From assembly GCA_035507575.1 (NCBI GenBank), contig DATJNY010000023.1, positions 39 through 64,038 of the forward strand: DNA of 64,000 nucleotides, read 5' to 3'. Shown here in pieces: positions 1 to 64,000 of this stretch (position 1 is the stretch's first letter; every line of letters begins with the position of its first letter). Both the position numbers and the translations under genes were made by a program. This DNA comes from Thermoplasmata archaeon. Lineage in GTDB: Archaea > Thermoplasmatota > Thermoplasmata > Lutacidiplasmatales > UBA184. The notes beneath the pieces were generated by a model that did no database searches, was not told the DNA's origin, and was given only the letters and a program-made list of their open reading frames with translations.

Positions 1-1
1 C

Positions 2-253
2 ATCGCCGCGCCGTTCTACATCCTCGCCCTGCTGCCGATCATCCTGGTCGTGATCGCGATCTATGAGGTGTACGCGCTCCTGACCGTCGGGAAGCACGCG
101 GCCCTCGGCAAAGGTGCGACCACCCCGCCCGCCTCGAGTCCGCCTCCCGGTGGTTCCACCACGGCAACCGAGGGGGGCGACGCCTCGCCCGGCGCCGCGA
201 CGGGGTCGACCGCCGACGCCGGGCCGCCGCCGTCGGGAGGAGGTAGTTCGTGA
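2..253 (+). CDS. Membrane protein, 5'-truncated by window edge
   Basis: Open frame from base 2 (IAAPFYILALLPIILVVIAIYEVYALL): hydrophobic helix followed by a Pro/Gly/Thr-rich tail; stop overlaps the next GTG (GTGA). Confidence 0.6.
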   Translation: MAAPFYILALLPIILVVIAIYEVYALLTVGKHAALGKGATTPPASSPPPGGSTTATEGGDASPGAATGSTADAGPPPSGGGSS

Positions 254-489
254 GCGCGACGGGGAGTGGCGCGGGTTGCGGCGTGGTCCTCGGGATCGTG
301 CTCGTGCTCCTCGCCCAGCAGTTCGGACTCCTCAGCCTGAGTTCCCTGATCTCCGGCATCGAGTATCTCGCGATCGCCGCGATCATCGGCGGCGTGTTCG
401 GCGCCGCCATCGGCTGGGGACTCGGGAAGCACTATCTCTCCCGGCATCCCGCCCCGGGCGTCGGGAGCCAGAGCCCCCCGAGCTCGTAG
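250..489 (+). CDS. Small two-helix membrane protein (79 aa)
   Basis: Two hydrophobic stretches; start overlaps the upstream stop. Confidence 0.65.
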   Translation: MSATGSGAGCGVVLGIVLVLLAQQFGLLSLSSLISGIEYLAIAAIIGGVFGAAIGWGLGKHYLSRHPAPGVGSQSPPSS

Positions 490-649
490 CCCCCCGGGGA
501 CGCCCGCGGCGCGGGCTCAGCATTAAATCGGGGGGGGACGCCATTATGACGCTGCGGGAAGCGCGAGCATCGCCTCCCCTATCCATGCCGGTCCGAGATT
601 CACCTGGTCACCCCGCGCGCTTCGCCGGACCGTCCTGGGGGCGTGGACC

Positions 650-1801
650 GTGAGGACCTGCGCCGCCTGCGGCCGAACGAACGAGGACGCGGCGCAGTTC
701 TGCGGAGGGTGCGGGCAGCCGCTCGCCCCCCCGCCTCCTCCTCCGCCACCCCCGCCCGTGGACTCGACCCCCGCGCCACCGCCAGTTGCCGCCGCTCCTA
801 CCGCGGCCTGGACGGAATCGCGGTGGGTGCGCGCCCTCCGGCACCCGAATCCCCGGCTGCTCATCGCGCTCCTCCTCGTGATCGGGTTCGCGCTGGCGAT
901 CGCCTCCGCGAGCACGAGCTGGTGGACGTTCTCGGCGAGCGGTGGCGGAGGCTCGAACTCGCTCAGTTTCCTGCCGGGCGGCAGTTACGACGTCACATGC
1001 ACCGGTGGCCGATGCGCGGGGTTCTCCTCCGGCGCGTTCCCGTACACCGCGCTCGGCGGATCCGTCGGGGCGCTCTACGAGGGCGTGCTCGCGCTCCTCG
1101 GGATCGGGATCGCGCTGACCGGAGCCGCCGCCGCGATTGCCGTCCTCTCGCTCCTCGGTTGGCGCACCGGATGGTGGCAGCGCTCCGGGAGCTTCCTCCT
1201 GATCTTCTTCGCCTTCCTCGTCACCCTCGTCGCGGACGTCGCGGTCGTGACCGCGCAACCCGGGGCGTTCGCCTCGAACACGCAGTTCCAGGGTCTGCCG
1301 GCGGGCGGACCGTCGCCCGCGACCTCCTTCTGGGGTTCCTCCGGCAGCGCGTCGTGGGGCGCCGGGGTCGGTTGGTTCCTCGGTCTCGCCACCGTGATCG
1401 TGCTCGCCCTCGTCGTCGTAGTGCTGATCGTCGCCGGGCATGCTCGGCTCGACGTGCCGGCTCCGGAGCGAGCGCGCCGCGTAGCCGCTACGGCCCCGAC
1501 CGCCCCGGCGCGGTACACGCCGCCGCCCGCGGCGACCCCGTACGCCCGGCCCACGGTAGCCCGTCCCCCGGTCGCGTTCGCGGCGGGCTCCCGCGTGACG
1601 CCCCGTCCCGCCCCGAAGATGGCCGCGCCGGCGTCGGCCGCGCTCGATCCCGAGAGCCCGATCAGTCGGGCCCCTCCGCCGCCGGCACCTCCCGCCCCCG
1701 CCGCGGCCCCCGCGATGCTCGCCTGCCCGTTTTGCGGCACGGAGAACCTCGCCCGATCCCGGACCTGCTCGTACTGCCAGCGGTCGCTGCGGGAGAACTG
1801 A
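650..1801 (+). CDS. 4-TM membrane protein with N- and C-terminal zinc ribbons
   Basis: CAAC..CGGC at the N-terminus and CPFC..CSYC at the C-terminus, polyproline linkers, four hydrophobic helices. Confidence 0.8.
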   Translation: MRTCAACGRTNEDAAQFCGGCGQPLAPPPPPPPPPPVDSTPAPPPVAAAPTAAWTESRWVRALRHPNPRLLIALLLVIGFALAIASASTSWWTFSASGGGGSNSLSFLPGGSYDVTCTGGRCAGFSSGAFPYTALGGSVGALYEGVLALLGIGIALTGAAAAIAVLSLLGWRTGWWQRSGSFLLIFFAFLVTLVADVAVVTAQPGAFASNTQFQGLPAGGPSPATSFWGSSGSASWGAGVGWFLGLATVIVLALVVVVLIVAGHARLDVPAPERARRVAATAPTAPARYTPPPAATPYARPTVARPPVAFAAGSRVTPRPAPKMAAPASAALDPESPISRAPPPPAPPAPAAAPAMLACPFCGTENLARSRTCSYCQRSLREN

Positions 1802-1876
1802 GCCGCCGGCGGCACGAACGAGGGGTTATCTGGCCCGAGGCGTCCGGGTCGCCGCCCTCGTCGGGCGGGTGAGCGC

Positions 1877-3640
1877 ATGCCGGAAACCTCCGAATCCGAG
1901 TCGGCCGCTTCGATCGAATTCCGCAAATTTCTCGCCCGGGACTGGGAGGCGTGGCTCGACGACGCCCCCGAGCTCGCCACCGCCGTAGGGGCCCCGGGGC
2001 GCAACGATCGGTGGAACGACGACTCCCCGGCCGGCATCGCGGCCCGGCGCCACCACCTTGCGGAGGTCGGCGCGCAACTCGACCGGTTCGACCCGGCGCG
2101 CCTCTCTCCCGGCGAGCGATTGAACCACGACCTCTACCGGGAACTCTTCGACACGACGGAAGCGGGGCTGGACTTCGGCATCGATCCGTTCCCGTTCCGG
2201 ATGGGCTCCCCGCACAACCTGTGGATGCCGGTGAACCTCATGGAAGGGGTCCACCTCGCGGCCGCCGACGTCGGCGAGATCGCGCCCCGGGCGAGCGTCC
2301 GGGATTACGAGGACCTCCTGGCCCGGTTCGCGGCGTTCCCGACCGCGGTCGACCGCAACCTCGCGCTGCTCGTCGCGGGCCAGGCCCGGGGCTACACCGC
2401 CCCCCGCCCCACGCTCGCCGGCATTCCCGATCAGATCACGGCCCAGATCCCGGACGACCCGAAGGCGAGCCCGATCCTCAAGCCGTTCGAGGAGTTCCCC
2501 GACTCGATCCCCGTCGCGGACCGCGCCCGGCTGCTCGCGCGCGCCATCGAACTGTATCGCACGGCGATCGTCCCCGCGCTCACGAAGATCCGGGAGTACC
2601 TCGCGGGGACGTACATCCCGGCGGCCCGCGAGAGCGTGGGCGCGAGCGCGCTGCCCCGCGGCGCGGAATTCTACGCGTACCTGGTCCGGTGGACCACGAC
2701 GACGGATCTCACGCCCCAGCAGGTGCACGACATCGGACTCGCGGAAGTCCGTCGCCTGCGCGGAGAGATGGACCGGCTCATCGAATCGACCGGCTTCCAG
2801 GGGAGCTTCGCCGAGTTCCACCACTTCCTGCGGACCGATCCCCAGTTCTTCTACCACGCTCCCGAGGAACTGCTCGACGGATACCGCGTGATCGCGAAAC
2901 GGATCGATCCGAACCTCTCGCGGCTGTTCGGACGGCTTCCCCGTCTTCCCTACGGGGTGCAGGAGATGCCCGAGTACCGCGCGCGGAACGCCCCGGGGGC
3001 GTACTATCAGCCCGGGGCCCCCGCGACCGGTCGGGCCGGCTACTTCTTCGCGAACACCCACAAGGTCGAGGTCCGGCCGAAGTGGGAGATGGAGGCGCTG
3101 ACGCTCCACGAGGCGGTCCCGGGCCACCACCTCCAGATCGCCCTCGCGCAGGAGCCGGAAGGGCTCCCCGAATTCCGACGCCAGACCGGTTACACGGCCT
3201 TCGTCGAGGGGTGGGGGCTGTACGCCGAGAGCCTCGGGGAGGAGCTCGGCCTCTATCGCGACCCCTACTCCAAATTCGGCCAGCTCACGTACGACGCCTG
3301 GCGGTCGATCCGGCTGGTGGTCGACACCGGGATGCACGCGCTCGGCTGGTCTCGGGACCAGGCGATCCAGTTCTTCCGGGAGAACAGCGGCAAGAGCGAC
3401 ACGGAGATCCGGGTGGAGGTCGACCGGTACATCGGCTGGCCCGGTCAAGCCCTCGCGTACAAGATCGGACAGCTGAAGTTCCGCGAGCTGCGGACCCGCG
3501 CCGTGCAGCGGCTGAAGGACCGCTTCGACGTACGAGCGTTCCACGATCTCCTGCTCGGGGAAGGCGCCCTCCCCCTCGGGCTCGTGAGCGAGCGCGTCGA
3601 CCGGTGGATCGAGTCCCGGCTGGACGGACGCCGATCGTAG
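1877..3640 (+). CDS. DUF885 family protein (putative metallopeptidase-like)
   Basis: Family motifs LTLHEAVPGHHLQ, AFVEGWGLYAE, RLVVDTGMH, EVDRYIGWPGQALAYKIG. Confidence 0.9.
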   Translation: MPETSESESAASIEFRKFLARDWEAWLDDAPELATAVGAPGRNDRWNDDSPAGIAARRHHLAEVGAQLDRFDPARLSPGERLNHDLYRELFDTTEAGLDFGIDPFPFRMGSPHNLWMPVNLMEGVHLAAADVGEIAPRASVRDYEDLLARFAAFPTAVDRNLALLVAGQARGYTAPRPTLAGIPDQITAQIPDDPKASPILKPFEEFPDSIPVADRARLLARAIELYRTAIVPALTKIREYLAGTYIPAARESVGASALPRGAEFYAYLVRWTTTTDLTPQQVHDIGLAEVRRLRGEMDRLIESTGFQGSFAEFHHFLRTDPQFFYHAPEELLDGYRVIAKRIDPNLSRLFGRLPRLPYGVQEMPEYRARNAPGAYYQPGAPATGRAGYFFANTHKVEVRPKWEMEALTLHEAVPGHHLQIALAQEPEGLPEFRRQTGYTAFVEGWGLYAESLGEELGLYRDPYSKFGQLTYDAWRSIRLVVDTGMHALGWSRDQAIQFFRENSGKSDTEIRVEVDRYIGWPGQALAYKIGQLKFRELRTRAVQRLKDRFDVRAFHDLLLGEGALPLGLVSERVDRWIESRLDGRRS

Positions 3641-3672
3641 CCCGGGGACGGAGGGACCGGGGCCGGGCCCCT

Positions 3673-3704
3673 CACGCCCGGAGCGGGTCGGCCGCCCGGG
3701 CGTG
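3673..3704. terminator. GC-rich hairpin between convergent genes (possible terminator or processing stem)
   Basis: cacgcccgg (3673-3681) is the reverse complement of ccgggcgtg (3696-3704), with an inner gcgg/ccgc pair. It lies between the DUF885 stop and the DUF308 stop. Confidence 0.4.
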
Positions 3705-3712
3705 TCGAGGCC

Positions 3713-4027
3713 CTACGGCTTAGGGGGGTTCGACGGGGGCATCCCCGGCGAGGCCGGGGGCGGTGCGCCGAGCGCCTCGTTGACGAGGCCCCGGGGCGCG
3801 CCGGACATGAACGTCCCGAACGGATGGCCGGTGACACCCGCGATCAGCCGGTCGATGCCGATGATCAGCAGCGCGAACGCGAGCAGAAGGATCAGCGTCG
3901 CGACGGCGAGGACCGGGTCGAGCAGGACGACGAACGCGAGAATGATCGAGACCAGACCGACGACGATCGCGAGGCCGCGATACCAGTTGGGAAGGGTCAG
4001 CGACCCTCCGGGGAGCGGAGTCGACAT
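3713..4027 (-). CDS. DUF308/HdeD-like small membrane protein
   Basis: RGLAIVVGLVSIILAFVVLLDP...LLIIGIDRLIAG pattern; two to three helices. Confidence 0.7.
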   Translation of the reverse strand: MSTPLPGGSLTLPNWYRGLAIVVGLVSIILAFVVLLDPVLAVATLILLLAFALLIIGIDRLIAGVTGHPFGTFMSGAPRGLVNEALGAPPPASPGMPPSNPPKP

Positions 4028-4118
4028 CGTTCCACGAAGGGGCTCCGGCTATTAAGCCCGGCCGCGGGGACCCCTCCCCCCCGACCGCTCGCCTGCCGGC
4101 CCGGGGTCCGAACGATAG

Positions 4119-4124
4119 TTTATA
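4119..4124 (+). promoter_or_regulatory. Archaeal TATA box for the beta-helix surface protein
   Basis: tttata in a GC-rich background, about 26 nt upstream of ATG 4150. Confidence 0.55.
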
Positions 4125-4149
4125 ACGGCGGGGGCCGCGTTTTTTCCCC

Positions 4150-7100
4150 ATGGGCCGCCGTGTTTCGCTGATGTCGATCGCCGTCGTGACCGTCCTCGCC
4201 TTGAGCTCGCTGGGTGTGCTCGTCGCGGTGGCGCCGGGCCCGACGGCCGGCCGAGGTCTTTCCGGAGCGAGCATCGGGGGCGCCGCTGCCGAACTCGGTG
4301 TACCCGGATTCTCGCCGGGGTCCGGGATTCCCTCGGTGCCGTCCCCCGGCCACATCCATCCCGACGTCCCCGGCTACGTCTTCATCCTCCCGGACGGGGC
4401 GCTGTCGGGCGCTCCTTCGCCTCCGATCACCATCACCGGCGACGTCTACACGCTGACCGCGGACTACACCGGAGCGATCGTCGACGAGCGGAACGGGAGC
4501 ACGTTCGACGGGCAGGACTTCACGCTCACCTCGAATTCCGTCCTCGGCTTCGGCTTCCAGGTGAACACCTCGTCCGACGTCACGGTGGAGGACCTCTACG
4601 AGACCGGCGCGACGCGCGGTTTCGAGGTCGTCAACTCGACGCAGGTCGTGATCCAGTACTCCCAGGTGAACGGCACCGCCGGGCTCGGCTTCGGCGCGGT
4701 GGACAGCAGCTGGGTCAGCGCCGACGACGACACCGCCGACGGCGCGATCGACTACGGCTTCGCGGCGAACGACTCGTACGACGTGACGTGGGAGGACGAC
4801 GCGACCCTGGGGAACCGGGTCGGGTTCATCGCCGTCTACTCCAACACAGTGAACGCGTTCTACGATCAGGGCAACGCCGAGGAGTACGGGGCCGTGATGG
4901 TCTACGGAACCGGCTTCGAGGCCGAGTACGACTCCTTCCTCGCCGACACGACCGACGGGGTCGATCTCGTACTTTCCTCGGCGGTGTACATCTATGATCT
5001 CACCACGACCGGGAGCGCCGTCGGCCTCTACGCCGATTACGGCTCCGGTCTCTCCGTGGAGGCGAGCACGCTCACCGACTCGACGATCGATGGCGCGACG
5101 ATCGAGGATTTCGACGGGTCGTCGGTCAGCGACACCAACCTCAGCGGGGCCGCGGTCACGGGATTGCTGGTCAGCTACGGCAGCTACGACGAGTTCGAGG
5201 ATGACGTCGCGAGCCAATGCGGCATCAATGGGGTCGTGGCGGAGAACCTGTCCGAGAGCACGATCTCGGACCTCGTCGCCGACCACGACGGGTGGAACGG
5301 CCTCTACCTCGGGGACGACAGCAACGTCGACGTCGTGGGGAGCACCTTCAACGACATCCCCGGTGGCAACGGGACCTTCTTCAAGACGACGGCGGATTAC
5401 ACGTTCTCCGACGACGTCTGGCAGGGCGACGACGTCGGGCTCTACACCGTCGGGACGCACGACGGGTGGGTGGAATTCTCGAACGCCTCCGACGACGGCG
5501 TGGCGTTCTTCTTTGTCGACGACGTGCAGCCGTACTCGGAGTACAACAACCTTTTCAATGATTCGAACGGGATCGTCTACGTCGGGTCCGTCGACTTTAC
5601 GTCGTACGACGACAATGTCACCCAAGCGGGCGTGGGCATCGTCCTCGAAGTCACCGCCGACGGGGACATCGAGTTCGATTCGGTGTACCGGGTCACCAGC
5701 AACGCCTACTACGTGCTCCAGGACATCGGCAGCCTGATCTCGAGCAGTACCGCGCGGAATGTCGGTGCGGACGCCTTCGTCGTGACCGCGGGCACTGGCA
5801 CGGAGCTGGCCTACGACCAAGCGACGAACGTCACCGACGTCGCCTACGTCTTGGAAGGCGTGCAGGCGGAGTCGCTCCTGGGCAGCAACGCGACCGATGC
5901 CCACGTCGGATTCGCGATCCTCGGTTCGAGCAACGTCAACGTCTCGGGGAACTGGTTCGACAACGACACCATCGACTTCGAGATCCCCGCGGCCTCGGTC
6001 GGGCTCTCGGAGATCGTCTGGAACAACTTCCTCGGTGGAGGTGGCTGGGAATTCGACGCGACGGGAGCTCCCTCGAACGCGGTGACGTTCGACGAAGGAT
6101 ACCCCGGCGGCGGGAACTACTGGAGCAACCACACCGCCCCGGACCAGTACCAGGGTCCCGGGCAGAATGTTCCGGGACCGGACGGGATCGTGGACACCCC
6201 GATGAACATCAGCCTGCTCGGCGGATTCGTCGACCATTACCCCCTGACCCGTCCGATCGACACGGACAACCTGACCGTCGTCTTCGTCGAGCACGGACTC
6301 CCCACGGGCACCCCCTGGGGCATCCAGTTCGGCCCGGGAGACTCAGGGAACTCCACCTCCACGGGTCTCAGCTTCTGGCTCGGCTCGGCGGCGTACCGGA
6401 ACATCACCTACTCGGTCTACGCCCCCGCCGGCTGGCGACCCTCGGCCATCGGAGGAACGATCGAATTCACGGGCGCGCGCGAGGAGATCGACGTGAACTT
6501 TTCGGCGGTGACGTACCCCACGACCTTCGCCGCGACCGGGCTCGCCGGCGGCAGCTCTTGGCAGGTCGTGGTCGATGGAACACCGTACAGCGCCACCGGT
6601 TCCAGCCTTGTCGTACCGCTCGCCAACGGGACTCACGCCTACACGGTCGAGCCCGTGGCCGGCTACGTCGTCCAGCCGCGCTCCGGCAATCTCACGGTGA
6701 ACGGGACCGGGCCGACGGTCACGATCGGGTTCACCGCCGTGCTGTACTCGGTGTCGTTCCAGGAGACGGGCCTTCCCAGCGGAACGTCGTGGTCCGTGAC
6801 GTTCGGGGGTACGACCGAGTCGGCCACCACGGCGTCGATCGAGTTCTCCGTCGCGAACGGCTCCTACGCGTATACGGTCGGCAACGTCTCGGGTTACGGC
6901 GTGACCCCCGGTTCGGGCCACCAGCTCATCGCGGGCCCGGGGGCGAGCGTCACCGTGGTCTACACCGCGACGCCCGCGTCGACGCTGGCCAGCTCGGCTC
7001 TGCTCTACGGGCTGCTTGCGGCCGTCGTCGTGCTGGCAGCGCTCGTCGTTCTGCTGCTCGTGCGCGGACGCCGGAAGCCGGCGGCGGCGGGCGTCGGGGC

Positions 7101-7212
7101 ATGGTCCCCACCCGCCGGAGCCGCCACCCCGCCGCCCACCTCGCCGGGAGCGGGAGGCCCGCCTTCGGGGGCCGTCGCGCCCCCGCCGCCGCCGGACTGG
7201 AAGGAGACCTAG
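4150..7212 (+). CDS. Secreted, membrane-anchored parallel beta-helix (NosD/CASH-like) surface protein with thermopsin-type C-terminal repeats
   Basis: Signal peptide; Asp/Asn-rich beta-helix repeats; GGNYWS...DGIVDTP...DHYPL motif; three F.E.GLP.GT.W-type repeats; C-terminal TM followed by RGRRK and a Pro-rich tail. Confidence 0.85.
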   Translation: MGRRVSLMSIAVVTVLALSSLGVLVAVAPGPTAGRGLSGASIGGAAAELGVPGFSPGSGIPSVPSPGHIHPDVPGYVFILPDGALSGAPSPPITITGDVYTLTADYTGAIVDERNGSTFDGQDFTLTSNSVLGFGFQVNTSSDVTVEDLYETGATRGFEVVNSTQVVIQYSQVNGTAGLGFGAVDSSWVSADDDTADGAIDYGFAANDSYDVTWEDDATLGNRVGFIAVYSNTVNAFYDQGNAEEYGAVMVYGTGFEAEYDSFLADTTDGVDLVLSSAVYIYDLTTTGSAVGLYADYGSGLSVEASTLTDSTIDGATIEDFDGSSVSDTNLSGAAVTGLLVSYGSYDEFEDDVASQCGINGVVAENLSESTISDLVADHDGWNGLYLGDDSNVDVVGSTFNDIPGGNGTFFKTTADYTFSDDVWQGDDVGLYTVGTHDGWVEFSNASDDGVAFFFVDDVQPYSEYNNLFNDSNGIVYVGSVDFTSYDDNVTQAGVGIVLEVTADGDIEFDSVYRVTSNAYYVLQDIGSLISSSTARNVGADAFVVTAGTGTELAYDQATNVTDVAYVLEGVQAESLLGSNATDAHVGFAILGSSNVNVSGNWFDNDTIDFEIPAASVGLSEIVWNNFLGGGGWEFDATGAPSNAVTFDEGYPGGGNYWSNHTAPDQYQGPGQNVPGPDGIVDTPMNISLLGGFVDHYPLTRPIDTDNLTVVFVEHGLPTGTPWGIQFGPGDSGNSTSTGLSFWLGSAAYRNITYSVYAPAGWRPSAIGGTIEFTGAREEIDVNFSAVTYPTTFAATGLAGGSSWQVVVDGTPYSATGSSLVVPLANGTHAYTVEPVAGYVVQPRSGNLTVNGTGPTVTIGFTAVLYSVSFQETGLPSGTSWSVTFGGTTESATTASIEFSVANGSYAYTVGNVSGYGVTPGSGHQLIAGPGASVTVVYTATPASTLASSALLYGLLAAVVVLAALVVLLLVRGRRKPAAAGVGAWSPPAGAATPPPTSPGAGGPPSGAVAPPPPPDWKET

Positions 7213-7258
7213 GCCGGGCACCCGCTCCGAGAAATACTCGACCCGGTAGTCCCGGTGG

Positions 7259-7840
7259 ATGCAAGCCGGGCGGTGCCCCAACTGCGGCGCGCCGCTGACG
7301 CCCGGGGCGAGCTTCTGCTCGTTCTGCGGCACCGCCGTCCCCATGGGCGGGACCGCGCCCCTCCCCTCCGGCGGGGCGCCGAACGCTCCTCCCGCCTACC
7401 CGCCCGTTCCGGCGTACGCCCCGGCCGCCCCTCCCCGTCGCGCGCGGGGACGGCTCGTCATCGCCGTCATCCTCGTGGTGGTGCTCCTGATCGTCGCCGT
7501 GATCGCGGTGGCGTACTTCCTCTTCCCGGCCCCGGCGATCCAGGTCCAGGCGATCAACATCTGGGCTCCGGACAACGTCTGCGGATTGAATGCGAACCCG
7601 ATCTACTTCTTCGGCTACAACGGCTCGACCGGTTCCGTGGTGTCCCTCGTGCTCGGCATGCCGAACTTCAACACCACGACCTGCACGATCGAGAGCGCGG
7701 TCACGAACAGTTCGGGCTTCACGCTCTCCGGGGTCGGCACGCCCCTCACGATCCCGGGGAGCGGCACGGGGCCGATGAACGTCACCATCACGTCGCCGAG
7801 TTCTCCGTTCACGGGCACCATCAACCTCGTGCTGGCGTGA
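7259..7840 (+). CDS. Zinc-ribbon, single-TM protein with small extracellular beta domain
   Basis: CPNCG..FCSFCG at the N-terminus, Pro-rich linker, TM helix, then a Thr/Asn-rich domain with two Cys. Confidence 0.8.
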   Translation: MQAGRCPNCGAPLTPGASFCSFCGTAVPMGGTAPLPSGGAPNAPPAYPPVPAYAPAAPPRRARGRLVIAVILVVVLLIVAVIAVAYFLFPAPAIQVQAINIWAPDNVCGLNANPIYFFGYNGSTGSVVSLVLGMPNFNTTTCTIESAVTNSSGFTLSGVGTPLTIPGSGTGPMNVTITSPSSPFTGTINLVLA

Positions 7841-7859
7841 CCCGGGGGTGGGCGAAGCC

Positions 7860-8408
7860 GTGAGTACGACGTCCCGAAAGCGATCGGCGTCCGCCGTCGC
7901 CCGCCGCTTCGGCGTCGAGATCGTGCGGGACGCTCCGACGCGCCTTTGGCCGTTCTCCCGGTTCTTCCGCGGCTTCGACCGGGTACCGGCGGTCCGCGAG
8001 CTGTTCGGCCGGAAGACCGCGGAGGTCCTGCGCCGGCAGAAGGTCGAGTTCTTTTCGGCCCGGTTCGGCTACATGAGCACGAGCGACATCGACGGCCACC
8101 TCATCATCTCGAGCCCGTACCTCCGCACCGGCGACCTGCGCAGCGTCTATCTCGACCTCGTGCACGAACTCTGCCACGTCCGACAGTTCCGGGCGAAGCA
8201 GCCGCTGTTCTATCCGAAGCTCAGCTACGTCGACGCGCCGAGCGAGATCGAAGCGTACCGGATCACGGTCCAGGAAGGTCGACGGATCGGGATGAACGAT
8301 CGCGAGCTGGCCGAGTACCTCCGCATCGAGTGGATCACGCCCGCGGAGCACCGCCGGCTCGCGCGCAGGACCGGGGTCCGACTCCCCGCCGCGCGGCGGC
8401 GCCGGTGA
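7860..8408 (+). CDS. Hypothetical zincin-like protein (HExxH)
   Basis: LVHELCHVRQ followed by a downstream EIEAY. Start uncertain (GTG 7848 or 7860). Confidence 0.7.
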   Translation: MSTTSRKRSASAVARRFGVEIVRDAPTRLWPFSRFFRGFDRVPAVRELFGRKTAEVLRRQKVEFFSARFGYMSTSDIDGHLIISSPYLRTGDLRSVYLDLVHELCHVRQFRAKQPLFYPKLSYVDAPSEIEAYRITVQEGRRIGMNDRELAEYLRIEWITPAEHRRLARRTGVRLPAARRRR

Positions 8409-8451
8409 GCGAGGGCCATCGGTTTTAGGCCGAGAACGCCATTCCGGCGGC

Positions 8452-9186
8452 ATGCCGCGCAGCGGTCGTTCCCGGCCGACTCGGGCCGCTCCCGCGGCGC
8501 GCGGCGGCGGGCCGGAGGAGGACGACCCTTCACGCCGTCTCTTCCTCGCCACTCTCCGAGTCCGGATCCCGCCGGGGATCTGGACGGGACGATTCTCCTC
8601 GGGTCATCCCACGATCCGGCTCGAGGTGCTGAACCGGGGGGAGATCTCCCCCGGGGTGTCGATCTCCGATTACTGGATCAGCGGGGGGCCTCCGGGATTC
8701 TGGGCGGAAGAGATCGCGGGGTATCCCGACGTCCTGCGCGTCGACAGCCTGGCCGCGGTCGGAGAAGGATGCCTGTACCGGATCACCTACCGGGACCCGC
8801 CGATCGTCGAGCTGTACCGCCGGCTCGAACTGCCGGTGCCGTTTCCCATCCGCATGCAGGCGGGCTCGATCGACTGGGAGATCGCCGCGCGGTACTCGGA
8901 GTTCGATGCGGTGATGCGCTACGCGCGCCAACGGGACCCCGACGCGCGCGTCATCTCGATCAAGCGACGACCGCTTCGGAACCATCTCCTCGCGCTCACC
9001 GAGCACCAGCAGACGCTGCTCTCGGAGGCGATGGCCGCGGGCTACTTCGCGGTCCCTCGCGGGATCACCCTGACGGCCCTGGCGCGGAAGCTCCACCGGA
9101 GCAAGTCGAGCATCTCCGAGTCGATCGCGCTGATCGAGCAGAAGCTCCTCGAGTCGGCGCTGCGCCCTCCGCTCGCGCGCGCATGA
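8452..9186 (+). CDS. Bacterio-opsin activator-type HTH_10 transcriptional regulator
   Basis: C-terminal LTEHQQTLLSEAMAAGYFAVPRGITLTALARKLHRSKSSISE motif. Confidence 0.85.
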   Translation: MPRSGRSRPTRAAPAARGGGPEEDDPSRRLFLATLRVRIPPGIWTGRFSSGHPTIRLEVLNRGEISPGVSISDYWISGGPPGFWAEEIAGYPDVLRVDSLAAVGEGCLYRITYRDPPIVELYRRLELPVPFPIRMQAGSIDWEIAARYSEFDAVMRYARQRDPDARVISIKRRPLRNHLLALTEHQQTLLSEAMAAGYFAVPRGITLTALARKLHRSKSSISESIALIEQKLLESALRPPLARA

Positions 9187-9950
9187 ACCCCTCGCATTCG
9201 TCCGCGCGACGGCGGTCCCGCGATGCCCGAGCGACCGCGGCGCGATTGCGCGGGCTGCGCCGTCGGCGTCGGCCCGACGTCGAGCCGCCGGTGGTCCTGG
9301 CGAGCGTTCGGTTCCGGGTGCCGGAGTCGAACTGGATCGGGGTCTTCTCCCGACGTCACCCCGAGCTGCGGCTCGAGTACCTCAGCTTCGCCGAGCTCGA
9401 CGCCCATCGCAGCGTCGCGGACCTCTGGATCGGGGGCGGACCTCCCGGCGGATGGGCCGCGGAGCTCCGCCGCTTCGACCAGGTCGACCGGGTCGACGCG
9501 CTCGCGGAGGTCGGGGGCGGTTGCCTCTATCGGCTCATCTTCCGGAATCCCCCGATCGTCTACCTCTATCGCCGGCTGGGCGTGCCCCTGCCGTTGCCGA
9601 TCTGGGTGCAGGCCGGGAGCGTCCGCTGGGAGGTGGTCGCCCGCGCGCCCGAGTACGCGCGGATCCTCGAGTTCGGCCGCTCGATCGACCCCAAGTTCCG
9701 GGTCGTCGCGGTCCGCCGCGGTCCGCTTCCCGGACACCTCCCCACCCTCACCCCGGGACAGCGCCGGGTCCTCTCGGCCGCGCTCGCGGCCGGGTACTTC
9801 GAGTCCCCCCGCCGGGTGACCCTCGGGGAGCTCGCCCGCTCCCTGAAGCGGAGCCGCTCCGCCCTGTCCGAAACGATCGCGATCATCGAGGAGCGGCTCC
9901 TCGATTCCGCGCTCGGCGGCCGGATCTTCGGGCCGTCCCCGACGGGTTAG
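9183..9950 (+). CDS. HTH_10 transcriptional regulator (tandem paralog)
   Basis: ATG overlaps the upstream TGA; LTPGQRRVLSAALAAGYFESPRRVTLGELARSL motif; N-terminal domain visibly homologous to the previous gene. Confidence 0.85.
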   Translation: MNPSHSSARRRSRDARATAARLRGLRRRRRPDVEPPVVLASVRFRVPESNWIGVFSRRHPELRLEYLSFAELDAHRSVADLWIGGGPPGGWAAELRRFDQVDRVDALAEVGGGCLYRLIFRNPPIVYLYRRLGVPLPLPIWVQAGSVRWEVVARAPEYARILEFGRSIDPKFRVVAVRRGPLPGHLPTLTPGQRRVLSAALAAGYFESPRRVTLGELARSLKRSRSALSETIAIIEERLLDSALGGRIFGPSPTG

Positions 9951-10056
9951 CCCCCCGCCCGTTCGGACCGGGCCGACCCGAACCCGTTCGGTTTCCCGAC
10001 CCCCTTCGGGATTCGCTCATCCCCGAAACGCCGTTCGTCGGCCTTCGAGGAAGCCG

Positions 10057-10758
10057 TTGGAGCCCGTCATGTTCCGCGCCCCGTCGTACCGCATCCGCGA
10101 CACCGACCCCGAGTCGATCCTGGTCTACGGCGGCGGGGAGACCCCGCTCGCCTACCTCGCGGTGGGCCTCGCCCAGCGCGTGCAGGCCGAGTTCGCGTGG
10201 GCGAATTGCGCCCCGCCGAACCCGCAGATCGAGCGCACCGTGCGGGACGTGATGGTCCGACACGCCGTCGCGGGTCGACTGGACCCGGTCCCTCCCCAGG
10301 AGCTCGAGCGCCAGCTCGTCCGGGCGGAGACGTTCAACGCGCTCGTCGCAACGACGATCTACCGGAACCTTCTGCTCGAATTGCTCCGATTGCCCGCGCT
10401 CCTGCAAGGGCTCGTGCCGTACCCGCCCGCGGACGGGCTCGGTCCGGCGCTCGTCCTCGCCGGGGTCGACGCACTGCCCGACGGCGTTCGGTCCGACTCG
10501 CTCGAGGACTTCCACCTCCACGAGACGCTGCATCGGGCGCGCCTGACGCTCGTCGTCACCTATCGCGGCACGCCGGCGCCGCGCCTCCAGCGCTCGTTCG
10601 ACCGGATCTTCGGCGTGGAGCAGGTCCCGGGCGCGAACTGGACCGACTCGCTCGTCTGGTCCGAACGCGGCCTCAAGGACGTCGATCTCCTGCAGCCGCA
10701 ATCCCTCCGCGACGCGTGGCGCCTGCTCGGGCTCGACGCGACCCTCCTCGAGCGCTAG
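10057..10758 (+). CDS. Hypothetical protein, probably a degenerate RecA/RAD55-fold protein
   Basis: Order of strands ILVYG, LVLAGVDAL, LTLVVTY, FDRIF mirrors RAD55 strands; no Walker A lysine. Confidence 0.6.
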   Translation: MEPVMFRAPSYRIRDTDPESILVYGGGETPLAYLAVGLAQRVQAEFAWANCAPPNPQIERTVRDVMVRHAVAGRLDPVPPQELERQLVRAETFNALVATTIYRNLLLELLRLPALLQGLVPYPPADGLGPALVLAGVDALPDGVRSDSLEDFHLHETLHRARLTLVVTYRGTPAPRLQRSFDRIFGVEQVPGANWTDSLVWSERGLKDVDLLQPQSLRDAWRLLGLDATLLER

Positions 10759-10764
10759 GGGGCG

Positions 10765-12810
10765 CTACCGCGGGGCCCGTCGCCGGAGCAGGACGACGAG
10801 CCCGATCGCCGCGACCGCGACGAGCGCCGCGATCCCGATCCAGAACCAGAGCGGAGCACCCCCCACCAGCGCGCCGAGCGGAGACCCCGGTCCCGGGGTG
10901 GCGACCGTCAGCGAGGTGGTCGCGTGCGCGCTCGCGCCGTCGGAATCGTTCACCCAGAGGTTGACGGTCGGCGTCCCCGTCGCGTTGTACAGGTGCGACG
11001 GCGCCGGGAGGTCGCTCGATCCCCCGTCCCCGAAGCGCCAGGAGTACGAGTACGGCCCCACGCCGCCCACGACCACGGCGTCGCAGGCGACGGGGTACGA
11101 CGTGTTCGCCGGGGAGGGGGCGCAGGAGATCGTGGCCGTCGGATCCGCGACCACCGTGACCGAGACCGACGCGTTCGCGTTGACCCCGTCCGCATCCGTC
11201 GCGGTGAGGTTCGCGAGGTACGTTCCCGGCGCCGAGTAGGCGTGGCTCGCATTCGCCCCGGTGCCGTTCGCGCCGTCGCCGAACGTCCACGCGTACGTGA
11301 GCGAGCCCGCGCCGGGGTCGGTGACGTTCGCGACGAAGTCAACCGCCACCGCCACGTCCCGCACGCTCGCGCCGACCTCGGCCCGCACGGCCGGTCCGTT
11401 CCCGACGTGGACCGACGCTCCGACCGCCGAGTTGACCTCGCCGACGCCGTCGGAGAGCGTGACGGCGCTCGCGAACGTTCCGGTGAGGAAGAACGCGTGG
11501 ACCGCGGGAACGGTTCCGTCCGCGTTCACGACGAGCTCGGAGAACGCCCCGTCGCCGAACGCCACGGCTAGGGAGAACGGGGCGGTTCCGTGGTCGACCG
11601 TGACCGAGAACGTCACCGCCTCGCTTGTCTCCGCCGAGGTCGTTGCGGGCGCGATCGTCACGGTGGGCGGGATCTCGAACGCCCAGGTGTCGTTCAGGTC
11701 GACGTTCCCCTCGCCCCCGACCACGAGGACGGTGTCGCCGCTCGGGTCGAGGCTCATCGCGAACCCCGCGCGCTCGGACGGGGCGGTCGCGGGGAACTGT
11801 TCGTCCCACTCCCCGCCCAAGAACTCCCAGGTGTCGTTCAAGAAGCCGACGGTGAAGTTGAGCCCCCCGAAGAGTACGAGCCCTCCGACCGTGCTGTCCC
11901 AGACCATCCCGAGGTCGGAGCGCGCCAAGGGACTCGAAGTCGTGCCGACGTACCACCACTGGTTCGCGTAGAATTCCCACGTCTGATTGACCTCCCCAGC
12001 GCACAGGATTCCCGCGCAGCCGCCGAACAGGACGACGGCGGAGGCGGCCGGGTCCCACGCCATCGCGGCGAATCCCACGGCCGGTGGAAAGGCCGACGGG
12101 GTGACCGATACCCATCCGGCCCACGACCGCCAGATCCAGGTGTCGTTGGAGCAGGTGACCCCGAGAAACTCCGGGACGCATCCTCCGTACAGCACCGAAC
12201 CGTTCTCGTCGGACGCGGGGTCGAACGCGAGACTCGCCCCGTACCGGGCCGAGGGAGCGGGACCGACGAACCCGAGGTTCGTCCAGATCCCGCCCGCGAA
12301 GAGCCAGGTGTCGTTGAGCGGGGTGTCGCCGTCCCCGAGGCCCCCGAACAACAGGATCCCTCCCATGTTCGCGTCGTAGTCCATGCTCGCGAACTCACGG
12401 GCCGGTGGGGAACCGGTGAGCGGCGTGACGTTCTCCCAGGATCCGTTCGCGAAGATCCACGTCTGGTTGCTCGGACATTCGCTGTCGAGACATCCGCCGA
12501 ACCAGACGGTGACGTGGTCCACAGGGTCGCTGGCCGAGCTCGCCCCATCCCCGATCGGCGGAGCCCCGGACGAGTTCGCTTGCGAAACGTTGACCCACGT
12601 CGGTGTGGCGAGAGCGGGACCCGGACGGAGAGGACCCGATCCCCCCGCGGATGCGGCCCCGCTCGCGACGGCCGGACGACCCGCCGCGCCGGTCGGCACG
12701 ACGACCCCGCCCGCGACGGGGAGTAGCGATACGATGATCCCGGCCGCCACGATCACGGCCAGCAGTACGCGCCAGCCGGCGCGAGAGGGAAGAGTCCGGG
12801 GATCGTGCAC
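10765..12810 (-). CDS. Secreted Kelch-repeat and PKD-domain surface protein
   Basis: Signal peptide; Kelch repeats (P..R....M.YD....LLFGG...NDTW); three PKD repeats (W.FGDG...H.Y...G); C-terminal TM followed by RRRAPR. Confidence 0.9.
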   Translation of the reverse strand: MHDPRTLPSRAGWRVLLAVIVAAGIIVSLLPVAGGVVVPTGAAGRPAVASGAASAGGSGPLRPGPALATPTWVNVSQANSSGAPPIGDGASSASDPVDHVTVWFGGCLDSECPSNQTWIFANGSWENVTPLTGSPPAREFASMDYDANMGGILLFGGLGDGDTPLNDTWLFAGGIWTNLGFVGPAPSARYGASLAFDPASDENGSVLYGGCVPEFLGVTCSNDTWIWRSWAGWVSVTPSAFPPAVGFAAMAWDPAASAVVLFGGCAGILCAGEVNQTWEFYANQWWYVGTTSSPLARSDLGMVWDSTVGGLVLFGGLNFTVGFLNDTWEFLGGEWDEQFPATAPSERAGFAMSLDPSGDTVLVVGGEGNVDLNDTWAFEIPPTVTIAPATTSAETSEAVTFSVTVDHGTAPFSLAVAFGDGAFSELVVNADGTVPAVHAFFLTGTFASAVTLSDGVGEVNSAVGASVHVGNGPAVRAEVGASVRDVAVAVDFVANVTDPGAGSLTYAWTFGDGANGTGANASHAYSAPGTYLANLTATDADGVNANASVSVTVVADPTATISCAPSPANTSYPVACDAVVVGGVGPYSYSWRFGDGGSSDLPAPSHLYNATGTPTVNLWVNDSDGASAHATTSLTVATPGPGSPLGALVGGAPLWFWIGIAALVAVAAIGLVVLLRRRAPR

Positions 12811-12817
12811 GGGGCCC

Positions 12818-15800
12818 TCACTCCCCCGGTCGCTCTTCGGGGCCCGCGGCGCCGCTCGCGCCGGGCGGCGGAGCCGCGGCCGGGCCGGGCGGGGGGGCCC
12901 CCGGCCCTCGGTCCGATGGGGGGCGCCGGCGCGTCACGACGGCCACCACCGCGAGCAGGACGACGACGACGGCGGCGGCGACCCCGAGATAGAGCGCATA
13001 ATCCGCGCTCGGCGACGACGAAACCGACGACGTGGGAGGGGTCCCCGGGCCTCGGACCGGCGGGAGCTGCGCGCCGATCTCGGCGAATTCGAGCGTGACG
13101 ATCGGGTCGGTCGACCCGCCCGCCGAGATCAGGGAGTAGACCAGGATCCCCCCGGCGAACTGAACGAGCCCGTACGCGCTCACGCCGAGCTCCGAGATCG
13201 TCGTGAGATTGGCGAACGTCCCGCCGGACTCGGTCCACCCTTCGATCCCGTCGGCGTCGCGGACGAAGACGTAGTAGGTGGAACCGCTCGCGATCGCCGC
13301 GGCGTCCGAGACCTCTCCGGGGAGGGAGAGCGTCGCGATCGCGGTGGAGGTCGACACGTCGTACAGGCCGAGCAGCGAGCCGTTGACGCCGCGATCGAGC
13401 AGGACGGCGACCGACGGGGCTCCGGCGACGTACTCCGCCGAGATCAAGTGACCGCCGATCGCCGGGACCCATCCGTACGTCACGGTCGTCCCGGTGGCGA
13501 GCTGGACGGTCGAGAAATTGCCGTCCACGGTTTCGACCGCGACGGTCCCGAGCGCCGGCCGCAAGGACTCGACCGTCCCCACTCCCGCGACACTCACGTT
13601 GCTCACTTCAGTCCCCGACGCGATGTCGAACTGCACGAGACGCTCGGGGGACGTCGGCCCGAGCAGGTAGGTCGTCGCGATCACCGCCGCGATCCGGGCC
13701 GTCCCGCCCGTCGCATCGACGACGTAGGACTGGACGAGCCCCCAATCGGTCCAGGTGGCGACCGGGCCCCAACTGCCGTTGGAGGGGTAGAACGTCGCTC
13801 CCTGGAGATCGAGCTGGGTGAGATCGGAGGGGCCCGCGACGGAGGTTTCGGAGAACGGCAGGGCGCTCCACACGACGTAGAGGTTCCCGTTCGGAAGGGT
13901 CGTGGCCACGGGATCCGAAGTGACGAAGTTCCCGACGTTCGGCTCCGGCACGTTGGTCAGCGCGTTCGTCGACGCGTTCAGATCGAGGGCGGAGACTTGG
14001 AGGCCCTCGGCGACGGTCTGCCCGACGTTGTCGTTCGTGTAGAACAGGTACGCCCCGCTGCTCGCCGCGCCGGCAGCCACGGACGTGTCGGGATAGATGT
14101 CGGCGACCGCCGGTCCGGACGACGACGAAGCGAGCCAGACGTTCTCGTCGTACCCGGCCCCGGCGTAGTATCGGACGTGGACGGTCCAGGTGGTGTTGGT
14201 CCCGTTATCGTAGCCGGGCACCGACTCCTCGGGGGCGAACGGAGAGGTCGGGACGGGGTTGGACCAGGAGTAGATCGTGCCGCTCGCGAGGTTCCACTGG
14301 TCGGACCAGAAGAGCGCGCTGACCGAGACGAAGATCGTGCCGTTGATCCAACCGTTCGTGATGTAGAGGCCGGTGTTGGTCGCGAACTCGAGCGCGACCG
14401 ACACCGATCCGCCGATCGCGACCGACGCAAAGCCGATCCCGAAGGAGACCGCGACGGAGAGGGGGAGGGTGAAGCTCCCGATGAACTGCTGGATCTTGAC
14501 CGCGATGCCCTGGATGAATTCATCGAACCCGGGGGTCGTCGGGGCGAGGATCATCCCGAGTGTGACCGAGGGATTGACGTTGATCTCGAGCGTGAACCCG
14601 ATCTTCACCCCCAGGATGTTGAACCCGTAGATCGGGACGGACGCTCCGAACTTGCCGGTGACGGTGATCGACGCCTGCGCGTTGTCCCACTTGACGGACG
14701 TGCCGGTGGCGCTCGCGGAGACGATGGTGAACGTGCCTTTGAGCGAGATCCCGGCGGTGATCCCGATGCTGACGATCCCGAGATTGATCGATGGCGGGGC
14801 CAGGGTGAGCGACCCCGCGAGGGAGATGTTCCCCTTCGACGTCGCCGTCAGCGAGACCGTGATCGACGGGATGAGGGAGACGTTGCCCTTCACGAACGGG
14901 AGGTTGATGTTGAACCCGAGCGCCTGGCTGAGCGACCACGCGAACGACTCGGAGATCGAGAACGAGCCGTTGAACGGACCGCTCGACTTCGTCGTGATCT
15001 TTTGGGTGACCTGCGGGAAGTCGATCATCGACTGCAGCCAATCGGGGGTCGCCACGACCTGGAACTTGTACGTCGCATTCAGCTCCCAGTTCCCCGCAAA
15101 CTCGGCGGTCGCCTGGATCACGTCCTGGCCCGCGGGGAGCGCGCCGATGTTGACGCTGACGTTCCACCAGGGCGAGGTCGACGACTCGTGGTGGAACGTG
15201 AGGGGTTCGCCGGCGATCGTCGCGCTCACGCTCGTGGCGGGGAGCCCCGCCACGAGCGCCAAGAGCCCGAACGTGTTCGTGAACGAAATGTTCGAGTAGA
15301 AGTAGGAAAGATACTGGGAGTAGATCGCCATCACCTCGGGCGGGCTGACGGTGAACGTCCAGTTGGCGGTCGCGTAGTCGGTCGCGTCTTCGACGTCCTT
15401 GACCTCCACGGTCAGACGGAAGACGTTGTAGCTCGTCTGCGCGGGCTCGCAGAGAACCTGTCCCTCACCGTTGGGACCGATCGGGGCGGCGATCGACGGG
15501 GTCGTGAGGTTACCGCAATCGGTGCCGGTGAGGGTGTTCGAGTTCTTGACGCCCGCAATGTGGGTGAACGAGTAGGTCAGATCTCCCGAGCCGCCGAACC
15601 CCGTCGTGGTGAACGGGACCAGGAACTGATCCGTCGCGCCGGTCATGATGTTCGAGGGGCCGGTGAGTTGGGCCTTGACGAACTCGAAGAACCTCCAGGT
15701 CTCGTTCAGTCCCCCGTCGGTGCCGTTGTACCCTCCGAAGATCTCGAAGTAATTGTCCGAGAAGTCGGCGGCGTACCCCATCATCGAGCGATTCGACGGA

Positions 15801-17164
15801 TCGCCGGAGTCCCCCGCGGACCGGAAGTTGAACGCCGAGCCCATTGGATTGGAGTAGAGCCACGTGTCGTTCAGGTACCCCTGGAATCCGGTGCACGTCG
15901 CCTCGTCGAGGGGTCCGATCCCTCCGTAGAGCGCGAACTGGTTGTTGCGGGGGCTCCATGCCAGTGCGGGGTTCACGCGACCGCAGGGCGGGAAGGTGCC
16001 GACGGTCTCGACGTCCGGTGCGGGAGACATGATGCAGCCCGGGATCGCCATCCCGCCCCACTTGCCGGCATGGAACCAGGCGCCGACCTCGGAGGGGCTG
16101 CACGCCCCGGACGCGTCGAGCAGCACGATCCCGTTGTTGGCTCCGCCGTACATCATCAGGTAGCCCGTAGGGGAGTTGGCCAGCGCCGCACCGGCGCGCG
16201 CAAGCGGCGCCGTGCCGGCGGTGGTTGTGATGTTGGACCACGTCCCGTGGAAGGCCCAGGTGTCGCCGAGCGACGCACCCGACGATGTCGAGCCGCCGAA
16301 GAGCACGGCGTAATCGTCCGCCGAGTCCCAGACCATGGCGCTCTCGAATCGAGGCGAAGGGGCCGGCCCGGCTTGAGCCGTGAGATTCTGCCAGGTACCG
16401 TTCGCGAACAACCAGGTGTCGTTGAGGGCGATGTACGTGATCTCCGGGGAGAATCGGTACCCGCCGAAGAGCAGGATACCGTTGTCCGGGGGATAGTACG
16501 TCATCATCGCTCCGGCGCGCGGGGAGGGGCACGTCGCGACCGTGCAGCTCGAGTTCGAGATCAGCTGCGTCCAGGTGTTGCTCGCGTAGCCCCACGTGTC
16601 TTGATAGAACACCCAGGGACCGGCGTTGGGCTCCCCATAGCCACCGAACAGGAGAACGTCCTGTCCCCCCGGATAATAGCTCATCGATGAGAGGAAGCGC
16701 ACCGACGGAACCGATGTGCCGCCGGGCGGAACGATCTGCGTCCACGCGGACGGCGGGTCGCCGCCCTGCGGCGCCGAGGGGGAGGGGCGGGACGCCGCGG
16801 TCGGAGAGCACGCCGGATTCGTGCCGAGCAGGCAGAGCTGGGCGCGTTCCCCGGCCAACGTCGCGGGAGACGGTGCGGCGGCGGGCAAGGGCGCAAGCGT
16901 CGCGTCGGCGGCCGGGCCCGGAACGAGGGGAGCGGCCGCGAGCGAGGCCCAGGTCGGGGAGGGAACCCCCGAGACGAGGAGCATCGCCAGGACGAGGGTG
17001 ACGAGCGAACCCCAGGCCAGCCGGTGTCGAAGACGAGACCGTCGAAGGGGAGTTGGGCGTCCGGCCGTGGCGCTCGCCGTCAAAGGTCCCGCACGGACTC
17101 GAGCGTTCGCCCGGGCCCTGGACACTTCGGTCACGGTCGGGTCGGCGACGGCCTTCCGAGGCAT
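12818..17164 (-). CDS. Large secreted Kelch-repeat surface protein (about 1450 aa)
   Basis: Probable ATG at 17164 (MPRKAV) followed by a signal peptide; Kelch blades (LLFGG/DTW); long beta-rich middle and C-terminal regions; C-terminal TM followed by RRRP. The ORF-track extension to 18601 is antisense to a real gene. Confidence 0.85.
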   Translation of the reverse strand: MPRKAVADPTVTEVSRARANARVRAGPLTASATAGRPTPLRRSRLRHRLAWGSLVTLVLAMLLVSGVPSPTWASLAAAPLVPGPAADATLAPLPAAAPSPATLAGERAQLCLLGTNPACSPTAASRPSPSAPQGGDPPSAWTQIVPPGGTSVPSVRFLSSMSYYPGGQDVLLFGGYGEPNAGPWVFYQDTWGYASNTWTQLISNSSCTVATCPSPRAGAMMTYYPPDNGILLFGGYRFSPEITYIALNDTWLFANGTWQNLTAQAGPAPSPRFESAMVWDSADDYAVLFGGSTSSGASLGDTWAFHGTWSNITTTAGTAPLARAGAALANSPTGYLMMYGGANNGIVLLDASGACSPSEVGAWFHAGKWGGMAIPGCIMSPAPDVETVGTFPPCGRVNPALAWSPRNNQFALYGGIGPLDEATCTGFQGYLNDTWLYSNPMGSAFNFRSAGDSGDPSNRSMMGYAADFSDNYFEIFGGYNGTDGGLNETWRFFEFVKAQLTGPSNIMTGATDQFLVPFTTTGFGGSGDLTYSFTHIAGVKNSNTLTGTDCGNLTTPSIAAPIGPNGEGQVLCEPAQTSYNVFRLTVEVKDVEDATDYATANWTFTVSPPEVMAIYSQYLSYFYSNISFTNTFGLLALVAGLPATSVSATIAGEPLTFHHESSTSPWWNVSVNIGALPAGQDVIQATAEFAGNWELNATYKFQVVATPDWLQSMIDFPQVTQKITTKSSGPFNGSFSISESFAWSLSQALGFNINLPFVKGNVSLIPSITVSLTATSKGNISLAGSLTLAPPSINLGIVSIGITAGISLKGTFTIVSASATGTSVKWDNAQASITVTGKFGASVPIYGFNILGVKIGFTLEINVNPSVTLGMILAPTTPGFDEFIQGIAVKIQQFIGSFTLPLSVAVSFGIGFASVAIGGSVSVALEFATNTGLYITNGWINGTIFVSVSALFWSDQWNLASGTIYSWSNPVPTSPFAPEESVPGYDNGTNTTWTVHVRYYAGAGYDENVWLASSSSGPAVADIYPDTSVAAGAASSGAYLFYTNDNVGQTVAEGLQVSALDLNASTNALTNVPEPNVGNFVTSDPVATTLPNGNLYVVWSALPFSETSVAGPSDLTQLDLQGATFYPSNGSWGPVATWTDWGLVQSYVVDATGGTARIAAVIATTYLLGPTSPERLVQFDIASGTEVSNVSVAGVGTVESLRPALGTVAVETVDGNFSTVQLATGTTVTYGWVPAIGGHLISAEYVAGAPSVAVLLDRGVNGSLLGLYDVSTSTAIATLSLPGEVSDAAAIASGSTYYVFVRDADGIEGWTESGGTFANLTTISELGVSAYGLVQFAGGILVYSLISAGGSTDPIVTLEFAEIGAQLPPVRGPGTPPTSSVSSSPSADYALYLGVAAAVVVVLLAVVAVVTRRRPPSDRGPGAPPPGPAAAPPPGASGAAGPEERPGE

Positions 17165-17227
17165 AGACCCGCGTTCACTCGCTCTGACCAAAAGGGCCAA
17201 GAGACGGTAACCGGTCCGGCGTGGCCG

Positions 17228-18190
17228 ATGCCGGGGCACCGACTCGACTCCCTCGACATCCGCATCCTGCGAGAGCTCACCCAGGCCCAGACCGTTTTCC
17301 CGGCCCGCGTCGGCATGCAAGCGTCCTATCGGACGATTGCGCGGGCGGTCGGCGCCTCCTTCGGAACGGTGCGGAATCGGATCCGAACGATGTCGGAGGA
17401 GGGGGTCCTGAGGGGTTCGTCGACGTATCCGAGCCCCCGCCTGCTCGGCCTGCGTGCGGCATCCTACGCGGTGGAGGTCGGTCCACCCCGAACGAAGGCG
17501 GACGTCGTGGAGCAGTTGAGAGGCGTCGATGGGATGCTGTTCATCCAGAATTTCCGCGGCGCCCTCCTGGGGCTCGCTTTTGTCGCTCCGGAAGGGGCCC
17601 CCCCCGATCGCAAGCTCGACGAGATCGATCGGATCGTGGGAGGCCCCCGGGGCGTGCTGGGCACCGTCGCGTACCCTCCGTGCTCCGTCGCGCTCACGGA
17701 GACCGACCGAGCGCTTGTTCGGCGACTGGTCACTGGGTCGTTCGAGTCGTACCGACAGCTTTCGGCCGAGCTCCGGATTTCGGTGCGCACGATCAAGCGA
17801 CGTCTCTCTCGCCTGATCGATTCGAACGCGATTCTCTCGGTGCCCACCATGGACTATCGGGCGATCAGCGGAAACGTCCCTGCGGACCTCCTCGTCGCCT
17901 ACTCCGGGCCCGTTCCCCGCTCCGCCGCCGCACGGCGGATCCTCGAGCGCGTCGGCGAGTATCTGATCTACATGGGGATGTGGTCGGACCTCGAATTGTA
18001 CAGCCTGATCCTTCCACGGTTCTCGTTGGCCAACGAACTGGCGGACGAGATCGCTCGAGTTCCCGGTGTCGTGCACGCCCGGGTCGAGCTCGTCGATGAG
18101 CACATCGACCTCACGCGGAACCTGCGCCGCTTCTTGGATGCGCCGCTCCCCGTCTCCGGCGCGGTCCGCCGACGTGCGGCAGCCACCTAG
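17228..18190 (+). CDS. Tandem Lrp/AsnC-type winged-helix transcriptional regulator
   Basis: Two HTH units (LDSLDIRILREL..SYRTIARAVGAS..TVRNRI and LTETDRALVRRL..SYRQLSAELRISVRTIKRRL), each followed by a RAM-like domain. Confidence 0.85.
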   Translation: MPGHRLDSLDIRILRELTQAQTVFPARVGMQASYRTIARAVGASFGTVRNRIRTMSEEGVLRGSSTYPSPRLLGLRAASYAVEVGPPRTKADVVEQLRGVDGMLFIQNFRGALLGLAFVAPEGAPPDRKLDEIDRIVGGPRGVLGTVAYPPCSVALTETDRALVRRLVTGSFESYRQLSAELRISVRTIKRRLSRLIDSNAILSVPTMDYRAISGNVPADLLVAYSGPVPRSAAARRILERVGEYLIYMGMWSDLELYSLILPRFSLANELADEIARVPGVVHARVELVDEHIDLTRNLRRFLDAPLPVSGAVRRRAAAT

Positions 18191-18491
18191 CCGCGAGCCG
18201 AACCGCGTGAGCACGCTCCGATACGTCGGCACCGTCGTCGCCCCCCCGGCGAGTCGGGCACCCCGAGTCGACACAGCCCCCGCTCGAAGCCGATCGACAC
18301 CGCTCGTCGGGGCGAGCCCGCTCGTCGGAGGCGTCGCGAGGGCACGCGGCCCACCCCGTCGGCCTTCGGCGAAGGCCTTAGTGCGCGTGGGTGCTCGCCC
18401 GCGCCCAAGCGATGCCGAAGCGAACGCCAGCCCGAGCGGCGCCTTGCGATCTTCGGGGGCTGGGTCTCCTCCGACTCCCTCCGGGTGGCCC

Positions 18492-19451
18492 GTGACCGCG
18501 GTGTGGGTGCTCTCCGTTCTCGGCGCGTTCGCCGTTGGTATGGCGGTCACCAGTGCGGTGGCGGTACGCTGGTCGGCGTTCGCGCAGGGGCCGCTCCGCA
18601 CGAGCGTGGTGGAATTCGTGCTGATGATGATGGCCGGAATGTTCGCCGGCGTGCTGGGCTACTTCGCCGTCGGAGGGACCTCGGGCGTGGTCACCGGGCT
18701 CTGGATCGCGGCGGCGATCATGTCCGCAAGCGTTCTGGTCGTATTCGTTGGGTTCCTCCAGGAGTTCCGACGGGGCACCGGTGCCGTCTCGCCCTCCCCC
18801 GACCCGACGTCCCGGATGCCGTTCGTCGCCACGGTCATCGCGCTCGTGATCGCCAACGAATTCCTGATGGGGTGGTCGTTCAGCCTTCTCGCAGGGTCGC
18901 TCGCTCCGGGGCTCGGCCCGGGGGCGTCTCAAACCTGGTCCGTACTGAGCGCCGCGGTGACCTCGCCCTGGTTTGTGTTTCCGATGGCGCTCGAGATGAT
19001 CCTCACCCTGCGCTGGCTGTGGGCGGACTTTCCGCGATTCGTCCGCCGGTTCCTCCTCCTCCAGCCGGCGATCATGGTCTGCTCGCCCCCGACCCTGGGA
19101 GGGATCGTTTGGCTCCTGGGCACGACGCTCGCCGCCGCCGTGCTGATGGCGGTCGCAGTGGCCCTCTTCCTCCTCGCGCTCTTCCGGGACGAAGCGATCC
19201 ACGAGCGGTGGACCGCGTACGTGGTCGCGTTTCTGCTGGCCCTCGGGCTGATGGCAGGGGGCTTGTACGTGTGGATCGCGTTCGGTCGGGCGGAGTTGTT
19301 CGCGCTCGCCCTCCTCGCGCAGATGGCGGTCTTCCTCTTCGCCGTCTGCAACCCCCGCTGGCTGGGCGGGTCCCCGGTCAGCGGGTCCGCATCCCCCTCC
19401 GACTCACGCCCCGTCGACGGGCGCGCGATGGACGCCGACGAGGGCCCGTGA
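18492..19451 (+). CDS. Multi-pass membrane protein, paralogous to the N-terminal half of the downstream membrane ferredoxin
   Basis: About nine hydrophobic helices; shared motifs ANEFLMxW, SPWFxFxMxxEM, QxAIMxxSP. Start uncertain (GTG 18207 or 18492). Confidence 0.75.
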   Translation: MTAVWVLSVLGAFAVGMAVTSAVAVRWSAFAQGPLRTSVVEFVLMMMAGMFAGVLGYFAVGGTSGVVTGLWIAAAIMSASVLVVFVGFLQEFRRGTGAVSPSPDPTSRMPFVATVIALVIANEFLMGWSFSLLAGSLAPGLGPGASQTWSVLSAAVTSPWFVFPMALEMILTLRWLWADFPRFVRRFLLLQPAIMVCSPPTLGGIVWLLGTTLAAAVLMAVAVALFLLALFRDEAIHERWTAYVVAFLLALGLMAGGLYVWIAFGRAELFALALLAQMAVFLFAVCNPRWLGGSPVSGSASPSDSRPVDGRAMDADEGP

Positions 19452-19541
19452 TCGGAACCCACGGCGCCCGTAGTAGGTACGTCGTGTTTAAGGCCCGGGA
19501 ATGAAATCGCCCGTCGCCGGGGGCGCGGCGACCGATTCCAC

Positions 19542-21680
19542 ATGGACGAGCGGACTCTCCTGCTGGTCGTCGTCGCCGTGGCGATGGGAATCGCGACCGG
19601 ATTGCTGATCCGGGCCGCGGTCGAGGCGCGGAGTCGCGCCCGCTCCTGGATTGCCGTCTACCTGCTCGCCATGATGGGCGAAATGTGGGTCGGCGCGGTC
19701 GTCGTCCTCGCTCAGCCCACGACGGCGGGGTTGGTCGCGGGGGTCGCGCTGAGCGGGCTCCTCATGGTGGCCACGATCGCCCCGGTCGCCGCGGGGCTCC
19801 TCCGCGGACGGGGATCCCTGCCGGCCCCGACGGCGCTCGGCGCGGAGCCGATCGCGCTGGGTTGGGGGATGGCCGTGGTCATCGCGGCGCTGGTCCTCGC
19901 CAACGAGTTCCTCATGAGCTGGGGACTGCTGCTTGCCGGCGGCGCAACGGCGCTCCCGACTGGCGCCCTCGGAATCTTCGGCTCGGTCGTCAACTCTCCG
20001 TGGTTTCTCTTCACGATGTCCGGGGAGATGTTCCTCACCGCGGGATTGCTGTGGAAGCGACTCCCGCGCCCCTTCCTCGCCGTGCTGCTGGTTCAGGCCG
20101 CGATCATGCTCTTCTCGCCGACCGCGCTCGGGGGCCCTTACTGGCCGTCCCTCGCGATCTACGCTTCGAGCGCCCTGATGATCGGGCTGTTCGTCTACCT
20201 CTTCGAGTACCTCTACCGGCATCGCCAGTTCCCGGCGGCGTACGGCTCGTACCTCGTCGAGCTCGTGTTCGTCTACGGCCTCATGATGGTCGGCCAGTTC
20301 GTCTGGGTCTACTTCGGGGATGGGACGACCTTCGCGGTCTCGATCGTCCTCGAGATGGTCGTCGTTTATCTCGCGGTTTCCCGGCCCGGCGCACTCGACA
20401 CCGGGCCGTCGCCTCCCTGGCAGCTCCGCCCGGCCTGGACGTTCGCGCTGCTCTCGGGAGTCTTCCTCGCCGAGGTCTGCATGGGGGCCGTGCTGAGCGT
20501 CCAGCTCGACCCGAGCGACTACCTCGGGGGCTTCCCGTTCCTGCCGCTCGCGGGCACGCCGGGCACGATCGCCCTCAACGCGTTGTCGAACGGATTCTGG
20601 TTCTTCGCGACCGCCGCCGCCTCGTCCTGGTTCCTCATCATGATGGGGCTCGAAATGGGCGCGCTCGTCGTCTTCAAGTTCCGAGAGAGCCGGAACCTCG
20701 AGAACCGGATCCGGCTCCTCCTGATGATGGGCTGCTACGCCGGATTCGCGGTGTTCTACCCCAGCATCTACTTCGCGCTGGTGTTCCCGTCCGCGCCGGA
20801 TCCCAGCCAAGTCCCCGTGCTCGGATGGCCGATGGGGATCGGCTCCTACCCGCTCGCGACGAGCGTCTTCGCGGTCGTTCTCGTGACGTACGTGGTGCTC
20901 GGCGCCCTGTCGGCGCTGTTCGGACGCCGCGTCGTCTGCTCCGTGTTCTGTACGGCGCCCCTGATGTACCAGGGAACGGCGATCGACTCGATGAAGTCGT
21001 TCAACCGATCGAGCCCGATCGCCCGAAAGTACCTCTCGAGTCGGTTCTCTGGCGCGTACTCGGCGACGCTCGGCCTCGTGATGGCGGCGCTCGTGGGCAC
21101 CTCGGTGCTCTCCTACCTCGACGCGATCGGCGCCGCGAGCGTCTACATCCAGGGGAACGATCCGTCTGTGTTCTTCTTCGTGGCGTCGTTCTCCGTGGCC
21201 TGGTACGTCCTGTTCGTCGCGATCCCGTACGCGGGCAACTACAACTGCGTCACGATGGGATGGTGCTACACGGGCACGATCTCCCAGGCGTTCCAGAAGA
21301 TCGGCTTCTTCAAGCTCAAGGTCCGCGACAAGCAGGTCTGCCGGGACTGCACGACGCTCGACTGCGCGAAGGGTTGCCCGGTCGGCCTCGTCGATATGCC
21401 CGGCCACTTCCGCACGAAGGGAGAGTTCCGGTCCACCAAGTGCTGCGGAGTGGGCGACTGTGTCGAGGAATGCCCGTACGACAATCTCTACATCTCGGAC
21501 GTTCGGCACTCGATCCGCCGCTGGCTCGGTCGACCCGAGACGCGCGCGCGACGCACGGGGCAGGCGGCCCATGGCCCCGCACGCCCCACGGCCGCCGTGG
21601 CGGCGGCGCCGTTCACGTTGGAACCGGACTCGATCCCTCTGCCGATGTGGAAGGCTCCGACTGGTGTCTATCACCGGTGA
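19542..21680 (+). CDS. Polytopic membrane protein with C-terminal NapH/MauN-type 4Fe-4S binding module
   Basis: Many TM helices; CSVFC and CVTMGWC membrane-side motifs; CRDCTTLDCAKGCP and CCGVGDCVEECP ferredoxin motifs. Confidence 0.85.
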   Translation: MDERTLLLVVVAVAMGIATGLLIRAAVEARSRARSWIAVYLLAMMGEMWVGAVVVLAQPTTAGLVAGVALSGLLMVATIAPVAAGLLRGRGSLPAPTALGAEPIALGWGMAVVIAALVLANEFLMSWGLLLAGGATALPTGALGIFGSVVNSPWFLFTMSGEMFLTAGLLWKRLPRPFLAVLLVQAAIMLFSPTALGGPYWPSLAIYASSALMIGLFVYLFEYLYRHRQFPAAYGSYLVELVFVYGLMMVGQFVWVYFGDGTTFAVSIVLEMVVVYLAVSRPGALDTGPSPPWQLRPAWTFALLSGVFLAEVCMGAVLSVQLDPSDYLGGFPFLPLAGTPGTIALNALSNGFWFFATAAASSWFLIMMGLEMGALVVFKFRESRNLENRIRLLLMMGCYAGFAVFYPSIYFALVFPSAPDPSQVPVLGWPMGIGSYPLATSVFAVVLVTYVVLGALSALFGRRVVCSVFCTAPLMYQGTAIDSMKSFNRSSPIARKYLSSRFSGAYSATLGLVMAALVGTSVLSYLDAIGAASVYIQGNDPSVFFFVASFSVAWYVLFVAIPYAGNYNCVTMGWCYTGTISQAFQKIGFFKLKVRDKQVCRDCTTLDCAKGCPVGLVDMPGHFRTKGEFRSTKCCGVGDCVEECPYDNLYISDVRHSIRRWLGRPETRARRTGQAAHGPARPTAAVAAAPFTLEPDSIPLPMWKAPTGVYHR

Positions 21681-21894
21681 GGACCACCAGCGCCTACACC
21701 GCTCCTCTCCCGGGACGCGAGCCCGTCGGGGCTCGGCGAGTCCCCCTCGCTCGAATCGAGTGGTCGGGCACGTGCCCCGCGCCGTCCGCCGATAGTACGC
21801 CGTGCCGGCGGAGGCTCGGTCGCCCCGGAGAGTCGTGGTCTCGTCGGAAGGATGATGTGGGCGCTCCGACTCTCGATCAAGACTAGGTCGACGC

Positions 21895-22224
21895 ATGCAC
21901 GGCGAAGGGCCGGAGTCACCCGACGGGCCGCCATCGACGCCGGCCCTGGTCAAGCGTGCGGTTGAATTTCCCGCCCGGTGTCGGTGCGGAACACGACTCC
22001 GACCGCCAGAAGTCGCGTTGTCGCTGGAAGGATTGGGCGGTGACTTGGCGATGATGTTCCGAGAAACGGTGTTCTGCGGTGCACCGTGCGCGCGCGCGGA
22101 GTTCCTGGAGATGTTCGAGACTTTGGATGGGATGCTCGACTCTCCGGCGGAGCCGATGATCGTCGATCTCCGGGCCCTGTACGCGCGTCTCGCCCGCGCG
22201 TTCGCCGACCTCGCGCATGAGTGA
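21895..22224 (+). CDS. Small hypothetical protein with Cys motifs (TRASH-like)
   Basis: CRCG...FCGAPC followed by an amphipathic helical C-terminus. Confidence 0.6.
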   Translation: MHGEGPESPDGPPSTPALVKRAVEFPARCRCGTRLRPPEVALSLEGLGGDLAMMFRETVFCGAPCARAEFLEMFETLDGMLDSPAEPMIVDLRALYARLARAFADLAHE

Positions 22225-22443
22225 GTCGATCGACCCGCCACCGCAGGCGGGTCTTCCCGACCGCGCATCGTAACCTCGGGCGTCCGCGGTGGAGCCTCTA
22301 TCGGGCTGGCGAGCGAGTTCGGGAAGCGCCCCACGGAGCCGGAGTACCGCATCTCGGATGAGCGGGGGCCCACGCGGTCCGTCTCTTCGAGGCGCCGGGA
22401 CAGCGCGCACAATTAAGCGCTCGGAGCGGGTCGGGGCAGTGGA

Positions 22444-24000
22444 ATGGGTGGCCGTGCGGATCCAACCGGCACCTCGGCGTCCGGGCCAGTCGAGTTTGAC
22501 CTGGTCGCCTATCTGGCGGGCTTTCTGGGCACAAGCGAGCCGGCGTTCGTCCTGATCAGCGGGGCCGTGGGAACCGGTAAGAGCACCCTGCTCCGGAGCC
22601 TCGTTCCGCGGGTGCCGGGTCCTAAGCTGTTCCTTGCCTTTCAAGCTCCGGTCGTGTCGAGCTCGGCGCCCACCGGCGCATCCGACGCGACCCCTACGGT
22701 CACGCTGCTCCTTGCCGACCCTCAGCGGGCCGAGGACGAGATCGCCGGCGCCCCGCACGACGCGGCGACCCTCCTCGCGTTCGGGCCCGAGGAGAGCGGC
22801 GAGGGGCCCTCGATGCCTCCGCTCCTCGCGGCGGCGCTCGCTCGGATGATCTCGGGCGGACTGGGAACCCTCTTTTCCGACTCCTGGGACCGCGGGAGCG
22901 AAGCGTTCTTTCGGAGTCAGGCGAACGGCGCTGCCAATCTCACGACGTTCACCGTGCCCCTGCGCAACTTGGTCGCTCTGCAACCGACGATTCTGTCGAC
23001 TCGCGCACGCCTCGCCGTGTGCGTCGCGCCGGCTGACGCGGCGGGCCTCCTATCGATCGCGGATGCAGCCGTCGAGCTGAGTCGGGAAGAGGTGCTCGGG
23101 AAGTCGGTGCGGGTCGTCCGGCTCGAGAAGGTGCGAGGCTTCCCGCCGCCGACCCGCCAGTACCTGTACTCCTTAGCCGGCGGAAAGTTCGTGGTGTACC
23201 CTCCGCTCCCGGCCGGTTTTCGCCCGCCGCATTCGGATGCGGAGCGAGACCCCGAGCCCGCGGCGCGTTCCACATGGCCCGGATCGACGGACTTCGCTCG
23301 AGCTTTCGGCCGCCTACGGCACGGGGGGCTCACTCTTCTCACGTCCTCGGCCGACTGTCCGGACACGGTGCCCCACGCCCTGGTCGCGCCCGGGGTAATC
23401 TCGGCGCTACGGACCGGAGGGCGCGTCGTCTGGATCCCCGCTCCTTCGGTCCGTCCGGGACGGATCGTACGGCTGCTGGGCCAATTCCTGCCGGCGGAGG
23501 TGCTGCGGGAACGTCTCCGCGTGCTCTCCTCGAGCGGCGACGACCCTTCGCTCGGTGAGCTGCGCCCGGTCGTGCTGCCGCTCATACGGGAGATCAGTGC
23601 GGGTAACGACCTGAGGGCCGCCAGTTCTCCGGGTGTCGGGCCGTACTTCAGGGAAGTCTATCACTTCCTCCGCGACGGGCCCGAGTCCGGACCGGTCGTT
23701 CACGTGGTGTCGGTCGAAGGGCTGCGTTCTGCGACCGCGACCGCCGGCTTTGTTCCGGACCCCACGACCGTCCCTTCCGTGGTCGCGCTCTACACGCGGC
23801 TGCCCCGCTACCACCTCTGGGCGTACGGCGCAGCGTCGGACGCGACGATTCCTCATTTGCGTCCCGCGGCCGACTCCGTCGTTCACCTCGAAATGGTCCA
23901 CGGCCGGCCGGTACTGATCGGCGTTCGGCCGGAGACCCAACCGTTCCTGCTCGCCTGGAATGCGGGGACGGGCCCGTACTCGCTCGTGCCGGTCGAGTAA
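22444..24000 (+). CDS. GvpD-like/RAD55 two-domain P-loop ATPase
   Basis: Walker A SGAVGTGKST; RVVRLEKVRG motif; a second degenerate RecA-like domain without Walker A (RLRHGGLTLL...GGRVVWIP). Confidence 0.75.
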   Translation: MGGRADPTGTSASGPVEFDLVAYLAGFLGTSEPAFVLISGAVGTGKSTLLRSLVPRVPGPKLFLAFQAPVVSSSAPTGASDATPTVTLLLADPQRAEDEIAGAPHDAATLLAFGPEESGEGPSMPPLLAAALARMISGGLGTLFSDSWDRGSEAFFRSQANGAANLTTFTVPLRNLVALQPTILSTRARLAVCVAPADAAGLLSIADAAVELSREEVLGKSVRVVRLEKVRGFPPPTRQYLYSLAGGKFVVYPPLPAGFRPPHSDAERDPEPAARSTWPGSTDFARAFGRLRHGGLTLLTSSADCPDTVPHALVAPGVISALRTGGRVVWIPAPSVRPGRIVRLLGQFLPAEVLRERLRVLSSSGDDPSLGELRPVVLPLIREISAGNDLRAASSPGVGPYFREVYHFLRDGPESGPVVHVVSVEGLRSATATAGFVPDPTTVPSVVALYTRLPRYHLWAYGAASDATIPHLRPAADSVVHLEMVHGRPVLIGVRPETQPFLLAWNAGTGPYSLVPVE

Positions 24001-24433
24001 GGGGACCCGCGGCCACTCTGCGTGACGGCTCCGCATCGAGGATCTCGCTGGCCCACACCCAACCCGACTTCCAGTCGTGATTTCTCCAGGGCGGCGCCGT
24101 GTGGAGTGACGGGCGCTCCTCACCTTCGGGTGGGTCGGCCCGGATTCGGCTCGGAATTCTCTCTGGGGGGGAGCGCCGCTCGGTCCAGCCCGCGAGAAGT
24201 CGTCGCGCGGCACCGACGGCCGTCGCGCTTTCTAGACCGCATCGCGACCGTCCGTTCGGCGACCGCCTCGCGCGAGTACAGATGCCCGGGCGAGGGATCC
24301 GGACTCTCCGGGCGATTCGAAGAGCGGGGTTGACGGCTCCGAGGGGCGAGCGAGTTCGAGCCCGTTTGGCTAGACGCGGGGCGCCCCCTCGTCCAACTGC
24401 ACATAGGCACAAGGTCTCCGGGCCGTCAACCGA

Positions 24434-25930
24434 GTGGCTGACTCTGGAAACTGGCCGCGGAGAATCGTTGCGGTGTTGACGAACGGGTTATGGCGCCCCT
24501 CGGTCATCGGCCGAACAGGAGGCTACTCCCTGTCGGAGCGTCCGCGATCCCCTTGCCGAGTGGGAACTTGGTCCGCGGTCGCCGTGCTTGCGCTAGCGAT
24601 GCTACTGGCGGGAGGGGGCGGACTCGTGCCGATCGGTGCTCGGTCCGGAACGATCGGCGCCACGGTACGGTCTCCGGATCAGGATTCTGGGCTCCCGACC
24701 TCGGTCGCCCCTGAGGCTTCCCCGATCCCCGCGCAGACCACGACCACGTCGCAGTGCGGCTTCTACGGGGCGCCATACGGACCGGCGGACGTCGTGTACG
24801 ACGATCACACGGGGCAAATTTTCGTCTCCGACTCGGAAACAAATGAGATCTACGTGATCTCAGAGACGACCAAGGCGGTGGTCCGCGTGATCTCGTTCGG
24901 GTCCGCGTGCGTAAACCCGTTCGGTCTCGCCTACGACCCGAATCTAGGGGTAGTGTTCGCAGCGGAGACCGGCGGGCGTGCCATCGCGGCGATCTCGGAC
25001 GAAAGCGACTCGGTGGTCTCGACCTTTCCCGTGGCCGGCAACCCGTGGAACATGGCCTACGATAGCGGGCGAAATGAATTGTTCGTCACGGAGCTCGACC
25101 AGGGCGACATCAGTGTCCTTTCCCTCCCCTCCGGCGCGACCCTCGATACCATCTCCGAGGGATGGACCGAACAACCCCTCGGGGTCGCCTATGTGCCGGC
25201 GCAGGGCGAGGTGTTCGTCACGAACTCGCTCGGGAACTTTTCCGACACGGTGAGCGTGATCTCGGATACGTCCGATTTGCCCGTCGCCTCCATTCCGGTT
25301 GGCTGTGGCGCGAGCCCCGGTACCTTCGGGCAGATCCCGTTCGGAGTCGTGAGCGATCCCGCCACGGGGGAGGTGTATGCTTCCTGCGAAACGGGGAACG
25401 GATTGGCGGCGATCTCCGCGGCCAACCACATCCAGGTGGGCACGGTCCCGATGAACAGCTCTGCCACCGCCCTAGCGCTCAACGAGGCCACTGGCGAAAT
25501 TTGGGCAGCGAGTCCCTTCACGGGTCAAGTCTTCGCCGTCTCAGTTCTCACCAACTCGGTGGTCGCCCAGGGCCCAACGGGCGGTTTCCCCTTCGAAGGC
25601 ATCGCGGTGGACAATCGAACCGGCGAGGTGTATGTGTCGAATTGGAAGTCGGAGAACGTCACCGTGTTCGGTCCGAACGCCTCCCCGATCGCGAGCATCG
25701 AGTTGCCTCCCCCCGCGTCCGCATCCTTCTGGTCGCTCCCGACGGCCGGTTGGGTGCTACTGGTCGTAGCTCTGGGAGGTTCGGGCCTGTTTGCGGCCGC
25801 CGTGTGGATGCGGTCGCGCGGGCCGCCACAGCACCTAGACAGTACCGCAGGCGACGACCCGCGCAGCCGTTCACCGCGGGGAGACGGCGACGGATCCGCC
25901 GATCAAGGATTTCCGCCAAAGCTCGGGTAG
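24434..25930 (+). CDS. YncE/YVTN-type beta-propeller surface protein
   Basis: Repeats P.G.AYD......FV......V.VI; signal peptide; C-terminal TM. True start is probably downstream of 24434. Confidence 0.85.
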   Translation: MADSGNWPRRIVAVLTNGLWRPSVIGRTGGYSLSERPRSPCRVGTWSAVAVLALAMLLAGGGGLVPIGARSGTIGATVRSPDQDSGLPTSVAPEASPIPAQTTTTSQCGFYGAPYGPADVVYDDHTGQIFVSDSETNEIYVISETTKAVVRVISFGSACVNPFGLAYDPNLGVVFAAETGGRAIAAISDESDSVVSTFPVAGNPWNMAYDSGRNELFVTELDQGDISVLSLPSGATLDTISEGWTEQPLGVAYVPAQGEVFVTNSLGNFSDTVSVISDTSDLPVASIPVGCGASPGTFGQIPFGVVSDPATGEVYASCETGNGLAAISAANHIQVGTVPMNSSATALALNEATGEIWAASPFTGQVFAVSVLTNSVVAQGPTGGFPFEGIAVDNRTGEVYVSNWKSENVTVFGPNASPIASIELPPPASASFWSLPTAGWVLLVVALGGSGLFAAAVWMRSRGPPQHLDSTAGDDPRSRSPRGDGDGSADQGFPPKLG

Positions 25931-26122
25931 GTACCCGGACGTCGGCCGGGGCCCCACGTTCCCCGATCGAGCCCGTCGGTGATTCCGCTGGCTCCGAGCG
26001 TACCTATCCCGTCTCCGACGCGGCGAGTGGGGGTTTTCTCAGATGGTCGGCGCGGGGGCCCTTCGTCTCGCACGGGGCGCAAAGGACCAAGGCGACCCTC
26101 GCTCGTCCGATCCGCGCGGATC

Positions 26123-26278
26123 TTAGGCCGGCAGCTTCATGGAGCGCAGCAACGCCTTGAATCGAGGCTCCTCGCGGATCGGATCGAAGACCGCACGGCG
26201 AAAATCGGTCCACAAGCTTTGATCGCCGCGTTCTGCGTCTTCCTCGAGGAGGGAGAGGGCACGCGGCACTGCCCCCGC
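26123..26278 (-). pseudogene. C-terminal remnant of an adenylate cyclase/TPR-type protein
   Basis: RALSLLEEDAERGDQSLW...FDPIREEPRFKALLRSMKLP* matches the characteristic C-terminal tail (FDP.R.DPRF..LL..M.L) of cyclase/kinase-TPR proteins. No upstream body is present because the RHH gene and promoter occupy that space. Confidence 0.65.
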
Positions 26279-26280
26279 CT

Positions 26281-26330
26281 GTTTAACAAAATGGACACAA
26301 TGTTGAAATAGGTGTTTTATTCTGTTAAAC
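26281..26330. repeat. AT-rich 12-bp imperfect inverted repeat (possible operator)
   Basis: gtttaacaaaat (26281-26292) versus attctgttaaac (26319-26330): 11 of 12 positions complementary. Confidence 0.6.
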
Positions 26331-26332
26331 GC

Positions 26333-26731
26333 GTGCGATCTGCTCGTGCCGACCCTCCGGCGAGTCGATTCCTCGGCGTGCGCCTCACGCTCGAGGAAGA
26401 GTCGCTGCTCGAACAGTTTCGCCTCGCGAACGAGTTGCCGAACCGCTCCGAGGCGGTCCGGGCACTGGTGCGGGCGGCCTCCGAAGCTCGCCCCGCGGAC
26501 GTCAGCGTGCCCGCGACGCTGCGGAACGAACTCGAGGAGCTCGTCGAGGACGGCTACGCCCGGGATCTGGACAGCGCGGTGACGCTCGTCCTGACGCTCG
26601 GGTTGGGAGAGGTCGGACGGATCCACGCGGAACGGCTGGCGGCGCTGCGAGACCACGCGCGTTCGTCGGCCGGCCGCCGTGAGAACCGGCGACGGGCGGA
26701 CCGCGAGGGACGGGGACTCCTCGGGCGATAG
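26333..26731 (+). CDS. CopG/ribbon-helix-helix family regulator
   Basis: FLGVRLTLEEESLLEQF...NRSEAVRALVR followed by a second RHH-like unit (VSVPATLRNELEELVEDGYARDLDSAV). Start GTG 26312 or 26333. Confidence 0.8.
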   Translation: MRSARADPPASRFLGVRLTLEEESLLEQFRLANELPNRSEAVRALVRAASEARPADVSVPATLRNELEELVEDGYARDLDSAVTLVLTLGLGEVGRIHAERLAALRDHARSSAGRRENRRRADREGRGLLGR

Positions 26732-26757
26732 GTCCTCACAACGGGGAAGGTTGCAAC

Positions 26758-26985
26758 ATGGAAACAATTGGGAAAGCGTGGAGCGCGCGGAGCGGATTCA
26801 TCTGCCGACTATGCCGGCAGGACGCCAAGCATAATGAAGTGCTGCACATTTCCTACTGTCCCGTTCACGGTCTCAGCTCGCCTCTTGATGCGCTGCCGTG
26901 GCGGCCGGAGATGAGAGTATCCCGCGCCTCTATACCCGGACCGGCGACCGAGGTACCACGGGTCTCGCCGGCGGTGCGCGCGTAG
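26758..26985 (+). CDS. Possible small zinc-binding protein
   Basis: CRLC...CPVH motif; the 3' end overlaps the pduO start, so it is uncertain. Confidence 0.4.
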   Translation: METIGKAWSARSGFICRLCRQDAKHNEVLHISYCPVHGLSSPLDALPWRPEMRVSRASIPGPATEVPRVSPAVRA

Positions 26986-27473
26986 AGAAGGATTCCGCGC
27001 GGATCCGCGCGTACGGGACGTTCGACGAGCTCGGCGCCCAGCTGGGCCTCGTCTCCGCGGAACTTCCGGAGCAGCTCGGCGAGTTGCGCGCGGAAGTGCG
27101 CCGGCTCGAGCACGAGCTCTACCTAGCGCAGACCGAGCTCGCGATGGCGCCCGGTGGCAAAGCGCCGGCCCACCGTATCGAAGCGCGACACGTCCAGCGC
27201 CTGGAGGCGGACATCGACCGCTTCGACGCGCTCCACCCCGAACTCCACTCGTTCGTCTTGCCGCGGGGGAGCCGTTCCGCGTCGCAGCTGCACGTGGCGC
27301 GCACGGTCGCGCGCCGGGCCGAACGGGAACTCTGGACGCTCCACCGGACGGAACCGCAGCGGCCGGAGCTCCTCCAATGGTCGAACCGGCTCAGCGATCT
27401 GCTGTTCGCGCTCGCGCTCGCGGCGAACCACGCGCTCGGCGTCGAGGAAGTCGCTCCGGATTATTCCACCTGA
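26898..27473 (+). CDS. pduO: ATP:cob(I)alamin adenosyltransferase, PduO type
   Basis: LYTRTGDRGTT, AYGTFDEL, FVLPRG, LHVARTVARRAER, NRLSDLLF. Confidence 0.93.
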   Translation: MAAGDESIPRLYTRTGDRGTTGLAGGARVEKDSARIRAYGTFDELGAQLGLVSAELPEQLGELRAEVRRLEHELYLAQTELAMAPGGKAPAHRIEARHVQRLEADIDRFDALHPELHSFVLPRGSRSASQLHVARTVARRAERELWTLHRTEPQRPELLQWSNRLSDLLFALALAANHALGVEEVAPDYST

Positions 27474-27495
27474 TCGTGAGAGAGGGCCGCGCGAC

Positions 27496-28692
27496 ATGGA
27501 AGTAGGTATCGTCGGCAAGCCCAACGTCGGGAAATCCACGTTCTTCAACGCGCTGACGCTGCTCGACGCTCCAATGGCCCCGTACCCTTTCACCACAACA
27601 GTACCCAACAAGGGACTCGGGGCAGTGCGCGCCCCGTGCCCGCATGTCGAGAAGCAGCAACCGTGCACGCCGGGCAATGCGAAGTGCGTGGACGGGACGC
27701 GGTGGATCCCCGTCAACCTGGTCGACGTCCCCGGGCTCGTGCCGGGGGCGCACGCCGGGAAGGGGTTGGGCCACCAGTTCCTCGACGACCTGCGCGCGGC
27801 GGACGGCTTCATCCAGGTCGTCGACCTCTCGGGCGGGACCGACGCGGAAGGACAGATCGTGCCCGCCGGAACCCACGATCCGTCCGCGGAGGTTGCCTGG
27901 CTCGAGGAGGAGCTGGTCGCGTGGGTCGCCGAGATCCTCTCCCGCGATTTCGCGCGCACGGCCCGCTCCACGGAGCTCGACGGAAAGAAGGTCGAGGAGT
28001 TCCTCGCCCAGCGCCTGACCGGTCTCTCGATCTCGGCCCCGGCGATCTCGGCGGCGCTCCGAACGGTCCCCGTCGATCGCCAGCATCCCGCGCGCTGGAC
28101 CGAGCCCGAGCGCGTGGCCCTCGCGCGCGAGCTGCTCCGCGTCGCCAAGCCCCGTCTCGTCACCGCGAACAAGTGCGATCGCGCGACCCCGGAGCTCGCC
28201 GCGGCCCTCGCGAGCCGGATCGCCCCGATCCCCGAAGTGCCCGCCTCGGCCGAGGCGGAACTCACCTTGCGGCGGGCGGCGCGCGCCGGGCTCGTCGCCT
28301 ATGCCCCCGGGGCTTCCGACTTCACGCTCTCCGATCCGACCCGCCTCTCCTTCGGGCAGCGTCGGGCCCTCGACGGCGTGCGCGAGATCCTTCGCGTCTG
28401 GGGCTCGACCGGCGTGCAATCGGCGCTGGAGCGGATGGTGTTCGAGCGCCTCCACCAGATCGTCGTCTATCCCGTCGAGGACGAGACCCACTGGACGGAC
28501 GGCCGGGGCCGCGTGCTCCCCGATGCGTTGCTGGTGCCCGCCGGAACGACGGCGAGCGAGGTCGCCTTCCGGGTCCACACCGACCTCGGCCGGAACTTCA
28601 TCCGGGCCGTCGACGGCCGCACGCACCGGGCGCTGGCCGCGGATCATGCGGTCGAGCCGAACGCGGTGATCCGGATCGTCGCCCGGAAGTGA
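27496..28692 (+). CDS. ychF: YchF/Ola1-related OBG-family NTPase (archaeal type)
   Basis: GIVGKPNVGKST, YPFTT, DVPGL, NKCD, C-terminal TGS domain. Confidence 0.92.
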   Translation: MEVGIVGKPNVGKSTFFNALTLLDAPMAPYPFTTTVPNKGLGAVRAPCPHVEKQQPCTPGNAKCVDGTRWIPVNLVDVPGLVPGAHAGKGLGHQFLDDLRAADGFIQVVDLSGGTDAEGQIVPAGTHDPSAEVAWLEEELVAWVAEILSRDFARTARSTELDGKKVEEFLAQRLTGLSISAPAISAALRTVPVDRQHPARWTEPERVALARELLRVAKPRLVTANKCDRATPELAAALASRIAPIPEVPASAEAELTLRRAARAGLVAYAPGASDFTLSDPTRLSFGQRRALDGVREILRVWGSTGVQSALERMVFERLHQIVVYPVEDETHWTDGRGRVLPDALLVPAGTTASEVAFRVHTDLGRNFIRAVDGRTHRALAADHAVEPNAVIRIVARK

Positions 28693-28699
28693 CCCGCCG

Positions 28700-29683
28700 T
28701 CACGACGGCGTCGCGGACGGGGCGAGACCGGCCCCTTCGGCGACCGGTCGCACCGCGAAGGCGAGGCCGCCGGCGCGCGCGAGCCGCCGCAGCAACTCCG
28801 TCTCTTTGCCGGGGACCGGGAGCGCGACGATCGACCCTCCCGCGCCGGCCCCGGTCAGCTTCGCGCCCTCCGCGGCGGGGGCCGCCGCGCGCAGAAGCTC
28901 CTCGAGCCGGGGATGGGAGACCCCCACCTCGCGCAGCAGTTCCTGATTGCGCGCGAGGAGGGCGGCGACCTCGGCTCGGTCCGCGTGCTCGACGGCACGG
29001 ATTCCGGACTCCGCGACCTCGCGAAAGCCATCGAGCAGCGCGGGGCCGTCCGGACGCGCGAGGCGCTCCCCGACCGCCCGGACCGCGTCCGCCGTGGAGC
29101 GGGGGATCCCCGAGTGCGCGACCACCCAGACCCAACCGGGATCGCTGACGCGACGCACCGACCAGTGACGGACCCCGTCCTCGATCGTCCACAATGGCTC
29201 ACCGGGACCGCCGTTGACCGCGAGGAATCCGCCCCCGACGACCGCTGTCGTGTCCCCGGGGCTGCCGACGCCCTGCGCCCCCCGCTCGATCTCGAAGCTC
29301 CGGCGGGCGAGCGTCGGTCGATCCATCCCGCCGGTCGCGGCCCCGAGGGCGGCTGCGATCGCGGCGACGAAGGCGGCCGAGGAGCCGAGCCCCGCGGCCC
29401 GGGGGATCCGCGATACCGATCGGACCTCGAGCGGCGGGCCGTCGGGCCAGAGGGTCGCGAGGGCGCGAGCGAAATACGGGTTCGTCGTCGCGGCCGCGGC
29501 GTCCCCATTGAGGCGAGTCGCTGCGCCGGGATGCACGAACACCTGGGTCTCGAGATCGATCGCGAAGACGAGCTCCGGCGCGCCGTGTACGATTGCATGC
29601 TCGCCGAACACGATGCACTTTCCCGGCGCGCGAGCGGCGACGGGGAGCGCGGAAGCGGGGATGGGCGGGAGGAGGGCGTTCAC
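28700..29683 (-). CDS. mvk: Mevalonate kinase (GHMP family)
   Basis: APGKCIVFGEHAIVHG, PRAAGLGSSAA, GSPGDT, AKLTGAGAGG. Confidence 0.85.
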   Translation of the reverse strand: MNALLPPIPASALPVAARAPGKCIVFGEHAIVHGAPELVFAIDLETQVFVHPGAATRLNGDAAAATTNPYFARALATLWPDGPPLEVRSVSRIPRAAGLGSSAAFVAAIAAALGAATGGMDRPTLARRSFEIERGAQGVGSPGDTTAVVGGGFLAVNGGPGEPLWTIEDGVRHWSVRRVSDPGWVWVVAHSGIPRSTADAVRAVGERLARPDGPALLDGFREVAESGIRAVEHADRAEVAALLARNQELLREVGVSHPRLEELLRAAAPAAEGAKLTGAGAGGSIVALPVPGKETELLRRLARAGGLAFAVRPVAEGAGLAPSATPS

Positions 29684-30252
29684 GAGGTCCTTCTCCGGTC
29701 GACGACCGACTTCCCGCGCGCCCGCGGCACGACGCGCCGCCGCCCCCCGGCGAAACGTCGGGGCGACGGAAGACCCAGCAGCCGATCGAGGACGACGGCG
29801 ACCGCCGCGACCTCGCTGTGGGGCTGGGAGCCGACGCCCACGTTGAGGTCGGCGAGCCGGTACACGTCGGGCGGCACCTTCGCCCCTCCGACGACCAGCA
29901 GGACCGGCGCGGGTCCGGCGAGTCGGGGGAGGGCCCGGTCGAGCGGACGCCCGTACATCGTGAGGTGCACCACGCGACCCGGGAACGAGCGGATCACCGA
30001 TTTCCAATCTTCGACCCCCTCGACGGTGAAGGAGCCCCCCCAACCCCGGGCGATGGACGCGATCCGTTCTGCAAGATCGGGGTCGGGCGGCTCGAGGTAC
30101 ATCCGGTCCGCCCCGAGCGCGCGGGCCGCGAGGGCGAGATGCGTCGTGAGACGGGGGTCGCGACCCGGCCGGTGGCCGAGGCGCAGGACGGAGACCGGCG
30201 GTCGTGCCTTACGGCGACGACTCCGCCTGGAATCGCTCGATGCGGTGGCCAC
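29680..30252 (-). CDS. trm56: tRNA (cytidine(56)-2'-O)-methyltransferase
   Basis: VLRLGHRPGRDPRLTTH, HLTMYG, VVGGAKVP, QPHSEVAA. Confidence 0.93.
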   Translation of the reverse strand: MATASSDSRRSRRRKARPPVSVLRLGHRPGRDPRLTTHLALAARALGADRMYLEPPDPDLAERIASIARGWGGSFTVEGVEDWKSVIRSFPGRVVHLTMYGRPLDRALPRLAGPAPVLLVVGGAKVPPDVYRLADLNVGVGSQPHSEVAAVAVVLDRLLGLPSPRRFAGGRRRVVPRARGKSVVDRRRTS

Positions 30253-30739
30253 GGTACTCCAGCCGTTCGGAGCGCTTGACGAGTCCCTTGAGGCGGGTCG
30301 GCGACATCCCGAGCTCCTCGGCGACGTCCGAGAAGAATCGACCCTCGGCGCCGACCGCGTCGTGGATCCGCTGCTCGATCTTCGCGTACTCCTTCGGACT
30401 CATCATGGCGATCGCGAGGATCTCGGAGACCTCGGCGAGCGGCGAGGTCGTGTTGATGTTGATCGTCGAGTAGTAGAAGTGGTAGCTCTTGTCCGGCTGC
30501 TTCCGGCCCTCGCGCGCGACCCAGCGCGTGTCGATGAGGCGCAGCTTTTCGAAGAACTGCAGCGCCTTCATGCCCTCCTTCCCGAATTCCCGCTCCACGT
30601 CCTCGCCGGTGAGCCAGCTCTCGCCAAGGCGCTGCACGAGACGGAGTTTGATCGGCGAGTCGACCGCCCGCAGGATGGAGACGAGGTCGCTCACGTCGTT
30701 GACGACCTTGATCCGATGCATTGCCGCGGACGTGCTCAT
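30209..30739 (-). CDS. ArsR-like winged-helix protein
   Basis: RIKVVNDVSDLVSILRAVDS..., C-terminal HTH (DVAEELGMSPTRLKGLVKRS); ATG overlaps the nop10 stop. Confidence 0.75.
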   Translation of the reverse strand: MSTSAAMHRIKVVNDVSDLVSILRAVDSPIKLRLVQRLGESWLTGEDVEREFGKEGMKALQFFEKLRLIDTRWVAREGRKQPDKSYHFYYSTININTTSPLAEVSEILAIAMMSPKEYAKIEQRIHDAVGAEGRFFSDVAEELGMSPTRLKGLVKRSERLEYRGHRIERFQAESSP

Positions 30740-30915
30740 CACGCTCCGGGCCCCGGAGCCGACTCGGCCAGCATCCGGCGATACTTGCCGTACCGGTCGG
30801 TCGGGTTGAACCGCACCGGATGCGGGGTCCGGGTCGCGGCTTGGCATTGCGGACACTCCGCGCGCAGCGTGTACCGCCCGCACGATCGGCAGAGCCGCAG
30901 GATCGACTCGGTCAT
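30739..30915 (-). CDS. nop10: H/ACA RNP protein Nop10 (58 aa, absent from the ORF track)
   Basis: Hand translation MTESILRLCRSCGRYTLRAECPQC..PHPVRFNPTDRYGKYRR; follows eIF2-alpha with an ATGA overlap. Confidence 0.92.
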   Translation of the reverse strand: MTESILRLCRSCGRYTLRAECPQCQAATRTPHPVRFNPTDRYGKYRRMLAESAPGPGA

Positions 30916-31688
30916 TGCCGGACGAACGTCCCCTGGCCCCCGGCCGCCTTGATCGACTTGAGCGCCGCGTCGGTGGCGCGCTTGAGCGTCTCCTCCGCCT
31001 GCTTATACTGCCCCGCCACGACCTTCACCCGGTACTTCGGCGCGCCGACGTAATGGACCTCGACCGCCTCCGGGTCCACCGCCTCGGCGGCCGCGAGGGC
31101 GTCCCGGACGTGCTCGATGCCGTTCGGCGTCGGATCCGACACCTCGAGCGTCCCGTGGATGGTCACCTGCGGCGGGACGATGTTCTCGCGCGCGACCTTG
31201 AGGAACGCCGACACCCAGGGGACCTTGTCGTTCTCGGCCTGGAATCGCTTCGCGTCGGCCGAAGCGACCTCGAACGCCTGGAAGAGGGATCCGTACTTCT
31301 CGACCAGGTGCGCGCCGAACAGATCGCTCGCTGCGTCGGGGGCGATCTTGAGGGCGAGGGCGACCTGCTCCACGAGGCGCAACGCTCGGCCCTCGTTCTT
31401 CCACTGCTGGGTCTTCTCACGTCGCTGGTGATCGTTGATGCGCTTCAGGGAAAGGTCGATCTGGCTCTTCGCCGGATCCACCCGCAATACGCGCGCGACG
31501 ATCTTCTGGCCCTCGCGGATGTGGTCGCGAATGTACTTGACCCAGCCCGTCGCGACCTCGGAGAGGTGGATGAACGCCTCCCGACCGGCGTACTCGTCGA
31601 GCGTGACGAACGCCCCGAAGTTACGGATCGAAGTGACGGTCCCGATGACGAGGTCGCCCTCCTCGGGATATTCCGCTCGGAGGGGCAT
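30912..31688 (-). CDS. eif2a: Translation initiation factor 2 alpha subunit
   Basis: YPEEGDLVIGTV, HLSEVATGWVKYIRD, IDLSLKR, YVGAPKY. Confidence 0.95.
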   Translation of the reverse strand: MPLRAEYPEEGDLVIGTVTSIRNFGAFVTLDEYAGREAFIHLSEVATGWVKYIRDHIREGQKIVARVLRVDPAKSQIDLSLKRINDHQRREKTQQWKNEGRALRLVEQVALALKIAPDAASDLFGAHLVEKYGSLFQAFEVASADAKRFQAENDKVPWVSAFLKVARENIVPPQVTIHGTLEVSDPTPNGIEHVRDALAAAEAVDPEAVEVHYVGAPKYRVKVVAGQYKQAEETLKRATDAALKSIKAAGGQGTFVRQ

Positions 31689-31705
31689 CCTCGGCGACGT
31701 CCTCG

Positions 31706-31879
31706 CTACGCAATGGCCCGGACGAGTTCGCCGCGCAGCTTCGCCTGGCCCCCCGTGGGGGTCGCGAGCGTCGCGCCGCACACGCCGCAATTGACGGTCG
31801 TCGCCGGTCGGCTGAAGATCGTTTGCTCGGTCGAGCAGTCCGGGCACTTGACGACCCAGAACGGAGAAGGAGCGCGCAT
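31706..31879 (-). CDS. rps27e: 30S ribosomal protein S27e
   Basis: VKCPDCSTEQTIFS...CGVCG...PTGG. Confidence 0.92.
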   Translation of the reverse strand: MRAPSPFWVVKCPDCSTEQTIFSRPATTVNCGVCGATLATPTGGQAKLRGELVRAIA

Positions 31880-31890
31880 GAACGACCTCG

Positions 31891-32175
31891 TCAGTGGTGC
31901 TCCACGAGCTCGAGCTGGCTCGCGCGCCAGCTCGCGGGTTGCACGATGTAGGAGCACTTCTTGCACCGGAATCTCAGATTGACCCGGCGCACGGCCTTCG
32001 CCCGGCCCTCGGGCTTCGGACGCGGGAACCCTCCGTAGCCCCGGGTGGCCCGCCGGAACCGGCGCTGCCCCCACTTCATCTCCGAAGCGGGACGCTTCTT
32101 GACCTTCTCCACTTCGTGGGCCGTGTGCAGCTTGCACTTCGGACAGTACGTGGACACGACCTTTGGATAGTGCAT
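31891..32175 (-). CDS. rpl44e: 50S ribosomal protein L44e
   Basis: TYCPKCKLHTAH, WGQRRF, GYGGFPRP, LRFRCKKC. Confidence 0.95.
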   Translation of the reverse strand: MHYPKVVSTYCPKCKLHTAHEVEKVKKRPASEMKWGQRRFRRATRGYGGFPRPKPEGRAKAVRRVNLRFRCKKCSYIVQPASWRASQLELVEHH

Positions 32176-32197
32176 CGGCGCCCGCCGAGACGTGCCC

Positions 32198-32209
32198 TAT
32201 ATATATTAT
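32198..32209. promoter_or_regulatory. TATA element for the rpl44e operon (possibly bidirectional)
   Basis: tatatatattat, about 23-34 nt from the rpl44e start codon. Confidence 0.6.
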
Positions 32210-32270
32210 CATGGGCGCCCGGGGACCGCGTTCGGGGGGACTCGGGCCGTCCGGCGAGTCGAACCAAGGG

Positions 32271-32807
32271 ATGAGCGGGGGCACCGTCGCGAGCGGAGGA
32301 CACGTGGCGACCGACGAGCTGCGAATGCGCGTCGCCCGACCGATCGACTTGCCCGAGATCCTGGAGATCCTCGCCGACGTCTCCGAGTGGGAAGTCGAAG
32401 AGGGGCTTCCGCATCCGTGGCCGAACCCGTTCCCCGCGAGTCGGCTGCTGCCCTCGATCGATCGCGAGGAGCTCTATCTCGCGGATCTCCGGGGGGGTGT
32501 GGGCGCAGGCACGGTGACTCTGCAATGGTCCGACGCGCCGTTCTGGGGCGAGCGACCGCCGGACGCCGGATACGTCCACCGCCTCGCCGTCCGTCGGCGG
32601 CACGCCGGCCGGGGGGTCGGGCGCCGGATCCTCGAATGGGCGGCGTCGGAGACCCAGGCTCGGGGGCGGGCGTACGTCCGGCTGGACTGCCTCGAGGACG
32701 CGCCGCGGCTGCACCGATACTACGAAGCGGCGGGATTCTCCCCCCGGGGCACCGTCACCGTCGGGGGTCTGCGCTGCGCGCTCTTTGAGCGGTCCTTGAC
32801 TCGCTGA
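32271..32807 (+). CDS. GNAT family N-acetyltransferase
   Basis: YVHRLAVRRRHAGRGVGRRIL, LDC, YYEAAGF. Confidence 0.9.
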   Translation: MSGGTVASGGHVATDELRMRVARPIDLPEILEILADVSEWEVEEGLPHPWPNPFPASRLLPSIDREELYLADLRGGVGAGTVTLQWSDAPFWGERPPDAGYVHRLAVRRRHAGRGVGRRILEWAASETQARGRAYVRLDCLEDAPRLHRYYEAAGFSPRGTVTVGGLRCALFERSLTR

Positions 32808-32895
32808 TCGCCCCCGGGATGCTCGTCCTCGAGGGACCTCACGCGAAGGCTTATCTACCGAAGCCTGCTCGGCGGCCGCGCTCCACGGGGAGAAT

Positions 32896-33534
32896 ATGGT
32901 CGACCGACCCGCGCTAGACGTCGTCACCGAGGTGCTCGGGAAAGCTCCCGAGCGCGGTTTCGAGGAGACCGTCGAGCTCTCGGTCAACCTGAAGGATCTC
33001 GACCTGACGATCCCCAAGAACCGTCTCGAGGACGAGGTCCAGCTACCGAACGGCCGCGGGAAGGCCGTCAAGGTCGCCGTCTTCGGTTCGCCCGAGCTCT
33101 GCCAGAAGGTCCGCGGAGTCGCTGACCTGGTCGTCCCCGCGAACGAGCTGGACGAATTCGCGAAGGACAAGAAGTCGGCCAAGAAGGCCGCGACCGGGAT
33201 CGATTTCTTCCTCGCCGAGGCGCCGTTGATGCCGACGATCGGTAAGCGGCTCGGCACGGTACTCGGGCCTCGCGGCAAGATGCCGCGACCCGTCCCGCCC
33301 GGCAGCGATCCCACGAATCTCGTCAACGCGCTGAAGCGGTCGATCCGCATCCGTTCGAAGGGCAACCGGACGTTCCACGCCCCGGTCGGGACGCGCACGA
33401 TGAAGCCGGAGCAGATCGCCCAGAACGTCGACGCCGTGCTGAACCGCATCCTCGGCAAGCTCGAGCGCGGTCGCACGAACATCGAGTCGGTGTTCGTCAA
33501 GACCACCATGGGGCCGGCCGTTCGGCTCTGGTGA
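32896..33534 (+). CDS. rpl1: 50S ribosomal protein L1
   Basis: FEETVELSVNL, LGPRGKMP, VKTTMGP. Confidence 0.96.
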   Translation: MVDRPALDVVTEVLGKAPERGFEETVELSVNLKDLDLTIPKNRLEDEVQLPNGRGKAVKVAVFGSPELCQKVRGVADLVVPANELDEFAKDKKSAKKAATGIDFFLAEAPLMPTIGKRLGTVLGPRGKMPRPVPPGSDPTNLVNALKRSIRIRSKGNRTFHAPVGTRTMKPEQIAQNVDAVLNRILGKLERGRTNIESVFVKTTMGPAVRLW

Positions 33535-33544
33535 GGGAGGTTCG

Positions 33545-34405
33545 ATGCCGGGTCGTGGATCGGTACCGCCCGAGCGGCTCGCCGAGGTGGAAGCGCTCGA
33601 AGGCGTGCTCCTCTCGCGTCCGATGACCGCGATCGTCGGCGTCCGGGGCGTACCGGCTTCCGCGCTCCAGTCGATGCGCCGGGAACTCCGCACCCGGGGC
33701 CACCCGATCCAAGTCGCCACGAACACCTCGATCCGCCACGCGATCGAGCGAGCGGCCCAGAAGCGGCCGTCGCTCGCTCCGCTGATGGAGCGGGTCGAGG
33801 ACCAGACCGCGGTCCTGGCGGCGGAGGGCAATCCGTTCTCGCTCTACCAGGAGCTCGCCCGAACTCGGTCGCCGACGCCCGCGCGCGGCGGAGAGGTCGC
33901 GCCCCGGGACATCCTCGTACCCGCCGGGACCACGAGCTTCAAGCCGGGTCCGATCGTCGGAGAGCTCCAGCACGCCGGCTTCCCCGCCGCGATCGAGAAG
34001 GGCAAGGTCGTGCTGAAGAAGGACACGATCATCGTCAGAGCCGGCGGCACGATCTCCCGCGAGGTCGCCGGTCTCCTCACGCGACTCGAGATCTTCCCGC
34101 TCGAGGTCGGCCTCTCCCTTCGGGGAGTCGTCGACGGCGAGACGTTCTACCCGCCGTCGGTCCTGAACGTGGATCTCGATGCCCGACGCGCCGACCTCGC
34201 CCGCGCGGCCCAGACGGCGCTCGGCCTGGCGGTCGAGATCGGGTACGCCACCCCCGCGACGGTGCCGCTGCTGGTCGGCAAGGCGCATCGGCGAGCTCTC
34301 GGGCTCGCCCTCGCCGCCGGCTACATCACCAAGGAGACGATCGAGCCCCTCTTCGCGAAGGCGATGCGCGAAGCGGCCGCGGTCGGTAAACTGACAGGCA
34401 ACTGA
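33545..34405 (+). CDS. rpl10: 50S ribosomal protein L10 (P0)
   Basis: [29 protein letters not shown]. Confidence 0.93.
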
Positions 34406-34436
34406 GGGTCCCCCCAAAGTCCACGGAGTGAGAACA

Positions 34437-34751
34437 ATGGAGTACGTGTATGGTGCGCTGCTGCTCAATGCGGCCGGAAAGCCGATCGACGAGAAGGCCC
34501 TCACGGGCGTCCTGAGCGGAGCGGGCCTTTCGCCCGACGCCGCCCGGGTGAAGGCGTTGATCGCCTCCCTCGAAGGGGTGAACCTCGCCGAGGTCCTCGC
34601 GAAGGCGGAGACGTTCTCGGCCCCCGCCGCCGCCCCCGCGCCCGCCGAGAAGAAGGACGGCAAGGGCGAGAAGAAGGAAGAGGAAAAGAAGGAAGAGAAG
34701 GGCGTCAGCGAAGAGGAGGCCGCCGAAGGCCTCTCGGCATTGTTCGGGTGA
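34437..34751 (+). CDS. rpl12: 50S ribosomal protein L12 (P1)
   Basis: [10 protein letters not shown], Ala-rich hinge, acidic tail [12 protein letters not shown]. Confidence 0.96.
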
Positions 34752-34836
34752 AGTTCGCGTCACCGCGAGCGCACCGCTTAAGAAGCGGGGCCGGGTGGCT
34801 CGGTCGGGAGGCCCCTCTCTCGCCCTCGATTGAGCC

Positions 34837-36243
34837 ATGCCGGCGCGAGACCACTGCGGGGTCGTAGGGGTCTCGCTCCAGGGGAAGGGCGCCGCGCCCT
34901 ACCTCTTCCGAGGCCTTCGCGCGCTCCAGCATCGGGGGCAGGAATCGAGCGGGATCGCCACCACGAGCCACGGCGTGCTCCACCACCGTAAGGGGATGGG
35001 GCTGGTCCACGAGATCTTCACCCAGGAGATGCTGGACGCCCTCCGCGGCTCGACCGGGATCGGCCACGTCCGCTACCCGACCACGGGCTCGACCGACCTC
35101 GAGAACGCGCAGCCGATCGTCTTCAAGCTCCGAGAGGAGGACGCCGCGCTCGCCGCGAACGGCGACCTCGTGAACTACGAGCGGATCCGCCGTCGCATCC
35201 AGATCCAGGGCGTCGAACTCCTCGGGAACGCGGACACCGAGACGATCGCCCAGGCGATCGCGCTCGAGTACAACCACACGCGCGACCTCGAGGCGGCGAT
35301 CCGCCGCGCGTGCCCCGAGCTGATCGGGGGCTACGCGGTCGTCCTCGTCGTGGGCAATCGGATCCTCGCCTTTCGCGATCCGCTCGGCATCCGCCCGCTC
35401 GTCTTTGGGACGGTCGAGGGGGGCGTGGCGGTCGCGAGCGAGTCGGTCGCGCTCGAGCTGATGGGCGGCAAGCTCATCCGGGACGTGCTCCCCGGCGAGG
35501 TCGTCGTGCTGGAGAAGGGGCAACTGCTCCGCACGTCGCGCATCCCGAGCTCGGGCGAACGGGCCCATTGCATGTTCGAATGGGTCTACTTCTCGCGCCC
35601 GGATTCGATCGCGGAGAACATCCCGATCTACGACGTTCGGCACCGGATCGGCATGGCGCTCGCCCGCGAGAGCCCGGTCGAGGCGGACGTCGTGGTGCCG
35701 GTCCCGGACTCGGCGCGACCTCAGGCCCTCGGGTTCGCGGAAGGCTCGAAGATCCCCTACGCGGAGGCGCTGATCAAGAACCGGTTCGTCGAGCGGACGT
35801 TCATCCTTCCCGACCAGAAGCGCCGGGAATCCGAGGTCCGCGTGAAGCTCCACCCCGTTCCCGGGCTCCTCAAGGGCAAGCGGGTCGTCCTGCTCGACGA
35901 CTCCATCGTTCGCGGCACGACGTTGCGCGAGATCGTCCAGATGGTGCGCAGCGCCGGGGCGACTCGGGTCGACGTGCGCGTCGGCTGTCCCCCCATCCGG
36001 GCCCCGTGCTACTTCGGCGTCGACATGAAGGACCGTCAGCAGCTCGTGGCGACGGGCCGCACCGAGGAGCAGGTCGCCGAGGCGATCGGCGCGGACAGCG
36101 TCCACTACCTCTCGATGACGGGCCTCGTCGACGCGATCACGATCCCGGCGGAGAACCTTTGCCTCGGATGCCTCACCGGCAAGTACCCCGTCGACGTTCC
36201 CGAGGAGCACCACCGCTTCCAGCGATCGCTCGAGGAGTTCTAG
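34837..36243 (+). CDS. purF: Amidophosphoribosyltransferase
   Basis: CGVVG, LQHRGQE, GHVRY.T, LLDDSIVRGTT, and Fe-S cysteines (CMFE, CYFG, CLGC). Confidence 0.95.
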   Translation: MPARDHCGVVGVSLQGKGAAPYLFRGLRALQHRGQESSGIATTSHGVLHHRKGMGLVHEIFTQEMLDALRGSTGIGHVRYPTTGSTDLENAQPIVFKLREEDAALAANGDLVNYERIRRRIQIQGVELLGNADTETIAQAIALEYNHTRDLEAAIRRACPELIGGYAVVLVVGNRILAFRDPLGIRPLVFGTVEGGVAVASESVALELMGGKLIRDVLPGEVVVLEKGQLLRTSRIPSSGERAHCMFEWVYFSRPDSIAENIPIYDVRHRIGMALARESPVEADVVVPVPDSARPQALGFAEGSKIPYAEALIKNRFVERTFILPDQKRRESEVRVKLHPVPGLLKGKRVVLLDDSIVRGTTLREIVQMVRSAGATRVDVRVGCPPIRAPCYFGVDMKDRQQLVATGRTEEQVAEAIGADSVHYLSMTGLVDAITIPAENLCLGCLTGKYPVDVPEEHHRFQRSLEEF

Positions 36244-36246
36244 CGT

Positions 36247-37125
36247 GTGCCGAATGCGGTCGTCGTCGCCTACGGCGCCCGCCTCTTCCTCGCGGAGCCC
36301 GGGGACGGCGCGATACCGGGGTTTCCCGGAAGTCCCGGAGCGATTCCCGCCGCCCTGCTGACCCGGCTTCGGGCCCTCCCGGGCGAGGTCCCCGTGGTGG
36401 CGGCGACGGAGGAGCTCGTGGCGGCGCTCTCGACCCGCCTCGATCGGCCGGTCCGTCTCGCCGCGGCGAGCGAGCTCGCGCGAACGCGCACGCGACTTCC
36501 ACCCCGCCCCGCCGCCGAGGAGCGGGAGGCCCTGCTCGCAGAGGCCCACGCGGCACTCGATCGCGCGCTGCGCACTCCCGAAGAGGTGCTGATCACCCTC
36601 GCGCGCGAGGAGGAGCGCTTGGAGCGGACGGTCGGCCGGGAGGCCCGGGCCGCCGAGTCGTTCCTGGCGGGACCGGACCGCACCCTGGGCGAGTACGTCC
36701 GCGAGTGGGCCGAGCTCCGGAAGGGGCTCGTCAACCACCACGCCGTCCTCACCGAGCGGGTTCGCGCCCAAGCACGTCGGCTCGTCCCAAATCTGAGCAC
36801 CGTCGTCGGCGAGCGGACCGCGGCCCGACTGGTCGCGGAGGCCGGAGGGGTCGGCGCGCTCGCTCGCTTCCGCGGGGCGCGGATCCAACTTCTCGGCTCG
36901 CGACGGAGGCCATCGCCGGACCGCGGCCCGCGCTACGGGCTCCTCTATCGGGCGGACGGGATGGACACGATCCCGCCCGGGCGGCGGGGCGCCTATGCCC
37001 GGAGCCTCGCGGCGCTCGCGGCGATCGCGATCCGGGCCGACGCGACGACCCACGCGTCGATCGCGCCCCAGCTCCTCGTCCGACGGGATCGTCGGCTCGC
37101 CGAGCTCCGCCGGAGGACGCGATGA
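36247..37125 (+). CDS. nop5: Divergent Nop5 (Nop56/58) C/D RNP scaffold
   Basis: PNLSTVVG..AARLVAEAGG..LA...IQLLG, RG..AR.LAA..AIA.RAD; directly upstream of fibrillarin. Confidence 0.8.
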   Translation: MPNAVVVAYGARLFLAEPGDGAIPGFPGSPGAIPAALLTRLRALPGEVPVVAATEELVAALSTRLDRPVRLAAASELARTRTRLPPRPAAEEREALLAEAHAALDRALRTPEEVLITLAREEERLERTVGREARAAESFLAGPDRTLGEYVREWAELRKGLVNHHAVLTERVRAQARRLVPNLSTVVGERTAARLVAEAGGVGALARFRGARIQLLGSRRRPSPDRGPRYGLLYRADGMDTIPPGRRGAYARSLAALAAIAIRADATTHASIAPQLLVRRDRRLAELRRRTR

Positions 37126-37892
37126 GGACCGCGCGGCCGTTCACCCCGGACTCGCGAGCCCCGCGCCTCGCGCGCGCCCTCGCGGGCGATCGCACCGAGT
37201 TGTTCACCGAGGCGGTCGGCGCGCCGCCCCCGGTGTACGGCGAGCGATGGGTCCACGCCGAACGGGCCGACTACCGGGCGTTCGAACCCGGCCGCAGCAA
37301 GCTCGCGGCGGGGATCGTTCGAGGTTGGGCCGGCCCGATCCCCGGGCTGGGGGAGCGATGGCTCTATCTCGGTGCCGCAACGGGGACCACGGCCTCCCAC
37401 GTGGCGGACCTCGTCGGTCCGAACGGCCGGGTCTACGCCGTGGAGCGGAGCCCGCGCCCGTTCGCCCGACTGCTCGCTCTCGCCGAGCGATGGTCTCCGC
37501 TGCTGCCCCTTCTCGCCGACGCGCGCGATCCCCGGACCTACCTCGACCGCGTGCCGATGGTCGATGGCCTGTACGCCGACATCGCCCAACCCGATCAGAT
37601 CGCGATCGTGCGGTCCAATGCGGAGCTGATCCTGGGGGGTGCGGCGCCGTCGATCATCGTGGCCCTGAAGACCGCCAGCATGGGCCGGGACCTCTCTCCC
37701 GCCGACCATCTGGCGGCGGCCGAGCGGGAGCTCGGCCGGGACGTGCGGCTCGTCCCCGCGGTCCGGCTGGATCCGTTCCACAAGGGCCACTTCCTCATCG
37801 GCGGCACGCTCGGGCCCGGGGCCGCGGCGCCCTCGAGCCGTCGTCCGGTCCGGCTCAGCCGCGCGCCGCGCCCCGGGCGACGACGATCGTGA
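37122..37892 (+). CDS. flpA: Fibrillarin-like rRNA/tRNA 2'-O-methyltransferase
   Basis: RSKLAA, YLGAATGTT.SHV.D, YAVE, ADARDP, DIAQPDQ. Confidence 0.9.
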   Translation: MRTARPFTPDSRAPRLARALAGDRTELFTEAVGAPPPVYGERWVHAERADYRAFEPGRSKLAAGIVRGWAGPIPGLGERWLYLGAATGTTASHVADLVGPNGRVYAVERSPRPFARLLALAERWSPLLPLLADARDPRTYLDRVPMVDGLYADIAQPDQIAIVRSNAELILGGAAPSIIVALKTASMGRDLSPADHLAAAERELGRDVRLVPAVRLDPFHKGHFLIGGTLGPGAAAPSSRRPVRLSRAPRPGRRRS

Positions 37893-38970
37893 CGATGTCC
37901 TCGTCGGCGAGGACGTGGTCGCGCCCCACGGTCTGACCCGGGAATCGGGCGCTCTTCCCCCACACCTGGGCCGCCTTGAACGTCCGATCGAGCTCGGCCG
38001 GCAAGCGGGCCAGGAGGCTGTGCACGGTGTCCCCCTCGCGCAGGATCACCGGCTCGTCCATGTCCGGGGGTTGGCCGGGGGGCTTCACGTACACCCGGAT
38101 GAACCGGAGCGCGTGCCCGATCCGATCGACCAGCGCGTCGAGCCCGAGGCGATCCCGGGCGGAGACGAAGATCGGATCGAACGGGCGCTGCTCCAGCACG
38201 ATCCGGGCGCGGTCGGCAGCCGAGAGCTGCTCGCTCTTGTTCACCGTCAGCAGCGCCGCCACGTACACCCGGTTGCCGGCAAGGACGTCGATCAGCTGGT
38301 CCGCGGTCGCGTCCTCGCGGAAGATGATCGAGCCGTTGTGCAGCCCGAACTCCCGGGCGATCTGGGACGCGAGGCCCCCGGCGAGGTGGGTCAGGCGAAC
38401 CGTGCTCGAGACGGTGAGACCGCCGCGATCGGCTCGCGTCACGACGACGCGAGGAGGACGCGTGTTGATGCGGACGCCGGCGCCCTCGAGCTCCGCGACG
38501 AGCGCGCGAAGATTCGAGTGCTCGGGATCGATCATGAAGAGGATCAGATCCACCGAGCGGACGACGGACAGCACCTCCCGCCCGCGCCCCCGACCCCGTG
38601 CTGCGCCGGGGACGAGCCCGGGCATGTCGAGGATCTGGATCGACGCGCCGCCCCAGCGGAGCATCCCCGGAATGATCGAGAGGGTCGTGAAGTCGTAGGC
38701 ACCGGTTTCGCTCTCGGCGGCGGTGAGCCGGTTCAGCAGCGTGGACTTCCCGACGGACGGGTACCCGACGAGCCCGACGGTGGCGTGTCCGCTCTTGCGG
38801 ACCCCGTAGCCGACACCCCCTCCCTTTCCCTTCGCCCGCGTCTCCCGTTCCAGGCGAAGGACCGCGAGCTTGGCCTTGAGGCGGCCAATGTGGCTGCTCG
38901 TGGCCTTGTTGTACGGGGTTCGACGGATCTCGTCCTCGACCTCGGTGATCTGCTCTTCGAGCGACGACAT
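37855..38970 (-). CDS. DRG-family GTP-binding protein
   Basis: HIGRLKAKLA, GYPSVGKST, YDFTT, DMPG, NKSE, C-terminal TGS domain. Confidence 0.93.
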   Translation of the reverse strand: MSSLEEQITEVEDEIRRTPYNKATSSHIGRLKAKLAVLRLERETRAKGKGGGVGYGVRKSGHATVGLVGYPSVGKSTLLNRLTAAESETGAYDFTTLSIIPGMLRWGGASIQILDMPGLVPGAARGRGRGREVLSVVRSVDLILFMIDPEHSNLRALVAELEGAGVRINTRPPRVVVTRADRGGLTVSSTVRLTHLAGGLASQIAREFGLHNGSIIFREDATADQLIDVLAGNRVYVAALLTVNKSEQLSAADRARIVLEQRPFDPIFVSARDRLGLDALVDRIGHALRFIRVYVKPPGQPPDMDEPVILREGDTVHSLLARLPAELDRTFKAAQVWGKSARFPGQTVGRDHVLADEDIVTIVVARGAARG

Positions 38971-39102
38971 CGGGAGGGAGACCTCGAGTCCTCCGAGAGA
39001 GCGGGCCACTTGAGCGTGACGACCGCGCAGCGTTCATCGACCGACGGGGCACGTGCAGGGTAGACACAGCCCCCGGTTCAGTGGGGCGACGGGAGGAGCT
39101 GC

Positions 39103-41415
39103 GTGGAGCGCGAATGGATCTTCCGTCCTCGCGTTGACACCGACCTCCGACCGGCGGAGTGGGAGGCCGAACACGACGCGCTCATCGCGGCCGTTCGCGC
39201 GGCCCATGGGGCCGGGATCCGGTTCGCATTCGAACTCGAGTCGGGCCCGGAGCCGGCGCTCTCGTTGATCGTGCGGGATCCCGCCTCCGCACGGTGGGTC
39301 GAGCGGACGTTCCGCGCCGCGTACGGCGCGCACCAGTGGAGGCCCGTGTCCGCGCGAGCCCGCCCCGCGGCGCGGGAAGCGTGGTACGGACGCCGTCTCC
39401 GGACGTGGCCGACCGGTCTCCGTGGGTCCCGTGACGGGCCGCCGCTTGTCGACCTGGTCGCCCTCGCGTTCGGGACCCTGGGACGCGGGCTGCGGTTCCG
39501 GCTGGACGCGCACCCTCTCGCGCTCCCGGCTCCCCGCGGGTCTCTCCCCGAAGCGCATCGACCCCCGGACGGGGTAGCCCGAGCGCGACGCGGGCCGATG
39601 CGCGACTCCTCCGAGCCCGCGCTGGCGGTACCCGTGCATCTGGGCCCGTGGTGGTCTCTGAGTGCGTCACTCTCCGTGGAGGGTCCCCCCGAGGCCCGGC
39701 GCCGACTGCTGCTCGCCGCGACGACCGTCGCGTCTCTCTCCCGTACCCCGGACGGCAACGGACTCGCATTCCGTTCTCCCACGCGATGGATCGGCGGGCG
39801 GATCCTGGAGTTCCCGGCGACGGAGTCGGAACTTTGCGCCCTGCTCCCAAGTCCCCGATGCCCGGCGGAGGATTCCGGGGACCGCCACCCCGATCTCCGC
39901 CGGTCGATTCCGCTGGGACGCGCGCTCTCCGGGGGCGTGGTGGCACTGCCCATCGAGGCGAGCCAGGGGCGTCACCTCGCGATCCTCGGCGAGACCGGGA
40001 TGGGGAAGAGCTCGTTGCTCGTGGCGCTCGCCCGGCGGATCGTCGCCGGCGCCGGGCTGGTTCTTCTCGATCCCCTGGGCGAAACGGCGCGGGTTCTCCG
40101 GGGGGAACTCCCCCGCGCGGTCGCCGAGCGCGTGGTGTGGATCGCGCCGGGCTCCGGGGAAGGGTTGAACGCCCTCGCCGACGCGGCGCGGCCGACGTCC
40201 GATGGGCACTCGCCGAATCAGCGCGGGCTCACCGACCTGGTCCACGCCCTTCGCCGGGTGCGCGCCGGCCGCTACCGAGACACGGGATTCTGGGGGCCCC
40301 GGCTCGAGGAGATGCTCACTCGTGCCCTCGCGGCCGCCGCGGCCCTCCCCGCCGGCACGCTCGTCGATGCCCATCGGCTCCTGGCGGCCGAGGGGCGAGG
40401 GTTCCGACTGGTGCCCGAGCCCGCCATGGAACCGGTCCGCGAGCTCGCGGAGCGGATCCGCGCCCGGCCGGAGGACGCCGACGGCGCACGCCGTCTCCTC
40501 TACGAGATCGCGCGCGACCCGGTCTTGGTCGAGATGCTCTGCGACGGACGGGAGCGTCGGACGGCGGCGGATCTGGTACGGCCCGGACGGATCGTGCTCA
40601 TCGCCGGGGACGCCGAGGTGGTGGGGGAGTCGACCTCCCGGTACCTCCTCTCGGTGTACCTCGCCCTGATCTGGTCCGGCCTCCTCGCCCGCCCCGATGC
40701 CCCGAAGACATTCGTCGTGCTCGACGAAGCCCAGTGGTTCGCGCACGAGAGCGTCGCAGAGATGCTCCGCCTGGGTCGGCGTCGTAACGTCCACGTCGTG
40801 CTCGCGACCCAAGCGTTGGGGTCGCTTCCGGAACCGGTCGCGGAAGCCGTCTGGACGAACGTGGCCGACTTCGTCGCCTTTCGAGGGGCGCCGGCAGAGG
40901 CCCGGGAACTCGCTCGCGCGACGCGAGCGGTGACGGCCGAGACACTCCTCGCGTTGCCGCGGGGCGAAGCGGTCGTCCTGCTGGGCAAGGGCGAATCGCT
41001 GCACTTCGTGCGGACCGTGCGACTGCCGCGTCCCCCCGACACCCTCCCGACGGCGATCCCCCCGACGCCCCCTCCGATGGCGACGGACCCAGGACACTCC
41101 GTCCCGGTCGAAGCGCCGGAGGTTGAGCCGCCGGACGTCACGGCGCAGGACGTCATCGACGTGATCACGGCGCGGGCCGCGCGGGTGGAAGGGGATGCGC
41201 CCTTCCCGGTATCACTGGCCGACCTGCGAAGCGCGGTCGACCCCGGCGGCCGGGCGGTGCGCGCCGCCGGATCGCTCCTGACGGAACGCGGGGCGATCGT
41301 GCGGGCCGACCGTTCGGTCGACGGAACCCAGTGGTGGATCGACCCGTCGCGGATCTCCGCCGAAACCGCCCCGCGGGGTACCTCGCCCGACACCACGGGT
41401 ACCGACGGAGCATAA
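39103..41415 (+). CDS. HerA/VirB4/TrwB-like AAA+ ATPase with unknown N-terminal domain
   Basis: Walker A GETGMGKS, LLDPLGE, Walker B VVLDEAQ, LRLGRRRNVHVVLATQ; possible winged helix at the C-terminus. Confidence 0.85.
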   Translation: MEREWIFRPRVDTDLRPAEWEAEHDALIAAVRAAHGAGIRFAFELESGPEPALSLIVRDPASARWVERTFRAAYGAHQWRPVSARARPAAREAWYGRRLRTWPTGLRGSRDGPPLVDLVALAFGTLGRGLRFRLDAHPLALPAPRGSLPEAHRPPDGVARARRGPMRDSSEPALAVPVHLGPWWSLSASLSVEGPPEARRRLLLAATTVASLSRTPDGNGLAFRSPTRWIGGRILEFPATESELCALLPSPRCPAEDSGDRHPDLRRSIPLGRALSGGVVALPIEASQGRHLAILGETGMGKSSLLVALARRIVAGAGLVLLDPLGETARVLRGELPRAVAERVVWIAPGSGEGLNALADAARPTSDGHSPNQRGLTDLVHALRRVRAGRYRDTGFWGPRLEEMLTRALAAAAALPAGTLVDAHRLLAAEGRGFRLVPEPAMEPVRELAERIRARPEDADGARRLLYEIARDPVLVEMLCDGRERRTAADLVRPGRIVLIAGDAEVVGESTSRYLLSVYLALIWSGLLARPDAPKTFVVLDEAQWFAHESVAEMLRLGRRRNVHVVLATQALGSLPEPVAEAVWTNVADFVAFRGAPAEARELARATRAVTAETLLALPRGEAVVLLGKGESLHFVRTVRLPRPPDTLPTAIPPTPPPMATDPGHSVPVEAPEVEPPDVTAQDVIDVITARAARVEGDAPFPVSLADLRSAVDPGGRAVRAAGSLLTERGAIVRADRSVDGTQWWIDPSRISAETAPRGTSPDTTGTDGA

Positions 41416-41447
41416 CCCTAAAGGGCTGGGAACGGCTCGATTCCGTG

Positions 41448-42251
41448 ATGGACGTCCCGGCCGAGGCTCCGAGCGCGCCGGCCCCGCCGCGCGCGCTGAT
41501 GGCGCCGGCCACCGTGTTGGCCCGCTGCTCGACGGGCATCGAGGGGCTCGACGACATTCTCGGAGGCGGCATCCCCCGCGGGAACATGGTCCTCGTGTCG
41601 GGGAGCGTCGGGACGGGGAAGACGACCCTCTGCCTCGAATTCCTCGTCCGCGGCGCCGAACGGGGAGAGCGTTCCCTGTTCCTCTCGGTCACCGAGGCGT
41701 CGGATAAGCTCGTCCAGAACCTCTCGACGTTCGAGTTCTTCCGCGCCGATCTGGTGACCAACGGCTCGCTGGTCTTCGTGGATCTCCCGGCGGTGTACGA
41801 CAAGCTCGGGCTCGAGCACGAAGAGATGACGACGGACGAGATCGATATCCTCATCCGTACGATTCGGGACCTCGTTCAGACCCTGGGCGTGAAGCGCCTC
41901 GTGCTGGACAGCCTGACCTCCGTCTGCTACCGGATCCGACGGGACGAGCAGATCCGGGACTTCATGCTCCGGCTCGGCCAGTCGCTGAGCGACCTGGGCT
42001 GCACGTCGCTGCTCGTTTCCGAGATCGGCCCGACGCAGGGCCGCTACTCGATGCACGGAGTCGAAGAGGCGATCGTCGACGGCGTCGTCCTGCTGTGGAA
42101 TACGCGCCGTCAAGGGGACATCCTGCGGGTGCTGCAGATCGTCAAGATGCGGGGCACGGCGCACTCTCGCGCCCAGTACGTCATCGAACTCACGCCGATC
42201 GGCCTCCTGATGGCTCCCCACCTGAAGGGCGGACGGCCGGAAGGAGCGTAG
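41448..42251 (+). CDS. KaiC/RAD55-family ATPase (intact)
   Basis: STGIEGLDDILGGG, SGSVGTGKTT, LVLDSL, VDGVVLL, IVKMRG. Confidence 0.92.
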   Translation: MDVPAEAPSAPAPPRALMAPATVLARCSTGIEGLDDILGGGIPRGNMVLVSGSVGTGKTTLCLEFLVRGAERGERSLFLSVTEASDKLVQNLSTFEFFRADLVTNGSLVFVDLPAVYDKLGLEHEEMTTDEIDILIRTIRDLVQTLGVKRLVLDSLTSVCYRIRRDEQIRDFMLRLGQSLSDLGCTSLLVSEIGPTQGRYSMHGVEEAIVDGVVLLWNTRRQGDILRVLQIVKMRGTAHSRAQYVIELTPIGLLMAPHLKGGRPEGA

Positions 42252-42255
42252 CGCC

Positions 42256-42831
42256 GTGGCGGATATCGGCGAACGACTCAGGGCGCTGCCGGGCGGGAGT
42301 GCGGCCGCCCTCAAGATCGATCCCCGGGAGTACGCCGACCACTACTTCGCGGTCCTGAACGCGACCCTTCGCGACGTGGGCAGTGAGACGAACGCCCACG
42401 TGATCTACATCACCGTCACGAACCCGGCTTCGTTCGTCTGGTCCCTGGCGCAGGCGCTCGACGTCCCGGGGGATCGGATCTCGTTCGTGGACGTGATCAG
42501 CCACATCATGATGAACTACTCGAACCCGCTCCCGAACGCGACGTACATCGAGACGCCGCGCGCCCTCGAGGAGATCATGCTCCGCGTCGATTACCTGCTG
42601 CGGAAATACCCGCATCCTCGGTCGGTGGTCGTCGTCGACAGCGTCAACGCGCTCGCGATCCACAACCCGCGCGAGCTGCTCTCGGAATTCTTCCACATCT
42701 TCCTCACGAACCTGAAGTCGAGGAACGTGCTCACCTTGATCCTCATCACGTCGGACGAGGAGGCCGGGGGCCTCGAGCAGATGCTCGGATTGCTCGTCGA
42801 CGAGACGATCGACGTCGGGCGGGGGCGCTAG
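42256..42831 (+). CDS. Inactive KaiC/RAD55-related protein
   Basis: No Walker A; retains VIYIT, VVVVDSVNAL and LVDETI strands. Confidence 0.75.
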   Translation: MADIGERLRALPGGSAAALKIDPREYADHYFAVLNATLRDVGSETNAHVIYITVTNPASFVWSLAQALDVPGDRISFVDVISHIMMNYSNPLPNATYIETPRALEEIMLRVDYLLRKYPHPRSVVVVDSVNALAIHNPRELLSEFFHIFLTNLKSRNVLTLILITSDEEAGGLEQMLGLLVDETIDVGRGR

Positions 42832-42839
42832 ACCGCACC

Positions 42840-43604
42840 GTGTCCGAAGGCGAAGCGATCTTCGGCATCCCCGAAGTCGACGGGACGCTGTTCGCGGCCC
42901 TTCCGCCCGGATGGCTCGCGCTGCTCTCGGGCCACTCGGGTTCCGGCGCGCCGCTCCTCGCGAAGCAGTTCGCCCACGCCGGGATCGGTCGCGTACCGGT
43001 GTTGTTCTACACCACCTTCGAGCGCACCGAGGACGTGCGCCGGGCGTTCACCACGTTCGGATGGGACCCGACCGAGGTGAAGGTCGTGAATCTCGCGGAC
43101 GAGTACTACGAGCGCGTCTTGCTCCGGGGCCTCGACATCGCGCGCGCTCGGGAGCAGGGTCTCGCGCTCGAGGAGCTCGTGGGGGCCGAACCGCGTGACC
43201 TCGCGCAAAAGTCGTTCAGCCTCACGACGCGAATGCTCTCGGATCTCGCGGGGATGGACCATCCGTTCCGGCTGGTGCTCGACTCGGTGGACTTCTTCTT
43301 CGAGGTCCTGGAGCCCCACGACGTCACCACCGTCGCCCGGCAGATCCGCCACCGCTGCCAGACGATCGGAGGGCAAGCGCTGCTCACGATCCACTCCGTG
43401 GCGCACGACCGCGCCGTCTACGGTCTGCTCCAGGACCTCGCGGATCTCGTCTTCGACTTGCGCGCCGAACCCAAAGGGAAGCGGTACACCCACACGCTCT
43501 ACACCGAGAAGGTCGCGAACCGACCCGAGCTCTGCCGGATCTCGCCGGTCCACGTCAGCGAGGACGGCTGGGTCGTGGGCGCGGGTCCGGACGCCCCGGG
43601 ATAG
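42840..43604 (+). CDS. RAD55-family protein with degenerate Walker A
   Basis: FGIPEVD, GHSGSGAP (GKT replaced by GAP), LVLDS, LADLVFDL. Confidence 0.82.
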   Translation: MSEGEAIFGIPEVDGTLFAALPPGWLALLSGHSGSGAPLLAKQFAHAGIGRVPVLFYTTFERTEDVRRAFTTFGWDPTEVKVVNLADEYYERVLLRGLDIARAREQGLALEELVGAEPRDLAQKSFSLTTRMLSDLAGMDHPFRLVLDSVDFFFEVLEPHDVTTVARQIRHRCQTIGGQALLTIHSVAHDRAVYGLLQDLADLVFDLRAEPKGKRYTHTLYTEKVANRPELCRISPVHVSEDGWVVGAGPDAPG

Positions 43605-43666
43605 CGGCCTACTCCCGCGTTACCGAGGCTTTATCGCCCGCGGTCGGCTTCCTCGGCGGGAACACC

Positions 43667-44452
43667 GTGGACGACGTAGTCATCCGCACGCTGGAGAAGG
43701 TCTCGCTCCGGGACCCGATCCTCGTGGAAGGCCTTCCGGGCGTCGGCAACGTCGGGAAGCTGGCGGCCGACTACCTCCGGGATCAGCTCCCCGCGAAACC
43801 CCTGGCCACGATCTACTCGAAGTTCTTCCCGCCGCAGGTGTACGTCTCCGAGGAGGGCATCATCCGCCTCGTCTCGAACGACCTCGCCTACTGGAAGGCG
43901 CCCGCGGCGGCCCAGCACGACCTCCTGATCCTCGGAGGCGACTACCAGGGGATCAGTCCCGAGGGTCAGTACGAGATCACCGAGCGCGTGCTCGACTATT
44001 GCCACGGCCTCGGCGTGCGCGAAGTGTTCACGCTCGCCGGATTCGCGCAGGGCCGCGTGGTCGAGCAACCCCGCGTCCTGGGCGCCGCGACGAGCCCGTC
44101 CCGCGTGGAGTTGATGAAGAAGTTCTCCGTGGTGTTCTCGCGCAACGACCCCGGCGGTGGACTGATCGGTGCGAGCGGCCTGTTCCTGGGGCTCGGACGC
44201 CTCTTCGGGATGGAAGGGGTCTGCCTCATGGGCGAGACGAGCGGGTACTTCGTGGATCCGCGCAGCGCGGAGGCCGTGCTGAAGGTCCTCGCCCGGGTCC
44301 TCCACCTCGAGCTCGACTTCACGGCGCTCCAGGCGAAGGCGAAGGAGATCGACCGCATCGCGCAGAAGATCCACGACGCGGAGCAGCACTCCGGCGAGCC
44401 GGGCACCTCGGGCGGGCCGCCGCCGCGCGATGACCTCGGGTACATCGGCTGA
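43667..44452 (+). CDS. Proteasome assembly chaperone, PAC2 family
   Basis: LVEGLPGVGNVGKLAADYL, FPPQV, GASGL, MGETSG...DP.SA. Confidence 0.9.
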   Translation: MDDVVIRTLEKVSLRDPILVEGLPGVGNVGKLAADYLRDQLPAKPLATIYSKFFPPQVYVSEEGIIRLVSNDLAYWKAPAAAQHDLLILGGDYQGISPEGQYEITERVLDYCHGLGVREVFTLAGFAQGRVVEQPRVLGAATSPSRVELMKKFSVVFSRNDPGGGLIGASGLFLGLGRLFGMEGVCLMGETSGYFVDPRSAEAVLKVLARVLHLELDFTALQAKAKEIDRIAQKIHDAEQHSGEPGTSGGPPPRDDLGYIG

Positions 44453-44476
44453 CCCGCCCGCGCCCGAAGTCGAACG

Positions 44477-45607
44477 ATGGCGCACGCGCCTCCTCCTCTC
44501 GACCCGGCCGCCCTCGCGCGGTCCCGGGCCCTCCTGGACCGGCTCCGCCGCGCGGCCGCGTCCGACGGCTTCCTCCCGTTCGATCGGTACATGGAGATCG
44601 TGCTCTACGCCCACGAGATCGGGTACTACGATCGACCGCACTCTCCGCTCGGAAGCGGCGGCGACTTCTACACGGCCGCCCACGTCGACCCCCTCTTCGC
44701 CGAGACGCTCGCGCTGCGCCTCCGCGCGTACCGGCGCGCCGCGGCGACCTCGGGTCCGTGGTCGATCGTGGAGCTCGGGCCGGGGGACGGAACGCTCGCG
44801 GCCGGGATCGCGCGCACGTTCGTCGGGGATCCGCGGGGACCGGAGTACGTACTCATCGACCGCTCCAGCGCGCGGGCTCGCGAGGCGGAGGACCGCGTCC
44901 GGGCGGCCGCCCCCGGAGTGGTGGTGCGCCGCGCGGAATCGGTCTCGGCGCTCGGACCGTTCGTCGGCGCCGTCGTCGCGAACGAGGTGCTCGATGCCCA
45001 ACCGGCCCGTCGCCTCCGCGCCGCGCACGGGGGCTGGGAGGAGCTCGGCGTTCGGGTCACGGACGAAGGAGTCTCGGAAGCGGTCGACGGACCGGCCCGA
45101 CCGGTCCCCGGAGCCCCACTCCCCGACCCGGTCGACGACGGCGAGGTGGTAGAGGTCAGCCCCCTCGCCGAGGGGATCGTCCGCGAGGTCGCCGACCATC
45201 TCGTCGACGGCCCCGCGATCTTCCTGGACTTCGGGCTGGAGCAATCGGAGCTCCTTTCGACCCATCCTCACGGAACCGCCGCCGCGGTCCGGGACCATCG
45301 GTTCCTGCCCGATCCGTATCCGGTCCCGGGAAGCTCGGACCTCTCCGTCTTCGTGAACTTCACGCGGATCCGTGCCGCCGCGCGGGCGGGCGGACTCGCG
45401 GAGGTCGCCTATCGTTCGCAGGCGGAGGCGCTGGGCGCGTGGGGGTTCGAAGCCCTCCGCGCGGAGGCGTTGCGCGCCGCGCCGAACGCGGAGGCGCGGG
45501 TGCGCCGACAGCTCGCGATGAAGAACCTCCTGTTCGGATTCGAGCGCTTCCGGGCCCTCGAGGTCGCGCCGCCCTCGACGGCGGCGCGGCTCGCGTCGGT
45601 TACGTGA
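44477..45607 (+). CDS. SAM-dependent methyltransferase, MidA/NDUFAF7 family
   Basis: PFDRYME.VLY...GYY, GDFYTA, VELGPGDG.LA, ANEVLDA.P, LDFG, DLSVFVNF. Confidence 0.85.
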   Translation: MAHAPPPLDPAALARSRALLDRLRRAAASDGFLPFDRYMEIVLYAHEIGYYDRPHSPLGSGGDFYTAAHVDPLFAETLALRLRAYRRAAATSGPWSIVELGPGDGTLAAGIARTFVGDPRGPEYVLIDRSSARAREAEDRVRAAAPGVVVRRAESVSALGPFVGAVVANEVLDAQPARRLRAAHGGWEELGVRVTDEGVSEAVDGPARPVPGAPLPDPVDDGEVVEVSPLAEGIVREVADHLVDGPAIFLDFGLEQSELLSTHPHGTAAAVRDHRFLPDPYPVPGSSDLSVFVNFTRIRAAARAGGLAEVAYRSQAEALGAWGFEALRAEALRAAPNAEARVRRQLAMKNLLFGFERFRALEVAPPSTAARLASVT

Positions 45608-46265
45608 CCCGCCGGCTCGGCCCCGTGCTCACCGGCTCGGCGACCTTGGCGTCGATCAGGAGCTTCGCGGCCTCCTCGGGCAGCGACAGCACGTCGTCCT
45701 CCCGCAGGTCGACGGTCTCCGATCCGATCTCGAGGGGGCGACCGCTCTTCAGGATCCGCACGTAAGTGAGCGGTGCCGCCGCGCGGGCCGCCCGGGCCGG
45801 GGCCGCCACGGTCCGGCCCGCCGGCTCCGGGGTGGCCGGAGGCGCGGTCGGCGCCGTCGGGGCCAACGCCGGGACCGCCGCGAGAGGCTCGAGGTACGGC
45901 GCGGCGGCGCGCCGATGCTCCGCGAGCGTGGCGAGAAGCTGGTCGAAGAGGGCGCGCTCCTCGGGGAGGGCGTTCGGCAGCTCGCGCGTCCCGCCAATGC
46001 TCGCCTGGAACGCCGCCGAGAGGACCTTCTGGGTGCGGGCCTCGATGATGTCGCGCCCGATCTGGCTCGCCCGCTGGTACGTCTGGCGCGAGAGATCGCC
46101 CTTCCGCCCGGACGGGTTCTCCCGCAGATCGATCTCGTAGGACCGGCGCACCTCAGCGAGGTAGGCCGTCGTCGACCGGAAGAAGTCGTGAGGCAGCTTC
46201 GCCAAGCCCCGCACCGCGGCCTCGTTGCGCCGCCATTCGAGCAGTTGCGAGTAGTGGTCGGGCAT
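45600..46265 (-). CDS. DNA replication GINS subunit (Gins51/Gins15 type)
   Basis: Helical A domain (LAKLPHDFF..) and C-terminal B domain (VRILK...DLREDDVLSLPE..AKLLI). Confidence 0.8.
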   Translation of the reverse strand: MPDHYSQLLEWRRNEAAVRGLAKLPHDFFRSTTAYLAEVRRSYEIDLRENPSGRKGDLSRQTYQRASQIGRDIIEARTQKVLSAAFQASIGGTRELPNALPEERALFDQLLATLAEHRRAAAPYLEPLAAVPALAPTAPTAPPATPEPAGRTVAAPARAARAAAPLTYVRILKSGRPLEIGSETVDLREDDVLSLPEEAAKLLIDAKVAEPVSTGPSRRVT

Positions 46266-46367
46266 GGCCCCGGTGGACGGAAGTCGGGGACACCCCAAGT
46301 AGTATAGGAGGTGTGCGGTGCGCCCAGCGCCCGGGCGACGTTTCCGGCCGCCCGGGCGGGGTCGACG

Positions 46368-46817
46368 ATGCGAAACGGACGCGCGCCGGCCGAGCCGCTC
46401 GACGCCTTCTTGGAATTGTGGCACCGGCTACGGAGCGACAGCGCCGAGCCAGGGACCGTCGTGGTCGTCGAGGGAGAACGCGACCGCACCTCGCTCCGCC
46501 GACTCGGCCTCCCCGGGTCGGTCGTGCTCGTCCATCGGGGCCGCGCCCTCGCCGGGACCGCCCACGACCTCGTCGGTCAGAGTCGACGCGTGATCGTGCT
46601 GACGGACTGGGACACGGAAGGCGGCCACCTCGCCCAGCGCCTCCGCGGGTTCCTCGAGGCCGAACGCCTAGAGTTCGACCTCGAGTACCGCCGCCGATTG
46701 GCCCGCATCGTCCGCGGGGAGCTGGTCCACGTGGAAGGGCTCTACGGATGGGCCCGGCGTCTCGCCGAGCGGAGCGGTCACGTGCTCGACGAGCTGCTCG
46801 ATCGGGACGGCGCCTGA
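46368..46817 (+). CDS. Small Toprim-domain protein (RNase M5-like)
   Basis: VVVVEGERD, VIVLTDWDTEG. Confidence 0.85.
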   Translation: MRNGRAPAEPLDAFLELWHRLRSDSAEPGTVVVVEGERDRTSLRRLGLPGSVVLVHRGRALAGTAHDLVGQSRRVIVLTDWDTEGGHLAQRLRGFLEAERLEFDLEYRRRLARIVRGELVHVEGLYGWARRLAERSGHVLDELLDRDGA

Positions 46818-46824
46818 GCGCGCG

Positions 46825-47439
46825 CTAGGGGATCGCCTTGTACTGGGTACGCCGCGTGTCGCGCCGGTTGCGCTGATACGAGGGGCGGAACCGCTCCGCG
46901 CCCTTCCCCTTCCACCGGAGTCCGCGGCCCTCCCGGCCGCTGCTGGTCAGCCCCCGGAAGACGCGACCCTTTTGCGCGGGCGCCGCGATCCAGCCGACCT
47001 GCTTGTCGGCGAGGATCTCGGGGCTGGCGGGGTCGATCAGGATGATCTCGAAGAACTTCTGCTTCCCGTCCTCCCCGACCCAGTAGGAATTCAACACCTC
47101 GAGATTCGGGTAGTGCTTCGCGGCCCGCTCTTCGGCGATCCGTCGGAGGCTCTTCTTGAGGGTCATCCGATTGACCCCCTTGTGCTTCGGCCGGCGACCG
47201 GCGATGATCTCGCGCTTCCGTTGTCCGCCGCGCCGCACCCGGACCCGCACGAGGACGAACCCGCCCTTCGCTTTGAAGCCGAGCGCACGCGCGCGGTCGA
47301 GGCGCGTCGGGTGCTCGAGGCGCGTGACCGTCGACTCCCGCCGCCACGTGAGCAGACGCTCGTGGCGAAGCTCGGCGCCCTCGTCGCCCAGGGTCTGCCG
47401 GAACGACCGGGCCATATGCCGGTACGCGGAGGAGCTCAT
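46825..47439 (-). CDS. rpl15e: 50S ribosomal protein L15e
   Basis: PTRLDRARALGFKAK, GRRPK, EVLNSYWVGEDG, RVFRGLTSSG. Confidence 0.96.
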   Translation of the reverse strand: MSSSAYRHMARSFRQTLGDEGAELRHERLLTWRRESTVTRLEHPTRLDRARALGFKAKGGFVLVRVRVRRGGQRKREIIAGRRPKHKGVNRMTLKKSLRRIAEERAAKHYPNLEVLNSYWVGEDGKQKFFEIILIDPASPEILADKQVGWIAAPAQKGRVFRGLTSSGREGRGLRWKGKGAERFRPSYQRNRRDTRRTQYKAIP

Positions 47440-47498
47440 GGAAAGCGGGGGGGCGACCCGAGCTCCCCCTATAAAGCTACGCGCCGCCGACGGGCGCC

Positions 47499-47945
47499 CT
47501 AGTTCTCGTCGGGGGACTTCGGCGCCGGCGTGGCGGGGTGGCCGTTCCCCAGCCAGGGCAAGCGGGAGTCCGAGGGCGGGGTGACTTTGGCGGTGGCGTG
47601 GCTTTCGGTGGCCACGGCGCGAACCAGGTGGCTCGAGATCTCCGCCACGAGGCGATCCATCCGGGAGCGCTCGTCCGCGGGGATCGTCGTCGGCTCCTCC
47701 CAGACGAGGGCGGCGCCTCCGCTGGTCGGGTAGAACCGGAACGCGAGCTCTCGGGCGGCCGGAGGGACGGCCGGGTTCATCCGCTCAAGGCGCCCGCGCA
47801 CTCGGCTCATCGACGGCTCCGCCGAGTCGGTCCGCTCGACGGTGTAGCCGATCGTCCCGAGATAGTCGGCAAGATACGTCGCGAACCGCTCGCGGCCGAT
47901 GCCGCGGACCCGCAGCCAGTCACCGTTGCTTTCGCCCATGCGCAC
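47499..47945 (-). CDS. Hypothetical protein (148 aa)
   Basis: Globular-looking alpha/beta composition; overlaps the TrmJ stop region in the same orientation. Confidence 0.6.
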   Translation of the reverse strand: MRMGESNGDWLRVRGIGRERFATYLADYLGTIGYTVERTDSAEPSMSRVRGRLERMNPAVPPAARELAFRFYPTSGGAALVWEEPTTIPADERSRMDRLVAEISSHLVRAVATESHATAKVTPPSDSRLPWLGNGHPATPAPKSPDEN

Positions 47946-48669
47946 CCCGGTTCATCGCGCGCTCGAGGCTCCGAAAGAGCCCGAGCATCATCCGATACTC
48001 CGCCTCGGTCGGCGTAGATCGGCCCAAGACGCGACGAAACAGGAGGATTAAACCCCGTCGTTTGTGCGGCGGGTAGCGAATTCGGCCCAGGAGCTCGTCC
48101 GTCCGGGCGAGAAACAGCTCCTTCTCCCGGCCGTTCAGCTCGAGGTCGAGGGGCGCGGGGGTGGTCTCGGGGTCCGCCGGGCCGCGCGCCCGGTGGACCG
48201 CATAGAGCAGGATCGCCACCGCGTGGGAGAGGTTGAGCGTCGGGAACTCCCGCCGGGCCGGAATGTGGACCAGGAGGTCGCAGAGCGCGAGCTCGTCCCG
48301 AGACAACCCATTGTCCTCGGGACCGAAGACGAGCGCCACGCGGCCGAGCACCGGGACGAGGATCTCACCGAGCCGTTCGGGGGCGATCGAACGCCGGAGG
48401 TACGCGGTGGAGCGACCGGTCGAGAGGTCCGTGGTCCCGACGACGAGGTCCGCCTCCGCGACGGCGCGCGCGAGGGACGGGGCGCGACGGGCCTGCTTCA
48501 GCAGGCCCAACCCCGCCATCGAGCGCCGACGGGCTTCGGGCCCGACGCGGGCACGCGGGGCGACGAGCACCAGACGCTCGGCCCCGAAGTTCCGGGCCAG
48601 CCGGGCGATCGCCCCGACGTTCCCGTCTTCTTTCGGTCGGACGAGAACGACCTCGATACGGGCCGTCAC
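47920..48669 (-). CDS. trmJ: TrmJ/TrmH-family SPOUT tRNA methyltransferase
   Basis: VVLVRPKEDGNVGAIAR, VFGPEDNGLS, PTLNLSHAV. Confidence 0.88.
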   Translation of the reverse strand: MTARIEVVLVRPKEDGNVGAIARLARNFGAERLVLVAPRARVGPEARRRSMAGLGLLKQARRAPSLARAVAEADLVVGTTDLSTGRSTAYLRRSIAPERLGEILVPVLGRVALVFGPEDNGLSRDELALCDLLVHIPARREFPTLNLSHAVAILLYAVHRARGPADPETTPAPLDLELNGREKELFLARTDELLGRIRYPPHKRRGLILLFRRVLGRSTPTEAEYRMMLGLFRSLERAMNRGAHGRKQR

Positions 48670-49706
48670 GCGGCGGCCCCTTCGGCGAACAGACGCGCGA
48701 TCAACCAGTCCGGATCAAACGGCCGGAAGTCCGCGTACCCCTGGCCGACCCCGACGAACAGGACCGGCTTCTTCGTGATGTAGGTCGCGCTGAGCGCTGC
48801 CCCGCCCTTCGTGTCGGCATCGAGCTTCGTGAGGATCAAACCGTCCACCCCGACCGCCTTGTCGAAGAGCCGGGCCTGCTCGAGCACGTCGTTGCCCGAG
48901 AGCGCGTCGCCGACGAAGACGGTGAGGGCCGGACTCACGACGCGACGGATCTTCTTCGCTTCCTCGATGAGATTCTCGTTGGTGTGCTGGCGGCCCGCCG
49001 TATCGACCAGGACGACGTCGATCCCCTTGGATCGCGCATGCTGGACCGCGTCGAAGGCGACCGCGGCGGGATCGCTCCCTTCCTGCTGACGCACGACCCG
49101 AATGCCGAGCCGCTCGCCGTGGACGAGGAGCTGTTCGATCGCGCCGGCCCGGAACGTGTCGCCGGCGGCGATCACCGAAGTGAACCCCTGCGCGCGGAGC
49201 CAGCCCGCGAACTTCGCGACCGTCGTCGTCTTGCCGGTGCCGTTCACGCCGACGAATAGGATCGTGTACGGCTTCGGCGCGTGCGCCCGGATCGCCGAGG
49301 GCAGGTCGAGCGTCGGCCGGATCAGCATCGCCCGCGCCGAGCGTTCGAGGCAAGAGCGGATCGCCTCGTCGGCGTCGACGCCGTACCGCAGTTTCTTTCC
49401 CGCGAGCTCCTTGCGAAGATCCCGGCTGAGCCGCTCGACGACGCGCAGGGCGACATCGGACTGCAGGAGCACGATCTCGAGGTCGTCCAGCACCGAGTCG
49501 ATCGTCGTCTCCTTGAGCCCCTTCCCGAAGAATCCTTCGGTGAAGATCTCCCCGTCCGCTTTCGGCCCGGCTCCACTCGCCGGCTCGGGGGCGCGCGGTG
49601 CCGGGGGCGGACCGCCCGCCGGCGTGGGACGATCGTCTTCGGGAACTGCGGGTCCCGCCGTGTCGGCGGGGCGGCCCCGCAGTCGCGCCTTAAGTGCGGC
49701 CCACAT
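48666..49706 (-). CDS. ftsY: Signal recognition particle receptor FtsY
   Basis: GVNGTGKTTT, DTFRAGA, DTAGR, TKLD, GVGQ. Confidence 0.95.
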   Translation of the reverse strand: MWAALKARLRGRPADTAGPAVPEDDRPTPAGGPPPAPRAPEPASGAGPKADGEIFTEGFFGKGLKETTIDSVLDDLEIVLLQSDVALRVVERLSRDLRKELAGKKLRYGVDADEAIRSCLERSARAMLIRPTLDLPSAIRAHAPKPYTILFVGVNGTGKTTTVAKFAGWLRAQGFTSVIAAGDTFRAGAIEQLLVHGERLGIRVVRQQEGSDPAAVAFDAVQHARSKGIDVVLVDTAGRQHTNENLIEEAKKIRRVVSPALTVFVGDALSGNDVLEQARLFDKAVGVDGLILTKLDADTKGGAALSATYITKKPVLFVGVGQGYADFRPFDPDWLIARLFAEGAAA

Positions 49707-50145
49707 CCGCGCCCGACCCCGCCCGCGAGAGCTCGTCGAGCCGCCGGGAGAGGATCTGGATCCGCTCGTCCAAGGTCGACATCTGGCCCTCGACATCCCG
49801 GATCGCCTGCTCGATCCGCCCCAGGCGTTGCGCCAGGAGCTCCGTCACCTTGCCGCGGTTCATCTCCACCACGACCCCGGAGCCCATCCCGATCAGAACC
49901 GGCGCCTCGCGGTCGACCGAGCCCCGAACGAACGCCTCTCCGCCCAGCGGCAGGAGGAGCTCCGCTCCGGGGTCCGCGCGATCGACGCCCTCGAGGCTCT
50001 CCCGGGCTCGCGCATGCTCGGCGCGGGAGTTGGTGAGGATCTGGTACTGCTGGAGGAGGGCGTTCAACTGGCTCCGATAGGCGTCGAGCCGCATCAGGTC
50101 CTCTTGGACCTGTTGCTCCGTGACCTCGGTGGAGTCGGCGCTCAT
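49690..50145 (-). CDS. pfdA: Prefoldin alpha subunit
   Basis: Coiled coils flanking LLLPLGG.AFV..VLIGMGSGVVVE; located between LX and ftsY. Confidence 0.9.
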   Translation of the reverse strand: MSADSTEVTEQQVQEDLMRLDAYRSQLNALLQQYQILTNSRAEHARARESLEGVDRADPGAELLLPLGGEAFVRGSVDREAPVLIGMGSGVVVEMNRGKVTELLAQRLGRIEQAIRDVEGQMSTLDERIQILSRRLDELSRAGSGADVGRT

Positions 50146-50330
50146 GCTCCCGGGGCCGCGGCGAGCTGATCGATCCGGATCTGATGGCGCTTCACGTGGT
50201 GGCAACTCCCGATCTCCGAGAGCACCCACTCGCGAGCCGCCGCCTCGGAGGCGACGTCGCACTCCTTCCGGAAGGGCTGCCAATAGCCGCGGCGCGCGTA
50301 GAACGAACCTTCCACCTTCCAGACCGGCAT
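50142..50330 (-). CDS. rplX: 50S ribosomal protein LX (eL20/L18Ae)
   Basis: WKVEG.F, FRKE, SEIGS.H.VKR..I.I. Confidence 0.9.
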   Translation of the reverse strand: MPVWKVEGSFYARRGYWQPFRKECDVASEAAAREWVLSEIGSCHHVKRHQIRIDQLAAAPGA

Positions 50331-50413
50331 AATGCGGACCTCCCGCGAAGCCGCCCACCAACGGGCGCCAGATAAGGGTGCCGAGGGGGCGGCTCATCGG
50401 CGGGAGAGCCGAC

Positions 50414-50635
50414 CTACTCGTGCCGTTCGTCGGGCGCCCGACGTCGGGACGCCTCGAACCGAGCTCGTTCGCGCCACCAGATGCGCTGGCGATCCCGCAA
50501 GGCCGCATCGGACGCGACAACCGTCGCGGGCCCTGTGGAGTCCGGCGCGCTCGACCCGGCGGTCTCGGGGGGCGCGTCGAGAGGGTCGGGCGAGGCCGGT
50601 TCGGTCTCGGGCGCGCCGAGCTGGCGTTGGGTCAC
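50414..50635 (-). CDS. Possible small hypothetical protein
   Basis: GTG overlaps the upstream TGA and the ORF fills the gap before LX, but it is low in complexity. Confidence 0.3.
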   Translation of the reverse strand: MTQRQLGAPETEPASPDPLDAPPETAGSSAPDSTGPATVVASDAALRDRQRIWWRERARFEASRRRAPDERHE

Positions 50636-51534
50636 GCGGTGAGTTGCGCGGCCGTCTTCCATCGATCCTCCACTTCAGCGTCGGTGAGACCCACGGTCGG
50701 CGAAAAGAGAACGAGATCTCCCCAACGGGCCCGCGCGTCCGGATATTCCTCGACCCGCATCGGGAGTACGATCCCCTCCGCATGGCTCTCCGCCCCGAGC
50801 TCCCCGAGCCTCCGGCCCCAAGCGGCCGGTTCCGGTTCGGACGCGGCGATCGGCGCCGACGGGTCGAAGCGCCCCAGCACCTCGCGAGCCAGGGAATCGC
50901 CCGGCGGAACCGTGACGAGCGACAGCCGGCACCCCCTCTTCATCATGAGAAACGCGCCGAGCGCGCCCCGAGGACCGTCCACGAGCGCGATGAGCCGACC
51001 CGCCACGCCGAGAGGGAGCCCGCCCGGGCCGCGAAGGCGATCGAAGGAGAGGTATGTGCGAGGGCCGCGCACCTCGACAAAGAGCTCCACCTCCGGTCGC
51101 TCGAGGTCGACGCGCAGCGCGCGATCCGCAAACCGCTCGAGCACGTCGCCCCCCAAGTCTCGCGCGAGCTCCTGGCTCGTGAACGGGTGCTGACCTCCGG
51201 TGCGCCGGGCGCGCACCGCGAACGACGCACCGGATCGGAGACGGGGCTCCGCCAGTTCGAGCAAGCGGTCCCGGATCGACCCGCGCTCGCTCGGGACCTC
51301 GTGCACGAGGCTGACCGAGGTGATGCCGAAGACGCGTTGCAGAACATGGGCCGCGCGAGGTCCGTCGTCCACCTCCACGTACAGGTGGCCGTGATCGGCC
51401 CGCAGCCGTCCGGTAAGCCCCTCGCGCACGAACTGGTCAAGGATGTTCCGCCGGAGATGGCTCTCGAACTCGCGCCGGACGGGAGCTGACTTGAGGGCCA
51501 GCTCGCCGTAACGAACGAGAATCTGCGCCGGCAT
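50632..51534 (-). CDS. ThiI-like THUMP protein with degenerate PP-loop
   Basis: ILVRYGELALKS, THUMP domain, GPGGLPLG, MMKRG; the SGGxDS loop is replaced by VDGPRG. Confidence 0.85.
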   Translation of the reverse strand: MPAQILVRYGELALKSAPVRREFESHLRRNILDQFVREGLTGRLRADHGHLYVEVDDGPRAAHVLQRVFGITSVSLVHEVPSERGSIRDRLLELAEPRLRSGASFAVRARRTGGQHPFTSQELARDLGGDVLERFADRALRVDLERPEVELFVEVRGPRTYLSFDRLRGPGGLPLGVAGRLIALVDGPRGALGAFLMMKRGCRLSLVTVPPGDSLAREVLGRFDPSAPIAASEPEPAAWGRRLGELGAESHAEGIVLPMRVEEYPDARARWGDLVLFSPTVGLTDAEVEDRWKTAAQLTA

Positions 51535-51582
51535 CGAGAATCATTAAGACGGCGGCTCCGATTAAGCGCTTCTCGAAGGTCG

Positions 51583-53385
51583 ATGGTGGTCGGGATCGAG
51601 ATCGATACGGCGGACGCTTCGGCCGACCCGGTCGCCCCGTTCGTCGAAGAGGTACTCGCCGGCCTCGAGAGCGTGCTGGGGTCGTTGGGGGCGACGACGG
51701 CTCGGTCGACGATCGCGACGAGCTTGAACCTCGACGGCGGTCCCGAGGGAGACGTCGCGTTCCCGGCCCATCGTGCGGCGGCCGCCGCCCGCAGCCCCCC
51801 CGACGCCTTCGCGGCTCGCATCGCCGGGGCGTTCCCCAAGAGCTCGCGGATTCCGACGGTCTCGGCGAAGGGCGCCTACGTGAACTTCTCGTTCGCCCCG
51901 TCGGCCCTCACCGCCGCCACGCTCGGCCTGATCCAGACCCGAGGTCCCGAGTACGGACACCGACCCGTCGGCGGTGGGGCCGCGTGCGTCGAGCACACGA
52001 GCGCCAACCCGACGGGCCCGTTCCATATCGGTCGCGTTCGGAACGCCATTATCGGCGACACGCTCGCCCGAGTTCTCCGGGCCGCGGGGCGACCGGTCAC
52101 CACCCAGTACTACGTCGACGACATGGGTCGTCAGGCGGCGATGGTCACCTGGATCTGGTCGAAAGCCGAGCGAGATTGGCCCGAGCCGATCCGGAAAGCG
52201 GTCGAGGGCCTCGGCGCACCGGGCGAGAAGGCCGATGCGGCCCGGGGTCGGCCCTACCCCGCGGTGAGCGCCTACCTCAAGGAGCACCCCGAAGCGCAGG
52301 CGGAGGTCGCCGACCTCGTCCGGCAGATCGAGCTCGGCGTTGCACCCCCGGGTCACCGGGAGAACGCGGAAGCGATCCTCGGTGGAATGCTCGAGTCCCT
52401 TGCGCGGCTGGGGATCCGGTTCGACGAATTCGTCTGGGAATCCGACTTCCTTCGCGACGGGTCCGTGGAGCGGGTCCTGGAGCGAATGCACCACGCCCCC
52501 CACGCCATCCGCGAGGAGAACGGAGCGTGGGCGATCGACGCCACGTCCTACGGACTTCCCAAGGAGTCGAACCGCGTGGTCTTCCAGCGGGCCGACGGCA
52601 CGAGCCTCTACGTGCTCCGGGACGTCGCGTACCACCTTGCGAAGTTCGCCCGATTCGCCGACGTCGTCGACGTACTGGGACAGGACCATCAGTTGCACGT
52701 GAAGACGCTGGACGCGCTCCTCGCCGAGCTCGGCGAGCGGCGCCGCCCGTCCTACCTGATCTATCAGGACATCACGGTGCCCGAGGGAGGACGGATGTCG
52801 ACCCGCAAAGGCTCCGCCGTCTGGCTGGACCAACTCCTCGACGAAGCGGTCGAGCGCGCTCGAGCGGAAGTGCTCGCCCGGCGGGAGGACCTGCCCGAGA
52901 GCGAGACGGACCGGATCGCGGAGGCGGTCGCCACCGGGGCCATCCGCTTCCACATCGTCCGCGTCGCCCCGGAGAAGCCGGTCGTGTTCCGATGGGAGGA
53001 CGCGCTGTCGTTCGAGGGTCGGAGCGGGCCCTTCGCCCAGTACTCGTACGCGCGGGCCTCGAGCGTGCTTCGCAAGGCCGGGGTCGGGCCGGGACCTCTC
53101 CCGTTCGAGGCCGAACGGCTCTCCCACCCGGAGGAGCTCGCGCTGGTGCGACTCCTCGCCCGATTTCCCCGGGCGGTCGCGTATGCCGCCCGAACGATGC
53201 ACGTCCAATCGCTCGCTGGATTCGCGCACGACCTGGCCGACCAGTTCAATCGATTCTACCATGCGGTGCCGGTGCTGAAGTCCGAAGAGGAGCGATCGAG
53301 CCGCATCGCCCTCGTCGCCGCGGTGCGGCAAACGCTCGGCAATGCCCTCGACCTCCTCGGGGTCGCCCGGCTCGAGACGATGTAA
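51583..53385 (+). CDS. argS: Arginine--tRNA ligase
   Basis: EHTSANPTGPFHIGR, MSTRKG, QYSYAR, FNRFY. Confidence 0.96.
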   Translation: MVVGIEIDTADASADPVAPFVEEVLAGLESVLGSLGATTARSTIATSLNLDGGPEGDVAFPAHRAAAAARSPPDAFAARIAGAFPKSSRIPTVSAKGAYVNFSFAPSALTAATLGLIQTRGPEYGHRPVGGGAACVEHTSANPTGPFHIGRVRNAIIGDTLARVLRAAGRPVTTQYYVDDMGRQAAMVTWIWSKAERDWPEPIRKAVEGLGAPGEKADAARGRPYPAVSAYLKEHPEAQAEVADLVRQIELGVAPPGHRENAEAILGGMLESLARLGIRFDEFVWESDFLRDGSVERVLERMHHAPHAIREENGAWAIDATSYGLPKESNRVVFQRADGTSLYVLRDVAYHLAKFARFADVVDVLGQDHQLHVKTLDALLAELGERRRPSYLIYQDITVPEGGRMSTRKGSAVWLDQLLDEAVERARAEVLARREDLPESETDRIAEAVATGAIRFHIVRVAPEKPVVFRWEDALSFEGRSGPFAQYSYARASSVLRKAGVGPGPLPFEAERLSHPEELALVRLLARFPRAVAYAARTMHVQSLAGFAHDLADQFNRFYHAVPVLKSEEERSSRIALVAAVRQTLGNALDLLGVARLETM

Positions 53386-53439
53386 CCGCGGCGCGAAGGG
53401 TCCAAATACGTTGGTTCCGCTCCGCCCCGCGAGGCAGAA

Positions 53440-53880
53440 ATGGGCTCGATCAAGGACGACTTCGTCGCGTTCATCAACAAGGGAAATCTGATCCAACTCG
53501 CGGTGGCGTTCGTCATGGGCGCGGCGTTTTCCGCGCTCATCACCGCGCTCGTGTCCGACATCTTCACGCCGCTGATCGGCATCGCCGGCCACTTCGACTT
53601 TTCCGCGTGGGTCCTCACCGTGAACGGGAGCACGATCATGCAGGGCGCCTTCCTCAACGCCCTGATCTCGTTCATCGTGATCGCGCTCGTCGTCTTCTTC
53701 GTGATCGCGCTCCCGTACCAGCGCTGGGCCGATCGGCAGGCCAAGAAGAAGGCGGCCGCGGCTCCGACGACCCGGGCGTGCCCCGAGTGCCTCTCGCCGA
53801 TCCCCCTCGCGGCGAAGCGCTGCTCGTTCTGCACGTCGGTCGTGGCGCCGGTTCCGGCGCCGGCCGCCGCGTCGAGCTAA
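53440..53880 (+). CDS. mscL: Large-conductance mechanosensitive channel with C-terminal zinc ribbon
   Basis: F..FINKGNLIQLAVAFVMG.AF..L; FLNALISF; tail CPEC..CSFC. Confidence 0.92.
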   Translation: MGSIKDDFVAFINKGNLIQLAVAFVMGAAFSALITALVSDIFTPLIGIAGHFDFSAWVLTVNGSTIMQGAFLNALISFIVIALVVFFVIALPYQRWADRQAKKKAAAAPTTRACPECLSPIPLAAKRCSFCTSVVAPVPAPAAASS

Positions 53881-54569
53881 CGGGGCCGGAGCAGCGGGTC
53901 GCGCACGCCCGCTTCCGCGAACCCGCGCGCCCGTAGCCGGCAGGAGTCGCAGACCCCGCACGGCCGGCGTCCGCCCGCGTAGCAGCTCCAGGTCAGCGCC
54001 CAGGGCACGCCGAGTCGCTCGCCCCGCCGGACGATACCGGCCTTCGAGCTTCGCAGGAGGGGCGCGCGGAGCTTCAGGCGCCAGTGCCCCTCGACCCCCG
54101 CCTTCGTGGCGAGCCGGGCGAGACGTTCGAACGCGCGAAGGAACGCCGGGCGGCAGTCTGGATATCCCGAATAGTCGATCGCGTTCGCCCCGATCCAGAT
54201 CGCGTCGAGCGCTCGACTCTCCGCATACCCGAGCGCGATGGAGAGGAAGATCGTGTTGCGGGCCGGCACGTACGTCGACGGGATCCTCCCGGTCGAGGTC
54301 AATCGCCGCGGAAGGCGGCGCCGGCGGTCCGTGAGCGACGAGCCGAGGAGCGGCCCGACGGGCAGCCGCACGATCGTGTGCTCGCGGACCCCAAAGTGTC
54401 GCGCGAGGGCTCGGGCCGAGCGCACCTCGCGAGCGTGTCGCTGGCCGTAGACGAGGGTGAGCGCGTGGACCGGTCGACCCTCCGCGGCCGCGAGTGCGAG
54501 GCACGTCGCCGAATCCATCCCACCCGAGAGCAGGACGACCGAGCCGCGCCGGCGGGGCGTTGGGGTCAC
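53877..54569 (-). CDS. queC: 7-cyano-7-deazaguanine synthase
   Basis: LLSGGMDS, YGQRH, TYVPARN, YSGYPDCR, WSCY, CGVCDSC. Confidence 0.95.
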   Translation of the reverse strand: MTPTPRRRGSVVLLSGGMDSATCLALAAAEGRPVHALTLVYGQRHAREVRSARALARHFGVREHTIVRLPVGPLLGSSLTDRRRRLPRRLTSTGRIPSTYVPARNTIFLSIALGYAESRALDAIWIGANAIDYSGYPDCRPAFLRAFERLARLATKAGVEGHWRLKLRAPLLRSSKAGIVRRGERLGVPWALTWSCYAGGRRPCGVCDSCRLRARGFAEAGVRDPLLRPR

Positions 54570-55327
54570 AGGGCGACCCCGGCGGCCAGGAGGACCCCGG
54601 CCGCGATCGCGATGGAGGAGAGCATCCCGAGGAAGTTCGTCGAACCCTTCGTGAGGTAGCCCCGGTTTTCGAGCGTCTCCCCGAGAAGGGAGTCGACCTG
54701 GCAGCCAAGGAAGCCGGCGCCCGCGACCGTCCCGAGGAACACCGCCGCGTTCGGCACGGGCGTTCCGAACAAACGGAACAATGCGAGCCCGACGATCGCC
54801 GTGAGCCCGCCGCCCACGAGCGCCCACGCCTCCCCGATCGCAGAGACCCCCCCGTTCGTGCCGGGCGGGACCGGTCGCCACGTGAGGATGCTCCGCGCGC
54901 TCCCGGCCAGGACGCCGAGCTCACTCGCGAAGGTATCGGCCGCCCCGAAGGCGAGCGCGCTCGCGTAGAGGACTGCCAACGACGGCGTCGACAGCACCGG
55001 GGGGACCCACCCCCCCGCGATCGCGAGGCCCGTCGGGAGCACGATGTGGGCGACCACGTTGGAGATGCCCCGTTCTCCGGCGGTGCCCTCCTGGACGTTC
55101 TTCCGCTGCTTCTCCTGGATGTGGTATCGGGTCGCGAGCACGCTCGCGACGACGAACAGGATCAGCATCGCGAGGAACGGGTACCCGACGAGGACCACGA
55201 TCGCCGCGCCGAACGCCGCCGCGACGACCCCCGCGATGGGGGTGAGCGCGCGGGCGGCCACGGCTCCGAGCGCCAAGCCGGCCGTGACCACGATGCCGAG
55301 CGCCGCCTCGAACGTTCCGAGCACCAC
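54566..55327 (-). CDS. DUF92/TMEM19 family membrane protein
   Basis: ADTFASELG, VPPGTNGGVS, DSLLG.TLE. Confidence 0.9.
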   Translation of the reverse strand: MVLGTFEAALGIVVTAGLALGAVAARALTPIAGVVAAAFGAAIVVLVGYPFLAMLILFVVASVLATRYHIQEKQRKNVQEGTAGERGISNVVAHIVLPTGLAIAGGWVPPVLSTPSLAVLYASALAFGAADTFASELGVLAGSARSILTWRPVPPGTNGGVSAIGEAWALVGGGLTAIVGLALFRLFGTPVPNAAVFLGTVAGAGFLGCQVDSLLGETLENRGYLTKGSTNFLGMLSSIAIAAGVLLAAGVAL

Positions 55328-55393
55328 GACGGGACCCGGCTCGGCAGTTGGTATCGAGTATAACGCCTTCCTCGACCGTCGCGGAGGCGCCCC

Positions 55394-55981
55394 TCATCCC
55401 CGAGCGAGAACGCGAAGCACGGCGTTCTCGAACGTTTCGGCCACGATGTCCGGGCGCAGGTCCGTGGACGAGAACTCCTCGGTCGATTGTTCCGGGTGCG
55501 TCCGACTCGGCACCAGCGCGGTCAAGAGACCCAGCCGCGCGCCGGCCTCGATATCCAAGCGTCGATCGCCCACGATCGCGCTCGTCGCGAGTTCAAGATC
55601 CCACTCCTTCTGGGCTTGTTCGAAGAGGAGCGTTCCGGGCTTGCGGCAGGCACACCGCCGTTCGGGGGCGTGAGGGCAGTAGTAGAAGGCGTCGATCTCG
55701 CTCCCGTCCCGTCGCAGGAGCTCGTTCAACCGACGGTGGATCCGCTCGACGTCTTCGCGGGTGTAGAGGCCCCGCTCAACGCCGCTTTGATTGGTCACGC
55801 AGATGACGACGAAGCCGTGGCGATGCGCGAGCGCCACCGCCCGGCCTACCCCCCGAAACAATTCGAGGCGGTCCGCATCCTTCAGGTAATGCAGATCCGG
55901 GTTCAGCGTCCCGTCCCGGTCGGTGAACAGGGCGCGCCGTCGGGTTGGCCCTGGGGGATCGATCGAGGCCGGACCCGCCAC
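55394..55981 (-). CDS. HAD-IIIA phosphatase (GmhB/HisB-N-like)
   Basis: DRDGTLN, TNQSG, CPH..CACRKP, VGD..D. Start approximate. Confidence 0.9.
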   Translation of the reverse strand: MAGPASIDPPGPTRRRALFTDRDGTLNPDLHYLKDADRLELFRGVGRAVALAHRHGFVVICVTNQSGVERGLYTREDVERIHRRLNELLRRDGSEIDAFYYCPHAPERRCACRKPGTLLFEQAQKEWDLELATSAIVGDRRLDIEAGARLGLLTALVPSRTHPEQSTEEFSSTDLRPDIVAETFENAVLRVLARG

Positions 55982-56041
55982 GCCGAGCGAACCCCGTGCA
56001 CGCCATAAGAGTTGACCCGTCTCGGGCGAGAGCGGTCGCCC

Positions 56042-56809
56042 ATGTCCGAGTCGGACCAGAGCGGAGGGACGGACGCGTTCGGGCCGCTCGACGACGCCAT
56101 CGAGGCGGTGCTGACCCCGTGGCGATCGATGCGGGAGCCGCTCACCCTGCTCCTCTCGGGCGGGGTCGACTCGGGACTGCTCGCGTGGGAGTTGAGGAAC
56201 GTCCCGGCCCTCCGGGCGATCACGGTGGGCATGGACGGCAGTCCGGACCTCGCCGATGCGCGCGCGAGCGCGGCCACGATCGGCGTCGATTGGGTGCCGC
56301 GGACGCTCAGCGCCGAGGACGTACGTCGCGCTCGCTCCGAGGTCGAGCCGCTGGTCGCGGGACTTCCACCCACCACCCAGCGAGTGTTGACCGCCTTCGC
56401 GCTCGCCGTGGAACACTCCCCCTCAGCGGTGACGCTGTGCGGGCAGGGCGCAGACGAACTGTTTCTCGGGTACGCCCATTTCCGCGGCCTCCCTCGGGAA
56501 GAGCTCCAGCGACGCGCCGACCTCGACCTCGCGACGCTTCGCGATCGAGACTGGCCGCTCTCTCAGCAAATCGGAACCCGCCTCGGAAAGAAGGTGGTCG
56601 CCCCGTATCTCGAGCCCGCCTTCGTCCGCGCGGCCCGGTCGGTGCCACTCGCCGTCCTCGACTCCGGAGGAACGCCGAAAGGATTCTTCCGGCGGTGGGC
56701 GATGCATCGAGGCCTGCCCGAGATGGTCGCGCTCCGTCCCAAACGCGCCCTTCAATACGGGAGCGGCGTCGACCGAATTCTCCGGCCACAGCGACGCGAG
56801 CGCGCCTAG
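56042..56809 (+). CDS. Asparagine synthase C-terminal (PP-loop) domain-only protein
   Basis: LLLSGGVDS, GQGADELFLGY, PYL, RPKRALQYGSG; no N-terminal glutaminase domain. Confidence 0.85.
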   Translation: MSESDQSGGTDAFGPLDDAIEAVLTPWRSMREPLTLLLSGGVDSGLLAWELRNVPALRAITVGMDGSPDLADARASAATIGVDWVPRTLSAEDVRRARSEVEPLVAGLPPTTQRVLTAFALAVEHSPSAVTLCGQGADELFLGYAHFRGLPREELQRRADLDLATLRDRDWPLSQQIGTRLGKKVVAPYLEPAFVRAARSVPLAVLDSGGTPKGFFRRWAMHRGLPEMVALRPKRALQYGSGVDRILRPQRRERA

Positions 56810-56852
56810 TCCCCGGGAGCAGGCCTATATATCCGGGGCCGGGTTGCGGCGC

Positions 56853-58220
56853 GTGTCGGACGACTCCGCCGAGTTGTTCTGCCCGCTCGAGTTCCGATAC
56901 GGCCGCCGCGAGGTCCGCGACCTATTCTCCCGTGCGGCCCGCCTGGGTCGAGCGCTGCGCGTCGAGGCGGCGCTCGCCGCGACGGAAGCCGAGCTCGGGA
57001 TGATCCCGCGCGACGCCGGTGGGTCCATTGGCCGCGCCGCGACGGTCGAGCATGTCTCGGTCGAGCAGGTCGACGCCCTCGAGAAGGTCACGCATCACGA
57101 CGTCATGGCCATGACCCGGGCCCTCGCCGACGCGTCGGGACCCGCCGGTCGATGGGTCCATTTCGGGGCGACCAGCGCCGACATCACCGACACGGCGCTC
57201 GCGCTGGAATTGAAGGAGTGCGTCTCGATCCTGCGGCGTGACCTGACGGAGCTCGCCCGCGTGCTGGCCGAGCTCGCCCGGACCCACCGGGCCACTGCGG
57301 AGATTGGCCGGACGCACGGCCAACACGGCATTCCGATCTCGTTCGGTTACAAGATGGCCGTCGGCGCGGCCGAGGTGCTTCGCCAGCGCCAGCGACTGGA
57401 CGAGCTGCTGCCCCGTCTGGCCGTGGGAAAGATGGCCGGGGCCGTCGGCACCTCCGCGGGTTTTGGGAACCATGCCGTGGAGGTCGAGAACGGCGTGATG
57501 CACCGGCTGGGGCTTTCGGCCGACGAGGCGCCGACGCAACTGGTCGGACGGGACCGCGTCGCGGAATTCACGAACTGGATGGCGTTGACCGCCACGACCG
57601 CCGAGCGGCTCGCGACCGAGATCCGCAACTTGCAGCGCACCGAAATCGCCGAAGTGGCGGAGCCGTTCGACGAACAGGGGCAGGTCGGAAGCTCCACGAT
57701 GGCCCAGAAGCGCAACCCGATCGTGACGGAGAACGTCACGAGCCTAGCGCGGCTCGTGCGCGCTCTCGCCGGGCCTCCGATGGAGAACATGATCCAGTGG
57801 CACGAACGCGATCTCGCCAACTCCGCGAACGAGCGGATCGTCCTCCCGCACGCGATCGTGCTCACGGACGACATCCTGGTCAAGCTCACGGCCGTGTTCC
57901 AGGGACTCCGGGTCGACGCGACGAGAATGCGGGAAGAGGTCGGCCGCTCGGGCGGTGCGGCGATGAGCGAGAGTCTGATGCTGGCGCTCACCTCGAAGGG
58001 CATGGCCCGAGCCGAAGCGCACGAGGTGCTGCGCACGCTGACGCGGGACCCCGGCGCTCCCCCTCCCATCATCGACCGCGCGGTCGCCGACCCGCGGGTG
58101 CGCGCGCTGCTCACCGAGCCGGAGATCCGAAGCTGCCTCGACCCCGCCCGCTACGTCGCCTCCGCGGCGGCGAAGACCGACCGGGTGCTGGCGCGACTCG
58201 CCCCGGACCTCGCGTCGTGA
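56853..58220 (+). CDS. purB: Adenylosuccinate lyase
   Basis: HHDVMA, HFGATS.D, GRTHGQH, SSTMAQKRNP, HERDL.NS. Confidence 0.95.
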   Translation: MSDDSAELFCPLEFRYGRREVRDLFSRAARLGRALRVEAALAATEAELGMIPRDAGGSIGRAATVEHVSVEQVDALEKVTHHDVMAMTRALADASGPAGRWVHFGATSADITDTALALELKECVSILRRDLTELARVLAELARTHRATAEIGRTHGQHGIPISFGYKMAVGAAEVLRQRQRLDELLPRLAVGKMAGAVGTSAGFGNHAVEVENGVMHRLGLSADEAPTQLVGRDRVAEFTNWMALTATTAERLATEIRNLQRTEIAEVAEPFDEQGQVGSSTMAQKRNPIVTENVTSLARLVRALAGPPMENMIQWHERDLANSANERIVLPHAIVLTDDILVKLTAVFQGLRVDATRMREEVGRSGGAAMSESLMLALTSKGMARAEAHEVLRTLTRDPGAPPPIIDRAVADPRVRALLTEPEIRSCLDPARYVASAAAKTDRVLARLAPDLAS

Positions 58221-58504
58221 GCGACGATCCCCCCCAATGGGCCGCGACGATCTCCGTCCGGCTCGGCGCTGCGGACGTCGCCGAGTTTCTCGAGCGGGCG
58301 TTGCGACCCGAGGCGGACCGCGAGGTTCCCCGCGCCCGCGCGTCGCTTGCGCGGGGGCCTCCGGACACCGTCGTGTTGTCGGTGCACGCCCGGGACACGG
58401 GCGCCCTCCGCGCGGCGCTGAATACCTACCTCGGTTGGGTCGATCTCTCCCTCGCCACGCTGCGCTCCGTCGGGTCGTCGGGAGCCGGCTCGTCGCCGGG
58501 CTGA
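58217..58504 (+). CDS. pcc1: KEOPS complex subunit Pcc1
   Basis: ALRPE, L.V.A.D..ALRAALNTYL.WV; located upstream of prefoldin beta. Confidence 0.8.
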   Translation: MSDDPPQWAATISVRLGAADVAEFLERALRPEADREVPRARASLARGPPDTVVLSVHARDTGALRAALNTYLGWVDLSLATLRSVGSSGAGSSPG

Positions 58505-58547
58505 GCTCCCGGCGAAGCCCTTATCTTCGGGGTCGGGTCAGCGAAGC

Positions 58548-58922
58548 GTGGCCCTTCCCGCGAAACTTCAGAACGACCTGAAACAGTTCCAGCGCCTCCA
58601 GCAGGAGCTCGGAAACACCCAGCAGCAGCGACTGCAGATCGACCTGAAGCTGCGCGAGGCGACGCACACCCTTGAGGAGCTCAAGGGGATCCCGGACGAC
58701 GCGGTGGTCTACCGCCCGATCGGGGGCCTGCTCGTTCGCGCGAAGAACAAGAAGGAGGTCGAGGACCTTCTCACCGAGGAGAAGGAGACGCTCGAGGTGC
58801 GCGTGAAGGCGATCGAGCGCCAAGAGAACCACCTGAAGGAACGGTACACGACCATGCAGCAGGAGCTGACCCAAGCGCTCCAGGCGGCGGGCGTGTCACC
58901 GACCGGATCGCCGCCGGAGTGA
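58548..58922 (+). CDS. pfdB: Prefoldin beta subunit
   Basis: Coiled coil with VYRPIGGLLV hairpin and EKETLEVRV. Confidence 0.93.
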   Translation: MALPAKLQNDLKQFQRLQQELGNTQQQRLQIDLKLREATHTLEELKGIPDDAVVYRPIGGLLVRAKNKKEVEDLLTEEKETLEVRVKAIERQENHLKERYTTMQQELTQALQAAGVSPTGSPPE

Positions 58923-58925
58923 GCG

Positions 58926-59987
58926 TCACGACTTCCGGCGTACGAGCCGGTCGGCGACCTCGCGGAGCAGCGGCTTGGCCGAGGCCCGGAGCGCCCGGGA
59001 TCGCTCGAGCCGTCGCAGCGCGCTCCCCGTGAGCTCGGCGATGCGCCGTTCCGAGTAATCGAGGCTCCCCGTCGACCGGATCACCTCGCGAGCCCGCGCC
59101 ACGTCTTCGGGCGTGGCCTGAGCATTGCCGAGAACGCGAGCGAGTCGCGCCCGGTCCGCGTCGGACGCCGCGCTCCAGGCCCGTACGACCAGGAGCGTCC
59201 GCTTCCCCTCGGCCAGGTCGTTCGAGCTCTTCCCCGACTCCTCGGCATCGAAGCCGGCCCCGAGCACGTCGTCGCGCAACTGGAAGGCAATGCCGATGTC
59301 GGTGCCGATCGCCTCGAGGTCAGCGAGGCCGGCGCGACCGAGCCCCCCCAGTATCGCCCCGATGCGGAGGGGACACGCCACGGTGTACATCGCGGACTTC
59401 AGGCGGTGCACGTTCAGCACGTCTGCCTCCGTGACCGAGCCCGGGTCGAGTGTGCCGTTCCGGATGTCCAGCAATTGCCCATAGGCCGTGAGGCGCGTCA
59501 TCCGCACGTACTCGGCGAGCGCGGCCAGGCGGGCCCCCGGGGAGGCGCGCACGCCCAGGATCCCGTCGACCGTGAACGGTTCCTCGAGGTCGCCGAGGGT
59601 GATGGCGATGCCCATCCCATACTCCTCGCTCGCTCCCTCGCGGCGTTCGCGGCGGTGTTCCGCGGTGAGGGATCGATGCACGGTCGGTCCGCCGCGCCGC
59701 TCCTCCGAGTGGTCGATGATATCGTCGTGGATGAGCATCCAGCTCTGGAAATGCTCCATCGCCGCCGCCGCCGGGAGGACCGGGCGGGGAGGTCGACCGG
59801 TGGCGATGTGGTATCCCGCGAGGAGGAGGATCGCCCGAAACCGCTTCCCCCCGCGCAGCGTGAACTCGGTGTTCACGTCGAGGTACGGGCGAACGGTGGG
59901 CGCCGCGCGCCCTCGCTCGCGGCGATACGACGACCGGATCTCGCGTTCGAGCGCCCGCAGATATCCAGAGACCTCGGCGAGATTCAC
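58926..59987 (-). CDS. Polyprenyl (geranylgeranyl) diphosphate synthase
   Basis: GGKRFR, LIHDDIID..RRG, GQLLD, FQLRDD, DLAEGKRT. Confidence 0.92.
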   Translation of the reverse strand: MNLAEVSGYLRALEREIRSSYRRERGRAAPTVRPYLDVNTEFTLRGGKRFRAILLLAGYHIATGRPPRPVLPAAAAMEHFQSWMLIHDDIIDHSEERRGGPTVHRSLTAEHRRERREGASEEYGMGIAITLGDLEEPFTVDGILGVRASPGARLAALAEYVRMTRLTAYGQLLDIRNGTLDPGSVTEADVLNVHRLKSAMYTVACPLRIGAILGGLGRAGLADLEAIGTDIGIAFQLRDDVLGAGFDAEESGKSSNDLAEGKRTLLVVRAWSAASDADRARLARVLGNAQATPEDVARAREVIRSTGSLDYSERRIAELTGSALRRLERSRALRASAKPLLREVADRLVRRKS

Positions 59988-60041
59988 GGCGGTTGCGCGT
60001 GGACTCCCATGTATATAATGCGCCCGGTTTTCCGAGGCCTC

Positions 60042-61148
60042 GTGGCGAGCACGGCGTTCGTACAGCTCTCGGGCGGACTCGTCGAGGCGATGGGCCAGCG
60101 CCTGGACGCGGCGAAACCGGTGCCCGAGGGGCTCGTGCTCCGCACCGGCGACGGTTTCCTCTACGCGTTCCTCGAGGATCCGGACCAGGTATCGCTCGAC
60201 ACGATCCGTCGGGTCCTGGAGGCGGGCGACGGAACTCCTTCGCACCTCGTCGTGCTGACGCCCGGCCACCTCCCGCTCGCGATCCAGGCCGAGATCCAGC
60301 AGCGCTCCGGTACCCTCGTCGAGGGCGCCCGGTTCGCCGAGTTGGCGCGCCAGCTGGGGCTCGAGTCGCTGCTGGGCGAAGCCCCCCGACCGCCCGGTGC
60401 GGCACGTCCTCGCCTGTTGCCGAGCGCGCAGCTGCTCGACGGCGCGATGCAGCGGGCGCGCACCTGGCTCGACTGGGGGGTTCCGGCCCTCGCGCTGCGT
60501 TTCTACCGGCACGCTTCGGAGTTGAAGCCCGGGTTCCTCCCTGCCAAGATCGGGATCGGCCGGTCCTTGCTGGGTCTCGGGCTGACCGAGGACGCCGATC
60601 GAGCGTTCACCGAGGTCATCGCGCAACGCCCGAACGACCTCGACGCTTGGCTCGGCAAGGCCGCCGTCCTCGGGGCGCGCGCGAAGCCGAAAGAGGAGAT
60701 CGAGGTCTATCGCGCGCTCCTCGCCGAGGACGAGGCCCGGGTCGAGGTCCGCGCTCACCTCGTGGCGGCATTGGTCGAGCTCGGGGACTGGTCGTCCGCT
60801 CGGGTCGAAGTCGAGGCGATGCTGCGCGATACGCCCGAGGACCCTCCCCTGCGGTTTCTGCACGCGGTCACCCTGATGCGCACCGGGGAGAAGGACGCGG
60901 CGGACCGGGAACGCGACGAGGCGCGGCACCTCGGCCTTTCGATCGAACGGGAGACGGCGCTCTGCCTCCACCTCGGCCTCCCTCCTCCGGCGCCGCCTTC
61001 CGCGGCGGGGACGCCCCGCGCACCGCGCCGGGCCCGTGCTGCCCCGACGCCCGCGAAGCCCGCTCGGCGGTCGAGCCCTCGGCCGAAAGCTCGGGCGCCA
61101 CGCCCCGCTTCCGGCAAGCGGGATCGGGCGGGCCGCAAACGTAAGTAG
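60042..61148 (+). CDS. TPR protein with N-terminal Mrr-like (restriction endonuclease fold) domain
   Basis: LVVLTPG...GTLVEGARFAEL resembles the Mrr_cat tail; four to five TPR-like repeats; basic disordered tail. Start ATG 60018 or GTG 60042. Confidence 0.72.
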   Translation: MASTAFVQLSGGLVEAMGQRLDAAKPVPEGLVLRTGDGFLYAFLEDPDQVSLDTIRRVLEAGDGTPSHLVVLTPGHLPLAIQAEIQQRSGTLVEGARFAELARQLGLESLLGEAPRPPGAARPRLLPSAQLLDGAMQRARTWLDWGVPALALRFYRHASELKPGFLPAKIGIGRSLLGLGLTEDADRAFTEVIAQRPNDLDAWLGKAAVLGARAKPKEEIEVYRALLAEDEARVEVRAHLVAALVELGDWSSARVEVEAMLRDTPEDPPLRFLHAVTLMRTGEKDAADRERDEARHLGLSIERETALCLHLGLPPPAPPSAAGTPRAPRRARAAPTPAKPARRSSPRPKARAPRPASGKRDRAGRKRK

Positions 61149-61181
61149 GCGCGTCCCGAATTCGCGCGAGCGGTTTGCCTC

Positions 61182-62084
61182 ATGCGCGTCGTCTCCGTCT
61201 TACCGAGTGCCACCGAGATCGTCTGTGCGCTCGGGCATCGCGACGAGCTGGTCGGACGAAGCGCGGAGTGCGACTACCCGGAGTCGGTCCGCTCGCTTCC
61301 CGTCGTGATGCGGCCGAAGATCTGGGACGCCGACCGATCCTCGGCGGAGATCGATGCCCGGGTCCGGTCCGTCCGGTCCACGGGCGCGAGCCTCTACGAA
61401 CTCGACATCGAGCTGCTTCGGCGACTTGAGCCCGACGTGATCCTGACCCAGGACCTCTGCGGCGTCTGCTCCGTAACGGACGCGGAAGTCGCCACGGCGT
61501 GCGCCCGGGCCGACGTCGCCCCGCTCGTAGTCTCCCTCACTCCCCGAACGCTTGCCGGGGTGTGGGAGACGGTCGACCGCGTCGGACGGGTGCTCAGTGA
61601 TCCCGAAGCGGGTCGGGCGCTGGCCCGCGAATTGGCCGCTCGATCCCGTCCGCCCCGGTCGCGAGGCTCCCGCCCTCGCGTCGCGGTGGTGGAGTGGCTC
61701 GATCCCCCGATCCTGGCTGGACTTTGGGCACCGGAGATCGTCCACGCGGCGGGCGGGGAGCCCGTCGGGGCGCAGAAGGGTCGACCCGGTAGTCGGACCG
61801 ACTGGAACGCGATCCGAGCCGCGCAGCCCGACCTCGTCGTTCTGAGCCCGTGCAGCTTCTCCGTCCCCCGCACGCAACGCGAACTGCGCGACCCGGTCCT
61901 GCGAGACGCCGTCGAGCACGTGTCCGCCGGAAGAGGGGTGTGGATCGCCGACGAGGCGTACTTCTCCCGCCCCGGCCCGAGACTGGCGGACGGCGTCGAC
62001 CTCATCCGTCACCTGCTCGCCGGGGACCGCTGGGACCCCCCGATGCCGGTCGTGGCCGGCCCGTGCGGGGAGGTGCCCGCGTGA
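61182..62084 (+). CDS. Cobalamin-binding/helical-backbone metal receptor family protein
   Basis: RVVSVLPSATE, LVGRSAECDYP, PDVILTQDLC.VC, FSRPGPRL. Confidence 0.88.
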   Translation: MRVVSVLPSATEIVCALGHRDELVGRSAECDYPESVRSLPVVMRPKIWDADRSSAEIDARVRSVRSTGASLYELDIELLRRLEPDVILTQDLCGVCSVTDAEVATACARADVAPLVVSLTPRTLAGVWETVDRVGRVLSDPEAGRALARELAARSRPPRSRGSRPRVAVVEWLDPPILAGLWAPEIVHAAGGEPVGAQKGRPGSRTDWNAIRAAQPDLVVLSPCSFSVPRTQRELRDPVLRDAVEHVSAGRGVWIADEAYFSRPGPRLADGVDLIRHLLAGDRWDPPMPVVAGPCGEVPA

Positions 62085-62788
62085 CCCTCCCTCCGGGATA
62101 CGCGTCCACGTACGCGTGGAGCCCGCGTCGGCCGGAAGCCCGGCGACTTTCCACGTCGCCGCAGGAGCTCTTGCAGATCTCGATCGCGTTCCTCGTGCTG
62201 ACGCTCGACTTCGTCCTGCTCCTCTACGCCGGCGGATATCTCGAAGGCGGCGCGCCGACGCTGCTCGGCACGATCCCCCTTTGGCTCGCGATCGCCACCG
62301 CCGCCACCGCTTCCGCCACGGCGTTCGTCGCCCACGAGCTGGCGCACAAGTTCTCGGCACAACGACGGGGGTACTGGGCCGAGTTCCGCTGGTCCCCCTT
62401 CTGGCTGGCGCTTTCCGTGGTGACCGCGTTCCTCGGGTTTCTCTTCGCCGCGCCTGGGGCGACCGTCGTCGGGGGCATGGGAGATCCCCGAGAGTGGGCT
62501 CGGACGAGCCTCGCCGGCCCGCTCACGAACCTCGGTTTTGCCGGCGTCTTCTACGCGGCGGCCGTGGCGACCGCGTCGTGGGGGAGCATCGTCTCCTTCC
62601 CCCTTCTCGTGATCGCGTTCTTCAACGGGTGGTTCGGCGCGTTCAATCTGGTCCCGATCGGGCCACTGGACGGCGCCAAGGTCCTGCGATGGAGCACGGC
62701 GACCTGGATCGCCGCGTTCGTGGTGGCCGCCGCAGTCGCCGGCGTCTGCTATTACTCGTTGTTCTTCCTGGGCCGGCCCCTGGTCTAG
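62081..62788 (+). CDS. Site-2 protease (M50) membrane metalloprotease
   Basis: HELAH, AGPLTN, FNLVPIGPLDG. Confidence 0.9.
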   Translation: MTLPPGYASTYAWSPRRPEARRLSTSPQELLQISIAFLVLTLDFVLLLYAGGYLEGGAPTLLGTIPLWLAIATAATASATAFVAHELAHKFSAQRRGYWAEFRWSPFWLALSVVTAFLGFLFAAPGATVVGGMGDPREWARTSLAGPLTNLGFAGVFYAAAVATASWGSIVSFPLLVIAFFNGWFGAFNLVPIGPLDGAKVLRWSTATWIAAFVVAAAVAGVCYYSLFFLGRPLV

Positions 62789-62797
62789 AGGGAAACG

Positions 62798-63733
62798 ATG
62801 TCCCAGCCGCGGGTGCTCGAACTGGGGGACGATCGCCAGCTTTTGGACCTCGACTTCCGGGACACCGAGGGGCTCGTCGCGTCGTATCTGCTCCCCGAGG
62901 AGGAGGGGTGGTCCCTCATCGAAACCGGACCCGCGTCCTGTCGCTCGGCGTTGCTGGCCGCGGTCGCTCGAGCTGGGGTCGACCCCGACGAGATCCGCCA
63001 CGTCTTCGTCACCCACATCCACCTCGATCACGCGGGCGGAGTCGGTGCGCTCGTCGACGATTTCTCCCACGCCACCTTCTACGCGCACGAACTCGGCGTG
63101 CCGCATCTCGTGGATCCAGCGAAGCTCGTCGCGAGCGCGCGGCGGGCGTGGGGCGCGGCGGCCGATCCGCTCTGGGGACCGATCGTTCCGGTACCCTCCC
63201 CGCGCGTCGTCGCGCTGCGGGGTGGCGAGCGGTTCCCCCTCCGGGACGCTTCGCTCGAGGTTCTGGCCACGCCGGGACACGCGAAGCACCACCTCGCCTT
63301 CTTCGACACGCGCCTCCGCGGAGTCTTCACCGGGGACGGCGCCGGGGTGCGGCTCGAGCGGAGCCAGCGGGTCCGGCCCGCGGTTCCGCCCCCGGACCTC
63401 GATCTCGACCAGCTGTTCTCGAGCGTCGCGGCGATGCAGCGGCTCGAGCCGTCCCGCGTGCTCTACAGTCACTTTGGCCCCAGCCCGGACGGGGCGGCGG
63501 ACCTTGCCCGGTACCGGGGCCTCGTCGAGTCGTGGCGGGACGTCGCGCTCGCGGCCGCCCGGGAGCGGGCCGACCCGGCCCATGTCGCCGCGGCGCTCCG
63601 AGCCTATGACCGCGGCGCCGTGGGGACCGCCGCCGGCGGCGACGATCGCCCGGACCTCGTGTCGGGGTACGAGCTCGCGGCCCGCGGTTTCCTCCGGTAC
63701 TTCGAAACCCACGGACAGCTGGGATCGCCCTGA
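62798..63733 (+). CDS. MBL-fold metallo-hydrolase
   Basis: THIHLDHAGG, TPGHAKHH, FTGD, SHFG. Confidence 0.9.
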   Translation: MSQPRVLELGDDRQLLDLDFRDTEGLVASYLLPEEEGWSLIETGPASCRSALLAAVARAGVDPDEIRHVFVTHIHLDHAGGVGALVDDFSHATFYAHELGVPHLVDPAKLVASARRAWGAAADPLWGPIVPVPSPRVVALRGGERFPLRDASLEVLATPGHAKHHLAFFDTRLRGVFTGDGAGVRLERSQRVRPAVPPPDLDLDQLFSSVAAMQRLEPSRVLYSHFGPSPDGAADLARYRGLVESWRDVALAAARERADPAHVAAALRAYDRGAVGTAAGGDDRPDLVSGYELAARGFLRYFETHGQLGSP

Positions 63734-63759
63734 CCGACGTCGGCGCCCGGGTTCGCCGT

Positions 63760-64000
63760 GTGGCGGCGACCACGCTCTTCCTCGCTCGAGCCGTCTACGC
63801 GTTCAACTGGTACAACGTCGGAGCCGTGCTGCCCCTCATCGGTTCCGGGCTTTCCGTCACCACCTTCGAGCTCGGAGTCGTGTTGGGATCGTTCCTGCTC
63901 GGGGCCGCGCTCTTCCAGATCCCCGCCGGCCTCGCGGCCCTGCGGTGGGGGAACCGACGGGTCTGTCTGGCGGCGCTCGGCATCATGGGAGCGTTCGCGA
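63760..64000 (+). CDS. MFS transporter, 3'-truncated by window edge
   Basis: YAFNWYNVGAVLPLI...FQIPAGLAALRWGNRRV (MFS loop motif A). Confidence 0.8.
   Translation, partial: MAATTLFLARAVYAFNWYNVGAVLPLIGSGLSVTTFELGVVLGSFLLGAALFQIPAGLAALRWGNRRVCLAALGIMGAFA

Follow-up and report, generated by a model that had tools for sequence, protein, structure and literature searches.

Paralogous methionine-lined membrane proteins of Thermoplasmata, one fused to a NapH-like Fe-S module: a possible copper-handling system

What might two adjacent genes for polytopic membrane proteins, one of them ending in an Fe-S module, contribute to an archaeon of the Thermoplasmata? The genes, here called A and B, lie in a stretch of 64,000 nucleotides (the window; contig DATJNY010000023.1) found only in sequence runs of DNA from wetland metagenomes. 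A preliminary description, made from the letters alone, took them for a Met-rich paralogous pair with a NapH/MauN-like C-terminal part in B. Both open reading frames were confirmed, on the + strand, exactly where it had drawn them (Table 1).

Table 1. Features of genes A and B, with positions in the window
Feature	Position	Strand	Description	Basis or conservation
Gene A	18492..19451	+	319-aa polytopic membrane protein; Met-lined domain alone	Translation
A-B intergenic spacer	19452..19541	+	90 nt	Read from the sequence
Gene B	19542..21680	+	712-aa fusion: Met-lined domain, partial second repeat, NapH-like Fe-S membrane module	Translation
Met-lined domain of B	19542..20426	+	Residues 1-295, TM1-9; paralogous to A	122-sequence alignment
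Partial second copy of the TM4-loop-TM5 unit in B	20430..20687	+	Residues 297-382	BLASTP secondary hit, hhalign, invariant columns
NapH-like module of B	20871..21497	+	Residues 444-652; three predicted TM helices and a cytoplasmic two-cluster ferredoxin domain	NCBIfam/Pfam
Cys pair 1, C466-S-V-F-C470, then TAP	20937..20951	+	Predicted cytoplasmic end of a TM helix	C466, C470 and P473 invariant
Cys pair 2, C569-VTMGW-C575 (CX5C)	21246..21266	+	Predicted cytoplasmic end of the last TM helix	C569 and C575 invariant
Fe-S motif I, C600-x2-C603-x4-C608-x3-C612-P	21339..21380	+	Fer4_7 and Fer4_10 matches	Four Cys and Pro invariant
Fe-S motif II, C634-C635-x4-C640-x3-C644-P	21441..21476	+	Non-canonical spacing	Four Cys and Pro invariant

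A paralogous pair with a methionine-lined domain

Residues 14-307 of A were aligned by BLASTP with residues 12-297 of B over 300 columns (33% identity, E 2e-33), and the motif pairs noticed earlier by eye (ANEFLMGW/ANEFLMSW, SPWFVFPMALEM/SPWFLFTMSGEM, LQPAIMVCSPPTLGG/VQAAIMLFSPTALGG and VWIAFG/VWVYFG) were all found. By this comparison A and the first ~300 residues of B are true paralogs, the match being far beyond chance. Gene A, with 52 homologs at 48-62% identity, starts with GTG at 18492, a choice supported by 25 homologs (307-350 aa) that begin at the aligned position. Gene B has 422 homologs, and the best 120, at 56-76% identity, are every one from Thermoplasmata; the gene was recorded in 148 species genomes. 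The spacer between the genes, 20-146 nt long across 28 related loci, contains in this genome of 70% GC an AT-rich TTTAAG box (19487-19492), 50-55 nt 5′ of the B ATG, which may be an archaeal promoter of B's own.

A has about nine TM helices and, by the positive-inside rule, an outside N-terminus; its key residues are E123, M126, W160, F161, M165, E168 and M169. When A and B were aligned together (122 sequences), M15, M45, M48, M75, E122, M125, W154, F155, M159, E162, M163, Q185, M189, W201, M213, M248, G251 and M272 (B numbering) were invariant, eleven of them Met, and across 69 diverse superfamily members M15, M75, E122, M125, W154, F155, M159, M163, M213, M272 and two Pro were conserved. No conserved His or Cys was seen in the domain in either set. 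Both proteins carry in full the family signature of about nine TM helices, M15, M75, E122-x2-M125, W154-F155-x3-M159-x3-M163, M213 and M272, that is, one conserved mid-depth Met in nearly every helix together with an ExxM motif and MxxxM motifs. In the AlphaFold2 model of B (pTM 0.78, mean pLDDT 77.9, about 90-97 within the domain) the conserved residues fall at about mid-helix in TM1-9, and that the Met residues would cluster in space was judged from helix positions alone. The description of the pair as Met-rich was borne out by the composition of A (4.7% Met) and of B residues 1-400 (5.25%), which is three to four times the background of 1.42% in 603 ORFs of the same genome, none of which reached the value of A.

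The partial second copy of the core unit in B reads AEVCMG...SSWFLIMMGLEM and retains E311, M314, W363, F364, E371 and M368-x3-M372; profile-profile comparison (hhalign) matched it to the first copy over 71 columns (probability 93%, E 3.1e-7). A conserved basic stretch, KFRESRNLENR, follows it on the predicted cytoplasmic side. The copper importers Ctr1 and CcoA have intramembrane MxxxM motifs, and such motifs likewise form the conserved core here (M44-M48, M159-M163 and M368-M372 in B), but there is no sequence or fold similarity to these importers, and helix number and architecture differ.

That no name could be put to the shared domain was upheld by all searches. Neither Pfam nor NCBIfam gave a match to it, even with ten distant members included, and Foldseek of the B model against the PDB found no fold match (best E 0.83, TM below 0.22). 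Identity with a known family through PDB sequence profiles was rejected, the matches being to ferredoxin only, and a literature search that covered polyferredoxins with sulfocyanin found no description of such a family. The domain is rare, with 107 cluster representatives at E <= 1e-3 in 1.84 billion proteins. Judged from these searches, the Met-lined domain, shared by A, the N-terminal part of B and a further paralog (c6, below), appears to be a new family.

The Fe-S module of B

The two Cys pairs CSVFC (C466-C470) and CVTMGWC (C569-C575) and two ferredoxin-type motifs, CRDCTTLDCAKGCP (C600-P613) and CCGVGDCVEECP (C634-P645), were all present in B as first reported, and their invariance was judged over 16 diverse B homologs. 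The location of Cys pair 1 follows from the AlphaFold2 model and the positive-inside rule; this pair is the counterpart of the CX3CP motif in NapH-type proteins and a candidate metal site. About 50 residues of B extend past the ferredoxin domain.

The suggestion of a NapH/MauN-like C-terminal part held at the level of superfamily resemblance. NapH was the top NCBIfam match, over ~200 residues, for B, for the isolated module and for orthologs from two other lineages. Full-length B gave 30.1 bits against NF007013 (E 2.4e-7, cut-off 234) and 29.5 bits against TIGR02163 (E 5e-7, cut-off 213), and the isolated module gave 32.4 and 31.7 bits, respectively. Because the scores in the three lineages were 28-42 bits against cut-offs of 213-234, the module resembles NapH without being a member of that family. 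Pfam Fer4_7 (E 5e-5) and Fer4_10 also matched B below their cut-offs. As in NapH/MauN, TM helices and Cys pairs at the predicted cytoplasmic face precede a two-cluster ferredoxin domain within ~200 residues, and the C-terminal domain with two putative 4Fe-4S binding motifs is present in B as CxxCx4Cx3CP and CCx4Cx3CP, with eight invariant Cys. The two CX3CP motifs of NapH/MauN, in contrast, are replaced by C466-x3-C470-x2-P473 and by C569-x5-C575 without Pro. B differs further in the C-C-x4-C-x3-CP spacing of Fe-S motif II, in ~440 extra N-terminal residues (12 or more TM) of the unnamed family, and in having no NapG, NapA or Mau partner.

CcoG (FixG, RdxA; short form YccM) is a cupric reductase and assembly factor of cbb3 oxidase. 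It is specific for Cu(II), has two [4Fe-4S] clusters and two Cu sites, is encoded beside oxidase genes, and provides the precedent for a copper role of such modules (PMC7558416). B shares with it the polyferredoxin superfamily architecture of TM helices, Cys-pair sites and two predicted cytoplasmic [4Fe-4S] clusters. Unlike CcoG, B has no periplasmic Ig-like FixG_C domain (its Pfam matches are to Fer4 families only), whereas CcoG has no Met-lined, transport-like domain, and the oxidase here is A-type, aa3-like and accompanied by blue copper proteins. CcoG-specific similarity was rejected, since CcoG was absent from the 25 best NCBIfam hits of the module in three lineages. That the module is nearer in sequence to NapH than to CcoG counts, together with the missing FixG_C domain, against a copper-handling role.

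In the FtrABCD iron uptake system, FtrC-FtrD pairs a permease with a NapH-like polyferredoxin. There, a metal permease works together with a polyferredoxin of the membrane and a partner that resembles a cupredoxin, an idea akin to what we propose below for A and B. These nevertheless have no REXXE motifs and no FTR1 or P19 homology in Pfam, and their Met and Glu ligand set would suit Cu(I) better than Fe.

Gene neighbourhood and distribution

Of 80 related loci, 28 had A immediately 5′ of B and on its strand, and in others a more distant paralog occupied the partner position; such recurrence removes the doubt that the two genes might not co-occur in other genomes. Conserved neighbours of B in the 80 loci were c1, A and c6. 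FoxG of Sulfolobales had been named earlier as a possible relative; no fox-type gene was among the conserved neighbours. No metal-responsive regulator, CopA/CopZ or mer gene was conserved there, and NapG, NapA, MauM and other mau genes were neither conserved neighbours nor present in the window, which extends to 80 neighbourhoods the earlier remark that a nap, mau or nos partner is missing.

In 59 of the 80 loci the gene that ends ~33 nt 5′ of B or A is c1; in the window's genome c1 lies on another contig (C46), away from A-B. Its product, a membrane protein without a Foldseek match in the PDB, bears an invariant Cys-Cys motif (GACCSTT) within the membrane. In genomes of family f10, the gene just 3′ of B encodes another protein, marked by a GGA[ST]CCISLP motif. 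Homology between the two was rejected (hhalign probability 1%, E 0.05), and we regard them as probably analogous, alike only in motif and in the order of elements. DUF1404, a neighbour of B in f10 for which a literature search found no papers, was rejected as a universal component because it is missing from the window's genus. CoxE-VWA and MoxR genes, beside c6 in just five loci, were set aside, as were the window neighbours not conserved with the pair (an Lrp/AsnC-like gene, a 109-aa ORF, an AAA_16 ATPase-like gene and surface proteins).

Within the window, A-B is beside no copper gene, and in most genomes of its family (f1), its own included, B is far from oxidase genes; the link to copper runs through paralogs and orthologs, a point against the copper reading. 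A third, c6-like paralog in the window's genome (contig C34; hhalign probability 98.8% against A) lies 71 nt upstream of a gene for a 341-aa blue copper protein (cupredoxin) with a twin-Arg (Tat) signal, beside COX2, at the edge of a cluster comprising CtaB, CtaA, COX1, cytochrome b, Rieske, TatC and blue copper protein genes. The c6 paralog is ~8.7 kb from COX1 in at least 14 genomes of the family; in at least 15 others it is an immediate neighbour of B. In f10, the B ortholog adjoins COX1/3-COX2 in divergent orientation at two loci (L082, L083), and at two more (L084, L085) it follows a sulfocyanin gene next to TatC or lies between TatC and cytochrome b-COX1-COX2. In a third lineage (f34, L086) it lies between a COX2-COX1 cluster and Rieske/cytochrome b genes. 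A "polyferredoxin NapH superfamily" gene occurs in a cluster of cupredoxin and oxidase I/II genes of Oxyplasma (PMC11349054), and unassigned TM proteins flank complex IV in Lutacidiplasmatales (PMC9287336). Like CcoG, B orthologs in f10, f34 and Oxyplasma are encoded beside oxidase genes; B in the window is not, and in its genome only c6 is in the oxidase cluster. A structural or electron-transfer subunit would explain genes next to an oxidase cluster just as well, and to that extent their position counts against copper handling.

The domain was present in 83 of 401 Thermoplasmata genomes. Haem-copper oxidase (COX1) was found in 79 of these 83 and in 73 of the 318 without the domain. This association draws on no more than four positive families, phylogeny confounds it, and about 73 genomes from other families have COX1 but lack the domain, all of which weakens the copper reading. 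The two sister families of the same order have neither the domain nor COX1, and nearly all anaerobic Thermoplasmata of similar habitats lack the domain. Sco1/SenC is the usual CuA chaperone. It was absent from the window's genus, but a pattern of replacement by the Met-lined family was rejected: Sco1 gave weak hits in 14 of 401 genomes, is near-absent class-wide and is also missing from oxidase-bearing lineages without the domain, so that there is no complementary pattern and no support from that argument.

Possible roles of A and B

The family is almost confined to archaea with a copper-containing oxidase and so may well handle copper for that machinery; the links to oxidase and blue-copper clusters, together with a Cys-Cys membrane partner, shift the likeliest role in the same direction. 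We tentatively favour, at not quite an even chance, a copper-handling system in which a CcoG-like reductase module is joined to a Met-lined Cu(I) path and A is the partner subunit. Its clients would be the CuA and CuB sites of the haem-copper oxidase and exported blue copper proteins. The C-terminal module of B, which has the two [4Fe-4S]-type motifs and the two extra invariant Cys pairs, would lie at the cytoplasmic face, as the positive-inside rule and the known location of NapH clusters suggest. By analogy with CcoG, it would accept electrons from a cytoplasmic donor and keep or make Cu(I) at the Cys-pair sites. The thioether ligands that line the membrane domain, suited to Cu(I), may then form a transmembrane path or a holding site, in whichever direction the metal would move. 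As B is recurrently paired with an Fe-S-less paralog, A would most likely form a hetero-oligomer with the domain of B, and the c1 protein and the c6-like paralog, encoded elsewhere in the genome, may be further components.

Thermoplasmata are abundant in acidic soils, peat and wetlands. How archaea supply their respiratory oxidases and blue copper proteins with copper is, to our knowledge, still almost a blank. A single archaeal cupric reductase has been described to date, an unusual CopZ (PMC7558416). The family is a concrete candidate for such loading. It joins a polyferredoxin module, for which the bacterial CcoG is the precedent, to a membrane domain unmatched by any known fold, in which nearly all of the conserved chemistry is that of methionine. 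Should the copper role be true, this would be a new class of Cu(I) membrane protein and would supply a missing piece in how Thermoplasmata build up aerobic respiration.

Nothing in the analysis points to the quinol-side electron transfer or sensing envisaged earlier. The main rival, which we consider unlikely, places B, with A, inside the respiratory chain as a redox subunit, with no part in assembly or transport. Electrons would pass from a cytoplasmic donor, for instance reduced ferredoxin, or, as with NapH, from the quinone pool, to cytochrome b/Rieske, sulfocyanin and oxidase, and the Met-lined domain would be a quinone- or ion-translocating arm in the membrane; archaeal respiratory chains would thereby gain a new component. 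NapH, the best match, is a quinol dehydrogenase subunit (PMC5449189), B orthologs are found amid structural genes for cytochrome b, Rieske, sulfocyanin, COX1 and COX2, the family is confined to oxidase-bearing lineages, and coupling to protons or ions could run through the conserved intramembrane E122 and E162. The membrane domain, however, lacks conserved His or other haem- or quinone-type ligands, and thus offers no obvious electron route across the membrane from the cytoplasmic clusters. The Fe-S-less paralogs A and c6 keep the full Met signature, which argues for a ligand function independent of the clusters, and the Cys-Cys partners better fit metal handling. The distance of B from oxidase genes in most f1 genomes also counts against a redox subunit.

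Fainter still is the case for a general transporter for detoxification or uptake of soft metals (Cu, Ag or Hg) in acidic soils and wetlands, whose link to oxidases would be indirect, through the greater copper stress of aerobic lineages. The MxxxM signature and the vicinal Cys-Cys of c1 within the membrane, which we take to recall mercury and copper carriers, are in keeping with it, as are the wetland source and the position of the A-B and c1-B loci of f1, mostly amid unrelated housekeeping genes. It is hard to reconcile with the repeated physical linkage to COX, sulfocyanin and TatC genes in three lineages, with the near-absence of the domain from anaerobes of similar habitats, and with neighbourhoods in which regulator, CopA/CopZ and mer genes are not conserved. 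A membrane redox sensor, with Fe-S clusters that would read out the cellular redox state and membrane domains that would pass it on, is very improbable: the Lrp/AsnC-type double-HTH protein encoded upstream in the window, which would speak for it, is no conserved neighbour, B has no output domain in Pfam or NCBIfam, and eleven invariant Met would be unexpected in a sensor.

In the boldest reading, the Met/Glu sites of A and B might hold permanent redox copper and so form a haem-free electron path, a "copper wire", across the membrane from the cytoplasmic Fe-S clusters of B to extracellular blue copper proteins and the oxidase. We think this improbable, rather more so than soft-metal transport. 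It would amount to a new respiratory entry point, for example a ferredoxin:sulfocyanin oxidoreductase, and would explain how the ferredoxin of 2-oxoacid oxidoreductases is re-oxidized in these aerobic archaea.

The Met-lined membrane domain and the polyferredoxin module of B

Genes A and B are neighbours in the window, where the GC content is about 70%; the sequencing runs that contain this stretch are all DNA runs from wetland metagenomes. The coordinates and every motif quoted for the two genes in the preliminary description were recovered in both + strand genes. The start of A at position 18492 is supported by its homologs, which are 307-350 aa long and begin at the aligned position. The likeness between A and the N-terminal part of B, seen by eye at first, was reproduced by BLASTP, which aligned A14-307 with B12-297 at 33% identity (E 2e-33). 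The central unit recurs in B as a partial repeat, AEVCMG...SSWFLIMMGLEM, corresponding to ANEFLMSW...SPWFLFTMSGEM in the first copy. This repeat initially gave a weak BLASTP match, and was then confirmed by profile-profile comparison (probability 93%, E 3e-7). The label 'Met-rich' also holds: methionine makes up 4.7% of A and 5.25% of B residues 1-400, against a background of 1.42% in 603 ORFs of the same genome, none of which equalled A.

Coordinates of genes A and B, of partner genes elsewhere in the same genome, and of other neighbours in the window
Feature	Coordinates	Strand	Description
Gene A	window 18492-19451	+	319 aa, GTG start
Gene B	window 19542-21680	+	712 aa
c1 (locus L081)	C46:8835-10103	+	alone beside malate synthase and isocitrate lyase genes, its usual place; no B after it
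Double cupredoxin (locus L087)	C34:15486-16508	-	341 aa; 71 nt downstream of c6-like gene; convergent with COX2
HTH protein	window 17237-18190	+	317 aa; two AsnC-type HTH domains; weak NirDL-like HTH match (E 6e-4)
Walker A protein	window 22444-24000	+	518 aa; GAVGTGKST; weak AAA_16, STAND and KaiC matches
Surface proteins	window 12818 to ~17100	-	large, Thr/Ser/Asn-rich, C-terminal anchors
Surface protein	window 24434-25930	+	large, Thr/Ser/Asn-rich, C-terminal anchor

The preliminary description had no name for the shared N-terminal domain, and our searches found none. A, the N-terminal part of B and 10 distant relatives gave no match in Pfam or NCBIfam, a PDB sequence-profile search matched nothing beyond the ferredoxin domains, and Foldseek found no relative of the confident B model in the PDB (best E 0.83, TM < 0.22). 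Of 1.84 billion cluster representatives searched with a profile, only 107 proteins matched at E <= 1e-3. Among species genomes, matches were found in 148, all of them Thermoplasmata MAGs. The A/B family is lineage-restricted, and combines a new membrane domain, lined with Met, and a module of a known kind, the NapH-type polyferredoxin. Among 122 sequences, 18 positions are invariant in A and B; 11 of these are Met, two Glu and one Gln, and none is His or Cys. The set conserved throughout the superfamily (69 members; B numbering) comprises M15, P59, M75, E122, M125, S152, W154, F155, M159, M163, P193, M213 and M272, with the motifs E-x2-M and M-x3-M. Judged by AlphaFold2 helix positions, they fall close to the mid-point of TM1, 3, 4, 5, 7 and 9, and are predicted to cluster in space.

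The AlphaFold2 model of B, made with 122 aligned sequences as input, had a pTM of 0.78 and a pLDDT of ~90-97 for residues 1-400, dropping in the cofactor-dependent C-terminus. Topology was assigned by combining the list of helices with the positive-inside rule and with the cytoplasmic site expected for Fe-S domains, the clusters of NapH being cytoplasmic (PMC5449189). B would then have its N-terminus outside and its ferredoxin domain (residues 591-661) inside, with nine TM helices in the domain common with A, three in the partial repeat and three in the NapH-like module. Two Cys pairs invariant in B homologs, C466-x3-C470 and C569-x5-C575, are predicted to lie at cytoplasmic helix ends, and eight more invariant Cys form CxxCx4Cx3CP and CCx4Cx3CP. 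The C-terminal part had been described as NapH/MauN-like, and NapH was indeed the best NCBIfam match of full-length B, of its isolated module and of isolated modules of orthologs from two other lineages; the scores were just 28-42 bits, against cut-offs of 213-234. CcoG was absent from the best 25 NCBIfam matches of the B module, which had no CcoG-specific similarity. Because NapH scores fall below the cut-offs and CcoG lies outside the best 25, the module is placed within the NapH-type polyferredoxin superfamily, and is neither a NapH nor, as far as sequence goes, a CcoG.

Gene partners of B

ORFs from the neighbourhoods of 80 related loci were clustered all-against-all. A was found immediately 5′ of B in 28 loci and the window, the two genes sharing a strand and lying 20-146 nt apart, and the upstream position in the other 51 was occupied by c1; the order c1-A-B occurred in 10 loci. 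Proteins of the c1 family are polytopic, ~440 aa long, and share an invariant Cys-Cys motif within the membrane (TLGACCSTTAAATAG). The family had no Pfam match, and its confident model (pLDDT 85.6) no fold relative in the PDB. A third family, c6 (~318 aa), is often found after B; hhalign identifies it as a remote paralog of A (probability 98.8%, E 6e-17), and it retains the Met signature. In the Thermoplasmatales-like genomes of family f20, B and an A-like gene converge. With A upstream, c6 after B and the A-like gene convergent in f20, the association of B with an Fe-S-less paralog is a recurrent theme. This pairing supports the heteromer of A and B proposed earlier, and falls short of proof.

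Seven A-B loci (L034, L052, L056, L057, L058, L073 and L002) carried pntAA-pntAB-pntB, encoding NAD(P) transhydrogenase, divergent from and immediately 5′ of A, which is probably lineage synteny. In L031, L036, L042, L046 and L047, genes downstream of c6 and convergent with c1-B-c6 encode a VWA protein of the CoxE type together with a MoxR-type AAA ATPase. In carboxidotrophs, two proteins of these kinds assist in assembling the Mo-Cu site of CO dehydrogenase.

In the window's own genome (1.40 Mb, 84% complete) the A/B/c1/c6 system is spread over at least three contigs, with the c6-like gene on contig C34. There, CtaB, CtaA, COX1, cytochrome b, Rieske, TatC, blue copper protein and COX2 genes are followed by the c6-like paralog on the minus strand. 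The double-cupredoxin blue copper protein encoded beyond this paralog begins with a twin-arginine segment (VSDVRTRRLSPPVRRALPWF...) and ends in a TM anchor; its gene is missed by longest-ORF calling, as the frame is open far upstream, through the c6-like gene.

Linkage to the copper-dependent respiratory chain

The Met-lined domain was present in 83 of 401 Thermoplasmata genomes, in families f1 (that of the window), f10, f20 and f34, and COX1 in 152. COX1 accompanied the domain in 79 of the 83 genomes, against 73 of the 318 without it (p = 2e-35, Fisher's exact test; with no more than four positive families, phylogeny confounds this value). Neither the domain nor COX1 was present in two sister families of the same order. 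Cultivable relatives that have the family are Cuniculiplasma divulgatum, Oxyplasma meridianum, Picrophilus and Ferroplasma.

In family f10 the B ortholog is adjacent to and divergent from COX1/3-COX2 in L082 and L083, followed by a Cys-Cys-motif protein (GGA[ST]CCISLP), DUF1404 and TatC; it follows a sulfocyanin gene, with TatC adjoining, in L084, and lies between TatC and cytochrome b-COX1/3-COX2 in L085. Throughout these four loci the DUF1404 protein (PF07185, E 2e-46) accompanies B and the Cys-Cys protein, with oxidase genes adjoining, and a ~200-aa membrane protein (YWLLFA..SN.M..YY...TPNPFFF) is likewise a constant companion of both. As a control of the search, DUF1404 was also detected in Sulfolobus acidocaldarius. 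Homology between c1 and the f10 Cys-Cys protein was not demonstrable. In f34 (L086) the B ortholog lies between COX2-COX1-cupredoxin and Rieske/cytochrome b genes.

When coordinates were cross-referenced by hand, at least 14 genomes of the window's family had c6 ~8.7 kb away from COX1, and at least 15 others had it immediately adjoining B, which bridges the A/B/c6 family to the oxidase cluster in this lineage. Sco1 is nearly absent from the class (weak matches in 14 of 401 genomes), and so shows no pattern of displacement. Published genome descriptions agree with the oxidase linkage, leaving function unassigned: Oxyplasma has a cluster of cupredoxin, oxidase I/II and 'polyferredoxin NapH superfamily' genes (PMC11349054), and complex IV loci of Lutacidiplasmatales encode, besides Tat and cupredoxin, six unknown proteins, of which five have TM domains (PMC9287336).

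Copper handling and alternative readings

The best-supported reading, to which we give slightly less than an even chance, is that the A/B family handles copper for respiratory cuproproteins, the pair most likely helping to supply the aerobic respiratory chain with copper. This is suggested by a ligand set that is almost purely thioether, with MxxxM motifs, by partners with vicinal intramembrane Cys, and by genomic linkage, seen repeatedly, to genes for oxidase, sulfocyanin and Tat. A fourth line is the polyferredoxin module, whose type serves as Cu(II) reductase in CcoG, a protein that has two Cu sites in addition to two [4Fe-4S] clusters (PMC7558416). The Sco1 distribution, the search for CcoG-specific similarity and the comparison of c1 with the f10 Cys-Cys protein lent this reading no support. 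The main rival, in which B would be a redox subunit within the respiratory chain, is fitted equally by gene adjacency, which cannot separate the two readings; we consider it possible and clearly less probable, since no haem or quinone-type ligands occur in the membrane domain and the Met signature is retained in Fe-S-less paralogs. A general soft-metal transporter is unlikely, and a sensor very improbable. The observation in the preliminary description is confirmed, and its interpretation as a heteromeric membrane redox or sensing complex supported in part.

Among other neighbours in the window, the 317-aa HTH protein may not be a regulator: with its two AsnC-type domains it could represent a siroheme decarboxylase fusion (AhbA/B-like, haem synthesis); its gene is not among the conserved A-B neighbours. 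The gene with the Walker A motif is conserved downstream in just five related loci. Large surface proteins flank the region, and their relatives, cluster c2, were found near B in 24 loci, on either side.
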